This document shows, piece after piece, positions 1 through 64,000 of a stretch of 64,000 nt of DNA; positions within the stretch are counted from its first letter, which is position 1, and each line of letters starts with the position of its first letter. Both the position numbers and the translations under genes were made by a program. The notes below the pieces were generated by a model that saw only the letters and a list, made by a program, of their open reading frames with translations, did no database searches and was not told the origin of the DNA. Origin of the DNA: Planctomycetota bacterium (GTDB taxonomy: Bacteria > Planctomycetota > UBA1135 > UBA2386); the NCBI GenBank assembly GCA_965228735.1, contig OZ245838.1, positions 3,040,001 through 3,104,000 on the forward strand, given 5' to 3'.

Positions 1-558
1 ACGTTCACGCTGACGGACGACGTGGAGAGTCGAGCCATGTGGCCGTTCGCGTTCGCCGCGACCTTTCGCGTCGTGCTCGACCCGGAAGCCGGCCTGCACC
101 TCACGTTCGCCGTCGAGAACCGCAGCGCCGAGCGGATGCCTTGCGAGGTCGCGCTGCACACCTACTACGCCGTCGGGGACATTCATACCGCGAGCGTCGA
201 CGGGCTGCAGGGGGTCCGCTTCGTCGAACACGCCCGCGAACCCGAAGGCGACTGGGACCACGACGCGCCGCTCCGCTTCCGTGCCGAGACGGACCGCGTC
301 TTCCAGGACGTGCCAGACCAACTCGTCATCGACGCGCCGGCACTCTCGCGGCGACTCACCCTGACGACGACGAACGCGCGGTCGGCGATCGTCTGGAACC
401 CCTGGCCGAACAAGACCGCCCGACTATCGCAGATGGCACCCGACGACTGGCAGCGTTTCGCCTGCGTCGAATCGGCGAACGTGCACGACAACGCGCTCGA
501 GCTCGCCCCGGGCGAACGTCACGAGCTCACCCTCGCGATCCGCTGCGACGAGGTATGA
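1..558 (+). CDS. D-hexose-6-phosphate mutarotase / aldose 1-epimerase family protein (5' truncated)
   Basis: Frame is open from base 1. Motifs [20 protein letters not shown] and FACVESAN are typical of YeaD-like mutarotases. Confidence 0.85.
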
Positions 559-559
559 C

Positions 560-952
560 CTACCGCCAGCGCAGGACCGCAGCCTGCACCGTCCGATCGA
601 CCGAGATCGATTCACATTCGCCCCCGCTCTCCAGCACCAGGCTCCCGCCGAGCAGGAGGATCGCGTCACCGCCGAGGCGCCGGGCCTCGCCCTTCATCGC
701 CTCGACGATGTCGGCGAACGACATGAAGTCCGAGCCCTCTCCGACTACGCGACCGATGCGGTCATAGCCACGCTCTGGCGGCTCGTCCGGTTCGAAGACG
801 AGGATCGGGTGACCGAGCGGTCGGCCCGGGAACACCTCCGCGCCGAGCCGCACGGCGGACGCCGAGACGCAGCCGCCGAGCGACGCGGGCAGCGCGCAGA
901 ACAGGGCGGCACCGAGCGCGATGTCACGGCGACGAGACAGGTGGAGCGACAT
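560..952 (-). CDS. Small predicted lipoprotein, YbjQ/heavy-metal-binding-like fold (130 aa)
   Basis: ATG at 952; hydrophobic leader ending LGGC; pattern YDRIGRV...[17 protein letters not shown]. Confidence 0.6.
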
Positions 953-1024
953 GACCGCCCAGGAGCAAAGCGCATGCCGCAAGGGCCGGGAGAAACGCAC
1001 CGAACCCGGTATGGTCATCCGCTC

Positions 1025-2938
1025 ATGCCCAGCCCCTGCAGCACTCCGGATGCGAGCGCCTTCCTGCCGACGACGGCGGCCGCGATGCGCGCGCGCGGCT
1101 GGGACGCGGTCGACGTCGTGTTCGTCTCGGGCGATGCCTACATCGACCATCCGTCGTTCGCGATGGCGCTGCTCGGCCGCGTCCTCGAGGCCGAGGGCTT
1201 CCGCGTCGCGATCCTGAGCCAGCCGGACTGGCAGACGGCCGATGCGTTCCGCGAGTTCGGCCAGCCGCGCGTCTGCTTCGCGGTGAGCGCCGGGAACATG
1301 GACTCGATGATCAACCACTACACGGCGAACAAGAAGCGGCGCAACGAGGACGCCTATTCGCCGGGTGGCGCGATCGGCCGGCGGCCGGACCGCGCGACGA
1401 ACGTCTACGCGCAGCGCTGCCGCGAGGCGTTCAAGGGCGTGCCCGTGATCGCCGGCGGCGTCGAGGCATCGCTGCGGCGCATCGCGCACTTCGACTACTG
1501 GTCCGAGACCGTCCGCCCGAGCATCCTCCTGACGTGCAAGGCCGACCTGCTCGGCTTCGGCATGGGCGAGCGCGTGCTGACCGAGATCGTGCGACGGCTC
1601 GCGGACGGCCGTGGTGTCGAGAGCTGCCGCGATCTGCGCGGCGTCGCCTACCTGCTCGGCAGCAAGGAGGCGGTGCCGGACCACCGCTTCGACGACGCCG
1701 CGTGCGACAACCGCACGGTCGAGCTCCCGAGCTTCGAGGCCGTCAAGACCGACAAGCGCGCGTTCGCCGAGGCGACGCGGCTGCTGCATCACGAGACCAA
1801 TCCGCTCAACGGCCGGCGGCTCACGCAGCGCCACGGCGACCGCACGCTCGTCGTCAACCCGCCCGCGCTCGCTCTCAGTGAGGGCGAGCTCGACACCATC
1901 TACGACCTGCCCTACGTGCGGCGACCGCACCCGAGCTACGACCGCCCGGTGCCGGCGCACACGATGATCAAGGATTCGATCACGACGATGCGCGGCTGCT
2001 TCGGCGGGTGCACGTTCTGCTCGATCACGATGCACCAGGGTCGCGCGATCCAGAGCCGGAGCGAGGCGTCGATCCTGCGGGAGGTGCAGCAGCTCGCGAG
2101 CGATCCCGACTTCAAGGGCGCGATCAGCGACGTCGGCGGGCCGACCGCCAACATGTATCGGATGCGCTGCACGCGCCCGGAGATCGAAGCGAAGTGTCGG
2201 CGGCTGTCATGCGTTCATCCGACGGTCTGCAAGCTGCTCGGCACCGACCACGGCCCCACGAAGAAGCTGCTGAAGCAGGTGCGCGAGACGCAGGGCATCA
2301 AGAGCGTGCGCGTCGCGAGCGGCATCCGCATGGACCTCGCCCGCCTCGACGAGGAGTACGTCGAGGACATGGCGCGCCACCACGTCGGCGGCCAGCTCAA
2401 GGTCGCGCCGGAGCACAACAGCAGGAAGGTGCTGGAGCTCATGAAGAAGCCGGCCCACCACACGTTCGACGAGTTCGCGGACAAGTTCGCGGCGGCGAGC
2501 AAGCGGGCAGGCAAGGAGCAGTACCTCGTGCCCTACTTCATCGCATCCCACCCGGGCTGCGGCGTCGAGGAGATGATCGAGCTCGCGGTGTTTCTCAAGC
2601 AGCGCGGCTACCGCCCGCGGCAGGTGCAGGACTTCATCCCGGCACCCATGGACATCGCGACGTGCATGTACTGGACCGGCCTCGACCCGACGACGATGCA
2701 GGAGGTCGAGACCGTGAAGAAGCTCAAGGACCGCGAGGTCCAGCGCGCGCTGATGCAGTACTTCAAGCCGGAGAACTGGTTCGCCGTCCGCAAGGCGCTC
2801 GTCGACGCGGGGCGTCAGGACCTGATCGGCAGCGGCCCGCAGTGCCTGATCCCGAACGATCCGCCGAAGGCCGCGCTCGCGGCGCGGCGCGAGGGGGCGA
2901 ACGATCCGCGGCGCCGCCGGGGCCGGGAACCGCGATGA
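1025..2938 (+). CDS. ygiQ: YgiQ family (UPF0313) radical SAM protein
   Basis: [34 protein letters not shown] (CxxxCxxC), GGPTANMY and [10 protein letters not shown] motifs. Start placed at ATG 1025. Confidence 0.92.
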
Positions 2939-2941
2939 ACG

Positions 2942-4000
2942 CTACACCGTGACGCCGATCGCGCCGTTGTAGACGAAGTGCATCAGCATGCACGGCAGCA
3001 GGCTCTTGCTGCGTTCGCGGAGGAAGCACAGGTAGAAGCCGATGCCGACGTGGAAGGGCAGCGCGAGGGTGACCCCGTGCGCCAACCCGAACGCAGCGCC
3101 CGTGACGACGATGCCGATGTAGCGCCCGAGCAGGGCGCAGAACCGCCCCTGAACGGCGCCACGAAACGCGATCTCCTCGAACACGGCCGGGGTGAACGCG
3201 AGCACGAACAGGAACCACCCGTAGCCGAGTCGATCCCGCAGCTGCGCGTACATCGAGCCGGCTTCGCCGTCCTCGAGCTCGAACAGCTCCTCGATCAACT
3301 CCCCGTAGCCCATCGCCAGCAGGTAGACGATCGCCGCGACGGCCACCGCTTCGATGAAGTAGACGAGGTGCGCCCGCCGAAAGCCGGTGAACGCGTACGG
3401 ACTCGACAAGGCAGCGATCAGCACGACCGCGACCCCGGTGACGAGCGACGCGAACGGCATCGCGAGGGCCTGCGCTTCGCCCTCGAGCGACAAACTGATG
3501 GCGAGCTGCGGCAGCAGGAACGCGCACATCATCAGCGCAAGCTCGAGGATCGCCGCGTTGGTCCACTTCTGCTTCGTCTCGACGGTGCCGTGCTGCACCG
3601 TGCCCGGCGCCATCGCGGCGGCGACCGGCATCTGCCGCGCGCTCGTCTCGCCCGCCTTGACCGGGATCTCCAGCCGCCCCTGGTCGTCCCGCGTCACCTT
3701 CGGGGTCGGCAACCGCGCGTCGCCGCCGTCGTCGAACACCTGGAACGCGCGCGGGTCGGCGACCTCGCGCTTCGGCACCTGCACGTAGACACCGCACGAG
3801 CACCGCAGCTTGAACCCCGCCATGTCGGGATGCACGCGCCACGGCGCGCCGCAGCCGCTGCACCGGGCCGCGATCGCGGTCTCGGGATCGAGCGGCTCGT
3901 TCGGGGGCCACTGCCGCACGACGGGTAGATCACTGCGCGGCTGCTCGTCCGCGCTGCGGTCGACTTCGTCGCCGTCGTCTACCGCATCCTCGCCCGTCAT
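2942..4000 (-). CDS. CPBP (CAAX/Abi) family intramembrane metalloprotease with N-terminal Zn-ribbon
   Basis: AVFEEIAFRG, FGLAH and HFVYN motifs; multiple TM segments; N-terminal CSGC...CSC. Confidence 0.85.
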   Translation of the reverse strand: MTGEDAVDDGDEVDRSADEQPRSDLPVVRQWPPNEPLDPETAIAARCSGCGAPWRVHPDMAGFKLRCSCGVYVQVPKREVADPRAFQVFDDGGDARLPTPKVTRDDQGRLEIPVKAGETSARQMPVAAAMAPGTVQHGTVETKQKWTNAAILELALMMCAFLLPQLAISLSLEGEAQALAMPFASLVTGVAVVLIAALSSPYAFTGFRRAHLVYFIEAVAVAAIVYLLAMGYGELIEELFELEDGEAGSMYAQLRDRLGYGWFLFVLAFTPAVFEEIAFRGAVQGRFCALLGRYIGIVVTGAAFGLAHGVTLALPFHVGIGFYLCFLRERSKSLLPCMLMHFVYNGAIGVTV

Positions 4001-4004
4001 CGCC

Positions 4005-5018
4005 TCAGTTCTTCTTCTTCTCGTACTTCGTCATGCTGAGGGCCAGCTGGCTCGCGGTCATGCGACCCGGCAGCTCCTCGACGACCGTCGTGTTGGCGTC
4101 GGTGACGAACGGCCGCAGGCTCACGCTGGTCTGCGCGAGCACGTTGTCGTCCGCGTCGCGCAGCTGCAGCCAGACGTCCTGGCCCTCGCGCACCATCGTA
4201 TCGCGCAGCTTGTCGGCCTCGGTCACGTTGCCCGCCTCGCGCCCGTCCCACTCGGCGCTCGTCTTCGGATAGTCGGCGCCGCGGCGCAGCGTGACCTCGT
4301 AGGCACCCCAGTGGTTCTCGAGTTCGACGTCGAGCAGCCCGTCGAACGGTCCGAGCTCGACCCTGACGCCCGCGGCGTTGGCCGCGAGCAGCGCATCGAC
4401 GAGGCCCGACCGCCACGCCATGAGGCCGAACGCGACGATCAACAGCGGAATCGCCAGCACGACCTCCTTGCGCCTGAGCATGGACTGCCATGGCGGCGCA
4501 GCCTGGATCTCGTCGGGCTTGTCCCCCGCCGTCACGGGGCGCATCCGAGTCAGCGTGTCGACCCCATCACCGGCCGGCGGCGGCGCGACTGCGCGGAACA
4601 GGGTCTCCGCGACCTCGCTGTCGAACACCATCGTGCAGCGCAGCGTCGATTCGACGGCGCCCTTCGTCGCCGCGGCGATCGCCTGCAGCTGCCCGAGCAT
4701 CTCGGCCTGGGCGTCGGCATCGAAGCGCGAACCCGGCACGCGCTCGTTGGCCGGCAGCAGCGAGTACTTGCCGCCGTCCTGTTCGAGCGAGAACTCGCAG
4801 ACGCCGATCTTGTTGAGCCTGGCCACGGCCCGCGCGATGGCGGGACCGTCCTTCACCCGGCCGTCGAGGATGCCGTCGATCGTCACCCACTCCGGCGGGC
4901 CCGCGGGCATCGTCGGCTGCGCGTCGTCGTTGCTTCGACCTTCGCCGCTGCCGTTGCCGCTGCCGCTGCCGCTGCCGGCATCGCCATGACCGCTGTTGTC
5001 GTCGTCGTTGGTCATCAC
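4005..5018 (-). CDS. Hypothetical single-pass membrane protein
   Basis: 337-aa ORF with GC3-biased codons, GTGA overlap with the upstream gene and one central hydrophobic segment. Confidence 0.7.
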   Translation of the reverse strand: MMTNDDDNSGHGDAGSGSGSGNGSGEGRSNDDAQPTMPAGPPEWVTIDGILDGRVKDGPAIARAVARLNKIGVCEFSLEQDGGKYSLLPANERVPGSRFDADAQAEMLGQLQAIAAATKGAVESTLRCTMVFDSEVAETLFRAVAPPPAGDGVDTLTRMRPVTAGDKPDEIQAAPPWQSMLRRKEVVLAIPLLIVAFGLMAWRSGLVDALLAANAAGVRVELGPFDGLLDVELENHWGAYEVTLRRGADYPKTSAEWDGREAGNVTEADKLRDTMVREGQDVWLQLRDADDNVLAQTSVSLRPFVTDANTTVVEELPGRMTASQLALSMTKYEKKKN

Positions 5019-5581
5019 GCCTCACCCAGCTGTTCGCCGACCTCGCCGATCGACACCCAGTCCGTCATGCCTTCGCACCAGACGAGGGTCGAATCCGGAA
5101 TCTCCTCGTCGAGCCACATCGTGCGCAACGCCGCACTCGACACCGGCCCGGAGCGCTCGCCGTCGACCGCATAGAACCACTCGCGCGCGGGCTGCGGCGG
5201 CGCGGACGCGTGCTCCGGCAGCGGCGGGGGCGGCGGCGCGTCGCCGGGCAGCTCGGCGGCAGTCGTGTCGAGCCCGAGCGCGCGGTCGTGCACACCGAGC
5301 CGCTGGCCGTGCGCCTGGTGCCGCTGGTCGGAGATCTGCCGTTCCTTCTTGAGCTGCTCGCGCAGCTTGCGAGCCTCGTCGCGGTGACGCCGCTCCTTCT
5401 CGGCCTCCTTCTTCAGGTCCGGAATCAGCAGCAGGATGATGATGCCGAGACAGCCCGCGAGGAAGCCGATGAAGAACCAGCCGACGCCGCTGCGGCCGCG
5501 CGACGGCGCGATCACCGCGCACACGATGCCGAAAACCGCTCCGACGATCAGGTTGATGATGATGAATGCGCCGTCGTCCAT
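5015..5581 (-). CDS. Membrane protein with C-terminal GYF_2 (DUF4339) domain, paralog 2
   Basis: Two TM helices, a coiled coil, then WFYAVDGERSGPV...TLVWCEGMTDW. Confidence 0.8.
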   Translation of the reverse strand: MDDGAFIIINLIVGAVFGIVCAVIAPSRGRSGVGWFFIGFLAGCLGIIILLLIPDLKKEAEKERRHRDEARKLREQLKKERQISDQRHQAHGQRLGVHDRALGLDTTAAELPGDAPPPPPLPEHASAPPQPAREWFYAVDGERSGPVSSAALRTMWLDEEIPDSTLVWCEGMTDWVSIGEVGEQLGEA

Positions 5582-5587
5582 TGCGTG

Positions 5588-6265
5588 TCAGTCCTCGTCG
5601 TCAGCTCCATCGGTCGCGCGGCCGTCACCCGCCATCTCGTCGACCTCGCGGATCGCGACCCACTCCGCCAGCCCCGACCGCCAGACCAGCGTCTCCGCAT
5701 CGATCCGGCCATCGCGCCAGAGCAGCCAGAGTTTGGCGCGCGGCACCGGGCCGCGCTGCTCACCGTCCAGGGCGTAGTACCATTGCTCGCCCGGGTCAGC
5801 GCCGGCGCCACCCGCTGGCGCGGGCCCCGGCCCTGGCCCCGGACCTGGCCCCGACCCCGACCATTGGGCGGCGTCGCCCCGATCCTGCCCCGGCCCGAGC
5901 AGCGCCGGGTCACCGGCCGACGAGGTATCCACCCCGAGCGCGCGGTCGTGCGCGCCGAGGCGCTCGTCGTGCGCGCCGTGCCGGTGGTCGCTGACCTGGC
6001 GCTCCTTCTTGAGCAGCTCGCGCAGCTTGCGGGTCTCCGCGCGCCGCCGCTTCTCCTTGGCCTCTTCTTCCTTCAGGTTCGGCAGCAGCAGGATCAGGAT
6101 GATCCCGATGCACTGCGTCACGACGCCGATGAAGAACCAGCCGACCGGGCTGCGACCGCGGCTCGGCGCGATCAGCGCGCACACGACGCCGAACACGCTG
6201 TAGATCAGCACGACGACCAACAGGCCGACGAGCACACCGACCGCTTCACTGACGGCGATCATCAT
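5588..6265 (-). CDS. Membrane protein with C-terminal GYF_2 (DUF4339) domain, paralog 1
   Basis: ATG 6265 overlaps the upstream stop (ATGA); WYYALDGEQRGPV...TLVWRSGLAEW; clearly similar to 5015-5581. Confidence 0.8.
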   Translation of the reverse strand: MMIAVSEAVGVLVGLLVVVLIYSVFGVVCALIAPSRGRSPVGWFFIGVVTQCIGIILILLLPNLKEEEAKEKRRRAETRKLRELLKKERQVSDHRHGAHDERLGAHDRALGVDTSSAGDPALLGPGQDRGDAAQWSGSGPGPGPGPGPAPAGGAGADPGEQWYYALDGEQRGPVPRAKLWLLWRDGRIDAETLVWRSGLAEWVAIREVDEMAGDGRATDGADDED

Positions 6266-6711
6266 GTCGTCGCGGCGAACCAGCCGAACGCGCGCGCCGC
6301 CCACGCGAACAGGATGCCGACGAGGAACAAGCGGTGACCGAGCCACCGCAGCGTCCGATGCGCCGAGAGCATGTGGCCGCGCCGCATCACGTCGAGGTGC
6401 AATAGCACGGCCGCCGCCGCGAGGACCGCGACGACGAAGCCGCCGGGGTTGAGCGCGAGCGCCTCGTCGAAGCGGCCCTGCACGACCATCGACGTGCTGC
6501 GCGTGAGCCCGCAGCCGGGACACGCGCACTCACCGAGCAGCGAGCCGAGCGGGCACGGCGGGCCCTCGACGCCGAACAGCGTGGCGGACTCGCGGGACAC
6601 GGTCGTGGTCGCGGCGATCACGAGCGCGCCAGCCGCCGGCACCATCATCAGCGCCGCCGAACGACGAACGGCCGCAGGGGCCGAGGTCTCGCTGTGCGCG
6701 GCGGTGCTCAA
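6262..6711 (-). CDS. DUF2752 family membrane protein
   Basis: PCP...CPGCGLTRS...ALALNP motif; adjacent to a TM2 gene. Start uncertain. Confidence 0.8.
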   Translation of the reverse strand: MSTAAHSETSAPAAVRRSAALMMVPAAGALVIAATTTVSRESATLFGVEGPPCPLGSLLGECACPGCGLTRSTSMVVQGRFDEALALNPGGFVVAVLAAAAVLLHLDVMRRGHMLSAHRTLRWLGHRLFLVGILFAWAARAFGWFAATT

Positions 6712-6712
6712 C

Positions 6713-6961
6713 TCAGAACCAGGCCTTCTTGCCGACCTGATACTCGCGGATGAACTCCTCGTCCGACTTGGTCAGATAGATGATGCCCTCGATCAGGCCG
6801 ATGATGGAGCCGACGCACAGGAACCCGAGGATGAGGCGAATAACGCCACCGCCGACATCCCCGAGAACGAAACGGTGCAGGCCGAACCCGCCGAAGATGA
6901 TCCCGAGAACGCCGCAGAGGACGCGCTTGCTGTCTTGGGGAGTGGGAGGAGGTGTGCTCAT
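6713..6961 (-). CDS. TM2 domain-containing protein
   Basis: GIIFGGFGLHRFVLG...IEGIIYLTKSDEEF...KKAWF; AAGGA RBS upstream. Confidence 0.9.
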   Translation of the reverse strand: MSTPPPTPQDSKRVLCGVLGIIFGGFGLHRFVLGDVGGGVIRLILGFLCVGSIIGLIEGIIYLTKSDEEFIREYQVGKKAWF

Positions 6962-7053
6962 GGGTCGAATTCCTTCTACGAGAGGGGCGGACAGATATCA
7001 GGGAAACGCCCCAGAACCAACCGGCTCCCGCAATTCCGGCCCCCGACACGGGT

Positions 7054-7824
7054 TCAGCCGCCGAGCGCGTCGCGGTGCGCAGGCAGGTTCTGGGCGATGC
7101 CCTGGTACGTCGCGGCGAGCTCGAGCGCATTCGTGAGCTCGGCGTTCCAGCTGCGATAGGCCGCCCGCTTCGTGAGCTGCACCGCCTCGGCCGGCAGCTC
7201 GGCGATCGCCGCGGCCCGCCGCTTTGCGGCGGCAAGCAGGTCCTCGGGTTCGACGACATCGTGCACGAGCCCGATCCGCAGCGCTTCGTCCGTATCGACG
7301 ATCCGGCCCGTGAGCATCATCTCGAGTGCACGCGGGAAACCGATCGTCCGCGCGAGGAAGAACGCGCCCCCATCGCCCGGCACGAGGCCCACGCGCACGA
7401 ACGTCGAGCCGAGCTTCGTGCCACGCGCCGCGATCCGGATGTCCGCCATGCAGCAGAGGTCGAGACCCGCGCCGATCGCAGCACCGTGGATCGCCACGAC
7501 GATCGGCACGCGCGTCTCGGCAAGGGCGCGCGGCACGGCCTGGATGCCGTCGATGTAGCGTCGGCGCAGTTCGGCCGGATCGCCGGCGAACATGCCGGAC
7601 CGCGCCTTCATCGCCTTGACGTCGCCGCCCGCGTGGAACGTCTCGCCGTCGCCGTGGAGCACGACGCAGCGCACCGCTGGATCGTCGTCCGCGGACCGGA
7701 GTGCCGCGACGAGCTGCGCGCACATCTCGTCGCTGTAGGCGTTGCGCGCTTCGGGGCGCGCGAGCGTCACGAGCGCGAGGGCATCCTCGACTGCGTAGCG
7801 AACGTGCTCAGGGGTACTGGCCAT
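7054..7824 (-). CDS. Enoyl-CoA hydratase/isomerase (crotonase) family protein
   Basis: TLARPEARNA, FHAGGDV, HGAAIGAG, DIRIA and GLVPGDGG motifs. Confidence 0.9.
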   Translation of the reverse strand: MASTPEHVRYAVEDALALVTLARPEARNAYSDEMCAQLVAALRSADDDPAVRCVVLHGDGETFHAGGDVKAMKARSGMFAGDPAELRRRYIDGIQAVPRALAETRVPIVVAIHGAAIGAGLDLCCMADIRIAARGTKLGSTFVRVGLVPGDGGAFFLARTIGFPRALEMMLTGRIVDTDEALRIGLVHDVVEPEDLLAAAKRRAAAIAELPAEAVQLTKRAAYRSWNAELTNALELAATYQGIAQNLPAHRDALGG

Positions 7825-7936
7825 GGCGATGTTGTAGCAGGCCGGGCAGGCCGATGGATTCTCCGAGTCGCCCCGGCGATCGCAGGGGCGATGACAAGCA
7901 CGTGAGGCTCCCTGCCGTCACCACGAGGCCTCGCCG

Positions 7937-10900
7937 ATGCGCCCGCGCCCCACCGGCCCACTCCCGGCACCCGTCTGCCTGCTGTCCTTCCTGCTGCCGA
8001 CCCTGCTGACCGAGCTGCCCGCCCAGGGTGAGTTCGTCAACTTCGAGGACCCGCAGGTCCGCCCCGTCGCGATCGCGACCATCAGTGCGGGGCCGAGCGC
8101 GCGTCGCTTCGCGCTCGTCTGCAACACGCCGGACAACTCCGTCGAGATCTACTCGGCCGCCGCACCGTTCGACTTCGTGGCGCGCGTGCCGGTCGGCCTG
8201 TCGCCCGTGACGGTGCGCTGGAACGCGGACAACGGTCGGTTCTACACCTGCAACTACCTCGGCGACTCGGTGACGGCGGTACGCCTCGATCCGGCGAGTT
8301 CGCCCGCCGGCGTCCGGCCACGCGTCGAGCGCACGGCGTTCGTCGGCGATCAACCGACCGACATCGTGTTCGTCGAGAACAACACCCAAGCGTTCGTCGC
8401 GCTCGAGGGCAGGAACGGCGTCGCCCACCTGAGCCTCCCCGACATCGCGACGATCACGCCCAATGTGCGACTGCAGGTCGCCGGCGCGCAGGGCCCGCTC
8501 ATCAATCACATCGTGAAGATGCCGCGCCGGCTCACTGTACTGCCGGACGGGCGGTTCTACGCGCTCAACCTCATGGGCGGCGACATCGACTCGCCGCCGC
8601 TGCTCGACATGGGGCTGTTCACGTTCGACCCCAACAACCCGCCGACGGGCGCGGCCGGGCACTTCCACTCGCTCCGCGACCTCGGCAGCACCAACCTCGG
8701 CTGCCGCATCAACGCGGCCGGCGACCGCATGTTCGTCGTCGCGCAGATCGCGCAGAACGACGCGGCAGGCGTCGACGCGGTCGCGGCACAGCCGACCGGC
8801 TTCGTGCAGACGTGGCTGCAGGTCGTCGACCTGTTGCCCGGCGCGGCGGGCGATCCGCCGCAGCTCGTGCCCGAGCAGGTGACGGGCAGCGGCCAGAAGG
8901 CGCTGCTGCAGAGCATCAATCTCAACCGCGACTACTCGCAGAACGCGCTCACGGCGGTCCAGCCAACGGACGCGATCGCGCAGGTCACCGACGTCGCGCT
9001 CGTCGAGGGCGCGACCGGCATCGAGCGCATCGTGCTCGCCGCGTTCGGCTCCGACAAGATCGTCGTGTTGACGCCGGACGGCAGCCAGCCGAGCGGCTAC
9101 CGCGCGCGCCACATCCGCCTCCAGGTGAACCCGGCGGCAGGCGACGGCTACTCCGCCGTCGGGCCGCGCGGTCTCGCGTATGACGAGAACGGCGCGGACC
9201 CGGCCGGCGGCCTGCGACCCGGCCTGGTCTGGTGCGTCAACCGGCTCGACAACTCGCTCGCGATCGTCAACCCGTGGACGGGCACGCTCGTGCTGCACCG
9301 CCCGCTGCGGCACGACCCGACGCCGACCGAGATCCGCGCGGGGCGCAAATTCCTCTACAGCGCGTGGGCGACGTCGGGGAACGGAATGGTCTCGTGCTCG
9401 AGCTGTCACGTCGATGCGCGGACCGATGGGCTCACGTGGAACCTCGGCAACCTCGACGCGCCCGGGCCCGGCATCCCCGCGCACTTCCACGACGGCAACG
9501 ACCAGGACCTCGGCTCGATGCCGGACTGGCCGAACAGCAAGGGCCTCATGGTCACGCAGACGCTGCAGGGGCTGCTCGATTCGCACGTCGAGCCCTACCG
9601 CATGCGCGCCGTCGCGACGAATGCGCCGTATCACTGGCGCGGCGACAAGTTCGACTTCCCGGACTTCAACGAGGCATTCGTGCGGCTGCAGGGCATGCCG
9701 GACGAACCGACGATCCCGGGGCTCAGCGGGCTCGACGCCGACGACATGACGGCCTACCACCGCTTCATCAACACGGTCCACCACGCGCCGAACCCCGAGC
9801 AGCGCAAGGACCGGCGGCTCGGCGGCGAGCTCGGCGACCCGGACGATCCGATGGACGGCAGCGGTGGCCTGCTCGGCATGAAGCTGTTTCACATCATCCC
9901 GACGGTCGGGCCGCGCTCCTGCGTGAACTGCCACACGCTGCCCGACGGCAGCAGCAACACGCTGACGCTCACCGAACTCATCGACGGCGAGCTCGGCACC
10001 CCGGCGCAGACCCAACCGATGGAGACCGCGGCCACGCGCAACCTGTTCCAACGCGAGATCACGATCCCCAACGGCTTCGACGCGACCGATCTGTCCGGCA
10101 ACGTGCCGCTGCTCGTCACCGGTTCCCACGGGCTGCTCCACGCCGGCATCTTCTCCTTCCCGTCACTCAACAACTCGCTGACGATCAACGACTTCATCCA
10201 TCGGTCGTTCGGGTTCGCCCCCGATGCGACGGTCGACCACCTGCTCAAGCTCGCGACCACCGAGTTCGTGCGGCAGTTCGACAGCGGCACGGCCCCGATG
10301 ATCGGCGTCGCGTGGACCGTCGACCCGGGCGACCCCGCTGCCAACAACAGCGTCCTGTCGCTGCTCGAGCGCGAGGTCGACGAGGCCAACGTCGGACTCG
10401 CCGTCTACACGCGATCGGGCGGCATCGAGCGCGGCTTCTGGTTCGACCCGCGCGATCAACAGTATCACCAGGAGAACGGCCCGGCCGTGCTCGACCGCGC
10501 CGGGCTGCTGGCGCTCGCGGGTCCTGGCGGCGACGACGTGGTGATCGCGCAGGCCACACCGACGGGCAGCGAACGCCGCATCGCGAGCCTCAGCGGCCGC
10601 CCGGCGACGCTGACGGGTGCCGCCCCCGATCCGCAGACGATCGCGCTCGTGCCGATGGCGCCCAACACGTTCTACGTCGGCGTGCCGAGCCTCACGGGCA
10701 ACTGGGACCCGAACCACCCGACCCTGCCGTTCCAGTGGAACGTCGCCAACAATGGCCCCGAACCCGTGAGCATGCGGTCCATCCGCGAGCTGCAGACGTC
10801 GCTCGCCGGCACGTTCGGCGTGCCTTTGAGCCCGCTGCGCCACGAACCGCCGCGCCGCCTGCGGGTGATCGGCGCGGGCATCCGCCCCAACGCCAAACTC

Positions 10901-11221
10901 GTGCTCGGGATGCCGCGCCAATCACCGACGAGCGGCCCGATCCAACAGGTCCGCTTCGACCTGGCCCCGACGAAGTACGTGAGCCACGGCCTGCCCGTCT
11001 GGGAGACCGCCGAGGAGCTCGACCCGATGCAGACGCTCGCATTCCTGCACGGCGGCTACTGGTCGCCGGGCGTGGTGCAGGTCATGCGGGCCGACTACTC
11101 CGGCGTGCCAGCCCTCGACCCCACGACCTGGAACCGCTACGTCGTCGCCATCGAGAACGAGGACGGCACGATCGGCGTCGCAGCGACACGACAGTGCCTG
11201 ACGCTACAAGACGACCGCTGA
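7937..11221 (+). CDS. Secreted YVTN/YncE-like beta-propeller fused to a diheme cytochrome c (bCcP/MauG-like) domain
   Basis: Signal peptide; propeller repeats (VCNTPDNSVEIY, VPVGLSPV, VGDQPTDI); heme motifs CSSCH and CVNCH; APYHWRGD. Confidence 0.75.
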   Translation: MRPRPTGPLPAPVCLLSFLLPTLLTELPAQGEFVNFEDPQVRPVAIATISAGPSARRFALVCNTPDNSVEIYSAAAPFDFVARVPVGLSPVTVRWNADNGRFYTCNYLGDSVTAVRLDPASSPAGVRPRVERTAFVGDQPTDIVFVENNTQAFVALEGRNGVAHLSLPDIATITPNVRLQVAGAQGPLINHIVKMPRRLTVLPDGRFYALNLMGGDIDSPPLLDMGLFTFDPNNPPTGAAGHFHSLRDLGSTNLGCRINAAGDRMFVVAQIAQNDAAGVDAVAAQPTGFVQTWLQVVDLLPGAAGDPPQLVPEQVTGSGQKALLQSINLNRDYSQNALTAVQPTDAIAQVTDVALVEGATGIERIVLAAFGSDKIVVLTPDGSQPSGYRARHIRLQVNPAAGDGYSAVGPRGLAYDENGADPAGGLRPGLVWCVNRLDNSLAIVNPWTGTLVLHRPLRHDPTPTEIRAGRKFLYSAWATSGNGMVSCSSCHVDARTDGLTWNLGNLDAPGPGIPAHFHDGNDQDLGSMPDWPNSKGLMVTQTLQGLLDSHVEPYRMRAVATNAPYHWRGDKFDFPDFNEAFVRLQGMPDEPTIPGLSGLDADDMTAYHRFINTVHHAPNPEQRKDRRLGGELGDPDDPMDGSGGLLGMKLFHIIPTVGPRSCVNCHTLPDGSSNTLTLTELIDGELGTPAQTQPMETAATRNLFQREITIPNGFDATDLSGNVPLLVTGSHGLLHAGIFSFPSLNNSLTINDFIHRSFGFAPDATVDHLLKLATTEFVRQFDSGTAPMIGVAWTVDPGDPAANNSVLSLLEREVDEANVGLAVYTRSGGIERGFWFDPRDQQYHQENGPAVLDRAGLLALAGPGGDDVVIAQATPTGSERRIASLSGRPATLTGAAPDPQTIALVPMAPNTFYVGVPSLTGNWDPNHPTLPFQWNVANNGPEPVSMRSIRELQTSLAGTFGVPLSPLRHEPPRRLRVIGAGIRPNAKLVLGMPRQSPTSGPIQQVRFDLAPTKYVSHGLPVWETAEELDPMQTLAFLHGGYWSPGVVQVMRADYSGVPALDPTTWNRYVVAIENEDGTIGVAATRQCLTLQDDR

Positions 11222-11225
11222 CACC

Positions 11226-11283
11226 CGGCCGTACGGTACCTCGGCCGTACGGTACCTGGTTCATTCTGCCGGGTCCCGGCGGC
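11226..11283. repeat. 16-bp tandem duplication plus partial copy of the 15908-16000 repeat element
   Basis: CGGCCGTACGGTACCT occurs twice (11226-11257). 11245-11272 matches 15908-15935 at 25/28 nt, and 11273-11283 equals 15963-15973. Confidence 0.8.
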
Positions 11284-12617
11284 TACTTCCTGAGTTCGGC
11301 GACGAGGCTCTCGTACTCGCGCCGAACACCCGCAGCCTCCTTGCTGCCGAACAGCAGCCCCGCGAACGTCGCATCGAGGGTGGCCGCCGCGTCGAGTGCG
11401 TTCTTCAGCGCGCCGTTCTGGTCGATCGCCACGAGCAGCTTCTTCGCGGCATCGGCGTGCGCCGTCGCGCGGGCATCGCCGCGGTGCCGCAGCCAGGCGA
11501 CGCGCACGAGCAACACGCGCAGCTTGGTCATCTGCAAGAACTCGCGGTTCTTGCGGCGTTCGCGAATCCGGTTGGCGGCCTGCCGCTGCGCCGCGAGGAT
11601 CTCCTCGTCACCCGTCACGACGAACCCGGAGAACATCGCCACCGTCGTCATGTCGCCGACGTCGCCGAGCGCCGCGAGCGCCGACAGGCGCGCCGGGTGA
11701 TCCTGCTGGCCCGCGATCTCGTGCAGCGCGAAGAACGCGTCCGGATGCGCCGACGCCGACAGGGTGCGGGCGGCGAGTCGCTGCGCCTGCAACCCGGCCG
11801 TCGGATCCTGCGCGATCGCGACGAGGCCGGTGTGCGGCACGCGTTCACCGGGCAACTTGCTGAGCGCGCGGAACGCCGCCGCCGCGACCGCCTGGTCGCG
11901 ATGCCGGCACAGCCGCAGGACCTTCGCGACGATCGTCGGGTCCGCGTGCCCGTACACCGCGACGCCGTCGAGCGCACGCAAGACCTGATGGCGGTAGCGC
12001 GCCCGCGGCTCCGCCTTCTTGCGATCGCCGAACGCGACCAGCTCACCCGGCGCGTCGAGCCACGGCACGAGCACCTGCATCGGATCGTGCGGCGGCAGGT
12101 AGCGCGCGGCTGCGGTCTCGTCGGGATCCTCCTTGTTCTTCAGCTCGAGGAACATCGCGGCCGCCTTGCCGCGCTGCGCGACCGGGTGCTCGAGGAACCA
12201 CCCGACCGCCGCGCCACCGCGATCGCGCATCGCCTTCTCGGCGTTGTCCTGGTTGTGGCTGTCGAGCGCGCCGAGGTTCCACGCGGCGGCGCGCATGAGT
12301 TCCTCGGGGTCGAGGCGCGCGAGCTGCGGGCCGGCGTGGCGCCAACCCTCGTACATCGCGATCCACTCGAGCAACGCGACGTCCTCGTGTTCGGCGAGCG
12401 CGAGCACCCACGACTTCTTGGTGCGCGCGTCGCCGTCCGCATCGCCGGTCGCCGCGCGGAACGCGACCCACCGGCCTTCGAGATCGCGTTCGCCCCAGTC
12501 GGCCGGCAGTTCCGCGGGTTCGATGGGCTGCGGCTTGACGCGTTGCGGCGTGACTGGCGCTGCAAGCAGGCCGCCGACGAACAGAAGCAGACAGCGCGCG
12601 GTCGTCGATCGCATCAT
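11283..12617 (-). CDS. Secreted HEAT/ARM-repeat-like protein
   Basis: ATG 12617 with AGGAGG RBS and ATGA overlap; signal peptide; helical repeats such as VAAAAFRALSKL and RLSALAALGDVGD. Confidence 0.65.
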   Translation of the reverse strand: MMRSTTARCLLLFVGGLLAAPVTPQRVKPQPIEPAELPADWGERDLEGRWVAFRAATGDADGDARTKKSWVLALAEHEDVALLEWIAMYEGWRHAGPQLARLDPEELMRAAAWNLGALDSHNQDNAEKAMRDRGGAAVGWFLEHPVAQRGKAAAMFLELKNKEDPDETAAARYLPPHDPMQVLVPWLDAPGELVAFGDRKKAEPRARYRHQVLRALDGVAVYGHADPTIVAKVLRLCRHRDQAVAAAAFRALSKLPGERVPHTGLVAIAQDPTAGLQAQRLAARTLSASAHPDAFFALHEIAGQQDHPARLSALAALGDVGDMTTVAMFSGFVVTGDEEILAAQRQAANRIRERRKNREFLQMTKLRVLLVRVAWLRHRGDARATAHADAAKKLLVAIDQNGALKNALDAAATLDATFAGLLFGSKEAAGVRREYESLVAELRK

Positions 12618-13246
12618 CGGGTCTCCTCCTGGCTGGCCCCCAGGCTCGCGACGCGCGCCACGCGGTCGCCCTCGATCTCGACGAGCAACCGCGGCAGTCC
12701 GTCGGCCTCGAGGTAGCAGCCCAGCGCGCCGCCCGTCGGCAAGGTCGCCGTCCGGAACGTCACCGTCGCGGGCCAGCGGCGCGCGCTCGTTCGTGGCGAA
12801 CCCTCGACACCGACGATCTCCACGCCAGCAGGGCCGAAGGCGCGCTGCGGCACCCGGCGCCAGTCGATCGCCGCGATGCGGCTGGGACAATCGGAGGCGA
12901 CCTCGCCGCCCTGCCGGACGACGAGCCGCAGCGCATCCTCGCGGAGCAGCCGATCGAGCTCCTCGGCCGTGCGCAGATTGCTGCCGGACACACCCGCGAG
13001 GCCGGGAACGGGATCGACTCCGGGGCCGAACGCCGAGATCGTCAGCTGCAGCCAGCGGGCATCGTCGTCCTCGGCACCGCCGGCCATCAGCTCGGCCCGC
13101 ACGCTCGCCACGGGGCGCGGCACGAGCGCGTCCTCGTCGTAGAGCGCGGTCTTCGCATCGACCACGACGGCCACTGGCGCGGGAGGCTGCCCGACGACGG
13201 GCAGCAGCGCGAGCAGGAGGGCGAACGAGCAGATGGTCCAGGGCAT
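12614..13246 (-). CDS. Hypothetical secreted protein
   Basis: 210-aa ORF with signal peptide and GGAG RBS; stop overlaps the next start. Confidence 0.6.
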   Translation of the reverse strand: MPWTICSFALLLALLPVVGQPPAPVAVVVDAKTALYDEDALVPRPVASVRAELMAGGAEDDDARWLQLTISAFGPGVDPVPGLAGVSGSNLRTAEELDRLLREDALRLVVRQGGEVASDCPSRIAAIDWRRVPQRAFGPAGVEIVGVEGSPRTSARRWPATVTFRTATLPTGGALGCYLEADGLPRLLVEIEGDRVARVASLGASQEETR

Positions 13247-13389
13247 GATCTGAACTCCGGGCAGGCTGCGGGTGGAACGCGACGATCCGAGGATACGAAC
13301 GAACGCCGCCGCCGTGCCCTCCGTTCATTTCCGAAACGGGCAGCGGAGCGGAATCCCTCGCGCGGGACAGCAACCGCCCGCCCTTTCGC

Positions 13390-15156
13390 TCACCGCGACC
13401 ACAACTTGACCGCCTCGTACCACTTCGTGGCCCAGCACTGCTTCTGGATCTGCTCGTAGATCACGAGCCGGTCGCTCTTGTTGCCCGCCTTGCGCGACTT
13501 CGCGAACAGGCGGTCCGCCGCCTCTTGCTGCTCGGCGCGGAGCTTGTTGTAGCGCTCGAGGATCGGCGCGGCGGCCGGGGCCGTGCCGAACTCGCGGCGG
13601 AACGCGAGGAAGTCCTCGATCCACTTGCCCTGGCCGCTGCGGTCGGAGTCCATGCGGGCCTGGAGCCGTTCCATCACCTTGGCGGTTGCCGCCGCGAGTT
13701 CGACCGGCAACGACTCGTCGACCAGGCCATCGGAGGAGTCCGGATGCCGCCCGTTCCGACGCGCGAGCAACGCGCCGACGTCACGCCAGGCCCCGGCCGC
13801 GGCGCGTTCGCCGGCGAACTCGGTGAGCTTCTCCGGCGATGGTGAGCTCACGCCATCGAGCCACCGCACCGCGTCGTCGACGGGCAGGAGCGCGAACTGG
13901 TGCCCGACGTTCTTCGGCGCGAACAAGCGCGCGAACGGGAACCCACCGTCCATGATCCGGCTCTCGCAATACTCCCCCGCCGAGTATTTCACGACGTCGT
14001 CGGCCTGCCCATGGATCATCGCGATGGCGACCTCGTGCTGCTCCTTCTGGCGCCCCGCCGGGAAGTTGTCGGGCTCGCACTGCACGAGCAGGTTGCAGCT
14101 CATCGGGAACGCGCCCGCGAGCAACTCGGGATAGAACATCACGAGGCAGTAGGTCAGGAAGCCACCCTGGCTGTGGCCGCCGAGGAACCAACGGTCGACG
14201 CCGAGCTGGTCGCCGAGTTCACCGAGGGCGCCGGCGACGAGCGCGGGGCTCTGCTTCTGCGCCCAGATCGGGCCGACACCCGGGCCGCCGAAGTTGACGT
14301 AGGTGTAGTTGAAGCGCAGCGCGTCGGGCTTGCTCGCCGGGCTCATGCGTTCGCCGTCCAGCCCGACGACGAGGTAGTCCTTCGCGAGGTCGGGCCAGGC
14401 GGACACGATCGTGTCGACGTAGGCCCGGCTGCTCATGTTGGAGCCGTGCAGGATGCAGATCGCCGCCCGCTTCCGGCCCGGCTCGTAGTCCGCGGGCCAG
14501 TGCACGTGGTAGCGCACGCCGAGCTCGGTCTGCCCGCTCGTCGTGGCGCCGGGTTCGATAGCCGCGTTCGCCGGCACCTTGCGGTATGCCCCCCAGAAGC
14601 GGTCCTTCGCCTTCTTGCCGAGCAGCACGTCGCCGCCATTGAGTTCGAACGTGCCGCTGCCCGAATCGCGCCCCTGCTCGTAGTCGAACGCGAGCTTCCG
14701 ACCCGTGACGTTCCCCGTGATCGAGCCCGTGCTACCCCAACCATAGGTGCCCGTGACCTTGGCGCCGTTCTGCGTGAGCTGCATCGGGCCGACCGACGAC
14801 ATCCACTCGCCGCCGAACGACGGGAGGGCAACGGCAGCGCCGCCTCGCCGTACGACCAACGTCAGCAGGTCAGCGCAGCGGAACGCCCTCGGCTCGCCCG
14901 CGACCTCGACCGCGAGGAGGGCCGGCCCGAGGTTGCCGCGCAGTTCGACGCCGGCCGCGACGACGACGTCGGGGTCGCCGAACGTGATCTGCTCGAGGGT
15001 CTCGGTCCGGATCGTCGCGCGGCCGAAGTCGGTGGCCATCGTGAAGCTCTCGACGGGCCAGCGGGCGACCACGGGATCACCGGCCTTCGGCGCAAGTTCG
15101 ACCTCGACCGGTCCCTGCGGGGCGACCACGACCATCGACAACAGAGCAGCGAGCAT
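13390..15156 (-). CDS. Secreted multidomain alpha/beta hydrolase (esterase-like)
   Basis: Signal peptide; LHGS, GHSQGG nucleophile elbow, HGQADDVV (Asp) and VGHQF (His). Confidence 0.75.
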   Translation of the reverse strand: MLAALLSMVVVAPQGPVEVELAPKAGDPVVARWPVESFTMATDFGRATIRTETLEQITFGDPDVVVAAGVELRGNLGPALLAVEVAGEPRAFRCADLLTLVVRRGGAAVALPSFGGEWMSSVGPMQLTQNGAKVTGTYGWGSTGSITGNVTGRKLAFDYEQGRDSGSGTFELNGGDVLLGKKAKDRFWGAYRKVPANAAIEPGATTSGQTELGVRYHVHWPADYEPGRKRAAICILHGSNMSSRAYVDTIVSAWPDLAKDYLVVGLDGERMSPASKPDALRFNYTYVNFGGPGVGPIWAQKQSPALVAGALGELGDQLGVDRWFLGGHSQGGFLTYCLVMFYPELLAGAFPMSCNLLVQCEPDNFPAGRQKEQHEVAIAMIHGQADDVVKYSAGEYCESRIMDGGFPFARLFAPKNVGHQFALLPVDDAVRWLDGVSSPSPEKLTEFAGERAAAGAWRDVGALLARRNGRHPDSSDGLVDESLPVELAAATAKVMERLQARMDSDRSGQGKWIEDFLAFRREFGTAPAAAPILERYNKLRAEQQEAADRLFAKSRKAGNKSDRLVIYEQIQKQCWATKWYEAVKLWSR

Positions 15157-15217
15157 TCCGCGAACCTACCGCATCCCGCCGTTGCCCGGAATCCGCCCCG
15201 CACGCTACGGTGCGGTC

Positions 15218-15904
15218 ATGACCGACGGCGTGGCCAAGGCCAAACGCGCAGCGGCAGTCGCCGCCGCGAATCTCGTCGAGTCCGGCATGCGGGTCGGGCT
15301 CGGCACCGGGTCGACGTTCGCGTTCGTCATCGACCGACTCGCCGAACGCAAGAAGGCCGAGGACCTGTCGTTCGTCGGCGTCCCGACCAGCACCCAGACG
15401 GCCGAGCTCGCGACCGCGGCCGGCCTGCAGCTGGCCGAGCTCGACGACCTCGACGAGCTCGACCTCGCGATCGACGGCGCCGACGAGGTCGACCCACGGA
15501 AGAACCTGATCAAGGGCGGCGGCGGTGCCCACCTGCGCGAACGGATCGTCGCCGCGACCGCGCGCGAGCTCGTCGTCATCGTGGATGAACACAAACTCGT
15601 CGACGTGCTCGGCCAGCGCTTCCTGCTGCCGGTCGAGGTCGTGCCGCTCGGTTGGCGCCACGCTGCGAAGCGCCTCAGAGCGACCGACTGCGAGCCGAAG
15701 CGCCGCGAGCGCGACGGCCAGCCGTTCGTGACGGACAACGGCAACTACGTCCTCGACTGCAAGTACGACGGCATCCCCGACCCGGCGGCTCTGGCGACGA
15801 CGCTCGACGGCACCGTCGGCGTCGTCGACCACGGCCTGTTCGTCGGCATGGCCGGCCGCGTCATCATCGGCGACGAAGCCGGCTCCGTGCGCGTGATCGA
15901 GTAA
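15218..15904 (+). CDS. rpiA: Ribose-5-phosphate isomerase A
   Basis: GLGTGST, DGADEVD, IKGGGGA and TDNGNY motifs. Confidence 0.95.
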   Translation: MTDGVAKAKRAAAVAAANLVESGMRVGLGTGSTFAFVIDRLAERKKAEDLSFVGVPTSTQTAELATAAGLQLAELDDLDELDLAIDGADEVDPRKNLIKGGGGAHLRERIVAATARELVVIVDEHKLVDVLGQRFLLPVEVVPLGWRHAAKRLRATDCEPKRRERDGQPFVTDNGNYVLDCKYDGIPDPAALATTLDGTVGVVDHGLFVGMAGRVIIGDEAGSVRVIE

Positions 15905-15907
15905 CTG

Positions 15908-16000
15908 CCGTACGGAACCAGGTTCATGCTGCCGGCCGCGAGCCAGCTACCTCGCGGGTAGCGTCCCGGCGGCCGGCAGCATGAACCTGGTTCCGTACGG
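15908..16000. repeat. Perfect 32-bp inverted repeat with internal mini-hairpin, between convergent rpiA and purK (REP/MITE-like or bidirectional terminator)
   Basis: 15908-15939 is the exact reverse complement of 15969-16000. Inner GCTACC-tcgcg-GGTAGC at 15946-15962. Confidence 0.9.
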
Positions 16001-16003
16001 GTG

Positions 16004-17146
16004 TCAGCGGGTATCCGCAGTCGCGCGGGCTGCCAGCGCGCGCTCGCGGGCGGACTCGAGGGAGTCGTCGACGACCGTGAGGTGGCCCATCTTGCGGCCG
16101 GGGCGCGCGTCCTGCTTGCCGTAGAGGTGCAGCGCGACGCGGTCGTCGCGCAGGGCGGCGGCCCAGTCGGGCTCACCGTTCTGCCAGAGGTCGCCGAGCA
16201 GGTTGACCATCACGCCGGCGGGGGCGATGCGCTCGGTCGAGCCGAGCGGCAGACCGCAGACGGCGCGGACCTGCTGTTCGAACTGGCTGCAGTGGTGCGC
16301 ATCGATCGTGACATGGCCCGAGTTGTGCGGGCGCGGCGCGAGCTCGTTCACGAGCAAGGTTCCGTCCTCGAGCCAGAAGAGCTCGACGCAGAGCACGCCG
16401 ACCACGTCGAACTTCTCGAGCACGGTGCGGCCGATCTCGCGCGCTCGGTCGCGCACCGCATCGGCGACCGGCGCGGGACACAGCGTGACGTCGAGGATGT
16501 GATTGCTGTGCTCGTTCTGCACCGGCTCGTAGAGTGCGACCGCGCCGTCGAGGCCGCGCGCGCCGACGACCGAGAGCTCGCCCTGGAACGCGATCATCCG
16601 TTCGAGCACGGCCGGCTGCGAGCCGAGCTCTTCGAACGCCACAGCGAGCGCCACGGCATCGCGCACGACGCGCTGCCCGTGACCGTCGTAGCCCCACGCG
16701 CTGGTCTTGAGCACGGCCGGAAAGCCGACCGTCTCGGTCGCCGCAGCGAGGTCCGCCGCGCTCTCGATCTCGGCAAACGTCGCGACCGGCAGCCCCGCGG
16801 CCTGCAGCGCGCGCTTCTCGCGGATCCGGTTCTGCGTCGTGTGCAGCAGCTCGCCGGCCGGTCGCACGGGCGCGTGCCGCAGCGCCTCGGCCGCTGCACG
16901 CGCCGGCACGTTCTCGAACTCGAACGTCACGACATCGACCGCCTTGCCGAGCTTCGTCACGGCGTCGAGATCGTCGTAGGGCGCGACGATGACCTCGTCC
17001 GCCGTCTGCGCGCCCGGCGACTCGGCCGCGTCCGTCAGCACCGTGACGCGATACCCCATCTGCCGCGCCGCGATCGCGAACATGCGGCCGAGCTGACCGC
17101 CGCCGAGAACGCCGAGGTTGCTGCCGGGCAGGAGTACTCCGCTCAC
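16004..17146 (-). CDS. purK: N5-carboxyaminoimidazole ribonucleotide synthase
   Basis: [38 protein letters not shown] and [14 protein letters not shown] motifs; GTG start overlaps the purE stop. Confidence 0.95.
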
Positions 17147-17652
17147 GACAGCTCCGAGTTCCTCGCCTTCTCCTCCGCCGCCGCGCGCAGCGTCTCGAGC
17201 CGCGCGCGCACCGCGGCGTCGTGCGGCGCGAGCAAGCGCCCGGCGAACAGCGCCGCATTGCGCGCGCCGGCCTTGCCGATCGCGAACGTGGCGACCGGCA
17301 CGCCGCCCGGCATCTGCACGATCGACAGCAGCGAGTCGACGCCCTTCAGCACGCGGCTCTCGACAGGCACGCCGAGCACCGGCACATGGGTCCAAGCGGC
17401 GAGCATGCCCGGCAGGTGCGCAGCACCACCCGCGCCGGCGATGATCGCCCGCAGCCCGCGGCCTTCGGCTTCCTGGGCGTAGCTGCGCAGCAGCTCCGGC
17501 GTCCGGTGCGCGGAGACGACGCGCGACTCGTGCGGGACTCCGAGTTCGGCGAGACAATCGGCGGCGTGCTGCATCGTCGGCCAGTCCGAGCTGCTGCCCA
17601 TGACCACGCCGACGATCGGATCGCCGCCCCGGGAAGAATCGTTCGAAGCCAA
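17143..17652 (-). CDS. purE: N5-CAIR mutase
   Basis: [25 protein letters not shown] and [13 protein letters not shown] motifs. TTG start is approximate. Confidence 0.95.
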
Positions 17653-17809
17653 GATCGTGCGATTGCTGATGAGTGAATGCCCCAACCGAGCGGCAGCGCA
17701 CGCGCGACGGTCGGCAGGGCGGAGGCCGTAGTAGGAAGCCAGCGCGCGGCATTGCAAGCCCGAGGGCTCCCGATTCGCCAAGCGGCCGTCCGCCGGCTAA
17801 CCTCGCTCC

Positions 17810-20437
17810 ATGGCAGTCCTCGCCGTCACGCTGATGACCCTCGCCCCGATCGGTGCCCAGGACCCGGCCCCCGGGATCGCCCGCGAGCTCGCGCGCACCC
17901 GCAAGGCGCAGATCGAGAACGTCGAATACGACCTGCACTTCCGCCTCGAGGACGGCGCGCCGGCGATCGCGGGCGAGGTCTGGATCCGCTTCGAGCTCAA
18001 CGCCAGCAACGACACCAACGGGGACGAGGAGCCCGACCTGCCGGTCGTGCTCGACTTCGGCGGCGAAGGCCTGCAGAACCTGCGCGTCAACGATCGCGAG
18101 ACGGCGCCGCGGATCGTCCACAACCACATCGTCATTCCGCCCGAGCAGCTCGTGCTCGGGCTCAACGGGATCGTCGTCGAGTTCCGCTCCGAGATCGCGC
18201 CGACCGGCACGCCACTCACGGTCTACGAGGACCCGACCGACGGCCGGCGTTACTACTACACGCTCGTGGTCCCGGCCGACGCGCACCGGCTGTTCCCGTG
18301 CTTCGACCAGCCGGATCTGCGCGCGCGCTTCCGCTTCACGCTCGACCTGCCGGCGACCTGGCAGGCCTGCGCGAACACGGCGCTGACGGACGACGGCGTC
18401 GAGGCGATCGAAGGCGGCGAACGCTGGCCCTTCGAGCAGAGCGAGCCGCTGCCGACGTATCTCATGGCGTTCGCGTGCGGCCCGTTCGCCGTCGCCGAGG
18501 GACCGACCCCGCCCGCCCCCGGCATCGACGGCTCGCCGCTGCGCGTGTTCTACCGCGCCTCGCAGGGCAAGCACCTCGACATGCAGGCGCTCGTGCGGCT
18601 GCACAACGACGGGCTGCGCTGGATCGCGAACGCCTTCGACGTGCCCTACCCGTTCAAGAAGCTCGACGTCGTACTCTGCCCCGGTTTCCCGTACGGCGGC
18701 ATGGAGCACGCGGGCGCGATCTTCTACCGCGAGTCGGCACTCGTCTTCGACCACCCGCCGACGGCCGCGGAGCTCGTGCGGCGCAGCACGCTCGTCTATC
18801 ACGAACTGTCGCATCAGTGGTTCGGCAACCTCGTCACGATGAAGTGGTTCGACGACCTCTGGCTCAAGGAGGGGTTCGCGACGTTCATTGGCTACCGCAC
18901 GCTCGAAGCGCTCGAGCCCGAGCGCAAGGCGTGGCTGCGCTTCCTGCAGCGGGTCAAGCCGCGCGCGTACGAGGTCGACGCGACGCCCGGCACGACGCCG
19001 GTCTACCAGGAGCTCATGAACCTGGCCGACGCCAAGTCCGCGTACGGCGCGATCGTCTACAACAAGGCGCCGGCCGTTCTGCGCGAACTGCACGACCGAC
19101 TCGGCGCCGACGTGTTTCGGGCCGGGCTCAAGACCTTCCTCACGCGGCACGCGTTCGACAACGCGGACTGGCGCGACCTCGCAAAGGCACTGGAAGGCGC
19201 CGCACGTCAGGACCTCGGGCGTTGGTCCGAACGCTGGCTGCTCGCGCCGTCGATGCCACAGGTGCGCGTCGAGTGGCGAACGGGCGACGACGGACTCGTG
19301 GCGGAGGCCAACCTCGTGCAGCGCGCGATCGGCGGCGGCGATGGATCGTGGCCGCTGCGGCTGACGCTGCTCGTGCGCGATGACAACGGCTGGCGCGAGA
19401 TCACGGCCGAGAGCGACGCGCCGAACACGCCGCTCGCGGACCTCGTCGGCAAGCCCGCGCCGCTCGCCGTACTCGCCAACCCGACCGACGTGGCCTACGG
19501 CCAGTTCGTCCCCGACGCCGTGACACGCGCGTATCTCGGCCAGCAGGCCAGCGCGCTCGAGGATCCGCTCGTGCGCGCGGTCGCGCTCTCGAGCCTGTTC
19601 GAAGCCGTGCGCGAGGCCGAGTTCGATCCGGCCACGTTCGCCGGGACGGTGCTCGACGTGCTCGCGATCGAACGCGACCCCGACACGTTCGGCTATCTGC
19701 TCGGCAAGCTGTCGACCTGCCTGCGGCGCTACCTGCCTGAAGGCCGCGCCAAGGCCCCCATGGATCGCGCGACCGCGCTGCTGCTCGGGCAGCTCGAGGA
19801 CGACGCGATCACGGGCAACGAGCTGTCGATCTTCCGGTTCCTCGCGCGGGCGTCGACCACCCCCGAGGTCCTCGCACTGTGCCGCAGCGTCGTTCGATCC
19901 GAAGATCTGCCAACGGGCCTGGCTCCCGGCAAGCAGGACCGCTTCCTCGCCGCCGCGGCGCTCCTCGCGGCAACGGGCAAGAGCGACGAGCTCGAATACC
20001 TCGAACGCGTGTACGACGGCGATGACGTCGCGAAAGAAGCGTTCCTCGCACGGGCCGCGACCGCGGATGCCGAGGTCAAGGAACGCTACTGGCAGCAGTA
20101 CCTGCAACTCGGCAAGCCGCCCGAGCAGTGGACGCAGGCGAGCCTGTCGTTCTTCCACTGGCCCGGCCAGGGCGAGCTCACCCTGCCCTACCTGCGGAAG
20201 GCGCTCGACCAGGTGGAGTGGGTGAAAGAGAACCGCCGCATCTTCTTCATGCCCGCGTGGCTCGACGGCTTCGTCAACGGTCACAGCTCGGCCAAGGCAC
20301 TCGCGATCGTCGACGAGTATCTCGCCGGCCCCGGGCAGCGACTGAGCCCCGACGTGCGCCGGAAGCTGCTGCAATCGCGGGACGGCCTCGAGCGCACGGT
20401 GCGCATCCGCGCCCGCTTCGGCGCCGGCGGCAGGTAG
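17810..20437 (+). CDS. pepN: M1 family aminopeptidase N with ERAP1-like C-terminal domain, secreted
   Basis: FPCFDQPD, GGMEH, HELSHQWFGNLVT...WLKEGFA (HEXXH-X18-E) and IVYNK motifs. Confidence 0.9.
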   Translation: MAVLAVTLMTLAPIGAQDPAPGIARELARTRKAQIENVEYDLHFRLEDGAPAIAGEVWIRFELNASNDTNGDEEPDLPVVLDFGGEGLQNLRVNDRETAPRIVHNHIVIPPEQLVLGLNGIVVEFRSEIAPTGTPLTVYEDPTDGRRYYYTLVVPADAHRLFPCFDQPDLRARFRFTLDLPATWQACANTALTDDGVEAIEGGERWPFEQSEPLPTYLMAFACGPFAVAEGPTPPAPGIDGSPLRVFYRASQGKHLDMQALVRLHNDGLRWIANAFDVPYPFKKLDVVLCPGFPYGGMEHAGAIFYRESALVFDHPPTAAELVRRSTLVYHELSHQWFGNLVTMKWFDDLWLKEGFATFIGYRTLEALEPERKAWLRFLQRVKPRAYEVDATPGTTPVYQELMNLADAKSAYGAIVYNKAPAVLRELHDRLGADVFRAGLKTFLTRHAFDNADWRDLAKALEGAARQDLGRWSERWLLAPSMPQVRVEWRTGDDGLVAEANLVQRAIGGGDGSWPLRLTLLVRDDNGWREITAESDAPNTPLADLVGKPAPLAVLANPTDVAYGQFVPDAVTRAYLGQQASALEDPLVRAVALSSLFEAVREAEFDPATFAGTVLDVLAIERDPDTFGYLLGKLSTCLRRYLPEGRAKAPMDRATALLLGQLEDDAITGNELSIFRFLARASTTPEVLALCRSVVRSEDLPTGLAPGKQDRFLAAAALLAATGKSDELEYLERVYDGDDVAKEAFLARAATADAEVKERYWQQYLQLGKPPEQWTQASLSFFHWPGQGELTLPYLRKALDQVEWVKENRRIFFMPAWLDGFVNGHSSAKALAIVDEYLAGPGQRLSPDVRRKLLQSRDGLERTVRIRARFGAGGR

Positions 20438-20566
20438 CCGGTTCGCCTGGACCGAATCCGCGACGGAACCGCCCCATGCCATCGCGGCGAGGGGCCCGGG
20501 CGTCTTTCCAAGGGCCGCCGAATGAGGCATTCTTGTCCGGTGCCCCGGCAGCCCCTACCTCCTGCA

Positions 20567-22258
20567 ATGACCGCTTCCTCGCAACTCGCGTGCGCCCTGG
20601 CCATGGGCCTCGCCCTCAGTGCACCCGCCCTCGCCGCCACTCCGAGCGGCGGCGGCGGCACGACCTACGGCGGCGTCGACGTGCCGGCCGGCTTCCACGC
20701 GTTCGGCGCCGTCAACGATCCGCTCTCGCACGGCCAGGTCGGCGACAACTTCCTGTCGCTCAACGAAGCGATCCAGTTGCACAACAACACGCTGCTCCTC
20801 AATCAACTGTCCGCCGCGGAGCAGGCGCAGATCCAGCTGATCCCGGGCACGGGCCAGAGCACGTTCCTGAGTTGGGCGCGCTTCAACGGCGCGAACGTCC
20901 CCGTCATCACGATCGAGCAGAACCTCGACGTGATCGTCAACACGACTTACGGGCTGTTCCTGTCGAGTGACAACGGCAGCACGACGCTCGACTTCTCGGG
21001 GCCGAACGTGACGCGCGGCATGCTCGCGACGACGAACTCGCTGCAGATGCGCGACTTCGTGTTCTCCGGCGGTCCCTACGGCATCGACGTCGTGCAGACC
21101 GACATCGCGGGGCAGATCGGCTTCGCGATCAACGACTGCCGGTTCGAGGACCAGTCACAGTTCGGTGTGCGCATCCGGTCGACGACGGCGAACGGCATCG
21201 GCAAGGGCTACCTCGAACGCTGCGAGTTCGACAACGCAACGACCGGCTTCATCTGGGCTGCAGCCGCGGCCGGTCGGACGTCGTTCTTCGACCTGCACGA
21301 CTGCCGCATCGAGGGCGGCGACTCCGGGGTCGAGATCGCGGCCGGCGACGGCGGCGTCGCGCGCTACGTCTTCGATCGCCTCGTGATCGATGCACTGAAC
21401 ACCGGCATCACGATCGATCGCCCGGCCAACGCCAGCCGCCCGATGTTGCTGCTGTGGCGCAACGTCGAAGCGCGCGCAGCCGACGCGGTCCGCATCGCCG
21501 GGCACCCGACCGGCACCACGACGCTGCAACTCCAGATGTGCCACTTCGCGGCCGGCACCGGCAGCGTCGCGCTGGCGCTCGGCTCCGCGCCGGGCGACGA
21601 CATCGGCGGGCTGCTCGAGGACTCGACGTTCTCCGGCGACCTGACGGTGCGCACCGGCGGCGGCACCGCCGCTCTCGTGATCCAGAACGTGCGCTGCGAC
21701 ACGGGCAACACCGTGCTCACCCCGAGCGCATCGCAGGCGGTCGAAGTCAGCGACTCCCGCTTCGACCAGGGGACCTTGCAGAACGCGGGCTCCGCCGCCC
21801 TCTCGATGACCAACTGCTGCGTGACCGGCGCAGCCACGGGCACGATCCTGGCCGCGGACTCCTTCTTGCCGAACGCCGGCGCCGGCGTGACGCAGACGAC
21901 GCCGCGCCCCGCCGAGCAGCTCGGCAGCATGCGCGTGCTGCCGACGGTTCCGACGATCGGCGCCAACGTCATCTTCGAGGCGGACCTGCCGCCGGGCCTC
22001 TTCGGCTCGTTCCTGCTCGGGTTCACCGATCCCAACCCGACGCTGCTCGCCCAACCGCTGCACGTCTACAGCATCTTCAACAGCACGCTGCTGCTCCCCG
22101 GCATCTTCCGCTTCCAGCAGCAGTACGTCTGGCCGATCGCCAACAATCCGAACTTCATCGGCATCGACCTCGTGGCGACGATTGCGGTGCTGCCGGACCC
22201 GGGCGTCAGCGCGCTGCCGGTGCAGATCGCGCCGGGCCGGCGGTTCGCGCTGCAGTAG
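20567..22258 (+). CDS. Secreted protein with a right-handed beta-helix-like region and C-terminal beta domain
   Basis: Signal peptide; periodic xxCxF repeats (INDCRF, LERCEF, LHDCRI, LEDSTF). Confidence 0.6.
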   Translation: MTASSQLACALAMGLALSAPALAATPSGGGGTTYGGVDVPAGFHAFGAVNDPLSHGQVGDNFLSLNEAIQLHNNTLLLNQLSAAEQAQIQLIPGTGQSTFLSWARFNGANVPVITIEQNLDVIVNTTYGLFLSSDNGSTTLDFSGPNVTRGMLATTNSLQMRDFVFSGGPYGIDVVQTDIAGQIGFAINDCRFEDQSQFGVRIRSTTANGIGKGYLERCEFDNATTGFIWAAAAAGRTSFFDLHDCRIEGGDSGVEIAAGDGGVARYVFDRLVIDALNTGITIDRPANASRPMLLLWRNVEARAADAVRIAGHPTGTTTLQLQMCHFAAGTGSVALALGSAPGDDIGGLLEDSTFSGDLTVRTGGGTAALVIQNVRCDTGNTVLTPSASQAVEVSDSRFDQGTLQNAGSAALSMTNCCVTGAATGTILAADSFLPNAGAGVTQTTPRPAEQLGSMRVLPTVPTIGANVIFEADLPPGLFGSFLLGFTDPNPTLLAQPLHVYSIFNSTLLLPGIFRFQQQYVWPIANNPNFIGIDLVATIAVLPDPGVSALPVQIAPGRRFALQ

Positions 22259-22297
22259 TGCGTGCCCGCATCGCGGACGCGGTCTACAGTCCGCGCG

Positions 22298-23761
22298 ATG
22301 AAGTTCACATACCCACGCGATGGCAAGGCGCTCGGGAGTGCTGCCCACGTTCTCGTCGTCGCGGCCAAGAACTGTTTCGGCCCGCGCAAGCGCGCGGCGG
22401 CGTTCGCCAAACTGCTGAAGAAGGACACCGCGGCTCTCGTCCACGAGCTCGGAGGCGAGGCCGGCACCGGCCTGCTCGGCGGCACGTCGACATCGCGCCT
22501 CGGCAAGCAGCGGATCACGGTCGGCGCGCTGGCCGACGACTTCTCGCGCCACAATTGCGCAGCGCGCGCCGAGAGTGTGCGGAAGGTCACCGCCGGCGCC
22601 GCGCTCGGCAATGCGGCGAAGAACGCGGTGCTGCTCGTCCTCGACGACGAGAGCCACCTCGTCGCCGCGGTCAACGCGGTCGGCCGCGCGCTGCCGGTGT
22701 TCTCGATGAAGAGCAAACCGACGGGCAACGGCTCGGTCGCGATCGTCGCCGCGACGCGCGCGGGCAAGCTTGTCGCGATCGGCAAGGACGTGCAGAACCT
22801 CGTTCACAATGCGCGCGAGGCGGCGCGTCTGGTCGACACGCCGCCGACGGACCTCGACCCGGCGGCGCTGGCGCGCGAGGCGAAGAAGATGCTGCGCTCC
22901 ATCAAGGGCGTGAAGATCACCGAGATCACGGGCGACAAGCTGCTCGAGAAGAAACTCGGCGGGATCCACGGCGTCGGCCGGACCGCGCGTTCGGCTCCCC
23001 GCATGATCGTCGCGACCGCGGGCGCGACGAAGAAGGGACGTCACGTCGCGCTCGTCGGCAAGGGCATCACCTACGACACGGGCGGCCTGCACATCAAGAT
23101 GCGGGGCGCGATGGAGACGATGAAGGGCGACATGGGCGGCTCGGCGGCCGTGCTCGGCGCGTTCGCGACGCTCGCGCAGAACGGCCCGCCCTGCAAGCTG
23201 TCGCTCGTCATGTGCATCGCCGAGAACGCGATCGGCCCGGCGTCCTACAAGCCCGACGACGTGCTCACGATGCACTCGGGCAAGACGGTGGAGATCAACA
23301 ACACGGACGCCGAGGGGCGCCTGCTGCTCGCGGACGGCTGTTCGTGGGCCGCGCGCGTACTGAAGGCCGACACGATCATCGACGCGGCGACGCTGACCGG
23401 CGCCCAGGGCGTCGCCACGGGCAACCTGCACGCGGCCGTCGTCAGCAACGACGAGGCCGTCGAGCGCGCGCTGCTCGACGCCGGCAAGAGCAGCGGTGAC
23501 CTGACGTGGGCGCTGCCGTTCGCGCCGGAGTTCTACCGCAGCGAGTTCAAGAGCCCGATCGCCGACATGCGCAACTCGGTGCGAAGCCGGAGCAACGCGC
23601 AGTCGAGCTGCGCGGCGATCTTCGTGCACTGGCACATCGCGGACACGAACGCGCGCTGGGGTCACATCGACCTCGCCTACCCGGCGATGCGCGGCGATCG
23701 CGGCACCGGCTACGGCGTCGCGCTGATCGCCGATGCCGTTCAGCGGCTCGGCGACAGGTAG
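22298..23761 (+). CDS. M17 leucyl aminopeptidase, NPEPL1-like
   Basis: GKGITYDTGG, MKGDMGG and NTDAEGRL metal-binding motifs. Confidence 0.9.
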   Translation: MKFTYPRDGKALGSAAHVLVVAAKNCFGPRKRAAAFAKLLKKDTAALVHELGGEAGTGLLGGTSTSRLGKQRITVGALADDFSRHNCAARAESVRKVTAGAALGNAAKNAVLLVLDDESHLVAAVNAVGRALPVFSMKSKPTGNGSVAIVAATRAGKLVAIGKDVQNLVHNAREAARLVDTPPTDLDPAALAREAKKMLRSIKGVKITEITGDKLLEKKLGGIHGVGRTARSAPRMIVATAGATKKGRHVALVGKGITYDTGGLHIKMRGAMETMKGDMGGSAAVLGAFATLAQNGPPCKLSLVMCIAENAIGPASYKPDDVLTMHSGKTVEINNTDAEGRLLLADGCSWAARVLKADTIIDAATLTGAQGVATGNLHAAVVSNDEAVERALLDAGKSSGDLTWALPFAPEFYRSEFKSPIADMRNSVRSRSNAQSSCAAIFVHWHIADTNARWGHIDLAYPAMRGDRGTGYGVALIADAVQRLGDR

Positions 23762-24591
23762 CCGCCGCCGCGGCTGCCGAAGGCCCGCAGCACGAAGTAG
23801 TCGTAGTCGGCCCACAGCAGCTGGCCGTCGACGAACGCGAGCCGGACGCCCAGGCCTTCGGCCTCCGACACGGTCCAGGCCCACACCTGCACGCTCGGAT
23901 CGTCGACGTGCGCGCTCGAGCAGCGCGGCTCGCCCAGAGCCTGGCGAACAGCCCTGAACGTCACGGGACGCGGCAGGGCCTCCACCCGCTGCACGAGCGC
24001 GGCGCGCGCGATCCTCGGATCCTCGTAGAACAGCAGCGCGGGCAAGATGATGATCGGTGCGAGAACGAGGCCGGGCAGGCCGATGGTCGACAGCACCACG
24101 ATCTGAGACGTCGTCGGGTGAGGCCCCGGCTTGTGGCGGGCGGTATCGAGCGGCTCGAGATCACGCCACTCGAACGGCACCTTGCTCGCCGCGACGACGC
24201 CGGGCAGCGCAGCGATCGTGTCGCGCCCCCAACCCCGTTGCCGCTCGAGCCAACCGAACTCCTCGAAGTCACACGCGAAGAGCGCGGCGACCAGCCGGTC
24301 ATCGCGATAGACCAGGAGATAGTTGGGGTGCGGGTAGAACGCCTGGCAGTGGTCGATGCGCCATTCGCCAGCCGGCCCGCCCGCCACCTCCGGATGGAAC
24401 CGCAGACGCGGTTCCGTCGCGGCATCGAGCAGCGGCGCGACCTCGGCCGGCGCCATGCCTGGCTCCAGGCTCTCGAGTCGCCGCGGGTCGAACCCGACGT
24501 TGCAAGCTGCCAGAGCCAGGACTGCGGCGTGAGCGAAGGCGCGGCGGGCGCCGCGCGTCGGGAATCGTTCGGGGATCGGATCGTGGATCAT
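23740..24591 (-). CDS. Hypothetical lipoprotein, possible BamE/SmpA-like repeats
   Basis: GGAGG RBS; LAAC lipobox; LEPGMAPAEV and AVRQALGEP segments. Confidence 0.5.
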   Translation of the reverse strand: MIHDPIPERFPTRGARRAFAHAAVLALAACNVGFDPRRLESLEPGMAPAEVAPLLDAATEPRLRFHPEVAGGPAGEWRIDHCQAFYPHPNYLLVYRDDRLVAALFACDFEEFGWLERQRGWGRDTIAALPGVVAASKVPFEWRDLEPLDTARHKPGPHPTTSQIVVLSTIGLPGLVLAPIIILPALLFYEDPRIARAALVQRVEALPRPVTFRAVRQALGEPRCSSAHVDDPSVQVWAWTVSEAEGLGVRLAFVDGQLLWADYDYFVLRAFGSRGGGYLSPSR

Positions 24592-24742
24592 CGAGACCTC
24601 CTGTGATCCGAAGTAGCCACGCGGTCCGTTCGCGTCCTCGAATTACCGGTGTACGATCCGTTAAGCACTGCGAATCGACGGCCGCACGTTTCGGGGCGAG
24701 CCGCTACACTGCGGGCCGCTTCTGATGACCCCGGAGATCCTC

Positions 24743-26179
24743 ATGCGAAGTCACCTCCAGCTCTCGGCACCGGCGCTCGCCGGCCTGCTGTTCCTGCCCG
24801 CCACCCTCGCGCAGTCCGCCGACTCCCGATCGAACGGGATCGAACGACCGGAGTTCGCCGCCCCGGTGCGGCTGCAGGCCGGCAAGGAGTTCCTCGGTCA
24901 GGGGCGCCTCTACCCCTCGCCGGTCTATCACGACATGAACGGCGACGGCCGGCTCGACATCGTCGTCGGCGACCTCTGGGGCAAGCTCACGGTAGCGCTG
25001 CGCGAGCCTGGCAGCTCGCCCGCGATCGCCGGCGAGACCAAGCTCAACGGCACCGATGGCGAGGTGCTCGACTTCGCCAACTGGTGATGCATCGGCATGA
25101 GTCCACAGTTCGTGGACTTCAACGCCGACGGCCACCTGGACATCGTCGCGGGCACGTTCTCGGGCTCACCGTGGATCGCGTTCGGCACGAAGGATGGCTT
25201 CGCGCAACCGGGTATGATCCACGACCGGAGCGGCGAGCGCATCGTGCTCAACCAGTTCTGGAACTACGACACCAAGAAGTGGGACTCGACGACGCGCTGC
25301 AATCCTGCCGGCGAGGAACTCGGCAACGGCCACGGCACGTCGGCGCTCGCGTTCGATCACGACGGTGACGGCGACTTCGACCTGTTGCTCGGCGACTACG
25401 ACACGGGTCACCTGTTCCTGCGCCGCAACGAGGGCAGCAACGCCGAGCCGAAGTTCGCGACGCACAACGAGCTCGTCCGGGCCGGCGGCGAGCCGATCAA
25501 CGTCGGCAAGATGGCGACGATGCGCGCGCTCGACTGGAACGGTGACGGCCACCAGGATCTCCTGATCGGCAGCTTCGGCGACAGCTACGGCCCCGGCACG
25601 GGCGGCGGCGTCTGGCTGTTCCCCGGCGCGACCCGCGCGGACAACGGCGACGCGCAGTTCGGCGCGCCCGTGACCTTCGTCGACCCGAGCAAGAAGGACG
25701 GCAGCGGCCCCGCGCGCCCGGACACCGGGCTCTACGCCGACGCGGCCGATCACGACGGCGACGGCGACCTCGATCTGATCGTCGGCGGCTACGCGATGTG
25801 GCAGCCGAAGAAGCCCACGCTCGGGCCCGACGAGGAGCGCGAGCTGGAAGGGCTGCGGAAGGACCACGAGGAAGCTCTCGCGCGCAATCGCGAGCTCAAC
25901 CTGGCGTTCTACGCGGCGCTCGAGGAGGTCCCCGAAGCCGACAAGGCGGCGATGCGCGCGAAGCTCATCAAGGCTCAGAAGGACCAGCGCGCCGAGGTGT
26001 CGCAGAAGCTCTCGAAGATCAACGAGCGCCTGACGGAGCTCGACCCCGGCATGCAGCGGCAGGCCTTCGTGTGGCTCTACGAGAACCTCGCGGTGAGCAC
26101 GCCCGCCACGCCTGGCCCCGATGGCCAAGAACAGGGTGGCGAGCAGGGACAGGGCGGCGAGCAGGGCGGAGTGCGCTGA
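24743..26179 (+). CDS. Secreted FG-GAP/VCBS beta-propeller protein, candidate selenoprotein (in-frame UGA at 25085-25087, U115-C116; 478 aa)
   Basis: GGAG RBS and signal peptide; repeats DMNGDGRLD, DFNADGHLD, DHDGDGDFD, DWNGDGHQD and DHDGDGDLD lie on both sides of an in-frame TGA; SECIS-like hairpin follows. Confidence 0.75.
25098..25121 (+). promoter_or_regulatory. Candidate bacterial SECIS hairpin
   Basis: UGAGUCCAC [AGUUC] GUGGACU(U)CA: 9-bp stem with one bulged U and a 5-nt loop with G at position 2. There are 19 nt between the UGA and the loop. Confidence 0.65.
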
Positions 26180-26181
26180 TC

Positions 26182-27561
26182 GTGCACCGCGCCGCCCTCC
26201 CCCTGCTGGCTGCCGCGATCGGCGGACTCGACGCGACCGCGCAGAACCCCGTCGATCGCAAGGCGCAGGAGCGCTTCCAGAAGGCCGAGAAGGCGGTCGC
26301 GGACAGCAAGTTCAGCGCGGCGCACAAGCTCTACCGGCAGCTCGCGCGCAAGTATCCCAACACCGCGTGGGGCAAGATCGCCGCGCTGCGCACCGAGCCG
26401 ACGGCGTTCCTCGGCTACGCCGATCTGCTGCGGCATGGTGAGCCGACCAATCGCGTGGACGTCGTCGTCATGGGCGACGGCTACGCGCTCGACGACCAGA
26501 ACGAGTTCGAGGACGTCGCGAAGTCGGTCGTCGACGTGTTCCGCCGCGAGAACGTGCTCGGCGAGTACTACGCGTATCACAACTTCGTGCGGGTCCACCT
26601 GACGAGCAAGGACCAGGGCGTCTCGGGGTTCGGCCGCAAGAAGGAGACCGCGCTCGGCGGCAAGATCGCCGGCAAGGTGCAGGGCCAGGTCGGGGTCGAC
26701 ATCCGCAAGACCAAGAAGTGGCTCGACCAGCTCGCCCACCACGACGGTTACGCGATCGCGATCGTCAAGGCGGGCTCGAGCGGCACGGGCGGCGGCGGCA
26801 TCGCGGCCGTCGGCGGCCGCGCGGACGGGACGCTCGTGCACGAATGGGGTCACGCGTTCGGCGGGCTGAGCGACGAGTATTCGACGTTCACCGGCCACCG
26901 CGGCTCGCCGCGCAACACGGTCAACGTCAGCACCACCGACGACCTCGCCAAGGTGCCGTGGAAACACTTCGTCGAAGCGAAGTATCCCGGCGTCGGCGCC
27001 TACCGCGGCGCGGACGGCCGCATCAAGGGCGCCTACAAGCCGACGTCCGGGCAGTGCCGCATGGGCAGCGCCAACGACTTCTGCCCCGTCTGCCGCGAAC
27101 GGATAGTGCTGCAGATCTACCGCCGCGTCGATCCGATCGACGCACACGAGCCGCGCACCGAGCACGACAAGAACCGTGCGACGATGATTCGCCGCGAGAC
27201 GAAGTTCGAGGTCACGGTGCTCGAACCGAAGTCGCATCGCCTCGATGTCACGTTCCACGTGATCCCGGAGCAGGCGGCCATCCGCCCGCGCAACGACGAG
27301 CGACTCGAAGACCGCCAGCGGCGCGGCAAGCTCGCGGACATCCGCGAGACGGTGCAGAAGACGAACGGCAAGTTCGGCGGCCGCGGCCGCTACTCGATCA
27401 CGATCGGGCCGCGCGAGCTGCCGCCGGGGCGCTTCCAGATCGTCTGCCGCGTGCGCGATGACAGCAAACCGAGCGGTGAGTCGCGACCGTGGGTGCTGCG
27501 GGACGACCGCGACCTGCTCGCGAGCGAGCGGGTGTGGTGGGTCGAGATTCCGGAGCGGTAG
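26182..27561 (+). CDS. Secreted M64 (IgA peptidase-like) metallopeptidase
   Basis: NRVDVVVMGDGY, HEWGHAFGGLSDEY and CRM...FCPVC motifs; starts 2 nt after the upstream stop. Confidence 0.85.
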   Translation: MHRAALPLLAAAIGGLDATAQNPVDRKAQERFQKAEKAVADSKFSAAHKLYRQLARKYPNTAWGKIAALRTEPTAFLGYADLLRHGEPTNRVDVVVMGDGYALDDQNEFEDVAKSVVDVFRRENVLGEYYAYHNFVRVHLTSKDQGVSGFGRKKETALGGKIAGKVQGQVGVDIRKTKKWLDQLAHHDGYAIAIVKAGSSGTGGGGIAAVGGRADGTLVHEWGHAFGGLSDEYSTFTGHRGSPRNTVNVSTTDDLAKVPWKHFVEAKYPGVGAYRGADGRIKGAYKPTSGQCRMGSANDFCPVCRERIVLQIYRRVDPIDAHEPRTEHDKNRATMIRRETKFEVTVLEPKSHRLDVTFHVIPEQAAIRPRNDERLEDRQRRGKLADIRETVQKTNGKFGGRGRYSITIGPRELPPGRFQIVCRVRDDSKPSGESRPWVLRDDRDLLASERVWWVEIPER

Positions 27562-27573
27562 CCGGCTACCGCT
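27554..27573. terminator. Perfect 20-bp palindrome overlapping two convergent stop codons
   Basis: AGCGGTAGCC|GGCTACCGCT; no U-tract, so terminator function is uncertain. Confidence 0.4.
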
Positions 27574-28783
27574 AGCGCGGGCGCACCTCGAACGTCACCT
27601 CCATCGCCTCGCCGTCGACGACGTCGATCTCGACGTCGGTCCCCCCTAAGAGTTTGGCGCTCCGCAACCGCAGCCGGTTCTTGCCGGGCGGCAGGATGCA
27701 ACGGAACGTGCCGTCCGGCATCACCTCGAAGCCCTGACACCAAAGAGCGAGCGGTCGCGCCGGACCGTTCACGGCGACGTCGCAGTAGCCCCTTGGCCGC
27801 ACCACGTTCCCCGCCGCGTCCACGAGGCGCCCACGAATCCGGCCGCCGCGAACGACCTGGACGAGTTGATCGGCCGTGTCCTTGCCGGCCTCGACGAGCA
27901 CGCCGGTCACGGCAATCACGGCGAATCCATCGATGTCGGCGAAGAGCAGATACTCGTCAGGAACGAGACCGTGAGTGCAGAACCTCCCACGCTCATCCGT
28001 CTCCGCCACCACCGACTGGCCAGCACCACCGGCGACGACCTGCACGCGCACCGCGGGGTCGCCGTTCGGCATTAGGACCACGCCGCAGATGCGGCCGCCA
28101 CGCTCGAGCGTGCAGTCGGCAGGTTTCGACGGATCCTCGACGAAGACGCGAGACTGCGCGTGGTGCGGCCCGCTCGCGAAGAACTCGAGCGTGTCGGTTC
28201 GTGGCAAGCCGCGCACGACGAAGCGGCCATCCGCGCCGGTGTGTGCGACCCACGGCAGGATCGGCGCGGTGGTCCAGAGCCGCCGGTCGGGATCGCCGAA
28301 GCTCGCCGGCCACACCCGGACTCCCGCGATCGGCAACCCGGTGTCCTCGTCCGTCACGCGGCCGCGCAGATCGACGCTGTCGGTCAGATCGACGCGCACC
28401 TTCGAGAGGTCGCCGCCGGGCAGCAACCGGGTCAGTCCGGACTTGCCCTTGCAGCGTGCGATGACCAGCACGCCGGTGTTGAGGCGCCGGTATCTGGGTA
28501 TCCACGGCACGCCCGGCATCGCGAAGCTACCGTCGGCCCCAGCGAGGCACTCACCGATCGCGGTCGCGCGGTAGCGCTGGAAGTCACAACGCCATACCGT
28601 CACCCGAACGGTCGCACCCTTCGGCACCCCCCGGACGACACCCGTGACGTCACGCCGGAGCTCGACCTCGCGCTTCTCTGGCGCCCCGTTCTCTGGCGCC
28701 CCGTTCTCTGGCGCCCCGCGCTCCTGCGCTGCGAGCCCTGAGCCGAGACCGAACAGGAACACTGCTACGAGAAACCGGTTCAT
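27572..28783 (-). CDS. Secreted carboxypeptidase-regulatory-like repeat protein, paralog 2
   Basis: ATG 28783 (ATGA overlap); signal peptide; LRGRVTDEDTGLPIAGVRV and TDERGRF motifs. Confidence 0.75.
   Translation of the reverse strand: MNRFLVAVFLFGLGSGLAAQERGAPENGAPENGAPEKREVELRRDVTGVVRGVPKGATVRVTVWRCDFQRYRATAIGECLAGADGSFAMPGVPWIPRYRRLNTGVLVIARCKGKSGLTRLLPGGDLSKVRVDLTDSVDLRGRVTDEDTGLPIAGVRVWPASFGDPDRRLWTTAPILPWVAHTGADGRFVVRGLPRTDTLEFFASGPHHAQSRVFVEDPSKPADCTLERGGRICGVVLMPNGDPAVRVQVVAGGAGQSVVAETDERGRFCTHGLVPDEYLLFADIDGFAVIAVTGVLVEAGKDTADQLVQVVRGGRIRGRLVDAAGNVVRPRGYCDVAVNGPARPLALWCQGFEVMPDGTFRCILPPGKNRLRLRSAKLLGGTDVEIDVVDGEAMEVTFEVRPR
28674..28718. repeat. 15-bp tandem repeat x3, in frame (GAPEN)
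   Basis: TTCTCTGGCGCCCCG x3. Confidence 0.9.
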
Positions 28784-30003
28784 CGCCCCTTCTTCACGCG
28801 CCACACGACTTCGGTCGCCTCGCCTTCGACGACGTCGACCCACTCGGTCGGCTCCGAGTAGCCGTCCGTGCCACGCAGGTAGATCCGGTTCCTGCCTGCG
28901 GGCGCGCGGATGCGGAACGTGCCGTCCTTCTGCACGGGCACGCATTCGCACGAGCCACCGCTGCCGCGCGCCGGGCCGTACATCGCGACGTCCGTGTACC
29001 ACTTCGTCGGGATCGGCTTGCCGGTCGCGGCGTCGACGACCTTGCCGACGATGAATCCGCCCTTCACGAGCTGGACGGTGTGCCCATCGTCGAGTTCGCC
29101 GGGCTCGACCTCGATGCCGGTCACCGCGATGACCGTGAGCCCCTCGACCCGGGCGAAGACCTTGTAGACCTCGGGATTCAGCTCCGTGATCAGAAACCGC
29201 CCGTTCGCGTCCGTCACCGCGCGGCCGAGCCCCGCGCCCCGACCCGTGGCCGTGACGTGCACGTCGGGTGCCGGGTTGCCGTCCGGCAGGAGGACCACGC
29301 CGGCGATGCGCCCGCCGGCCGGGAGCGTGCCGAGGACGGGTTCGCTCGGATCCTCGACGTCGATCCACGTGCGCGCGTGATGCTCACCGCCGGCGATCAG
29401 CTTGATCGGTTGCAGATCGGGAACGCCGCGCAGCGTGAAGTTGCCCTTGTCGTCGGTCCACGCGACCCACGGCGGCAGCGGGCCCGTGAGCCAGACCGCG
29501 TACTTCGGCCCCAGGATCGACGGCCAGACGCGGGCCCCCGCGATTGGCACGTCGGTGTCGCGATCGCGCAGCTGACCGCGCAGCTCGATGCCCGGCGCGA
29601 GCGCGACCTTCAGCTTGCCGGGGTCGAACGCCTCACCGCGATACTGGCGCAACCCGACGAGGTCACCGCAGCGCGCGAGCAACACGACCCTGTGGGAGCC
29701 CCAGTCGTAGGCCCGAAACCACGGCACCTCGTCGAACGCGAACGTGCCGTCGGCCGCCGTCACCGTCTCCGCGATGGGCAGCACCTGCCCGCGCTTGCCG
29801 TCGTCGTGCACCAGCGTCACGCGCGCGGTCTTGCCGGCGGGCACGCCCTCGATCCGACCGCGAACGTCGACCGTGATGCGTTGCCCGTCGGCACCCTTCG
29901 TCGGCGCCGCGTTCTGTGGCAGGCTGTGCTGAGCGAACAGCGCCGCGCCGGCGGCCAGGATGGCCGCGACGAGACGCGCGACCGATCCCGGCGCGAGTGT
30001 CAT
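28780..30003 (-). CDS. Secreted carboxypeptidase-regulatory-like repeat protein, paralog 1
   Basis: ATG 30003 (ATGA overlap); LRGQLRDRDTDVPIAGARV and TDANGRF motifs; colinear with 27572-28783. Confidence 0.75.
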   Translation of the reverse strand: MTLAPGSVARLVAAILAAGAALFAQHSLPQNAAPTKGADGQRITVDVRGRIEGVPAGKTARVTLVHDDGKRGQVLPIAETVTAADGTFAFDEVPWFRAYDWGSHRVVLLARCGDLVGLRQYRGEAFDPGKLKVALAPGIELRGQLRDRDTDVPIAGARVWPSILGPKYAVWLTGPLPPWVAWTDDKGNFTLRGVPDLQPIKLIAGGEHHARTWIDVEDPSEPVLGTLPAGGRIAGVVLLPDGNPAPDVHVTATGRGAGLGRAVTDANGRFLITELNPEVYKVFARVEGLTVIAVTGIEVEPGELDDGHTVQLVKGGFIVGKVVDAATGKPIPTKWYTDVAMYGPARGSGGSCECVPVQKDGTFRIRAPAGRNRIYLRGTDGYSEPTEWVDVVEGEATEVVWRVKKGR

Positions 30004-31502
30004 CGGTTGCGAGTGTACCAGGCGACGCCGTGCAGCGGGCGCTGCAGCGCCTTGTCGAGGAGGCCGTCGCACTCGACCTCGTAGACCCGGCAGGCCTCGA
30101 GCCCGTCGACCTCGAGGTCGAGCGTCCGGCCGTCTGGCATCACACCGACGCCCGAGATCGCGTGCTCGCGCGTATCGCGCGGCGGGCAGCCGTAGCTCTG
30201 ATGATGATCGTAGGTCCAGCTGCTGACGCTGAACGACGGCGGCAACGCGGACGCGACGTTGATCGGCGCGGTCATGCGCAGGCGGAACCCCTGGTCGGTT
30301 CGCGTGACCCGCTCGATCTCGAACGGCACCTTGCCGCGCCAACGCAGCTGCTGCAGGCCGTGCGTGCGGTTGCCGAGCGAGCCCCAGCCGCGGTTGCTCA
30401 GGCCGCACCACAAAGCCCCCGTCCTGGACCACAGCACGCGCGTGATGCCGCACTTCAGCCCGTGCCGGAACGGATAGCACGCGCCCTGGTAGCGGCCGTC
30501 GACCTTCTCGAGGGTCATGCGGAACACCTCGGAGCTGTATTGGTCACCGCAGAAGATCTGGCCCGCGAACGGCCCGAAGTTGCCTGCGGTATCCCAGACG
30601 AACCCGGCCGGCGAACGGCCGCACTTGTCGTACGGGATCCAGACGGCAGGCAGGCGGAAGTTGGGAATCGTGGCAACGGCCTCGGCCATGCGGATCCCGC
30701 TCTTCACCTCGCCGGGGTGGTCGACGAGGCTTTGCTCGAGCTTGCACGACTCGATGCCGTGCGGGTGCCCGTGGAAATCCCCGGTCTCGAGCAACGCGAA
30801 CTTGCTCGTCGCACACCACTCGCCCTGGTTGTCCGTGTACCAGATCTCGCCGCTGGGCGACGTGCCGACGCCCGCGGGCGATCGCAGGCCCGCGCAGCGC
30901 GGTTCGAACGTGCCGCCCTCGGGCGGGATCCGCACGGCCCAGCCGCGCCAGTCGGCCTTGCCGAACGGCTCGCTACCGAACGGCTTGTTGAGCGTCAGCC
31001 AGAGTCCGCCGTCGGGCCCGAGCGTCGGGCCGAAGCAGTACTCGTGGTAGTTGCCGGACAGCGGCCACCCCTGCGCGTGCGTCTCGAGCAGGTCCATGCG
31101 ACCGTCGCCGTTGGTGTCGGCCATGCGGGACAACTCACCGCGTTGACCGCACCAGAGCCAGCCGTCGTGGTCGAGCAGACCGAGCGGTTCCTGCAGACCC
31201 TGCGCCCACAGCGTCCACTTCGGACTCTGCCCGAGCGGATCGGTCGCGTGCCAGATCTCGCCGCGCCGCGTGCCGACGTAGATCTCGATGCTGCCGTCCG
31301 GGCGCGTGCGTTCGACGATGCCGCCGGCCTCGAGCACGACGTGCTCCGGAACTTCGACGTCGACGATCTCGATGAAGTCGTCCTCGGTCGGCTCGGCGGC
31401 CTTCGTCACGGGGCCGGGCGATGCGGGCTCCTGCGCGACACTCGCAGCGGCGAGCAGCAGAACAGCGAGCAGAGCCGGGATCGAGTGCGAGAACCTCACC
31501 AT
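30000..31502 (-). CDS. Secreted glucose/sorbosone-dehydrogenase-like beta-propeller protein
   Basis: Signal peptide; GTRRGEIW, GNYHEY, GLRSPAG, YTDNQGEW and FGPFAGQIF motifs. Confidence 0.7.
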   Translation of the reverse strand: MVRFSHSIPALLAVLLLAAASVAQEPASPGPVTKAAEPTEDDFIEIVDVEVPEHVVLEAGGIVERTRPDGSIEIYVGTRRGEIWHATDPLGQSPKWTLWAQGLQEPLGLLDHDGWLWCGQRGELSRMADTNGDGRMDLLETHAQGWPLSGNYHEYCFGPTLGPDGGLWLTLNKPFGSEPFGKADWRGWAVRIPPEGGTFEPRCAGLRSPAGVGTSPSGEIWYTDNQGEWCATSKFALLETGDFHGHPHGIESCKLEQSLVDHPGEVKSGIRMAEAVATIPNFRLPAVWIPYDKCGRSPAGFVWDTAGNFGPFAGQIFCGDQYSSEVFRMTLEKVDGRYQGACYPFRHGLKCGITRVLWSRTGALWCGLSNRGWGSLGNRTHGLQQLRWRGKVPFEIERVTRTDQGFRLRMTAPINVASALPPSFSVSSWTYDHHQSYGCPPRDTREHAISGVGVMPDGRTLDLEVDGLEACRVYEVECDGLLDKALQRPLHGVAWYTRNR

Positions 31503-34030
31503 TGGTAGACCACCTCGACCTGCTGGCCGGCCGTCAGTTGCGAACGCGCCGGCGCGGGCCGACCGTCGACGAGCAGCGTCACGCCCGCGTTCTTCGTCCA
31601 AACGATGTCCATCGCGCCCTTGCGACAGCGGATCGTGCGCACGATCTCGCTGCCGCCGGCGACGAGCCGCGCGCGCGCCGTGTCGTCGTACGCGCAGCTG
31701 TCGTCCGCCGCCTCGACCATGAACGTCGGGAAACCGTCGTCCGTCACGCGGTGCCCGGCGACCATGCGATCGCCGGCGGCGAGCGCGAAGTCCTCGAGCA
31801 CGATCCACTCGTCCTGCGGCCCGAGCGGCTTCAGCAGCTTGCCCGCGCGACCGTGCCACGTGCCCGTCGCGTCGAGGAAGTCGCCGCGCCAGAGCCACAC
31901 GAGTCGGCCGCTCTCGACGTCGAACGCGTAGTGCGTGCGCTGCGCGGTCCCGACGGCGATGCACCGCGCGGAGACGCCGTCGAGGAACGCGCCGTGGAAC
32001 GTCGGCCGCCCGCTCGGCAACAGCACGAGCGAGCCCGCGGCCGGCACGAGACCCGCCGGCGTCGGCGCCGCGGCACCGAGCGACAGCCACGTGCGCAGCG
32101 CATCGATCTCGGCGAGATCCGCCGCGCGCTTCAAAGGCCAGAACGACGGCATGCGCGTGCCCGGCCGCAGCGTCGGCGCGTTCAGCAGCCAGTTCCGGAA
32201 CCAGGCGGGCCGCACCCGCTCGTGCTGGATCGACAGATCCATGCCCTGCGGCCCGAGCGAGGGCGCGCCGGCGAACGTGTGACACTGCACGCAGTTCTTG
32301 CCTTCGAGACCCGCGAGCGCGTGCCCGCGCTCGGCGTTCGCAACGGAGAACGTCGGCTCGTCGTCGACGACGCCCGGCGCATCCACCTCGCCGAACAGCT
32401 CCGCGTACCTCCCCGCGCGATCGGCGGCGACCTTCGGCATCCGGATCGACAGATAGGGCCGCACGCGGTGTCCCTCCGTCAACACACGCTCGATCCACTT
32501 CGCCCGCAACCGCGCGCCGACCTGGCTCAGATCCGGCGGGATGCGACCCTCTTCGCCGAGGTCCTCGCGCTCTTGCAGATGCTTCGTCACCGCCGGCGCG
32601 AGGCCGCCGCGACCGTCGCGCACGTGGCACGACAGGCAGCCGTCCTGCAGCAGCATGAGCTCGAGCTGCGCCTTGCCGTCGAGCGGCTGCGCGAGGCTCA
32701 CCGTCGCGGCACCGTGCAGCGCCTTGGCCGCGGGCGTCGTCGGACACGCCCGGCCGAGCCGCAGCTCGTTCCAGGCTGGCGCCGCCTTCGCCGCCGGCAT
32801 CGCCGCGAGCTGGTCGTCCGCGATCTCGTGGCACGCCACGCACTGCCTCGCGTGCGCTGCGGCGCGCCCGCGCGCCACCGCGGCGGCCGCCGGAAAAGCC
32901 GCGCGCGGCGGCGGCACGAGCGCCATCGCCCGCGCCTCGGCGCGCGCGGCCGGCAGGATCTGCTCCTCGACGCCAGGACCGGACCACCACACGTCGAGCT
33001 GCTTGCCGCCACCGGCCTGCGTGAACACGACCTCGAGATCGTGCGGTCCGGCCGCGAGCTCGACCGAGCCGCTCTGCTTCTCGTAGGGATGGTTACCGCT
33101 GTTGGTCACGACGCGCTTGCCGTCGATCCACAGCCACGAACCGTCATCGCTCCCCGTCGTGAACTTCCACTTGCCCGCCGCCGGGACGTCGAGGCTGGCG
33201 CGGAACCGGAGCGCGAAGTTGTTGCCGCGGGTCGCCGGCTTCACGTCGATCACGTCGACGACGCCGGCCGCCGCGACCTCGACACCCTCGAGATCCGGCA
33301 CCTTGCCGTTGGTCTTCATCTCGAAGCACTCGAAGCCGAACCCCGGCACGTCCGCGCCGTCATCGTTGGCGTCGCGCACCTGCACCTGCAGCATCCAGGC
33401 CGCGAGCGCGCTCGCCTCCTTCTTGCCGAGACCGAAGTCGTGCGGGACACCGGGCCGACGCGCGCCGGGCTCGAGCAGGAACGCCATGACGTGCGCATGG
33501 TCGGTGCGCGTCGCGAGCTTCTTCAGTGCGTCGGGCGCGTGGCATGCGCCGCACGCGCGCTGGTGAAACAGCTCCTCACCGAGCCGGATCGTGCCCTCGC
33601 TCGTCGCCGCCGGCTGCAGCTCGACGTCGCCGCCGAGGTCGAGCAGCCACGCCGCGAGGTCGCCGGCATCGTCACCACCGTGGTGCGAACGCAGGAACGC
33701 GGCAGCACCGTCGCGCACGTGCCACGCGGATGCATCGACGAGCGCCGGACCGGCGAGCGGCGCGGTCCGCGCAGCGAGCGGCTTCGGGACCGCGTGGCAG
33801 CGCACGCAGCCCGCTCGCCGCACCGCCAGCTCACCGCTGAGCGCCTCGCGACCTTGCGGATCCTGCGACTGCCCGAGTGACTCCGGCGGCGAAGCGAGTG
33901 GCGAAGCGACCGGCGTCGCGACCGACCCGACACCGAACCCGGCGTAGGCGACCGACGACGGTTCGCCGTTGGATCCGGTCCCGCATGCAGCGAGAAGCGC
34001 GAGGGTGGCCGAGAGGGGTAGCCGAGGCAT
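31496..34030 (-). CDS. Lipoprotein, pentaheme c-type cytochrome with PA14 domain
   Basis: LAAC lipobox; CVRCH, CGACH, CVACH, CLSCH and CVQCH; PA14 motif GSDDGSWLWIDG; TRMPSFW. Confidence 0.8.
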   Translation of the reverse strand: MPRLPLSATLALLAACGTGSNGEPSSVAYAGFGVGSVATPVASPLASPPESLGQSQDPQGREALSGELAVRRAGCVRCHAVPKPLAARTAPLAGPALVDASAWHVRDGAAAFLRSHHGGDDAGDLAAWLLDLGGDVELQPAATSEGTIRLGEELFHQRACGACHAPDALKKLATRTDHAHVMAFLLEPGARRPGVPHDFGLGKKEASALAAWMLQVQVRDANDDGADVPGFGFECFEMKTNGKVPDLEGVEVAAAGVVDVIDVKPATRGNNFALRFRASLDVPAAGKWKFTTGSDDGSWLWIDGKRVVTNSGNHPYEKQSGSVELAAGPHDLEVVFTQAGGGKQLDVWWSGPGVEEQILPAARAEARAMALVPPPRAAFPAAAAVARGRAAAHARQCVACHEIADDQLAAMPAAKAAPAWNELRLGRACPTTPAAKALHGAATVSLAQPLDGKAQLELMLLQDGCLSCHVRDGRGGLAPAVTKHLQEREDLGEEGRIPPDLSQVGARLRAKWIERVLTEGHRVRPYLSIRMPKVAADRAGRYAELFGEVDAPGVVDDEPTFSVANAERGHALAGLEGKNCVQCHTFAGAPSLGPQGMDLSIQHERVRPAWFRNWLLNAPTLRPGTRMPSFWPLKRAADLAEIDALRTWLSLGAAAPTPAGLVPAAGSLVLLPSGRPTFHGAFLDGVSARCIAVGTAQRTHYAFDVESGRLVWLWRGDFLDATGTWHGRAGKLLKPLGPQDEWIVLEDFALAAGDRMVAGHRVTDDGFPTFMVEAADDSCAYDDTARARLVAGGSEIVRTIRCRKGAMDIVWTKNAGVTLLVDGRPAPARSQLTAGQQVEVVYQW

Positions 34031-34101
34031 GACCAGGAAGCTTGCCCGGTCGGCAATCAGGGCGCAACGGGGCGCAGCTCGCCCCGCCGCCGGATCGGGA
34101 G

Positions 34102-37002
34102 TCAGCGCTCTTCGGTGTCGTACTCGAGTGCGAACTCGACCGTCGAACCCGGCTGCTCGACCCGCAGCTCCTGCGGTTTCCCCGTGCCGTAGAGCCGCAC
34201 CCGGTAGAGGCCCGTCGCGCGATCGACGAACTGCGCGACCCCCGCTTCATCGAGCGCCGCACTCGCTACGAGCCGGCCCTCACGCAACAGCTGCACGATG
34301 CTGCCAGGCTGCGCGTCCGGCACCGACACCTCGATCGTCGACCCGAGTTCGAGTGGGATCTCGATCGTGCGCCCGCTGATCACGTCGTTCGGCAACGTCA
34401 GCGTCCGAACCGCCGGGGAGTAACCGGCCGCCCACGCGACGACGGTCGCCGACCGCGTGCTGACGCCGAGGATGCGGAACGTGCCGTCCTCCGCCGTGGT
34501 CGTGCGCGGCTCGTAGACCTGCAGGTCACCTTCGTTGCCGACGAACACGCGCGCATTCGCGACCGGCGCGCCCTTGTCGTCGACCACGCGCCCGAGAACG
34601 AACGCGCCACGCTCGAGCACGATGTCCCCGAGGTCGGTATCGACGCTCGGTGAGAAGTCGATGTCCTGGATGAACGGCACGTAGCCTTCGCAGCGGATCT
34701 CGACGCGGCAGGGCCCGACCGGACAGAGCGGCCAGTCGAGCACCCCGTTCTGGATGTCGACGAGACGCGTGCGACTGTTGCGCTCGGTGTTGCTGCCGCG
34801 CGGCTTGATCTGCATCAGGACCGAGGACAGGCGGGTGCGGCCCGGCAGGCCGGACACGCGGGCCACGAGACGGCAGGTCGGCGGCGCATCGAGCTGCACG
34901 CTGACGGCGCGGTCGGTGCGCGGCACCTCGATGGTCGTGCTGTGGCTGTTGTCGAACGTGGTGATCGTGAGCGTGACGTCGCGATCGCTCGGCAGATCGA
35001 GCGCGAACGCGCCGGCCTGGTCGGTGCGCGCCGGCTGGCCGACGGCGTCGTCCACGATGACGATGGCCCCCACCACGGGCTGGCCGTCCTGGTTCTTCAC
35101 CGTGCCGGTCACGCTGCGACCGGCCGGCAGCTCGAGCTCGAGTTCGGGCGGGTCCTCGCCGAGCGCGAGCGTCACCGCGACCTCGTCCTGCCCCGCCGGC
35201 ATCGACGGCAGCCGCGCACGGACGCGATACTCGCCCGGCATGAGGTCGTTCACGACGAACCGCCCGCCGTCGACCGTGGTCACCGTGCGCTGCGCCTGCG
35301 CGCCGAGCACGGACACCGTCGCGCCGGCCAGCGGTTGATCACCCTGCCGCACGACGCCCTCCACGCTGCAGCCGCGCGACATCACGACATCGCCGATGTC
35401 CCCGTTCGCCGCCGCGTCGGCCGCTGCCGGCACGATGAACCGGAGGTTTCGCACCGCGTAATCGCTGAGCTCGTAGCGCAAGGCGAGCGGCCCGGGCGCC
35501 TGCCCCGTGAACTCGAACGTGCCATCCGCACCCGTGATCGCGAGCAGTTCCTTCTGCTCGACGGTCAGCGCGAGCGTCAGGTCCTGCCCCACGGCGCCGA
35601 TCAACGCGGCGAGATCCGAACCGATCAGGCGCGACGCGTTGCTCCCGAACACCGCGACGCCCGCGAGGGGCTGCCCCTCCGAGTCGACGCACCGGCCACG
35701 CACCCGCGTCGGCTGGACGACCGTGAGCTCGAGCTCCGTGCGCGGTGACTCCTCGATCTGCACCGCCTGCTCGAACGACTCGCTGCGCATGAACGAGACG
35801 CCGCGATCGAGCGCCGCGATCGTCGCGCGCCCCGGCGAGACCGGCCGTTCGAACGCGAACGTCCCGTCCGCCGCAGTCGTCACGCGCTGGATCTCGCCGC
35901 CCGTCTCGACGAAGCGCAGCGTCACGCCGCCAACGTCGAGCGCCGGCTGCCCGTCCGCGGGAGGCGCTCCCACGAGTCGGCCGCTGACGCGCGAACGCCC
36001 CGGCATCTCGAGCACCGTCTCCGCCGGCGTGGCCCGCGCGGTGACCGTGCGGCGCAGCGTGCCGTGCTCGGGATGCCGCGCGAGCAGCAGCATCGTGCCA
36101 CGCGCGAGCCCCTCGAGCGCGAACTCGCCGTTCGGCCCCGACGTCGCGCGCACGGGATCGACGAGCCCGAGCCGCCCGTTGGCCGGGAGCAGCACGAGAT
36201 CCGCGCCCACCACCGGCACCTGCCGGGTCGTGACGACGCGGCCGCGGAGCGCGGCGGCGGCAAACGTATTGAACTTCAGCACCGTGTCCACGGTCTCGCC
36301 GATCAACACCGAGCGACTCACGGGCTGCCAGCGCGGATGCCGCGCGACGAGGCGCACGAGCCCGGCGGGCAGGCCCTCGAAGCTGTAGCCGCCGCGCGTC
36401 GTCGTCACGCGCACCTGCGGCCGGCGCTGACCGTCGAGCGACGACTCGATCGCGACGCGCGCGTTCGCGACGGGCTCGCCTTCGACGTCGGTGACGATGC
36501 CGCCGATCGGGAAGCCCTCGGCGAGCTGCAGCTCGAGCTCGTCGCGCAGCCGTGGCACGGCGAAGAAATCCCCGGCGTAGTCCGGGTGCCGATACTCGAT
36601 GAGCAGATCGTGCTCCTCGCTGAGCTCGAACGTGAAGCGACCGTCGGCGTAGGTGTAGGCCTCCTCGAGCAGCTCGTTGCGCCACTCGGGCGCCGCGGTC
36701 GTGGCCTGCATCACGCGCACCTCGGCGCCGGCCGCGGGTTCGCCGAACGGCGTGCGCACGATCCCGCGCAAGGTGCGCAGGATCGGGAGCCGCGGTCGCT
36801 CGGGCTGGGCCGGCGTCGAACCCGGATCCTGGCTGCCCCCGAGCACTTCCCCGATGTCGGCCCGCGGGGTCTCGACGCGCCCGCGCTCGCTCGTGAGCAG
36901 GGACCACACCGACCACGCCAGCCCGGCGAGGACGAGCACGCCGATGACCCAGGACGAACGGCGGTACTGCCGCGGCTTGGTCGTGATCGTCTGCTGCGTC
37001 AC
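34102..37002 (-). CDS. Membrane-anchored carboxypeptidase-regulatory-like repeat protein
   Basis: N-terminal TM; many GxVxDxxGxPxxxAxV...TxxxGxF repeats. Confidence 0.8.
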   Translation of the reverse strand: MTQQTITTKPRQYRRSSWVIGVLVLAGLAWSVWSLLTSERGRVETPRADIGEVLGGSQDPGSTPAQPERPRLPILRTLRGIVRTPFGEPAAGAEVRVMQATTAAPEWRNELLEEAYTYADGRFTFELSEEHDLLIEYRHPDYAGDFFAVPRLRDELELQLAEGFPIGGIVTDVEGEPVANARVAIESSLDGQRRPQVRVTTTRGGYSFEGLPAGLVRLVARHPRWQPVSRSVLIGETVDTVLKFNTFAAAALRGRVVTTRQVPVVGADLVLLPANGRLGLVDPVRATSGPNGEFALEGLARGTMLLLARHPEHGTLRRTVTARATPAETVLEMPGRSRVSGRLVGAPPADGQPALDVGGVTLRFVETGGEIQRVTTAADGTFAFERPVSPGRATIAALDRGVSFMRSESFEQAVQIEESPRTELELTVVQPTRVRGRCVDSEGQPLAGVAVFGSNASRLIGSDLAALIGAVGQDLTLALTVEQKELLAITGADGTFEFTGQAPGPLALRYELSDYAVRNLRFIVPAAADAAANGDIGDVVMSRGCSVEGVVRQGDQPLAGATVSVLGAQAQRTVTTVDGGRFVVNDLMPGEYRVRARLPSMPAGQDEVAVTLALGEDPPELELELPAGRSVTGTVKNQDGQPVVGAIVIVDDAVGQPARTDQAGAFALDLPSDRDVTLTITTFDNSHSTTIEVPRTDRAVSVQLDAPPTCRLVARVSGLPGRTRLSSVLMQIKPRGSNTERNSRTRLVDIQNGVLDWPLCPVGPCRVEIRCEGYVPFIQDIDFSPSVDTDLGDIVLERGAFVLGRVVDDKGAPVANARVFVGNEGDLQVYEPRTTTAEDGTFRILGVSTRSATVVAWAAGYSPAVRTLTLPNDVISGRTIEIPLELGSTIEVSVPDAQPGSIVQLLREGRLVASAALDEAGVAQFVDRATGLYRVRLYGTGKPQELRVEQPGSTVEFALEYDTEER

Positions 37003-37004
37003 GA

Positions 37005-39704
37005 TCAGTCGCTCCCGAGCTTCTCCAGCAGGGTCTTGTAGACGGACTGCGTCGGAAAGAGCTGCGCCATGCGAGCCCAGTCGACCCGCTCGGAGGCCTC
37101 GTCGTAGGCGGCGTCATAGGCTTCGACGATGGCCCGCATCGCGTAGGGTTTGTCGACGCAGCGCTGCATGACGACCATCGCGTCATCCGCGGCGCGCAGC
37201 AGCTCGTCATCGCTCTGCAGCCGCAACCGCATGCGCAGGAGCAACGCCTGCGGATCGGTGTCCGCCTGCTCGATCCAGTCGTCGACGTAGGTGCGCGCCC
37301 GTTCGTCCCCGACGCTCATGTGCAGCCGGGCCGCGATCGGCACGACGCCGCGCTGATCGGAGTGGAGCGCGAAGAAGTCCTCGTCGAACCGCGGCAGCAG
37401 CACGCTGAGCGTTTCCGGCGGGATCGGCAGCACGAGCAGGTTGCGCCACGCCGCGACCTGGATCGCCGGCGGCAGCGGCTCACCGTCCGCATCGAGCAGT
37501 TCGCCACGTTGCTGCGGTTCGGCGACGAGCTGCAGCACCGCGCTCCAGCCGCGCATCGGCGAATCCGGATGCACCGACCGTTCGACCTCGGCGCGCGCTT
37601 CCGCCGCGACGGCCCGCTGCTCGACCGGATCGCCCGACAAACCGGCGAGCTGCGCGGCGCGGCGCGCGAACTCGGCCGCGAGCCCCGTCGGCCGGCCGCG
37701 GCGCCCGATCGCCGGCGGCGGCTCACCGAGCAGCTCGAGCGCGAACTCGTGCAGCCGCCGCCGGTCGGCGTAGCCGAGCTCGAACTCCATCATGTTGCAC
37801 TCGGCCGTCGGGCACAGTCCGGCGACGCACCAGAGGAGCCGACCGAAGATCCGCCGCCGCTCGGCCGCCGCGTCCACTAGATCCGCTCGCAGCTGCGCGA
37901 TGCCGCGCGCGATGTCGTCCTTGCCCTCGTCGACGAGCCGCAGCACCGCGAGCAGCGACTTCGGGAAGATCGCGCCCGGCCGCAGGTAACCCGCGAGCGC
38001 GAGATCGGTCTGCGCGTCGCCGACGCGCGCCATCGACTGGGTGAGGTTGGCCACCGCGCGGCCGAGGAAGAGCCGGTACAGCGCGAGTTCGACGTCGAGC
38101 TCGTCGCCCGTGCGGGTCGAGACCGCGTCGGTGATCGCGGCCTGATACTCCCGCCAGGCCTCGTAGCCGCGACCCTCCCGCAGGAGCCGGCTCGCGGACG
38201 GCAACGGATCGTCGACGTAGGCCCGCTCCATCGAGCGGACCATCGGATCGTCCGGCAGCTCGGCGTGGGCCGTCGCGAGCTGCTTCAACACCTCGCCGTC
38301 GGCGGGCGCCACCTCACACGGAATCCCGGTCAGCGCCTCGAGCAGCGGTGCTGGCCCGGCCTGGCCACCCAGCTGACTGCCGATGCCGTTCGCGATCTCC
38401 TGGAGCAGGACCTGGTGCCGCGAGACGAGGTGGTGCCCCTTCTCCGTGCGCCAGAATCCGAGCAACACGAGCGTGACGAGCAACAGGATTGCGGCCGCCG
38501 CGATCGCGCTGGCGAGCCCCGGGTTCTTGCGTGCGCGGCGCAGGATGCGCGTGTGCAGCGGCAGCCGGCGGATGTGCACCGGCTCGCCGTCGCGGATGCG
38601 CAACAGGTCGCGGGCGAGCGCTTCGCCGTCCTGATAGCGATCGGCGGGCTCACGACTCAGCAGCTTCTCGAGCACGGCATCGAGATCGCGCGGCGCCTTC
38701 GGCACGAGCTCCCGCAGCCGGCGCGGCGTGCCGTGCAGGATCGCGGACAGCAGCGCCTCCGTCGTCTTCGCGGCGAACGGCAGCTGCCCCGACACCGTCT
38801 CGAAGATCGTCACCCCGAGCGCGTAGAGGTCGCTCGCGGGCGTGAGTTCGTCACCGAGTGCCTGCTCCGGCGAGCTGTAGTGCAGTGTGCCGAGGAAGCC
38901 GCCGCCCTTGCTCGTGAGCTGCGCCGACACGTTGTCGAGCGCCTTCGCGAGACCGAAGTCCGTGAGCGCGAGCGTGCCGTCGCCCGCGACCAGGATGTTG
39001 CCGGGCTTGACGTCGCGATGCAGCAGCCGCCGCCGGTGCGCGAGCCCGAGCGCGTCCGCCACACCGGCGAAGCGATGCGCGGCCTCGACCGGGTCCATGT
39101 GCGGCCGCCGCAGCCGGCGCGCCCCCGCGATGTGCTTGTCGAGGCTCATGCCGTCGACGCGCTCCATCGTGAAGAACATCATGCCCTGCGACTCGCCGTA
39201 GTCGTAGATCGGGACGATGTGGCGGTGGTGCAGCGCCGCGGTCGCCCGCGCCTCGGCGCGGAAGCGCTTCTGCATCGTCGGGTCGGCCGAGTAGTTCGGC
39301 GACAGGACCTTGATCGCGACCTCGCGCTCGAGCTCCTGCTGGTAGCCGAGGTAGACCGTGCCCATGCCACCGCGACCGAGCAGGCCCTTGATCTCGTATT
39401 CCGCGATCCGCGTCGGGACGTTGGCCGTGCCGCCGACGACCTCGTTCACGAAGTCGAGCGCGTCGAGCCGCGCGATCAGGTCCTCGGACTCGTTCGAACG
39501 TTCCCCGACGAGCGAGTGGCGCAGCGACTCGCTCGTGGTGTCGCCGCGCAGCACCTCGGCCAGGCGAGCGTCCGCGTCGCCGCCATCCGGAGCCGCGCCC
39601 CCGGGGTCGAGCTGCTCCCGACCCGGTCCATCGAGGTCATGACCCTCACCGCCGGCGTCGCGGCGCGCGCCGTTGTCGTCGAGCGGGTGCGGCTCCTTGG
39701 TCAC
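37005..39704 (-). CDS. Hanks-type Ser/Thr protein kinase with TM and helical C-terminal region
   Basis: LGRGGMGTVY, VAIK, HRDVKPGN, DFG and YSSPEQ motifs. Confidence 0.92.
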   Translation of the reverse strand: MTKEPHPLDDNGARRDAGGEGHDLDGPGREQLDPGGAAPDGGDADARLAEVLRGDTTSESLRHSLVGERSNESEDLIARLDALDFVNEVVGGTANVPTRIAEYEIKGLLGRGGMGTVYLGYQQELEREVAIKVLSPNYSADPTMQKRFRAEARATAALHHRHIVPIYDYGESQGMMFFTMERVDGMSLDKHIAGARRLRRPHMDPVEAAHRFAGVADALGLAHRRRLLHRDVKPGNILVAGDGTLALTDFGLAKALDNVSAQLTSKGGGFLGTLHYSSPEQALGDELTPASDLYALGVTIFETVSGQLPFAAKTTEALLSAILHGTPRRLRELVPKAPRDLDAVLEKLLSREPADRYQDGEALARDLLRIRDGEPVHIRRLPLHTRILRRARKNPGLASAIAAAAILLLVTLVLLGFWRTEKGHHLVSRHQVLLQEIANGIGSQLGGQAGPAPLLEALTGIPCEVAPADGEVLKQLATAHAELPDDPMVRSMERAYVDDPLPSASRLLREGRGYEAWREYQAAITDAVSTRTGDELDVELALYRLFLGRAVANLTQSMARVGDAQTDLALAGYLRPGAIFPKSLLAVLRLVDEGKDDIARGIAQLRADLVDAAAERRRIFGRLLWCVAGLCPTAECNMMEFELGYADRRRLHEFALELLGEPPPAIGRRGRPTGLAAEFARRAAQLAGLSGDPVEQRAVAAEARAEVERSVHPDSPMRGWSAVLQLVAEPQQRGELLDADGEPLPPAIQVAAWRNLLVLPIPPETLSVLLPRFDEDFFALHSDQRGVVPIAARLHMSVGDERARTYVDDWIEQADTDPQALLLRMRLRLQSDDELLRAADDAMVVMQRCVDKPYAMRAIVEAYDAAYDEASERVDWARMAQLFPTQSVYKTLLEKLGSD

Positions 39705-39727
39705 GGATCCCTCTTGGGTGGGACGGG

Positions 39728-40249
39728 TCAGGCCTTGAGTTCTTGCGCGAGTCGCTTGAGCGCGCGGCTCAGCAACAGGTGGACCGCGTTCTCGGAACGG
39801 TCCATCCTCTCCCCGACTTCCTTGGCTGACAATCCCTCGATCTTCATCAGCAAGATCACCTCACGGTGATCCTCCGACAGGCGCTCCATCGCCGCGCCCA
39901 GCAGCTCGAGGCGATCGCGCCGATCGGCGTGCGTGACGGGCCCCGAACGACGATCCGTGATCGGCAGCTCGGTCTTGATCGCGTGCTCCTTGCGCGGGTC
40001 GCGCGCGGCGACGCCGAGCTGGTCGCGGATGATTCGCGCGACCTTGCGGCGCGCGAGCGTCACGAGCCAGGCGCCGGCGTTCTCCGCGTCGCTGAGCGTC
40101 GCCCACGAGTTGACCGCCTCGATCGCGACCTCCTGGAGGATGTCCTCGGGGTCCATGCGCGTCCGAAGATTCGGCCCCATACGCAGATAGATCACCGACA
40201 GCAGACGCTCTCGGTGCTGCTCGAAGGCAACCTCGGGGGACAGGGACAT
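39728..40249 (-). CDS. ECF RNA polymerase sigma-70 factor
   Basis: DPEDILQE, WLVTLAR and LSEDHREVILL...GLSAKEVGERMDRS...RAL motifs; directly upstream of the kinase. Confidence 0.9.
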   Translation of the reverse strand: MSLSPEVAFEQHRERLLSVIYLRMGPNLRTRMDPEDILQEVAIEAVNSWATLSDAENAGAWLVTLARRKVARIIRDQLGVAARDPRKEHAIKTELPITDRRSGPVTHADRRDRLELLGAAMERLSEDHREVILLMKIEGLSAKEVGERMDRSENAVHLLLSRALKRLAQELKA

Positions 40250-40716
40250 GGAACTCGCGGGGCAGATACGCGGCAACGGCCCCAGGATTCGGGCATTCCG
40301 CCGGCCCCAGGCTACTCGATAACGGTCGGACGTGCGAGCCAGGGCCGGTGCGCGATTCGCGGCAGCGTGTTGTGGCGCCGGCCCTTGCGGCGGTCGGGAG
40401 TCAGTCGTGAGCTCGGGCTGCGCCACCCTCCGACGATGCCATCTCGCGCTCGCCGTTCCGCGACTTCCGCGCGACGGCGCGGCGCAGCTTGATGCTGCCG
40501 TGCACCTTCTCGGGCGCCAGATAGAAGAGCGTGCCGTGGCCGATTCCGAAGACGCCGCGATCCCACTGCCGAACGGTCCCACTGCCGAATGGTGGCCACC
40601 GATCTCAGCCCATCGGCAAGGCGCTTCGCAACGGGCAACCCCTCCACCGATGGCCGCAAAGCCCGATGCCACCGGCGGGCCTGCCCACCGCGACCGCGGT
40701 CGGCCGACGGACTATC

Positions 40717-43436
40717 ATGGTCCGCGTCGTGTCGACCCCTCGCCTCACGCTCCTGCTCCTCACCGCGGCCATCGCGCTGACGGACGGTGCGGATGCGCAG
40801 GAGGCTACGCTCTGGATCGTGCACACCCGAGCCGGCGAGTCTCGCACCGCGACGTTGCGAGCGGCGCACACGGCGCTGCGCGAAGGCCGCGCCGCACCCG
40901 ACCTCGCCGCCGAGCTGCGCGCCCTGGCAGCCTCGGCTACGACGGCCATCTCCGGACGGCTGGCGACCGCACCCGACAGCCGGGTCGAAGCGACTCTGGC
41001 CTGCCCACCCGCGGTCGTCGTTCGAGCACCTGCCGCGATGCGCCGTGAACTCGCTCGCCGCGCCGACGTCGTGCGCATCGAGCCCGTGCGCACACTCGCC
41101 GGCAACCTCGCGGACGCGACCGGCAGCGGCAACCACAACGTCGAGTTCGTGCACCAGGTTCACGGCCTGCGCGGCGACGGCCAGACGCTCGCGCTCGTCG
41201 ACTCCGGGGTCGAACTGCGGTTCCTCGGCGGCCAGGCGCCGCACCCCGCGTTCCTCGATGGCGCCGGAGTGAGCCGTATCGTGCGCACGTGGTCGAGTCA
41301 CGGCACGGCGTTGCCGCAGCTCACGGACCAGAACGGCCACGGCACCGGCGTCGGCGCCGTCGCGATCGGGCGGCGCTGGTCCAGCGGCTACGCGGCGGAC
41401 GGCTTCGCGCCCGCGGCACAAGTCGCGTCGTATCGCGTCACCGCGGGCAGCAGCCTGCAAACGACGAACGTCGACCTCGCCCTGGCCTACGGGCAGGTGC
41501 TGCTCGACAAGATCGGCGGCCAACCCATCGGCGTGCTCAACTGCAGCTTCTCGGGCAGCCCCGATCCGACGGCGATCGACCAGCGCGCGCTCGACGAGCT
41601 CGCGCTCTGGGGCGACGTCGTGACCGTGACATCGGCGGGCAAACTGTCGCTGCCGCCCAACTACGACTTCGAACCGACCGCGGCGAGTCAGGCCGCGACC
41701 AACGGCATCGCGGTCGGGGCGGTCACCAAGGGCACGCACGTGGTCGCGCCGTTCTCGCCGTTCGGTCCGCTCGCGGGTGACGCGCGCGCGTCTACCCCGA
41801 CGTCGTGGCGGTCGGCCAAGACGTTCGGGTCGCCGATCGCACGAGCAACTCGACCGTGCTCGTGTCGGGCACGAGCTTCGCGGCACCGATGGTCGCGGGC
41901 ACGGCGCTGTTGCTGAGGGAAGCCCGCCCGGACCTCGACGCGACGGCGATCAAGGGCCTGTTGCTCGCGACCGCGACGGACCTCAGCGCGAGGAACCCGA
42001 CGCTCGACGAGCAGCACTTCGGGAACGGACTGCTGCGCAGCGACCGCGCCGTCAGCGCTGCGCTCGCGGGGGCGGCGGCGTTCCCGAACGGTGATCCCGA
42101 CGCGCTCTACGTCCGGCGCGGCAGCCTCGCGGACGGCGCGACGACGACCGTTCGGCTCACGTTGCCCGCGGCGGTCACGGTGAGCGCCGCGCTCGTGTGG
42201 CCGCGGACCGACACGACCGCCGCCGGCAGCGACGACCTCGACCTCGACGTGTTCGCACCCGGGAACGAACTGCGGGCGCGCGGCAACCTGCAACGCAACG
42301 TCCACGAACGCGTGACGTTCACGACGACCGTCGCGGGCGATCACGACTTCGTGATCACGAGCAACCGCGCGCTCGTCGACGACACGAACTGGACGCTGGT
42401 CGTCGTGCGGGCCGACGGTCAGCCGTCGAGCTCGGCCGTGACCGACCTCGGCGGCGGCTGCCTCGGCACGAGCCGCGACATCGCGCGCCACCTCGTGCTC
42501 CCACCGCTGCCGGGCTTCGGCGACAACCGCACGAACAAGCCGCTGACCGACGTGCCGTTGACGTTCCTCACTGCCTACGACGCCGCGAACGTCACCGGCC
42601 CGCGCACCGTCAGCGCCCTCGCGTTTCGGCGCGCCCGAGAGAGCGGCGCCTCGAGCGCACTCGGCGTGCGGCTGCGCATCACGCTCGGTCACACGAGCAA
42701 CCCGATCGACGGCCTGTCGGCCAACCTGCTGAGCAACTTCCTGACCGCGCCGCCCCCCGTCGTCGCCTACGACGACTGGTTCACGCTGCACCCCGCGCCG
42801 GCGGTGCCGCGCACGGACGACTTCGACTTCGTCGTTCCGCTCACGACGCCGTTCCAACTCGACCCTGCGCTCGGCAACGTGCTCGTGCACCTCGAAGTGC
42901 TCGGCAACGATCAGAACAACGCGCCGCAGCCGATCGCGCTCGACGCGGTCACCGTCACTACCGGCACGACGCGCGGCGGACTCGTGCAGGCCGCGGGCTC
43001 ACCGTTCGCGCTCGTCGTCGAGCAACGGCCCGTGATCGCGTTCGTCGACGACCTGCCGCGCGGGCGCACGCCGCGCCTCGCGCTCGCGGGCCGACCGCGA
43101 CTCGACACGACGCCGACCACGACGTTGCGCGACGCGCGCGAGGACGCGCTCACGGCGCTGCTGTTCGGCAGCAGCGCGACCGTGCAGGGCCAACCGTTGC
43201 CGATCGATCTGCAGCCGTTCGGCGCCACGGGCTGCGCGATCACCGCGGCGCCGGATGAAGTCGCGTTCGTCGTCACGGACGCGAGCGGCGCCGTCACGAT
43301 CGAGCTGCCGCTGCCGAACGATCCGCAGTTGCTCGCGCTGCGCGTTCGCGTTCAGTGCCTGACGCTCGACGCCGCGGCGAACGCCCCCGGCCTCACGACG
43401 AGCAACGGCCTCGAACTCCTGCTCGGCGGCCCCTGA
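40717..43436 (+). pseudogene. Secreted S8 subtilase split by a frameshift at about 41781-41790 (pseudogene, phase-variable gene or sequencing error)
   Basis: Asp (VDSG) and His (NGHGTG) are in one frame; YPDVVA and the catalytic Ser (SGTSFAAP) are in another frame. The switch falls at a (CG)5 tract. Confidence 0.75.
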
Positions 43437-43491
43437 TGGTATCCTCCGCGGCGCGCATTCCAGGCCCGTCCGAGCCGCGCAAGGAGAGCCA

Positions 43492-44457
43492 TTGACGACC
43501 GAACCGATCGCCGCGCCGGCCCAGAGCGACAAAGGGCCGCGGGTGCACCGCGACAGCGTGCTGGCCATGGCCACGGCCGGAGTCGTCGCGTTCGTGGCGA
43601 TCGGCCTCGCCTCCCGCTCGATACTGTTCCAGCTCGCCTACTTCACCACGCCGGCAGCCTACGGGTTCTTCGCGATCACCTATGCCGCGATGCATCCACG
43701 CCGGCGCCGTCGTCGTGCGAGCCGCGTCATGATGGTGCTCGCCGCCGTGCCACTCGCCCTCGGGGTGTACACGGCGCTGCAGCAACGCTGGTCCGAGGTC
43801 ACGCTCGTCACGAGCCTCGTAGCGTACGGGCTCGGACCGATCGGCGTCCTCGTCGCGCTGTTTCTCGAGCTGCGCAGCGGCCCGCCGACGGCGGCCGATC
43901 GCGAGCGCGCCGGGCCAGTGGGCTGGTGGCGTGCTGCGGTGCTGTTTGCCTGCGGGCTGACGTCATTCGCCGCCAGCGGTCTCGGCGTCATTCTAGCGTT
44001 CGCGGTGATCCCTGCCGTCACGCTGGTCGCCCTCACCGCGATCCACGGCTGCCGCGGCCGCGCGGCGCAGTTCGCGATCGCAACACTGATCGGGTTCGGC
44101 CTGGCCTGGCTGGGCGCGACCTGGAACGAAGTCCGCCTCGACTGGAGTGACCCCGACGCGGTCGCGGCGTGGGAGCTGGCCTACGGCGCGTATCTCGACG
44201 AGCCCTACCGTACGGCGGTCGTCACCGGCTTCCCGATCCACGGGATCCAGGTCGGCCGTGGGCCAATCGAGTTCCTCGCGCCCGCGAAGGGACTCGGCAT
44301 CCTCGTTGCCAACTACCTGCTGTGCGTGACCGGCGCAGCCCTGCTCGTCCTGCTCGTCAACCGCTTCCGCCAACCCTTCCTGATCACGATCGTTGCCGCC
44401 ATCTCATTCGTCGCCGGCGGCTACGGTGGCTGGAAGCTGCTAGGCCCGCTCTCCTGA
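43492..44457 (+). CDS. Unknown multi-pass membrane protein, tandem paralog 1
   Basis: TTG start with AAGGAG RBS; many TM segments; VTGFPIHGI...KGLGILVAN motif. Confidence 0.7.
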   Translation: MTTEPIAAPAQSDKGPRVHRDSVLAMATAGVVAFVAIGLASRSILFQLAYFTTPAAYGFFAITYAAMHPRRRRRRASRVMMVLAAVPLALGVYTALQQRWSEVTLVTSLVAYGLGPIGVLVALFLELRSGPPTAADRERAGPVGWWRAAVLFACGLTSFAASGLGVILAFAVIPAVTLVALTAIHGCRGRAAQFAIATLIGFGLAWLGATWNEVRLDWSDPDAVAAWELAYGAYLDEPYRTAVVTGFPIHGIQVGRGPIEFLAPAKGLGILVANYLLCVTGAALLVLLVNRFRQPFLITIVAAISFVAGGYGGWKLLGPLS

Positions 44458-44468
44458 TTGCGCACCTG

Positions 44469-45561
44469 CCGACACCAGCCACGACGATGACCACGACCGC
44501 CACCAGCGAACTCCCGTCCGAACGCGCCTCGTTGTCGCGCGAATCCCTGCTGCGGGTCGCCGCGGTCGCGATCGTCGCGGTCGCGGCGATCGGAGTGAGC
44601 TTGCGAGCGGCGCTGCCATTGGCCTACTCCTTCGCCCACTTCGTCACCCCACCGGCCTACGCGCTCGTCGCGACAGGTTTCGTCACGCTTCATCCGCGCC
44701 TGCGCGGTCATCGCGGAGCTCGCCTGGCGCTGTCCACGGCCGGTGTCCTACTACTTCTCGGGGTGATCAGTCAGGCGGCCTCCCCCTGGATCGGGTTCGG
44801 CATCGCCGCAAAGATCGTGTCAGCGGTCTCGTTCCTGTTCGCCCTGATCAGCCTGATCGGAGCTCCGATCATCGAAGTGCGCAGCGGGCCGACACCCTCG
44901 AGTGGATCCGAGCCGCGCGCGGCGGCCGGGTGGCCGCGGGTCATCCTGCTGTTTCTGGTTGCGTTCGCCTGCTTCGCTGTCAGCGGCGTCAACGTGCTGC
45001 TCACGCTCGCGCTCCTCCCCATGATCGTGCTCTTGGCGCTGCCCACGATCCATGGCTGCCGCGGAACGACAGCGCGTCTGGCCCTCGCGACGCTGGTCGG
45101 CTTTGGCGTGGCCTGGCTCGGTGTCGCGATGAACGTGACCCGCTTTGCCTATGGCGATACGGCGTCGGCGCTCGCCTGGGAGGCCAGGTTCGCTGCCACC
45201 GACGAGCACTTCAAGACGCTGATGGTCACGGGCTTCCCGCTCCAAGGCATCGAAGGCCACGGCGAGGGCGGCGCGCGCGATTACCTACCGTTTCAAAAGG
45301 GGCTCGGCATCCTGGTGGCAAACTTCGTCCTGTGCGTGACCGGGGCCGGCCTGCTCGGTCTGCTCTTGGTGCGCTTCCGCCAGTCCCTCGCAATCGCGAT
45401 CGCGGCGGCTTTCGCGTTGGTCGCGGGTGGCATCGGCGCCTGGCACCTGCTCGTCATGCTCGACTGATTGCGCTCGTTCCGACACCAGCCACGACGATGA
45501 CCACGACCGCCGCCAGCGAACTCCCGTCCGAACGCGCCTCGTTGTCGCGCGAATCCCTGCT
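44469..45561. repeat. 83-bp direct repeat (44469-44551 and 45479-45561), one mismatch, spanning the starts of paralogs 2 and 3
   Basis: Direct comparison; copies are 1010 bp apart. Confidence 0.9.
44487..45467 (+). CDS. Unknown multi-pass membrane protein, tandem paralog 2
   Basis: MTTTATSELPSERASLSRESLLR start; MVTGFPLQGIEGHGEGGARDYLPFQKGLG motif. Confidence 0.75.
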   Translation: MTTTATSELPSERASLSRESLLRVAAVAIVAVAAIGVSLRAALPLAYSFAHFVTPPAYALVATGFVTLHPRLRGHRGARLALSTAGVLLLLGVISQAASPWIGFGIAAKIVSAVSFLFALISLIGAPIIEVRSGPTPSSGSEPRAAAGWPRVILLFLVAFACFAVSGVNVLLTLALLPMIVLLALPTIHGCRGTTARLALATLVGFGVAWLGVAMNVTRFAYGDTASALAWEARFAATDEHFKTLMVTGFPLQGIEGHGEGGARDYLPFQKGLGILVANFVLCVTGAGLLGLLLVRFRQSLAIAIAAAFALVAGGIGAWHLLVMLD

Positions 45562-46462
45562 CAGGATCGCTGCGGTCGCGATTGCCACGCTCGCGGTGAT
45601 CGGGGCGAGCTGGCGCCCGGCCCTCTCGATCGCGTACTTCCTCACACCCCCAGCCTATGCGCTCGCCGCGATCGGCTTCGTCACACTGCACCCGCGGTTG
45701 CGCGGCAACGAGACAGCTCGCCGGGCGCTGTTCGCGGCGAGCTCGGTGCTGCTCCTCGCAATGGCCATCCTGGCCACGGCACCCTGGGCGGGCTACGGCA
45801 TCGCAGCCATCGTGGCGCTGGTCTCGCCCGCGTTCTGCCTGGTCAGCCTGACCGGCTCCTTGTTCACCGAGGTGCAGAACGGGCCGTCACGTGGACCCGA
45901 GACGCCGCCGCCCACCGCGACCGGCTGGCGGCGGGCCTTCCTGGTGCTCGGCTGCGCATTCGCGTGCTTCGCTGCCAACGGCATCAGCGTGGTCCTCTCG
46001 CTCTTGATCGTTCCCCTGGTCGTGCTCTTCGCGCTTCCCGCGATCCACAACTGCCACGGAGCAGCGGCGCGCCTGGTCGTCGCGACCCTGATCGGCTTCG
46101 CCGCAGCGTGGCTCTTCGTGGCGACGAACGAAACCCGAATCGACTGGAGCGACACGACCGCGGCTCTGCAGTGGCAGGCCACCTACTCGGCGACGGACGA
46201 GCACTACAAGACGTTGATGGTCACGGGATTCCCGATCCACGGCATCGAAGGCCACGGCGGCGGCGGCGCGCGGGAGTATCTGCCGTTCGAGAAGGGCCTC
46301 GGAGTCCTGCTGGCCAACTTCGCACTGTGCGTAGTCGGCGCGGGACTGCTCGACCTGTTCTACAGGCGCGACCGCCATGCCGGCGCCATCGGGATCGCCG
46401 CCGCAATAGCGCTGGTGGCCGGAGTCTTCGGCTGCTGGCAACTGGTCGTCATGCTCGACTGA
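45497..46462 (+). CDS. Unknown multi-pass membrane protein, tandem paralog 3
   Basis: MTTTAASELPSERASLSRESLLR start; MVTGFPIHGIEGHGGGGAREYLPFEKGLG motif. Confidence 0.75.
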   Translation: MTTTAASELPSERASLSRESLLRIAAVAIATLAVIGASWRPALSIAYFLTPPAYALAAIGFVTLHPRLRGNETARRALFAASSVLLLAMAILATAPWAGYGIAAIVALVSPAFCLVSLTGSLFTEVQNGPSRGPETPPPTATGWRRAFLVLGCAFACFAANGISVVLSLLIVPLVVLFALPAIHNCHGAAARLVVATLIGFAAAWLFVATNETRIDWSDTTAALQWQATYSATDEHYKTLMVTGFPIHGIEGHGGGGAREYLPFEKGLGVLLANFALCVVGAGLLDLFYRRDRHAGAIGIAAAIALVAGVFGCWQLVVMLD

Positions 46463-46479
46463 CGGGACTGCGGGCCACG

Positions 46480-46878
46480 TCAGGCGCGGAGTTCGTCCGG
46501 CAGGCGCTGCACCTTGCCCTTTGGACTGACGCACGCGAGCTTCGTGTGGCCCGTGGCGCAGACGACGCCGTCGTGTTCGCGGCGGCATTCATAGGCGAGC
46601 GTGACCCAGACCTTGGAGCTCTCGGCGACGCGCACGCGAATCTCGACGACGTCGTCGTAGTCGACGGGTTTGTGGTAGCTGCACTGCCAATCGACGATCT
46701 GCAGCAGGAAGCCGGCGTCCTCGATCTCGCGGTAGGTGCGGCCGCGCGCACGCATCCACTCGGTGCGCGCCTCCTCGAACCACGCCACGTAGCTGCCGTG
46801 GTGCGCGACCGCCATGCGGTCGGTCTCGCAGTAGCGCACGCGGACGCGGTGCGTGGGAGGGCCGTCGAACTCCGTCAT
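46480..46878 (-). CDS. Acyl-CoA thioesterase, YbgC/FadM (4HBT) family
   Basis: VRYCETDRMAVAHHGSYVAWFEEAR motif. Confidence 0.9.
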   Translation of the reverse strand: MTEFDGPPTHRVRVRYCETDRMAVAHHGSYVAWFEEARTEWMRARGRTYREIEDAGFLLQIVDWQCSYHKPVDYDDVVEIRVRVAESSKVWVTLAYECRREHDGVVCATGHTKLACVSPKGKVQRLPDELRA

Positions 46879-47921
46879 GCCTCTTCGTTACGGCGTGCGC
46901 GCGCCGCGGCAAGGCGTTCGTCGGCAATCCGGAGCGCGACCGTGGCCGGCGGCTCCCCGGACGCCTTCGCGTCGTCGAGGATCTGCCCGGCGGTCCGGCC
47001 GATCCGCCGGACGCGATCGAGGCCGACCGGTTGACCGAGGTTGAACGACGCGCCGAGAACGAGCGCGCCTGCGTTGGCCACGAAGTCCGGAACGGCGAGC
47101 ACGCCGCGGTCGTGCAGGGTCGCAGCTGCGCTCGAGGCCGCGAAGATGTTGTTCGCGGCACCGCACACGCCGCGGGCCGGCAACTCGGCCGCCAGCTGAT
47201 CGTCGATCACGCCGCCGAGCGCGCACGGCGCGAACACGTCGCATGCCCGCCGCGAGAGGTCGCCCACGGGCACGACCTCGGCAGCGAAACGATCGCGCGC
47301 GGCCGCGGCCCGTGCCGCCACCGGATCGCAGACGCGCAGCACCGCGCCATCGGCGTGCAGCAGATGGCAGAGCTGCATGCCGACCGCGCCGAGACCCTGC
47401 ACGTTCACGACGAGGCCGCGCCGATCGAGCGCGAGCCGCTCCGCGAGCGCCCCGATGGCGGCGGCGACCCCGGTGGCCGTCGCGACCGCGAGATCGCCCG
47501 GGCCGCGATCCGGGTCGCCGGTCGCCACGGACGACGTCACCGACTCGACGACCCGCAGATCGTCGATCGACGTGCCGACGTCCGGGCCGGTGAAGAAGCG
47601 CCCGGCGAGCCGCTCGACCGCCCGCCCGATGAGCCGATACCCGGCCGCGACATCGAGGCCGGGGTGATCCACCAGCACGGCCTTGCCACCCCCCGCCGCG
47701 ACCTCGGCGAGCGCGCACTTCCGGCTCATCGCCTGCGCCAGCGCGACCACGTCGGCCGCGGCAGCGGCGAGATCGGGGTAGGGCAGGCGCCGGATCCCGC
47801 CGTGCGCGGGCCCGAGGCTCGTGTCGTGCAGCGCGATGATCGCGACGGCCTCGGCGCGGCGATCGCGCAGGACCAGCACCTCCTCGCAATCCGCCGCCGC
47901 GAGCACATCGACAGAAGTCAT
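46875..47921 (-). CDS. Leu/Phe/Val dehydrogenase family protein
   Basis: HDTSLGPAHGGIR, GGGKAV, GPDVGT, QGLGAVG, DVFAPCALGG and PDFVANAG motifs. Confidence 0.9.
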   Translation of the reverse strand: MTSVDVLAAADCEEVLVLRDRRAEAVAIIALHDTSLGPAHGGIRRLPYPDLAAAAADVVALAQAMSRKCALAEVAAGGGKAVLVDHPGLDVAAGYRLIGRAVERLAGRFFTGPDVGTSIDDLRVVESVTSSVATGDPDRGPGDLAVATATGVAAAIGALAERLALDRRGLVVNVQGLGAVGMQLCHLLHADGAVLRVCDPVAARAAAARDRFAAEVVPVGDLSRRACDVFAPCALGGVIDDQLAAELPARGVCGAANNIFAASSAAATLHDRGVLAVPDFVANAGALVLGASFNLGQPVGLDRVRRIGRTAGQILDDAKASGEPPATVALRIADERLAAARARRNEEA

Positions 47922-47990
47922 CGAGCAGATTCTGGCGCCGAGCGGGAATGCTGGGAAGGATTGAGGCTCACGACCCTCCAAGGACCCGCA

Positions 47991-49016
47991 ATGAAGGCAC
48001 CGTTCATTCTGCTGCTGCTGCTATCCGCCGCCTCGTTCACCGGCTGCGCGACCGGCCCGAGCGACCCGCTGCAGGGCGTCAATCGGGTCGCCGTGCCCGA
48101 CGAGGCCGCCCGCCAGAAGGCGCTCGCCGAGGCGGACAAGCAGCGCCGCAAGTTCGAGACCGTGCTCATCAAGCTCGATCAGGCGATGGAGACCTACGCC
48201 CAGGCGCTCGCCAACCGCGGCTCGCCGCGCGCCGACACCCAGGCCGAGAACGTCGAGAAGCTGATCCGGGACCTCGTGACCGATCGCGGCAGCCAGGTGT
48301 TCCGCAAGCCGGTCAACGCGGAGGACGCCAAGCTCGAGAGGGTGAACGAAGCGCCGACCAACTACTTCGAGCGGCTGCGCGCCGCGGCGATCGACGGCAC
48401 CCACCCGCACTACCAGGGCATCGCACTCGCGGCCCTCGGCTTCTCGGCGCGCGACGACGTGATGCCGATCATCCTGCAGGGCGCGCAACTCGACGATCCG
48501 CTGCTCGTCGATCGCGCGATCTTCGGCCTCGCGATCCTGCGCGCGCCCGACACGCCGCCCGGCGTCATCGGCGCGGTCATCGACGATCGGGACGCGAGCG
48601 ACAACAGTCGAGCGGCCGCGGCCTGGGCGCTGTATCGGCTGCAGGAGCGCAGCAACCGCGAGAGTGAGATCGTCGAGATCTGGCGCCGCCTCGCGGGCCG
48701 CGGCCCGGGCGCCGTTCCGGCCGGCGCGCTCGTGCAGGCGCTGCGCGGCCTCGGGCTGACGCGCGACAAGAAGCACGCCGGCCTCGTCGCGCCGTTCCTC
48801 GACAACAACGTGCCGCTGCTGCGCATGGCGGCGGCGGGCGCGCTCGCACGGATGAATGCGCAGGAGCACGCGCCGGAGATCATCGACCTGCTCGGGCCGG
48901 CCGAGAGCGTGCCGAACGTGCGCCTGCACGCCCGCAAGGCCCTGCAGGCGCTTGCCGGCGACCTCGACTACGGCTACGACGTAGATGCGTGGCGCAAGGC
49001 GTTCGAACGCAAGTAG
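47991..49016 (+). CDS. HEAT-repeat lipoprotein
   Basis: FTGC lipobox; repeats such as LRMAAAGALARM and VRLHARKALQAL. Confidence 0.75.
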   Translation: MKAPFILLLLLSAASFTGCATGPSDPLQGVNRVAVPDEAARQKALAEADKQRRKFETVLIKLDQAMETYAQALANRGSPRADTQAENVEKLIRDLVTDRGSQVFRKPVNAEDAKLERVNEAPTNYFERLRAAAIDGTHPHYQGIALAALGFSARDDVMPIILQGAQLDDPLLVDRAIFGLAILRAPDTPPGVIGAVIDDRDASDNSRAAAAWALYRLQERSNRESEIVEIWRRLAGRGPGAVPAGALVQALRGLGLTRDKKHAGLVAPFLDNNVPLLRMAAAGALARMNAQEHAPEIIDLLGPAESVPNVRLHARKALQALAGDLDYGYDVDAWRKAFERK

Positions 49017-50299
49017 CGGCGAGCCTGCTCGCCGTCACCTTGTTGAGCGCGGGCTGTGATGATGCCCGCGGCGCCGGCGGTGCAGCCGGCCCGAATGGAG
49101 CTGGCTCGAATGGAGCTGGCTCGAATGGGGCTGGCTCGAATGGGGCTGGCTCGAATGGGGCTGGCGCGCAGCACGCGGTGGATCCGCAGCCGCCGGTCGT
49201 CGATCTGGCCGCGATCCCCGATGCCGAACTCGTCGACCGCGTGCTCGCGACCTGCCATGGACCGCTGCGCGGCGACATGGATCGCGTGCAGGTGCGGTTG
49301 ACGCTCGGCGACGGCACGCGCATCGACGCCCACGCCGACCTGCCGGACAAGCTGCGGGTCGTGAGCGAGCAGGGCGCGTTCCTGCTCACGGCCGCCGGCG
49401 CGTTCGGGCTCGGCGCCGCACCGCGCCGGGCAACGGAGGAGGAACGGGGCTGGCTCGAGCAACTGCGCGGGCTCACCGACGCAGCGGCGCTCGGGCCGTT
49501 GCAGCGCGCGACCGGCTGCGAGCGCGCGGCCGACGGAACGTTTCGAATCGCACAGCCGGGTGGCGAGGTGATCGAACTGCGCCTGCGGAAGGACACGCTG
49601 CTGCCCGCGCGCGTCGGTGATGTGACGATCGTGGATCACCTGCGCACCTCGGCGGCGTGGATCACGCAGACCGCCGACCATCCGGTTCTCGGCCGGGTGC
49701 AGGTCTACTTCGAGAACGCCGACGTGCGCCACGCCGCGGACTTCTTCACGCCCCCCGATCTCGGCGACAACGCGACGACGAAGGATCCGGGGACCGGCAC
49801 GCCGCGCATCCGGGTGGGCGGCCCCGAGAAGCCCGCAACGCCGATCGCGCGCGTTGCCAAGGCGACGCGCTGGCTGCTGCTGCCCGACCCCGGCGACTGG
49901 GAGGCGCGTCACGCGATCTACACCCCGGAGCACGACCGTCTCGTCGCCCAGGACCAACGCATCGCGGGCTTCCCGATCTTCGCGATGATCGACGGCAAAC
50001 CCCGGCTGGCCGTGCCGTTCCGCCAGCGCCCCGGCGGGCCGGCAGCGACGCTGCCGAACGACGCCGAGGTGCACGAGCTCGACCGCGGCCGCGAACTCGA
50101 GGTCTACCCACAGGGCGGCGATCTCGCGACGAAGCGCGCCGCCGGCGAGCGCGCGTTGCGCGCCTACCTCGATGCCAACGGTCTCGAGGCCATCGGCCCG
50201 ATCGCGTGCCAGCCGTACGTGCACCTGCACGAGGGCACGCCGGACGCGGCCAGGCTGCGAGACGTGAAGGTGCGGATGTCCGTGCGGATAGGTCAGTGA
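48989..50299 (+). CDS. Hypothetical lipoprotein, possible GyrI-like C-terminal region
   Basis: LSAGC lipobox; NGAGS repeat linker; overlaps both neighbours. Confidence 0.55.
   Translation: MAQGVRTQVAASLLAVTLLSAGCDDARGAGGAAGPNGAGSNGAGSNGAGSNGAGSNGAGAQHAVDPQPPVVDLAAIPDAELVDRVLATCHGPLRGDMDRVQVRLTLGDGTRIDAHADLPDKLRVVSEQGAFLLTAAGAFGLGAAPRRATEEERGWLEQLRGLTDAAALGPLQRATGCERAADGTFRIAQPGGEVIELRLRKDTLLPARVGDVTIVDHLRTSAAWITQTADHPVLGRVQVYFENADVRHAADFFTPPDLGDNATTKDPGTGTPRIRVGGPEKPATPIARVAKATRWLLLPDPGDWEARHAIYTPEHDRLVAQDQRIAGFPIFAMIDGKPRLAVPFRQRPGGPAATLPNDAEVHELDRGRELEVYPQGGDLATKRAAGERALRAYLDANGLEAIGPIACQPYVHLHEGTPDAARLRDVKVRMSVRIGQ
49092..49165. repeat. 15-bp tandem repeat x5, in frame (NGAGS)
   Basis: CGAATGG(A/G)GCTGGCT: two A-type copies, then three G-type copies (last lacks the final T). 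Confidence 0.9.
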
Positions 50300-51498
50300 T
50301 GCCGAGCCAGCTCGCCCACCATTGGGATCTCGACCCCGAGGTCACGTTCCTCAACCACGGCAGCTTCGGCGCCTGTCCGCGCGTCGTGCTCGAGCGCCAG
50401 TCCGAGCTGCGGCGGCAGCTCGAACGCGAACCCGTGCGGTTCTTCGAGCGCGACTACGAACCGCTGCTCGACGAAGCGCGCACGGTCCTCGCCGGCGTCG
50501 TCGGGGCCCGAACGGACGACCTCGCGTTCGTGCCCAACGCGACGGCCGGGGTGAACGCCGTGCTGCGGTCGCTCGATTTCGGGCCGGACGACGAGCTGCT
50601 CGTCACCGATCACGAATACAACGCGTCACGGAACGCGCTCGATCATCTGATCGAGCGGACGGGCGCCCGCCTCGTGGTCGTGCCGCTGCCGCTGCCGGTC
50701 GAGGACGCCGACGAGATCATCGACGCGGTGCTGTCCCATGTCACGGATCGCACCAGGCTGCTGCTGATCGATCACGTGACGAGTCCGACCGGGCTCGTGT
50801 TGCCGATCGAACGTCTCGTCCCGGCGCTGCGCGAACGGTCCGTGGAGACGCTCGTCGATGGCGCGCACGGCCCGGGGATGCTGCCGCTCGATCTCGATGC
50901 GATCGGCGCCGCCTACTACACCGGCAACTGCCACAAGTGGCTCTGCACCCCGAAGGGCGCGGCGTTGTTGCACGTTCGCCGCGACCGCCAGGACGGCCTG
51001 CTGCCCCCGCAGATCAGCCACGGCCGCAACTCGCAGCGCACCGACCGCTCCCGGTTCCACATCGAATTCGACTGGACCGGCACGAGCGATCCGACGGCGT
51101 GGCTCGCGATCCCGGCGGCCGTCGAGTTCCTGCGCGGGCTGGTGCCGGGCGGCCTCGCCGGACTGCGGCAGCACAACCACGAGCTCGTCGTCGCCGCGCG
51201 CGACCTGGTCTGCGAGCGCCTCGGACTGATGCCGGCCGCGCCGGCCGAGATGCTCGGCTCGCTCGCGTCGATCGTGCTGCCGCAGCGCGACGACCCGGTC
51301 GACGCGAGCGCGCCCCCGACGACCGACCCGCTGCACGACCGTCTCCTCGATGACCACGGGATTCAGGTCCCCGTGATGCGATGGCCGCATCCGCCGCTGC
51401 GCCTGCTGCGAATTTCGGCGCAGGCCTACAACGCCCTGCCCGACTACGAGCGGCTCGCGGACGCGCTCGCGGCCCTCGGATTCGGTAGCACCGACTGA
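50299..51498 (+). CDS. Class V PLP enzyme (isopenicillin N epimerase / Egt2-EgtE / cysteine desulfhydrase-like)
   Basis: FLNHGSFGACP, DHVTSPTG, DGAHGPG and GNCHKWLCTPKG motifs. Confidence 0.85.
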   Translation: MPSQLAHHWDLDPEVTFLNHGSFGACPRVVLERQSELRRQLEREPVRFFERDYEPLLDEARTVLAGVVGARTDDLAFVPNATAGVNAVLRSLDFGPDDELLVTDHEYNASRNALDHLIERTGARLVVVPLPLPVEDADEIIDAVLSHVTDRTRLLLIDHVTSPTGLVLPIERLVPALRERSVETLVDGAHGPGMLPLDLDAIGAAYYTGNCHKWLCTPKGAALLHVRRDRQDGLLPPQISHGRNSQRTDRSRFHIEFDWTGTSDPTAWLAIPAAVEFLRGLVPGGLAGLRQHNHELVVAARDLVCERLGLMPAAPAEMLGSLASIVLPQRDDPVDASAPPTTDPLHDRLLDDHGIQVPVMRWPHPPLRLLRISAQAYNALPDYERLADALAALGFGSTD

Positions 51499-51553
51499 CC
51501 GGCTGGGGAATTCCTCCTGCCCCGACCTTCCGCCTGCCGATTCTCGTCCCGGA

Positions 51554-51596
51554 TTCAAACAGTAGTTTGAAACCAACGTTCGTATCTGACTAGACT
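51554..51596 (+). promoter_or_regulatory. Palindromic TetR operator overlapping a sigma70-type promoter
   Basis: TTCAAAC-agta-GTTTGAA (51554-51571); -35 TTGAAA at 51567-51572, 18-nt spacer, -10 TAGACT at 51591-51596. Confidence 0.75.
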
Positions 51597-51603
51597 CCGA
51601 CGC

Positions 51604-52332
51604 ATGGCAACCGCCACCACCCGCGAGCAGATCCTCGATGCTGCCGAGACGCTCTTCGCCGAACACGGCTACACGGCGACGTCGATGCGGCAGCTGACGA
51701 CGGCAGCCGGCGTCAACCTCGCGGCCGTGAACTACCACTTCGGCGGCAAGGAAGAGCTCGCCAAGGCCGTGTTGCAGCGCCGGATCGATCCGATCAACGC
51801 CGAACGGCACCGCCGCCTCGACGAGCTGGAGAATCCCGACGTCGAGGCGATCCTGCGCGCGTTCATCGAGCCGGCCCTCCAGGGCCTCGCCCGGTATGCC
51901 GAGGAGCGCCGCAGAACGGCCCGGGCGAGGAAGGCACGAGGCGCCCGGCAGGGTCAACCCGCCGGCCGCGAACTCAGCGACCTGTTCGGCCGTCTGCTCA
52001 TGGAACGGCCGCCGTTCCTGCGCGAGTTCCTCGCCACGCAATTCGGCGACATCGTCGAACGTTTCACCGCGCAACTGGCGCGCGCCACGCGACGGCGGGA
52101 GTCCGCGACGACGTGGTGGCGCCTGCACTTCACCATCGGCGCGATGGCCCACACCCTGCACAACGCGGCGATGCTCGAGCACCTCAGCGGCGGCCGCTGC
52201 GACCCTGCAAATCTGCCCGAGCTGACCAACGAGCTCGTCGCGTTCGCGACCGCCGGCTTCGAGGCGCCCGCGCCGCGTCGTCCGCGCAAGACCCCGAAGA
52301 CGCCGCGCACCCGCACCGGAGAATCGCGATGA
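51604..52332 (+). CDS. TetR/AcrR family regulator, PsrA-like
   Basis: EQILDAAETLFAEHG...AGVNLAAVNYHFGGKEEL helix-turn-helix. Confidence 0.9.
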   Translation: MATATTREQILDAAETLFAEHGYTATSMRQLTTAAGVNLAAVNYHFGGKEELAKAVLQRRIDPINAERHRRLDELENPDVEAILRAFIEPALQGLARYAEERRRTARARKARGARQGQPAGRELSDLFGRLLMERPPFLREFLATQFGDIVERFTAQLARATRRRESATTWWRLHFTIGAMAHTLHNAAMLEHLSGGRCDPANLPELTNELVAFATAGFEAPAPRRPRKTPKTPRTRTGESR

Positions 52333-53807
52333 CGCTCCGCCGATCCAGCACGCCACTCCGTCCCGTTCTGCTCGCTGCGGCTGTCGTATTCTGCGGCTGT
52401 CGCGCGGCGTCTCCGCCCCCGACGGAGGCGACGGATCTCGGGATCGGCATCCCGGCCCGCTTCGCCGCGGACCCGGCACCAGAAGCAGCGACACCGGAGA
52501 CCGGACGGCTGCTGGCCGAGGACTGGTGGCGGGCGTTCGAAGATCCGACGCTCGACGCGCTCGTCGAACGGGCGCTGACCGACAACCGTGATCTGCAGGC
52601 CGCGGCCGCGCGGGTCGCCGCCGCGGCCGCGTCACGCACGATCGCGGGCGCGGACGCGCTGCCGCAGGCCGACCTCGGCTTCGACAGCAACCGCGCGCGT
52701 CGCATCTTCGTCGGCTTTCCGTTCGGCGGCGGCGGCGTGCCGAGCGCCACGGCGACGACCTGGGGCCTGTCGCTCAACCTACGCTGGGAACTCGACGTGT
52801 GGGGTCGCATCGCAGCGGTCGAATCCGCCGCGATCGCCGACCTCGAGGCCGCCGCCGTCGATCACGGGGCCGCCCGACTCAGCCTCGTCGGTCAGCTCTG
52901 CAAGGCGTACTTCGCGACGACCGAAGCGCAGCAGCAGCTCGCGCTCGCCCGTGCGACCGCGGACGCGTTCCGCGCGACGCTCGAGGACGTGCAGATGCGA
53001 CACCGCGCGGGCGTGCGCCCCGCGACGGACGTCTACCTCGCGGGCACCAACCTGAGTCAGGCCGAGGCGCAGGTCGCTCAACGCGAACGCCTGCTGCAGC
53101 AGGCCGTGCGGCAGCTCGAGACGCTGGCCGGGGGCTACCCGGCCGGCACGACGCTCGCGGCCGTGGAACTGCCGAGTGCGCGACCCACGATACCCGTGGC
53201 GTTGCCCGGCGAACTGCTGCAGCGGCGGCCCGATCTCGTCGCGGCCGAGCGGCGCCTCGCAGCCGCCGGCTGTCGGGTCGACGCCGCACGCGCGGCGCTC
53301 TACCCCCGCCTCAGCCTCACCGCGAGCGGCGGCACGACGAGCGACGAGCTCGACGACCTCGTCGACAACGACTTTCGGGTCTGGAGCATCGGGGCCAACC
53401 TGCTGCAGCCGATCTTCCAGGGCGGGGCACTGCAGGCCGAAGTGCGCCGTAACGAGGCGCTGACCGCGGCGGCGCTCGCGACCTATGCGGGCACCGTGCT
53501 CGGCGCGTTCGCCGAGGTCGAGAACGCGCTCGCCGCCGAGGCGCTGCTCGAGACCCAGGAGCGCCACCTCACCGCCGCGGCCGAACGGGCCCAGGGCGGC
53601 GCCGATCTCGCGCGCGAGCGCTGGGAGCGCGGCGTCGCCGACTTCCTGCTCGTGGCCGACGGACAGCGGCAGGCGTTCCAGACCGAGTCCGCGCGCCTGC
53701 AGCTCGCGCGCCAGCGACTCGACAACCGCATCGACCTCGTGCTCGCACTCGGCGGCGGCTTCGGCCGCGCGACGAACGCCGAGGACACCGACCACTCCGA
53801 GCCGTGA
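52329..53807 (+). CDS. RND efflux outer membrane factor lipoprotein (NodT/OprM-like)
   Basis: WWRAFEDPTLDALV, WELDVWG and LLQRRPDLVAAE motifs. Confidence 0.9.
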   Translation: MTLRRSSTPLRPVLLAAAVVFCGCRAASPPPTEATDLGIGIPARFAADPAPEAATPETGRLLAEDWWRAFEDPTLDALVERALTDNRDLQAAAARVAAAAASRTIAGADALPQADLGFDSNRARRIFVGFPFGGGGVPSATATTWGLSLNLRWELDVWGRIAAVESAAIADLEAAAVDHGAARLSLVGQLCKAYFATTEAQQQLALARATADAFRATLEDVQMRHRAGVRPATDVYLAGTNLSQAEAQVAQRERLLQQAVRQLETLAGGYPAGTTLAAVELPSARPTIPVALPGELLQRRPDLVAAERRLAAAGCRVDAARAALYPRLSLTASGGTTSDELDDLVDNDFRVWSIGANLLQPIFQGGALQAEVRRNEALTAAALATYAGTVLGAFAEVENALAAEALLETQERHLTAAAERAQGGADLARERWERGVADFLLVADGQRQAFQTESARLQLARQRLDNRIDLVLALGGGFGRATNAEDTDHSEP

Positions 53808-54991
53808 TGAAAGCACTTCGCCTGATCCTGCAGATCGCGCTTCCCGTTCTCCTCCTCGCCATCGGCGCCACCGTGGCGTTCCAGATCGCGAACCGGCCTG
53901 CGGCCGCAACGCCGGAGCCCCCCGCGTTCGTCGGGCCGCTCGTGCGATCGCTCGCGGTGACGATCGAGGACGTGCGGATCGACGTCCCGGCCCGCGGGGT
54001 CGTCGAGGCGCGCCGCCGGATCGACCTCGCGCCGCAGGTCGGCGGCGAGGTCATCGAGGTCGGCCCCGGGCTCCGCGCCGGCGGTTTCTTCACGCCGGGC
54101 GACGTGCTGCTGCGCATCGACCCCTCCGACTACGAACTCGCGGTCGTGCAGCAGGAGGCCGCGGTCGCGCAGGCCGGTCTGCGGCTGCAGCTCGAACGCG
54201 CGGAGGCCGAGGCCGCGATCACCGCGTGGCGCAAGCTCAACGGCGATGAGCCGGCCGACGACCTCGTGATGCGCAAGCCGCAGATCGCGGACGCGGAGAC
54301 CGCACTCGCGGCAGCCGAGGCGATGCTCGACCGGGCCCGCCTCGACCTCGCGCGCACCACGGTGAAGGCGCCGTTCCACGGGCGCGTCCGCACCGCCGAC
54401 GTCGATCTCGGCCAGGTCGTCGCGCCGCGCGCGCCGGTCGCGCAGATCTACGGCATCGACACGGCCGAGGTCCGCCTGCCGCTCGCCGCGAGCGACGTCG
54501 CGTTCGTCGACCTGCCGATGGGCTGGCAGGAATCCGGCAGCAACCGCACCGGGCCGACCGTCACGCTCACGGCCGACTTCGCCGGCCAGCGGCACGAGTA
54601 TCGCGGCGTGATCACGCGCACCGAGGGCGAGATCGACCGCCGCACGCGGCAGCTCACCGTCGTCGTCCAGGTCGACGATCCGTACGGGCGCAAGGGCGAC
54701 GGCAGCCGGCCGCCGCTCACGCTCGGCATGTTCGTCGAAGCGACGATCACGGGCCGCACGTTCGAGGACGTCGCCGTCATCCCGCGCGGCGCGCTGCGCG
54801 GCGAGAACGAGGTCTGGCTCATCGACGCGGAGAACCGGCTGCAGCGCCGCGAGGTCGAGGTCCTGCGGGTCGATCCGGAGCGGGTCTACGTCCGCACCGG
54901 CCTGCAGAAGGACGAAGTCGTGTGCGTGACACCGCTCGAGGCCCCGGTCGTCGGCATGCCGGTCCGCCTCGTCGAGGAGCCGGGCCGATGA
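53804..54991 (+). CDS. RND efflux periplasmic adaptor (MFP)
   Basis: PQVGGEV, GDVLLRID and ARTTVKAPFHG motifs. Confidence 0.9.
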   Translation: MMKALRLILQIALPVLLLAIGATVAFQIANRPAAATPEPPAFVGPLVRSLAVTIEDVRIDVPARGVVEARRRIDLAPQVGGEVIEVGPGLRAGGFFTPGDVLLRIDPSDYELAVVQQEAAVAQAGLRLQLERAEAEAAITAWRKLNGDEPADDLVMRKPQIADAETALAAAEAMLDRARLDLARTTVKAPFHGRVRTADVDLGQVVAPRAPVAQIYGIDTAEVRLPLAASDVAFVDLPMGWQESGSNRTGPTVTLTADFAGQRHEYRGVITRTEGEIDRRTRQLTVVVQVDDPYGRKGDGSRPPLTLGMFVEATITGRTFEDVAVIPRGALRGENEVWLIDAENRLQRREVEVLRVDPERVYVRTGLQKDEVVCVTPLEAPVVGMPVRLVEEPGR

Positions 54992-57900
54992 AGCTCGACG
55001 CACTGCCGCCGGAGGACCGCAGCGGCTTCTTCGCCTGGTTCACCTCCAACCACGTCGCGGCCACGCTCGTCGCGATCGGCTTCGCCGTCGCGGGCATGTC
55101 CGCGTTGTTCGGCGACCGCGTGCGACGCGAGGTCTTCCCCGAGCTCGCACCCAACGTCATCAACGTCACGGTCGCCTATCCGGGCGCCGCGCCATCGGAG
55201 ATCGAACAGGGCATCTGCCTGCGCGTCGAGGACGCGGTCGACGGCATCACCGGCGTCGACAAGATCACGGCAACGGCGTCGGAGGGCGTCGGCACGGTCG
55301 TCGTGGAGACCCTGCAGGAGGCCGACATCGATCGGGTCTACGACGACATCAAGAACCGCGTCGACGGCATCACGAGCTTTCCCGTCGACGCCGAGGAGCC
55401 GATCGTCTCGCGCATGGTGGTGCGCCGACAGGTCATCAACGTGTCGGTGCACGGCGACGCGTCGGAGGCCACGCTCAAGCACATCGCGGAGCAGGTGCGC
55501 GACGAGCTGTCCGACCTGCCGGAGATCTCGCAGGCCGAGCTCGCCGCCGTTCGACCCTACGAGATCGCGATCGAGGTCTCGGAGGAAGACCTGCAGCGAC
55601 ACGGGCTGACGTTCGACGCAGTCGCGAACGCGGTGCGGCGCAGCAGCCTCGACCTGCCGACGGGCGCGATCCGCGCGCGCGAAGGCGACACCGTGCTGCG
55701 CGTGCAGAGCCAGGCCTACCGCGGCGAGGAGTTCGCGGAGCTCGTGCTGCTGACGCAGACCGACGGCACGCGGATCCGGCTCGGCGACGTCGCCAACGTC
55801 GTCGACGGGTTCGAGGAGACCGATCAGAAGGCCCGCTTCGACGGCAGCAGCGCGGCGCTCGTCAAGGTCTTCCGCGTCGGCGACCAGGACGCGATCCGCA
55901 TCACGAACGCGGTCAAGGACTGGGTCGCGACCGCGGGCAAACGGCTCGTGCCGCCCGGCGTCGAGCTCACGACGTGGCGTGACGAGTCGATCATCCTGCA
56001 GGGTCGCATCGATCTGCTGACGCGCAACGCGATGCAGGGGCTCGCCCTCGTGCTCGTGATCCTCGCGTTGTTCCTGCAGCTGCGGCTGGCGCTCTGGGTC
56101 GCGCTCGGCATCCCGATCGGCTTCCTCGGCACCGTCGCGTTCATGCCGGTGTTCGACGTGTCGATCAACATGATCTCGCTGTTCGCGTTCCTGCTCGTCC
56201 TCGGCATCGTCGTGGACGACGCGATCGTCGTCGGCGAAAACATCGGACACCATCGCCGCCAGGGCACGAGCCCGCTGCTCGCGTCGATCCGGGGCGCGCG
56301 CGAGGTGCGCAAACCCGTCTTCGCGTCGATCGCGACGACGATCGCGGCGTTCCTGCCGATGCTCCTGTCCGTGCCCGGCACGGACGCGCAGGTCTGGCGC
56401 GTGATCCCGCTCATCGTCATCCCGGTGCTCGTGATCAGCCTCATCGAATCGCAGCTCTGCCTGCCGTCACACCTGTCGCTGATGAAGCTCGACGCAGCGG
56501 AGCGCCGCCCGTGGATCGGCGCCCGCGCGCTCGGCTGGGTGCAGAGCCGCTTCGACGGCCTGCTCGAGACGTTCATCCAACGCATCTACCAGCCGATCGT
56601 CGACACCCTGCTGCGCTGGCGCTACGCGACGCTCGCGGGCGCGCTCGCGGCCCTGATCGTCGGCTTCACGAGCCTGATCGCGGGCGGCTACCCGCGGTTC
56701 ATCTTCTTCCCGAGCGTCGAGGGCGACAACATCGTCGTCGCGCTCACGATGCCCGAGGGCACACCGGTCGCGGACACCGTCGCGCACCTGGCCCGGATCG
56801 AGAACGCGGCGCGCACCGTCTGCGACGAGTTCGAAGGCGAACTGGGTGGCCAGCCGATCCTCAAGCACATGCTGGCGACCGTCGGGTCGCAACCGTTCGC
56901 CGAGGTGCAGGCGCGCAACGCCGGCCAGCGCAGCCAGACGTTCGGCAGCGGCTCGCACCTCGCCGAGCTCGACGTGCAGCTCGTGCCGTCCGAGGAACGG
57001 GAGATCGCGTCGGACATCGTCATGGCGCGATTTCGCGAGCTCGTCGGGACGATCCCGGGGGCCACGGAACTCACGTTCTCCACGTCCTTCTTCTCGACGG
57101 GCAAGGACGTCGACGTCGAGCTCTACCACCGCGACGGTGACCAGCTCGAAGCCGCGGCCGCCGCGCTCACGGCGAAGCTCAACGCGATCCCCGAGGTCAA
57201 GGACGTCACGAGCTCGTTCCGGCTCGGCAAGCCCGAGCTGCAGATTGCGATCCGGCCCGCGGCGGAGACGCTCGGGCTCACGCAGATCGACCTCGCGCGC
57301 CAGGTGCGGCAGGCGTTCTACGGTGAGGAGGCGCAGCGCATCCAGCGCGGGCGCGACGACGTGCGCGTCATGGTGCGCTACCCCGAAGCGGATCGGCGCA
57401 CGCTGACCGATCTGCGCGACCTGCGGGTCCGCACGCTGGCGGGCGACGAGGTGCCGTTCACCGAGGTCGCGACGCTCGACCACGGCCGTTCGTACTCGTC
57501 GATCACCCGCGTGGACGGCCGCCGCACGCTGCGCATCAGCGGCGACGTCGAGGAGACCAACAAGGACGCGAGCCCCAACGCGATCAACGCGCAGCTGCGC
57601 GCGGAGATCCTGCCGGCACTCGTCGCGCAGTTCCCGGGTCTCGGGTGGGGCTTCGAGGGCGACGAGAAGAACCGGCGCGAGCTGTTCTCGTCGCTCGCGG
57701 GCGGCTACCTGATCGCCTTGTTCGCGATGTTCGCGATGATCGCGATCTCGCTGCGCTCGTTCCTGCAGCCGTTCTTGATGCTCGCCGCCGTGCCGTTCGG
57801 CCTGCTCGGCGCGATCCTCGGCCACATGATCGAGGGCTACGACGTGAGCATCCTGTCCGCGTTCGGCGGCATCGCGCTGTCGGGCATCGTCGTGAACGAC

Positions 57901-58266
57901 AACATCGTGCTCGTCGACTGGATCAACCGCCGGCGCGAAGCCGGCGACTCCCTGCTCGACGCGGTGAAGACGGCCGGCGCGCGCCGCTTCCGACCGATCC
58001 TGCTCACGTCGCTCACGACGACGGTCGGCCTCGTGCCGTTGATGTACTTCGAGAAGAGCGTCCAGGCGCTGTTCCTCGTGCCGATGGCCGTCGCGCTCGC
58101 CTACGGCGTCGTCTTCGCGACGGTCGTGAGTCTCGTGCTCGTGCCGACGATGTATCTGATCCTCGAGGACTTCCGCGCGGGCCTGCGTCGCGTCGGCCGG
58201 GCCCTGTCGTGGGTCTACGGCGGCGACACCGCGAGCAGGCCGACCGCTGCCGACGCCCGGCCGTAG
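54988..58266 (+). CDS. RND efflux permease (AcrB/AcrD/AcrF family)
   Basis: GIVVDDAIVVGEN, GIVVNDNIV and RFRPILLTSLTT motifs. Confidence 0.93.
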   Translation: MKLDALPPEDRSGFFAWFTSNHVAATLVAIGFAVAGMSALFGDRVRREVFPELAPNVINVTVAYPGAAPSEIEQGICLRVEDAVDGITGVDKITATASEGVGTVVVETLQEADIDRVYDDIKNRVDGITSFPVDAEEPIVSRMVVRRQVINVSVHGDASEATLKHIAEQVRDELSDLPEISQAELAAVRPYEIAIEVSEEDLQRHGLTFDAVANAVRRSSLDLPTGAIRAREGDTVLRVQSQAYRGEEFAELVLLTQTDGTRIRLGDVANVVDGFEETDQKARFDGSSAALVKVFRVGDQDAIRITNAVKDWVATAGKRLVPPGVELTTWRDESIILQGRIDLLTRNAMQGLALVLVILALFLQLRLALWVALGIPIGFLGTVAFMPVFDVSINMISLFAFLLVLGIVVDDAIVVGENIGHHRRQGTSPLLASIRGAREVRKPVFASIATTIAAFLPMLLSVPGTDAQVWRVIPLIVIPVLVISLIESQLCLPSHLSLMKLDAAERRPWIGARALGWVQSRFDGLLETFIQRIYQPIVDTLLRWRYATLAGALAALIVGFTSLIAGGYPRFIFFPSVEGDNIVVALTMPEGTPVADTVAHLARIENAARTVCDEFEGELGGQPILKHMLATVGSQPFAEVQARNAGQRSQTFGSGSHLAELDVQLVPSEEREIASDIVMARFRELVGTIPGATELTFSTSFFSTGKDVDVELYHRDGDQLEAAAAALTAKLNAIPEVKDVTSSFRLGKPELQIAIRPAAETLGLTQIDLARQVRQAFYGEEAQRIQRGRDDVRVMVRYPEADRRTLTDLRDLRVRTLAGDEVPFTEVATLDHGRSYSSITRVDGRRTLRISGDVEETNKDASPNAINAQLRAEILPALVAQFPGLGWGFEGDEKNRRELFSSLAGGYLIALFAMFAMIAISLRSFLQPFLMLAAVPFGLLGAILGHMIEGYDVSILSAFGGIALSGIVVNDNIVLVDWINRRREAGDSLLDAVKTAGARRFRPILLTSLTTTVGLVPLMYFEKSVQALFLVPMAVALAYGVVFATVVSLVLVPTMYLILEDFRAGLRRVGRALSWVYGGDTASRPTAADARP

Positions 58267-58327
58267 CCGCGATCGCGAAGGCGACACTACGACCGAACCG
58301 CGAGCCACGAGCTACGTTGAGGAACGG

Positions 58328-59239
58328 ATGCCGCGCTCCAACCCGCTCGTTATCCTGGCGGTCGCAACCCTCCTGCTGGCGCCGACTCCGACCCAGGACG
58401 GCGCTTCGCCTGGGCACGATTGGCGCGAGGACGCCCGCACTCTCGAGTTCCTGAACGCCCGCGTGGCGTCCCGGCACGCCGAGGGAGATCGCTCGGTCGC
58501 GGCGGCGGCCTGGACGCTGCTGTCCTACACCGCGCGGGGTTCGACGATGCGGAGCGGCAGGCACAGGTCGCACGTCAAGGAACTCACGAAGTGGCTTCGC
58601 GGCATCCAGATCGACGGCGGCAAGCTCGCCCCCGGCAAGCAGCCTTGTCAACGCCTCGACCAGGTCGTCGGTACCCTGGCCCTCGCCGAAGTGACGCTGC
58701 TGTCACACTACACGCTGCTGAAGCCAACTGTCAGCAACGCGAGCCGCGCGACGCTCGATGCACTGACCGACGCGGGCGCCGCCCCGCCAACGGCCGCCGA
58801 GGTGGCCCTGCTGCTCGTGCTGGCGTACACGCTCGACTACGGCAAACTCGAGCACGGCGCGGCCTGCCGCGAGTTGGCGCTGGCGGCTCGCGCCCGACTG
58901 CCGGCTCCGAAGTCGCCCCGCGACCGGGCGGCACATTGCCTCATCGCCCTCCTGCTCGAAGAGCCCGTGCCGAAGGCCCTGACCGTGCAGCGGATCTGGC
59001 CGAAGAACCCCATGGCCGATCCCCTGCACACCTGGCTCGCCGTGCAGGCCCTGGCCCGCACCGACCGGCCGACGTTCGCGGCGTGCGCGAAGGACTTCGA
59101 GAAACTCGCCGCGATGTGCACGCCCGCCGGCGAAGACCGCGGCAGCTGGCCCGCAACCATGGAGTTCGACGCCGTGACGGCGACGGCCGCGCTCGCGGCC
59201 GCGCTCGGCCTCGCCGCCTGCGATCCGCTCGGGAAGTAG
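58328..59239 (+). CDS. Secreted helical protein, degenerate prenyltransferase/squalene-cyclase-repeat-like
   Basis: Signal peptide; LLSYTARGSTMRSG...KWLRGIQ and RGSWP segments. Confidence 0.45.
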   Translation: MPRSNPLVILAVATLLLAPTPTQDGASPGHDWREDARTLEFLNARVASRHAEGDRSVAAAAWTLLSYTARGSTMRSGRHRSHVKELTKWLRGIQIDGGKLAPGKQPCQRLDQVVGTLALAEVTLLSHYTLLKPTVSNASRATLDALTDAGAAPPTAAEVALLLVLAYTLDYGKLEHGAACRELALAARARLPAPKSPRDRAAHCLIALLLEEPVPKALTVQRIWPKNPMADPLHTWLAVQALARTDRPTFAACAKDFEKLAAMCTPAGEDRGSWPATMEFDAVTATAALAAALGLAACDPLGK

Positions 59240-59275
59240 ACGATCCGGGCGCCGCCGCACGTATGCTCGGCCCGC

Positions 59276-62200
59276 ATGCGAACGCGTGCAGCCAGCGTCT
59301 TCGTCTGCCTCGCCCTCGCGGCAACCGCCGCCCCACAGGGCGAGCCGCACAACGGTCCGCGCCCCGTCACGCCCGACTGGTATGCGCTCACGGGCGCCAC
59401 CGTCGTCACGGCACCCGGGCAACGCCTCGCCGGCGTCAGCGTCGTGGTGCGCGGCGGCCGCATCGTCGACGTCACGGACGACGTGCCGGCCGGCGCGACA
59501 CGCATCGACTGCTCCGGTACGACCATCTACCCGGGCCTGATCGAACCGTTCCTGCCCGTCGACTCGCCGGCGCGCGAACCGGACCGCAACGACGCGCACT
59601 GGAGCCCGATGATCCAGCCGCAGCGCGGCGCGCTCGACGGCGACGGGCTGACCGAGGACGACCGCGAAGAACTGCGTGCCCTCGGTTTCGCGGCTGCTGG
59701 AGTCAGCCCGATCGGCGGCATCGTCACCGGCTCGCAGAGCGTCGTGTTGCTCGACGAGCCCGGCCCGACGGAGCGCACGCGCGTGATCCGCGAGCACGCT
59801 GGCCTCGTCGTTCGCCTCGCGCGCAACCGCGGCAGCTACCCGAACAGCGAGATGGGCGCCATCGCGATGCTGCGCCAGACGCTGCTCGATGGGCGGTGGT
59901 ACGACCGCGCGATGCGGGCGGTCGAACGCGATCCGCAACTCGCGAGCGACGCGCCGCCGGTGTCGGCCGCGCTCGCCGCGATGGCGCGACACGCGCAGCT
60001 GCCGCTCTGGCTCGATACGAGCAACGAGCTGCAGGCCCTGCGCCTGCTGCGGATCGCGGCCGAGATGAACCGCGACGCGATCCTCGTCGGCAGCGGCATG
60101 GAGTTTCGCCGCCTCGCCGCGATCGCCGGCGCCGAGCGCCCGATCGTCGTCCCGCTCGAGTTCCCCCGCGCGCCCCGCCTCGACTCGGCCGCAGCCGCCG
60201 CTGCGGTCTCGCTGCGCCAGTTGCTCACGTTCGAGCAGGCGCCGACCAACAGCGCCCGACTCCACCGCGCCAGCGCGAAGTTCGCGTGGACGACCGCGCG
60301 CATGAACCGTCGCAGCGACTTCCGCAAGCGCATGCACGAGGCCATGCAGTGCGGGGTCGACGAGGACGCGGCGCTGAAGGCGCTCACGACCGTGCCCGCC
60401 GAGCTGCTCGGCGTGAGCGCGCAGCTCGGCACGATCGCACCCGGCAAGCTCGCCAACCTCGTCGTCGTCGACGGCAACCTGTTCGATCCCGACAGCGCGA
60501 TTCGCGCGGTATGGGTCGCGGGGCGGCAGCACGAGATCGAGCCCCGGAGCGCCGAGGCGCTCGACGGCGACTGGCGCCTCACGAAGTGGCCAGCAGCCGG
60601 CAAGGCGCCGCAGCTGGCGATCGACGGCGACAGTGTCGAACTCACCGCCGGCGAGGATCGGCTGAAGACCGCGGTCGGCACGCGCGACGCGCACGCGATC
60701 GCGTTGCGGGTTCGCGACGCGTTCGGCCAGGGCAGCGGCGTGTGCTGGCTCCGCCTGCAGCGCGCAGGTGAGGGCCTCTCCGGCACGGGCACGCGCCCCG
60801 ATGGCACCACGTTCGTCATCGCCGCGGAACGCTCGGATCCGGCAACCCCGACCGACCCGGAACGGGAGGACCCGTTCGAACCGCCACCGCTGTCACCGCT
60901 GCCGACCCCCCTCGGCGGCTACGGCACGCCGACACAGCCAGCACCGGAATCGTTCGCGATCACCAACGCGACGATCTGGCCGTCGGACGGACGCGGCGTG
61001 ATCGAGAACGGCGCCGTTGTCGTGCGCGATGGCCGCATCGTGTTCGCCGGCGCGGCCGAGGACATGCCGGCGCTGGCAGCCGGAACGCGCCGCATCGACG
61101 GCCGCGGCCGACACGTCACGCCCGGCCTCATCGATTGCCACTCGCACACCGGTATCTCGGGCGGCGTCAACGAAAGCGGCCAGGCGGTGACCGCGGAAGT
61201 GCGCATCCAGGACGTCATCGATCCCGATGACGCCAACTGGTACCGCCAGCTCGCCGGCGGCGTCACGGCCGTCAACCAGCTGCACGGCTCGGCCAACGCG
61301 ATCGGCGGCCAGAGCTCGACCGTCAAGCTGCGCTACGGCTGCGCGCACCCCGACGAGATGCGCATCGACGGCGCTCCGGGCGGCATGAAATGGGCGCTCG
61401 GCGAGAACCCGCGCCGCGCGAACGGCAACCGCGAGCAGACGCGCTACCCGAGCACGCGCATGGGTGTCGAGGCCCTCATTCGCGACCGCCTCGTCGCAGC
61501 GCAGGCCTACCAGCGGGAGCACACGGCCTACTCCGAACTCGGGCCGCAAGAACGCGCACGCGTCGTGCCGCCGCGGCGCGACCTGGAGCTCGAGGCCATC
61601 GCGGAGATCCTCGCCGGCGATCGCTGGATCCACTGTCACAGCTACCGCCAGGACGAGATCTTCATGCTGTGCGGCGTGGCCGAGGAGTTCGGCTTCAAGA
61701 TCGGCACCCTGCAGCACGTTCTCGAGGGCTACAAGGTCGCCGACGCGATCGCGGCGAACGCGCGCGGCGCGTCGTCCTTCAGCGACTGGTGGGCCTACAA
61801 GTTCGAGGTCTTCGACGCGATCCCGCACAACGGCGCGCTCATGCACGAGGCCGGCGTCGTCGTGTCGTTCAACAGCGACAGCAGTGAACACGCGCGCCGG
61901 CTCAACACCGAGGCTGGCAAGGCCGTGAAGTACGGCGGCGTGCCGCCGGCCGAGGCGCTGGGCTTCGTCACCCGGAATCCGGCGATGCAGCTCGGCATCT
62001 TCGATCGCACGGGTTCCCTGACGGCCGGGAAGGACGCGGACGTCGCGCTGTGGTCGGGCAACCCGCTCAGCTACGCCGCGCGCTGCGTGGCGACGTGGGT
62101 CGACGGCCGGCCGTTGTTCTCGCTCAGCCGCGACGCGCGGCTGCGGACCCGGATCACCGAAGAACGCGCGCGGCTGCTGCAGAAGGCCGCGCTCGCCACG

Positions 62201-62329
62201 CGCCGCCAGCGCGGCGGCGGTGCCGACGGTGCGGGCGGCGACCGATTGCGCGACGCCTACTGGCGGGCCGAGTATCTCGAGGACGCGTACTGCTGCCGCA
62301 ACCACACGCTGAACGGAGGCAACCGATGA
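59276..62329 (+). CDS. Secreted protein with two amidohydrolase domains
   Basis: Two PGLI motifs; GTIAPGKLANLVV, PGLIDCHSH and GSLTAGKDADV. Confidence 0.85.
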   Translation: MRTRAASVFVCLALAATAAPQGEPHNGPRPVTPDWYALTGATVVTAPGQRLAGVSVVVRGGRIVDVTDDVPAGATRIDCSGTTIYPGLIEPFLPVDSPAREPDRNDAHWSPMIQPQRGALDGDGLTEDDREELRALGFAAAGVSPIGGIVTGSQSVVLLDEPGPTERTRVIREHAGLVVRLARNRGSYPNSEMGAIAMLRQTLLDGRWYDRAMRAVERDPQLASDAPPVSAALAAMARHAQLPLWLDTSNELQALRLLRIAAEMNRDAILVGSGMEFRRLAAIAGAERPIVVPLEFPRAPRLDSAAAAAAVSLRQLLTFEQAPTNSARLHRASAKFAWTTARMNRRSDFRKRMHEAMQCGVDEDAALKALTTVPAELLGVSAQLGTIAPGKLANLVVVDGNLFDPDSAIRAVWVAGRQHEIEPRSAEALDGDWRLTKWPAAGKAPQLAIDGDSVELTAGEDRLKTAVGTRDAHAIALRVRDAFGQGSGVCWLRLQRAGEGLSGTGTRPDGTTFVIAAERSDPATPTDPEREDPFEPPPLSPLPTPLGGYGTPTQPAPESFAITNATIWPSDGRGVIENGAVVVRDGRIVFAGAAEDMPALAAGTRRIDGRGRHVTPGLIDCHSHTGISGGVNESGQAVTAEVRIQDVIDPDDANWYRQLAGGVTAVNQLHGSANAIGGQSSTVKLRYGCAHPDEMRIDGAPGGMKWALGENPRRANGNREQTRYPSTRMGVEALIRDRLVAAQAYQREHTAYSELGPQERARVVPPRRDLELEAIAEILAGDRWIHCHSYRQDEIFMLCGVAEEFGFKIGTLQHVLEGYKVADAIAANARGASSFSDWWAYKFEVFDAIPHNGALMHEAGVVVSFNSDSSEHARRLNTEAGKAVKYGGVPPAEALGFVTRNPAMQLGIFDRTGSLTAGKDADVALWSGNPLSYAARCVATWVDGRPLFSLSRDARLRTRITEERARLLQKAALATRRQRGGGADGAGGDRLRDAYWRAEYLEDAYCCRNHTLNGGNR

Positions 62330-63687
62330 CCGCTTCTCGCACCGGCTTCTTCGCGCCAGGGGCGCTCACGGCGCTCGTCGTGGCAACGGTCACGAGCGCG
62401 ACTTCGGCGCAGGATCTGCTGCCGAAGGGCGCGCCCGAGCTGCGGCCCGTCCTGCTGCAGAACGGCACGATCCACACGATCAGCGCCGGCACCGTGCTCG
62501 GCGGCACGGTGTGGTTCCACGAGGGCAAGATCCGCGGCGTGACGACGCGCGGCGTGATGCCGGCGATCCCGCCCGGCACCGAACCGCGCAAGATCGACCT
62601 GCAGGGTCGCGACGTGTACCCCGGCATGATCGCGGCGGCGACGACGCTCGGTCTGCAGGAGATCGGCCAGGTGCGCCAGTCGGTCGACGTCAACGAGATC
62701 GGCGACATGACGCCCGAGGTGCTGGCCGCGGTCGCGCTCAATCCGGACTCGACGGCGATTCCCGTCGCCCGTTCCAACGGCGTGCTCGCCGCCGCGGTGT
62801 TTCCGGGGGGCGGCCTGATCGCAGGCCGCGCGTCGATCATCCAACTCGACGGCTGGACCAACGCCGACATGACCGTGATCCGCGACGCCGGGCCCGTGGT
62901 CTCCTGGCCGGCGATGGCGTTCGGTCAGCGCCCGCGCCGGCGCAGTCCGGTGGCGCGCGAGACGAGCGACCCGAACGAGCGCGCGCGCCAGCGCCGGGCG
63001 GCGATCGACCGCGCGTTCCGTGACGCCCGCGCGTGGTCTCGCGCGCACCGCGCCGATCCGAACTTCCCGATCGACGTGCGACACCAGGCACTCACCGCGG
63101 CCGCGCGCGGTGAGAAGCCCGTGTTCCTCTTGGCCGACGAGGTCGAAGCGATCGAGTCGGCCGTGCACTGGGCCACGGATCTCGGCCTGCGTCCCGTGAT
63201 CGTCGGTGGCCGCGATGCGCACGAATGCGCGCGGCTGCTCGTCGAGCGCGAGGTGCCCGTCATCCTGCAGGGCGTGCACAACATGCCGCGGCGCAGCGAC
63301 AGCGCCTTCGACGAACCGTTCACGTTGCCGGCGCGCCTGCACCGGGCGGGGGTGAAGTTCTGCATCGCCTCGGGCGACGGCTACAGCAACGAACGGAACC
63401 TGCCCTACCACGCGGCCACGGCCGCCGCGTTCGGCCTCGACCGGCGCGAGGCGCTCGCGGCCGTGACGCTGCGCGTCGCGGAGATCCTCGGCTGCAGCGA
63501 CCGGCTCGGCGCGCTGAAGGCCGGCTGCGACGCGACGTTGTTCGTGTGCGATGGCAACCCACTCGAGCTCACGACGTCCATCGAGCTCGCGTTCATCCGC
63601 GGCCGCCAGGTCGACCTGCGCAACAAGCAGACGGAGCTCGCGAAGAAGTATCGCGAGCGCTACCGCCAGCTGCGTGAGTCGAAGTAG
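62326..63687 (+). CDS. Secreted amidohydrolase-family protein lacking the HxH motif
   Basis: ATGA overlap; VYPGMIAAATTLGL and LGALKAGCDATL motifs. Confidence 0.85.
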   Translation: MTASRTGFFAPGALTALVVATVTSATSAQDLLPKGAPELRPVLLQNGTIHTISAGTVLGGTVWFHEGKIRGVTTRGVMPAIPPGTEPRKIDLQGRDVYPGMIAAATTLGLQEIGQVRQSVDVNEIGDMTPEVLAAVALNPDSTAIPVARSNGVLAAAVFPGGGLIAGRASIIQLDGWTNADMTVIRDAGPVVSWPAMAFGQRPRRRSPVARETSDPNERARQRRAAIDRAFRDARAWSRAHRADPNFPIDVRHQALTAAARGEKPVFLLADEVEAIESAVHWATDLGLRPVIVGGRDAHECARLLVEREVPVILQGVHNMPRRSDSAFDEPFTLPARLHRAGVKFCIASGDGYSNERNLPYHAATAAAFGLDRREALAAVTLRVAEILGCSDRLGALKAGCDATLFVCDGNPLELTTSIELAFIRGRQVDLRNKQTELAKKYRERYRQLRESK

Positions 63688-63708
63688 GCCCTGATTGCCG
63701 CACGGCGA

Positions 63709-64000
63709 TCACCGCTGCAGCAGCGCGCCTGCGAGCGTCGCGACATCCGCAACGAACGCGGTTGCGCCGGCTGATTCGAGGCGGGCGCGGTGGGACTCGG
63801 CACCGATGCCGTGCGGTTCGATCGCAAGCGCGATGCAGCCCGCGCCGCGGGCGGCCTCGACGTCGCTGGGATTGTCGCCGAGCATCCAGGCCCGCTCGAC
63901 GGCGAGCGCCCGGCCCGCGCTCGCGAGGCGTTCGACCGCGAGCCGGACCGGCGCGGGATCGGGCTTGGTCGGGCCGTCGTCCGTCGTGACCAGGGCACCG
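63709..64000 (-). CDS. HAD-superfamily hydrolase, C-terminal part (not in the ORF track)
   Basis: Manual translation from 63999 gives TKPDPAPV...WMLGDNPSDVEAARGAG, with the stop at 63709-63711. Confidence 0.8.
   Translation of the reverse strand, partial: GALVTTDDGPTKPDPAPVRLAVERLASAGRALAVERAWMLGDNPSDVEAARGAGCIALAIEPHGIGAESHRARLESAGATAFVADVATLAGALLQR

Follow-up and report, generated by a model that had tools for sequence, protein, structure and literature searches.

A predicted selenoprotein family of exported FG-GAP beta-propellers with a vicinal Sec-Cys pair in Planctomycetota

The reading frame and its SECIS-type hairpin

The window (64,000 nucleotides of contig OZ245838.1, assembly GCA_965228735.1, positions 3,040,001 to 3,104,000) belongs to a Planctomycetota genome of 7.19 Mb and 69% G+C, and contains two open reading frames (24725-25087 and 25097-26179) that lie in a single frame and meet at the codons TGG TGA TGC ATC GGC ATG (25082-25099; W-U-C-I-G-M if read through). 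The original prediction had joined them as one read-through frame, and translation from the ATG at 24743 indeed runs for 478 residues, has U115-C116 at the junction and ends at a TGA (26177-26179; Table 1). The 3' end of the 16S rRNA of this genome carries CACCTCCTT, and a GGAG is found before the first ATG but not before the internal ATG at 25097. One DxNxDGxxD repeat is located 5' of the TGA and four are located 3' of it. No sigma-70 promoter or downstream terminator pattern was found around the gene.

The TGA, which the original prediction had left to be verified, is covered without difference by contigs of four runs from four studies, of which two (X4 and X5) carry a flag as a possible source of this DNA and a third (X2) is also identical. 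The fourth (X9) comes from a distinct strain that differs at other positions by 13 substitutions and an 18-nt deletion, and it too has the TGA. The codon is no assembly error.

Table 1. Features of the selenoprotein candidate and its surroundings, in window coordinates
Feature	Position	Strand	Basis
Shine-Dalgarno-like GGAG, 6 nt before ATG 24743	24733..24736	+	sequence; 16S 3' end
Single gene with in-frame TGA, 478 codons; predicted exported five-bladed FG-GAP beta-propeller selenoprotein	24743..26179	+	Pfam PF13517/PF01839; AlphaFold
Predicted signal peptide, residues 1-23, ending ...TLA, then Q	24743..24811	+	sequence; hydrophobic segment
Five DxD/NxDGxxD loops (D64, D125, D205, D264, D336), one per blade; predicted Ca sites	24932..25776	+	model, alignment
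In-frame TGA, codon 115, predicted selenocysteine	25085..25087	+	conservation; aligned with Cys in full-length homologs
Cys116, predicted resolving Cys of vicinal U-C pair	25088..25090	+	conservation; position lost in one-Cys variants
Full predicted hairpin, including weaker, less conserved lower stem	25089..25132	+	folding
Upper stem-loop TCCAC-AGTTC-GTGGA; spacing from UGA to loop 19 nt, second loop base G	25102..25116	+	folding, conservation
Variable helical hairpin inserted in blade 5 (approximately residues 362-433), missing in some members	25826..26041	+	DSSP of model
Downstream neighbor, exported peptidase M64-family gene; outside the family signature	26182..27561	+	syntenic in close relatives only

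The original prediction, made from sequence only, had shown no SECIS element; a hairpin is present by folding and conservation. The segment 25085-25135 folds at -21.6 kcal/mol (z -3.8; 0 of 200 shuffles as low), and the alignment of family members gives a consensus hairpin energy of -8.35. The bSECIS model, as given in section 5 of PMC13188914, specifies a loop of 3-9 nt with G in position 1 or 2, a stem of 4-16 bp, a spacer of 16-37 nt, and a minimum free energy of -7.5 or lower; the hairpin described here falls within these constraints, with a 5-nt loop (AGUUC), a stem of 5-6 bp and a spacer of 19 nt, and it lacks the optional N1-N2 loop pair of that model. Rfam has no model for the hairpin.

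Among 67 distinct sequences, 96.8% of the cells of the stem are paired and 15 cells are compensatory (0 of 500 shuffles as high), with the Pro codon CCA pairing with the Val codon GTG in 43 cases and the Pro codon CCG with the Ala codon GCG in 12. When compensatory changes were counted on a tree, about 4 pairs had changed in the same direction, 0 in the opposite direction and 3 were unchanged (sign test, p 0.125), so that covariation of the stem is not significant by itself once relatedness is considered. The codons that form the stem are nevertheless constrained: the codon of Pro121 is CCA in 72% of members versus a background of 7%, that of Val124 is GTG in 98% (84% at the best other four-fold site), and T is found at +15 in 119 of 123 genes across Ser, Gly, Thr, Cys and Asp codons. 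Judged by these alignments, the stem keeps fixed codons that run against usage. The strongest test of the hairpin in the sequence data is a natural control, the contrast between UGA genes and Cys-codon genes: the complete 5-bp stem is present in 114 of 123 of the former and 0 of 10 of the latter.

Conservation of the TGA codon and predicted selenocysteine decoding

Thirty-six loci were matched at E<=1e-10, and the aligned codon is TGA in 35 of them, comprising the gene of the window, 3 duplicates and 31 distinct homologs, so that all 31 close homologs keep the codon; the original prediction had named a conserved TGA in several genomes as support. The 36th locus is a generic FG-GAP protein, 27% identical, with Gly at the site. 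As judged from the alignment, conservation of the TGA is far beyond chance. The genome of the window also encodes two paralogs, in which the site reads F-TGA-C and T-TGA-C. Among 61 related genomes, a match was found in 50 and selA in 60. In a set of 72 distinct UGA members, which was selected on TGA-Cys, the following residue is Cys in all 72, and the only other stop codon in the matched regions is a TAG in a broken copy. Two of the UGA copies that were fetched (L066 and one in L074) are broken shortly after U.

In a sample of 401 genomes of the phylum, 114 have a match, and among the 150 matches listed, 147 have one TGA (the site itself was read out for 33 of these loci), two are C-C (G363, G360) and one is G-Y (G420). 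A metagenome set of 40 loci includes 11 with no clearly covered junction; the 29 parsed rows give 20 U-C, 8 C-C and 1 that was misparsed. The member in which both U and C are replaced (G-Y) is locus L118. A profile search at E<=1e-15, with no positive control, gave no match in 251 genomes around an Acidobacteriota record and 251 around a Bacteroidota record; Cys forms from other groups exist (P0480).

Cys-containing homologs, which the original prediction had also named as support, align in full length with C-C at the UGA position. Of the 17 best representatives that span the junction, 16 have C-C and one has W-S (P0200); long generic FG-GAP proteins filled much of the output of this search, and the count is limited to rows that span the junction. 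A second search gave 36 full-length junction matches (22 C-C, 12 C-x, 1 G-Y and 1 gap), and the Cys at the Sec position alone is kept in 12 of the 14 full-length forms that are not C-C. A FastTree phylogeny, built after removal of the U-C and hairpin codons, has 5-6 changes between U-C and C-C; being unrooted, it leaves their direction ambiguous. A cluster look-up of 10 Cys forms returned no names.

The genome of the window encodes selA (454 bits), selB (337 bits) and selD (367 bits), all above cut-off, along with tRNA-Sec (RF01852, 76.6 bits against a cut-off of 47), thus possessing every component of the selA, selB, selC and selD set that the original prediction had named. The selA and selD genes are intact and adjacent, and selD itself contains an in-frame TGA. 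TGA is also the main stop codon (680 of 1032 long coding-like frames), which indicates the standard genetic code. In-frame TGA codons are found in 10 of 23 AhpC/TSA matches, in UxxC-, TxxU- and CxxU-like contexts with similar downstream hairpins. On this genomic evidence, Sec decoding is in heavy use in the organism. Across the phylum sample, selA is present in 111 of the 114 genomes with the family versus 188 of the 287 others, counts that are not independent, the genomes being kin. Two of the three exceptions (G360 and G420) are near-complete genomes in which neither selA nor selB was matched, and they carry the C-C and G-Y forms; the third (G119) is a UGA genome with selB. The UGA form is thus confined to genomes with Sec machinery (selA, or selB in G119).

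A hydrophobic 10-mer precedes U in 68 of 72 members; the 40 residues that follow U contain such a segment in none of the 72. An ATG is found within 10 codons after the UGA in 32 of 72, with an SD-like word before 0 of these 32. The original prediction that standard gene callers would split the gene is borne out by the best 120 database matches, all 120 of which are signal-less C-terminal fragments starting at MSPQ, because gene calling cuts at the UGA.

The gene very likely encodes Sec at its in-frame UGA, to judge from conservation, hairpin and genome content, and the two annotated halves are likely to be one exported protein. Were the TGA a true stop, the locus would be either a pseudogene or two coupled genes making a two-chain propeller. 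That there is an in-frame ATG three codons after the TGA, that the second part has been called as a gene in each of the best 120 matches, and that TGA is the main stop of this genome are all compatible with termination, which is nonetheless extremely improbable: the site is TGA in 123 genes and never TAA or TAG, while the true stops of the 72 members vary (TGA in 38, TAG in 30, TAA in 3, and 1 lost at a contig end); the ATG is missing in 40 of 72 members, the Shine-Dalgarno sequence in the other 32, and a signal segment in all 72 second halves; full-length Cys forms exist, in which the hairpin has decayed; and the family tracks selA. There is hardly any more probability that the UGA is decoded as Cys or Trp by a variant code or a suppressor tRNA. 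Such decoding would agree with Cys at the site in homologs and with the W-S of P0200, but most long genes of the genome, including this one, end in TGA, and the sole UCA tRNA found is tRNA-Sec, in a genome where selA and selD are intact. The observations that could have overturned the original prediction were all sought, and the results went the other way: the assemblies have TGA, the homologs have TGA or Cys, the Sec machinery is encoded, and the second half does not occur as an independent gene.

Predicted fold and links to thiol redox domains

Pfam identifies only FG-GAP repeats (PF13517/PF01839) in the protein. An AlphaFold model of the read-through product (Cys in place of Sec, 24 sequences; pLDDT 94.6, pTM 0.90) consists of five blades closed by a C-terminal strand, with a helical hairpin inserted in blade 5; U-C precedes the opening strand of blade 2 by six residues. 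The DxD/NxDGxxD loops may bind Ca, as their motifs suggest. Propeller topology, rather than coordinates, would place U-C in the loop that leads into blade 2 and on the side of the propeller away from the Ca loops, a side it would share with a Trp-rich hairpin and the helical hairpin. When the repeat residues are set aside, no position is better conserved than U and C, each kept in 99% of 111 aligned rows, the second being Cys. The other residues lining the pocket, at the same register in other blades, differ between subfamilies, a pattern equally compatible with a binding protein and with an enzyme. By fold, the protein is closest to the five-bladed GH62 and GH43 enzymes (Z 17.9, rmsd 3.6, 270 residues aligned, about 11% identity); the matches by Foldseek and sequence profiles are CRTAC1, integrins, ITFG2 and PVL lectin. 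A fold search with the model of a fused member gave nothing further.

Several relatives combine the propeller with thiol redox domains. The C-terminus of L113 is a DsbD N-terminal domain (E 4e-12), and this domain (PF11412, DsbD_N) is present in 50 of 120 matches to the fused member, a count that is inflated by the domain in the query itself and comes mainly from one subfamily. The Cys pair of the domain is kept in 45 of the 50 by a strict pattern, and aligns, weakly (E 0.019), with that of E. coli DsbD-alpha (1l6p). P0421 and P0431, which belong to a second subfamily, are also fused to DsbD_N. In P0511 the propeller is preceded by a thioredoxin domain (WCGPC) at the N-terminus, and P0277 consists of the propeller, DsbD_N and an AhpC/TlpA domain, the motif of which reads W-U-G-P-C in a 94%-identical metagenome copy. 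The genome without selA designated G360 has a gene for a DsbD_N lipoprotein directly 3' of its C-C gene, and the genome of the window encodes a DsbD-like hub with two DsbD_N domains and a thioredoxin end (F-N-U-G-S-C). In the subfamily of the window's gene (N-W-U-C-I-G-M), no fusion was found among the best 120 database matches.

Complex prediction for the two halves of the P0327 fusion gave weak support for their association (0.59; runs 0.75, 0.22 and 0.59; best control 0.00; agreement of contacts at least 57%, partner pLDDT at least 81), a kind of prediction that halves of one fused gene tend to pass. The mark applied to this score is one that 116 of 157 solved complexes attain, along with 2 of 215 mismatches; only 18 of the 157 solved complexes, but both mismatches, attain it with scores of 0.60 or less.

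The gene neighborhoods are not conserved. Pfam identified no thioredoxin or DsbD among the 70 scanned of 138 neighbors outside the window; one of the 70 is a pyridine nucleotide-disulfide oxidoreductase, and functions are otherwise unrelated. Clustering of 402 predicted ORFs from 48 regions gave nothing in common beyond close kin. The ORFs were called by a simple gene caller, which missed the DsbD_N gene adjoining L162 that was found by tblastn.

Proposed function and relation to known systems

The protein is probably a thiol/selenol reductase of the cell envelope, in which Sec attacks, Cys resolves and a DsbD chain supplies electrons; this Sec-attack/Cys-resolve reading is suggested by the DsbD_N and thioredoxin fusions and by the one-Cys variants that keep the Sec position. 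SelB bound to the hairpin would insert Sec at the UGA, and after export the selenolate of Sec115 would attack an oxidized substrate held on the U-C face, the best guess being oxidized cysteines (disulfide or sulfenic acid) of envelope proteins, and the next best peroxide. Cys116 would then resolve the adduct as a vicinal Se-S ring, to be reduced again by a DsbD-type chain leading from cytoplasmic thioredoxin through the membrane domain and the thioredoxin domain of DsbD to a last carrier that may be the DsbD N-terminal domain or a TlpA-like thioredoxin. The chances are about even that the propeller is, more broadly, a widespread family forming the terminal enzyme of a DsbD-fed reductive branch in the envelope of planctomycetes, with Sec in the hub, in TlpA-like carriers and in the propeller, and with subfamilies that differ in their pockets.

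The original prediction proposed either a redox or a metal-binding site at U115-C116, of which the domain fusions in relatives favor the former. As a metal site, the U-C pair would serve at the cell surface to bind soft metals or metalloids (Hg, Cu, As) and be kept reduced by the DsbD chain, so that the same links to a reductant would be needed. Adjacent C-U or U-C pairs do occur in MerB-like SaoL, HgcA, MbdU and CopZ-family selenoproteins (PMC13188914, Table 1), and in 57% of members blade 1 has a His at the corresponding position of the top face. This reading is improbable, considering that the His is Tyr or Phe in the subfamily of the query, that no metal-resistance or transport neighborhood is conserved, and that a scaffold of 450 residues with variable arms seems more than a chelator would need. 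It is also unlikely that the vicinal Se-S ring of the selenoprotein is a permanent structural or ligand contact in an exported lectin- or adhesin-like propeller. Foldseek matches including CRTAC1, integrins and PVL-type lectins, with five-bladed glycoside hydrolases leading by fold, would suit such a protein, as would the variation of pocket residues by subfamily, the presence of at least 15 copies in G035, and the absence of redox fusions among the best 120 matches of the gene's own subfamily; vicinal disulfides can stack on sugar rings (PMC12102755). A static ring accords poorly with DsbD_N fusions in two subfamilies and thioredoxin domains in two architectures, and with one-Cys variants that cannot form a ring yet keep the Cys of the Sec position in 12 of 14 forms that are not C-C. 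Sec in the service of a static contact would be unusual.

The original prediction did not recognize this fold as a characterized selenoprotein family, and the sources consulted are in agreement. None of the 119 families in Table 1 of PMC13188914 (2026) is an FG-GAP/VCBS repeat or propeller protein, and no model of NCBIfam 20.0 scores over its cut-off for these proteins. The terms FG-GAP, VCBS and propeller are absent from the available text of PMC13188914, PMC13326102 and PMC13745706 and part of a supplement of PMC13326102, and from the available text and four supplements of PMC12013277; FG-GAP and VCBS are absent from the available text of PMC4807772, candidate table S9 aside. A literature search that stopped short of subscription papers, BSepDB itself and bioRxiv supplements returned no FG-GAP, VCBS or propeller selenoprotein. 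The recoding mechanism is ordinary, and the family, as far as these sources extend, is outside the catalogs examined.

The family would have stayed hidden because gene callers cut the gene in two, and its recognition corrects a systematic annotation error that affects all of the best 120 database relatives. It adds a large selenoprotein family, which has matches in 114 of the 401 genomes sampled from the phylum and at least 15 copies in one genome. Sec forms are more numerous than Cys forms in this sample, which inverts the usual pattern described in section 8 of PMC13188914. If the redox reading is true, a repeat fold usually read as an adhesin or lectin would be a scaffold for a thiol oxidoreductase, and a role of selenium outside the cytoplasm in Planctomycetota would become testable; the Cys-Cys and DsbD_N-fused members that exist in nature require no Sec machinery for their expression.

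FG-GAP propellers such as the integrin alpha head, CRTAC1, ITFG2 and PVL lectin have the same FG-GAP repeats with DxDxDG loops, but integrin and PVL propellers have seven blades, whereas the predicted protein has five, matches them with TM-scores of 0.41 or less, and adds the U-C loop and the helical hairpin. The GH62, GH43 and GH32 hydrolases share the overall five-bladed fold. GH43 and GH62 hydrolases have catalytic carboxylates in the central pocket; in the alignment of this family, no invariant acid is found at the pocket-side register, the invariant acids being those of the Ca-type loops. PQQ methanol dehydrogenase is an exported beta-propeller of eight blades with PQQ and a vicinal Cys-Cys disulfide at its central site; the likeness consists of export, a beta-propeller and a vicinal pair, which there is Cys-Cys, and sequence-profile, Foldseek and fold searches gave no match to it.

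Selenoprotein genes of the SelB/bSECIS type (PMC13188914) resemble this gene in the in-frame UGA, the hairpin with a 5-nt G-containing loop 19 nt downstream, the selA, selB, selC and selD genes in the genome and the existence of Cys homologs, and differ from it in fold. A vicinal Sec/Cys pair is also found in CopZ-family GxUC proteins, SaoL, SaoC, HgcA, MbdU and KCU-star (PMC13188914, Table 1), which have unrelated domains; here Sec comes first in the pair, which would lie in a propeller loop of a predicted exported protein.

The DsbD/ScsB reductive pathway (DsbC, DsbG, CcmG, TlpA-PprX), in which DsbD-alpha is the domain that reduces periplasmic substrates (PMC3322552), is comparable in that a predicted exported protein has a conserved redox pair, in that relatives are fused to the DsbD N-terminal domain, and in that a DsbD-like hub is encoded in the genome. 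The predicted fold is a propeller and not the thioredoxin-like fold of the oxidoreductases of that pathway. The substrates named in the available part of PMC3322552 are thioredoxin-like proteins or peroxiredoxins with Cys, whereas the putative recipient of electrons in this genome is a propeller with Sec.

Copies and context of the propeller gene

The genome of the window (G000) encodes two additional copies of the family of predicted exported FG-GAP propeller proteins with in-frame TGA (L067 and L087), belonging to subfamilies that differ from that of the window gene. Genome G035 possesses at least 15 UGA copies (L068-L075 and L047), some in tandem, and one copy in L074 is disrupted 38 codons past the predicted selenocysteine (U). 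Contrary to usage, a T-ending codon precedes UGA in 24 of the 26 non-Trp members of the first set (columns 7-9 of A2, the alignment around UGA); among family loci examined later, this is not universal. The database protein P0264 is a fusion in which a C-C propeller follows Ser/Thr kinase and FGE-sulfatase domains.

The order of propeller gene and M64-family peptidase gene recurs only in the related genomes G001 and G018. The DUF7133 gene (PVC-type haem-associated) adjoins the multihaem cytochrome c/PA14 gene, in synteny that is kept in close relatives.

Features in the window and on its contig (G000:C1)
Feature	Location	Strand	Characteristics
Exported M64-family peptidase	window 26182-27561	+	starts 3 nt past propeller stop
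Multihaem cytochrome c/PA14	window 30003-34030	-	DUF7133 neighbour
L067	G000:C1:406817	-	F-U-C-T-S-S junction
L087	G000:C1:5872224	-	T-U-C-L-S-F junction
Candidate selenoprotein, exported	G000:C1:5150736	+	outside window; D-W-L-U-M-C (U-x-C), strong hairpin; DsbD_N-like C-terminus
DsbD-like hub	G000:C1:4263499	-	2 DsbD_N, membrane and thioredoxin domains; F-N-U-G-S-C
Paralogue, G-H-P-L-G-C-T-U-(G/N)-N-G	G000:C1:3484699	+	C-x-U
Paralogue, same motif	G000:C1:4855623	-	C-x-U
Paralogue, same motif	G000:C1:7087946	-	C-x-U

Candidate selenoproteins of G000

The gene at G000:C1:5150736 is another candidate selenoprotein gene, whose product matched no catalogued family in the present analysis. The database protein P0292 combines a propeller, DsbD_N (the DsbD N-terminal domain, PF11412) and a domain truncated at the same LDWL motif. 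The DsbD-like hub is probably a selenoprotein too.

A rough scan of the whole genome identified 49 in-frame TGA sites close to Cys in coding-like context, about half of which resemble genuine redox or metal-binding motifs; G000 therefore probably has a large selenoproteome.
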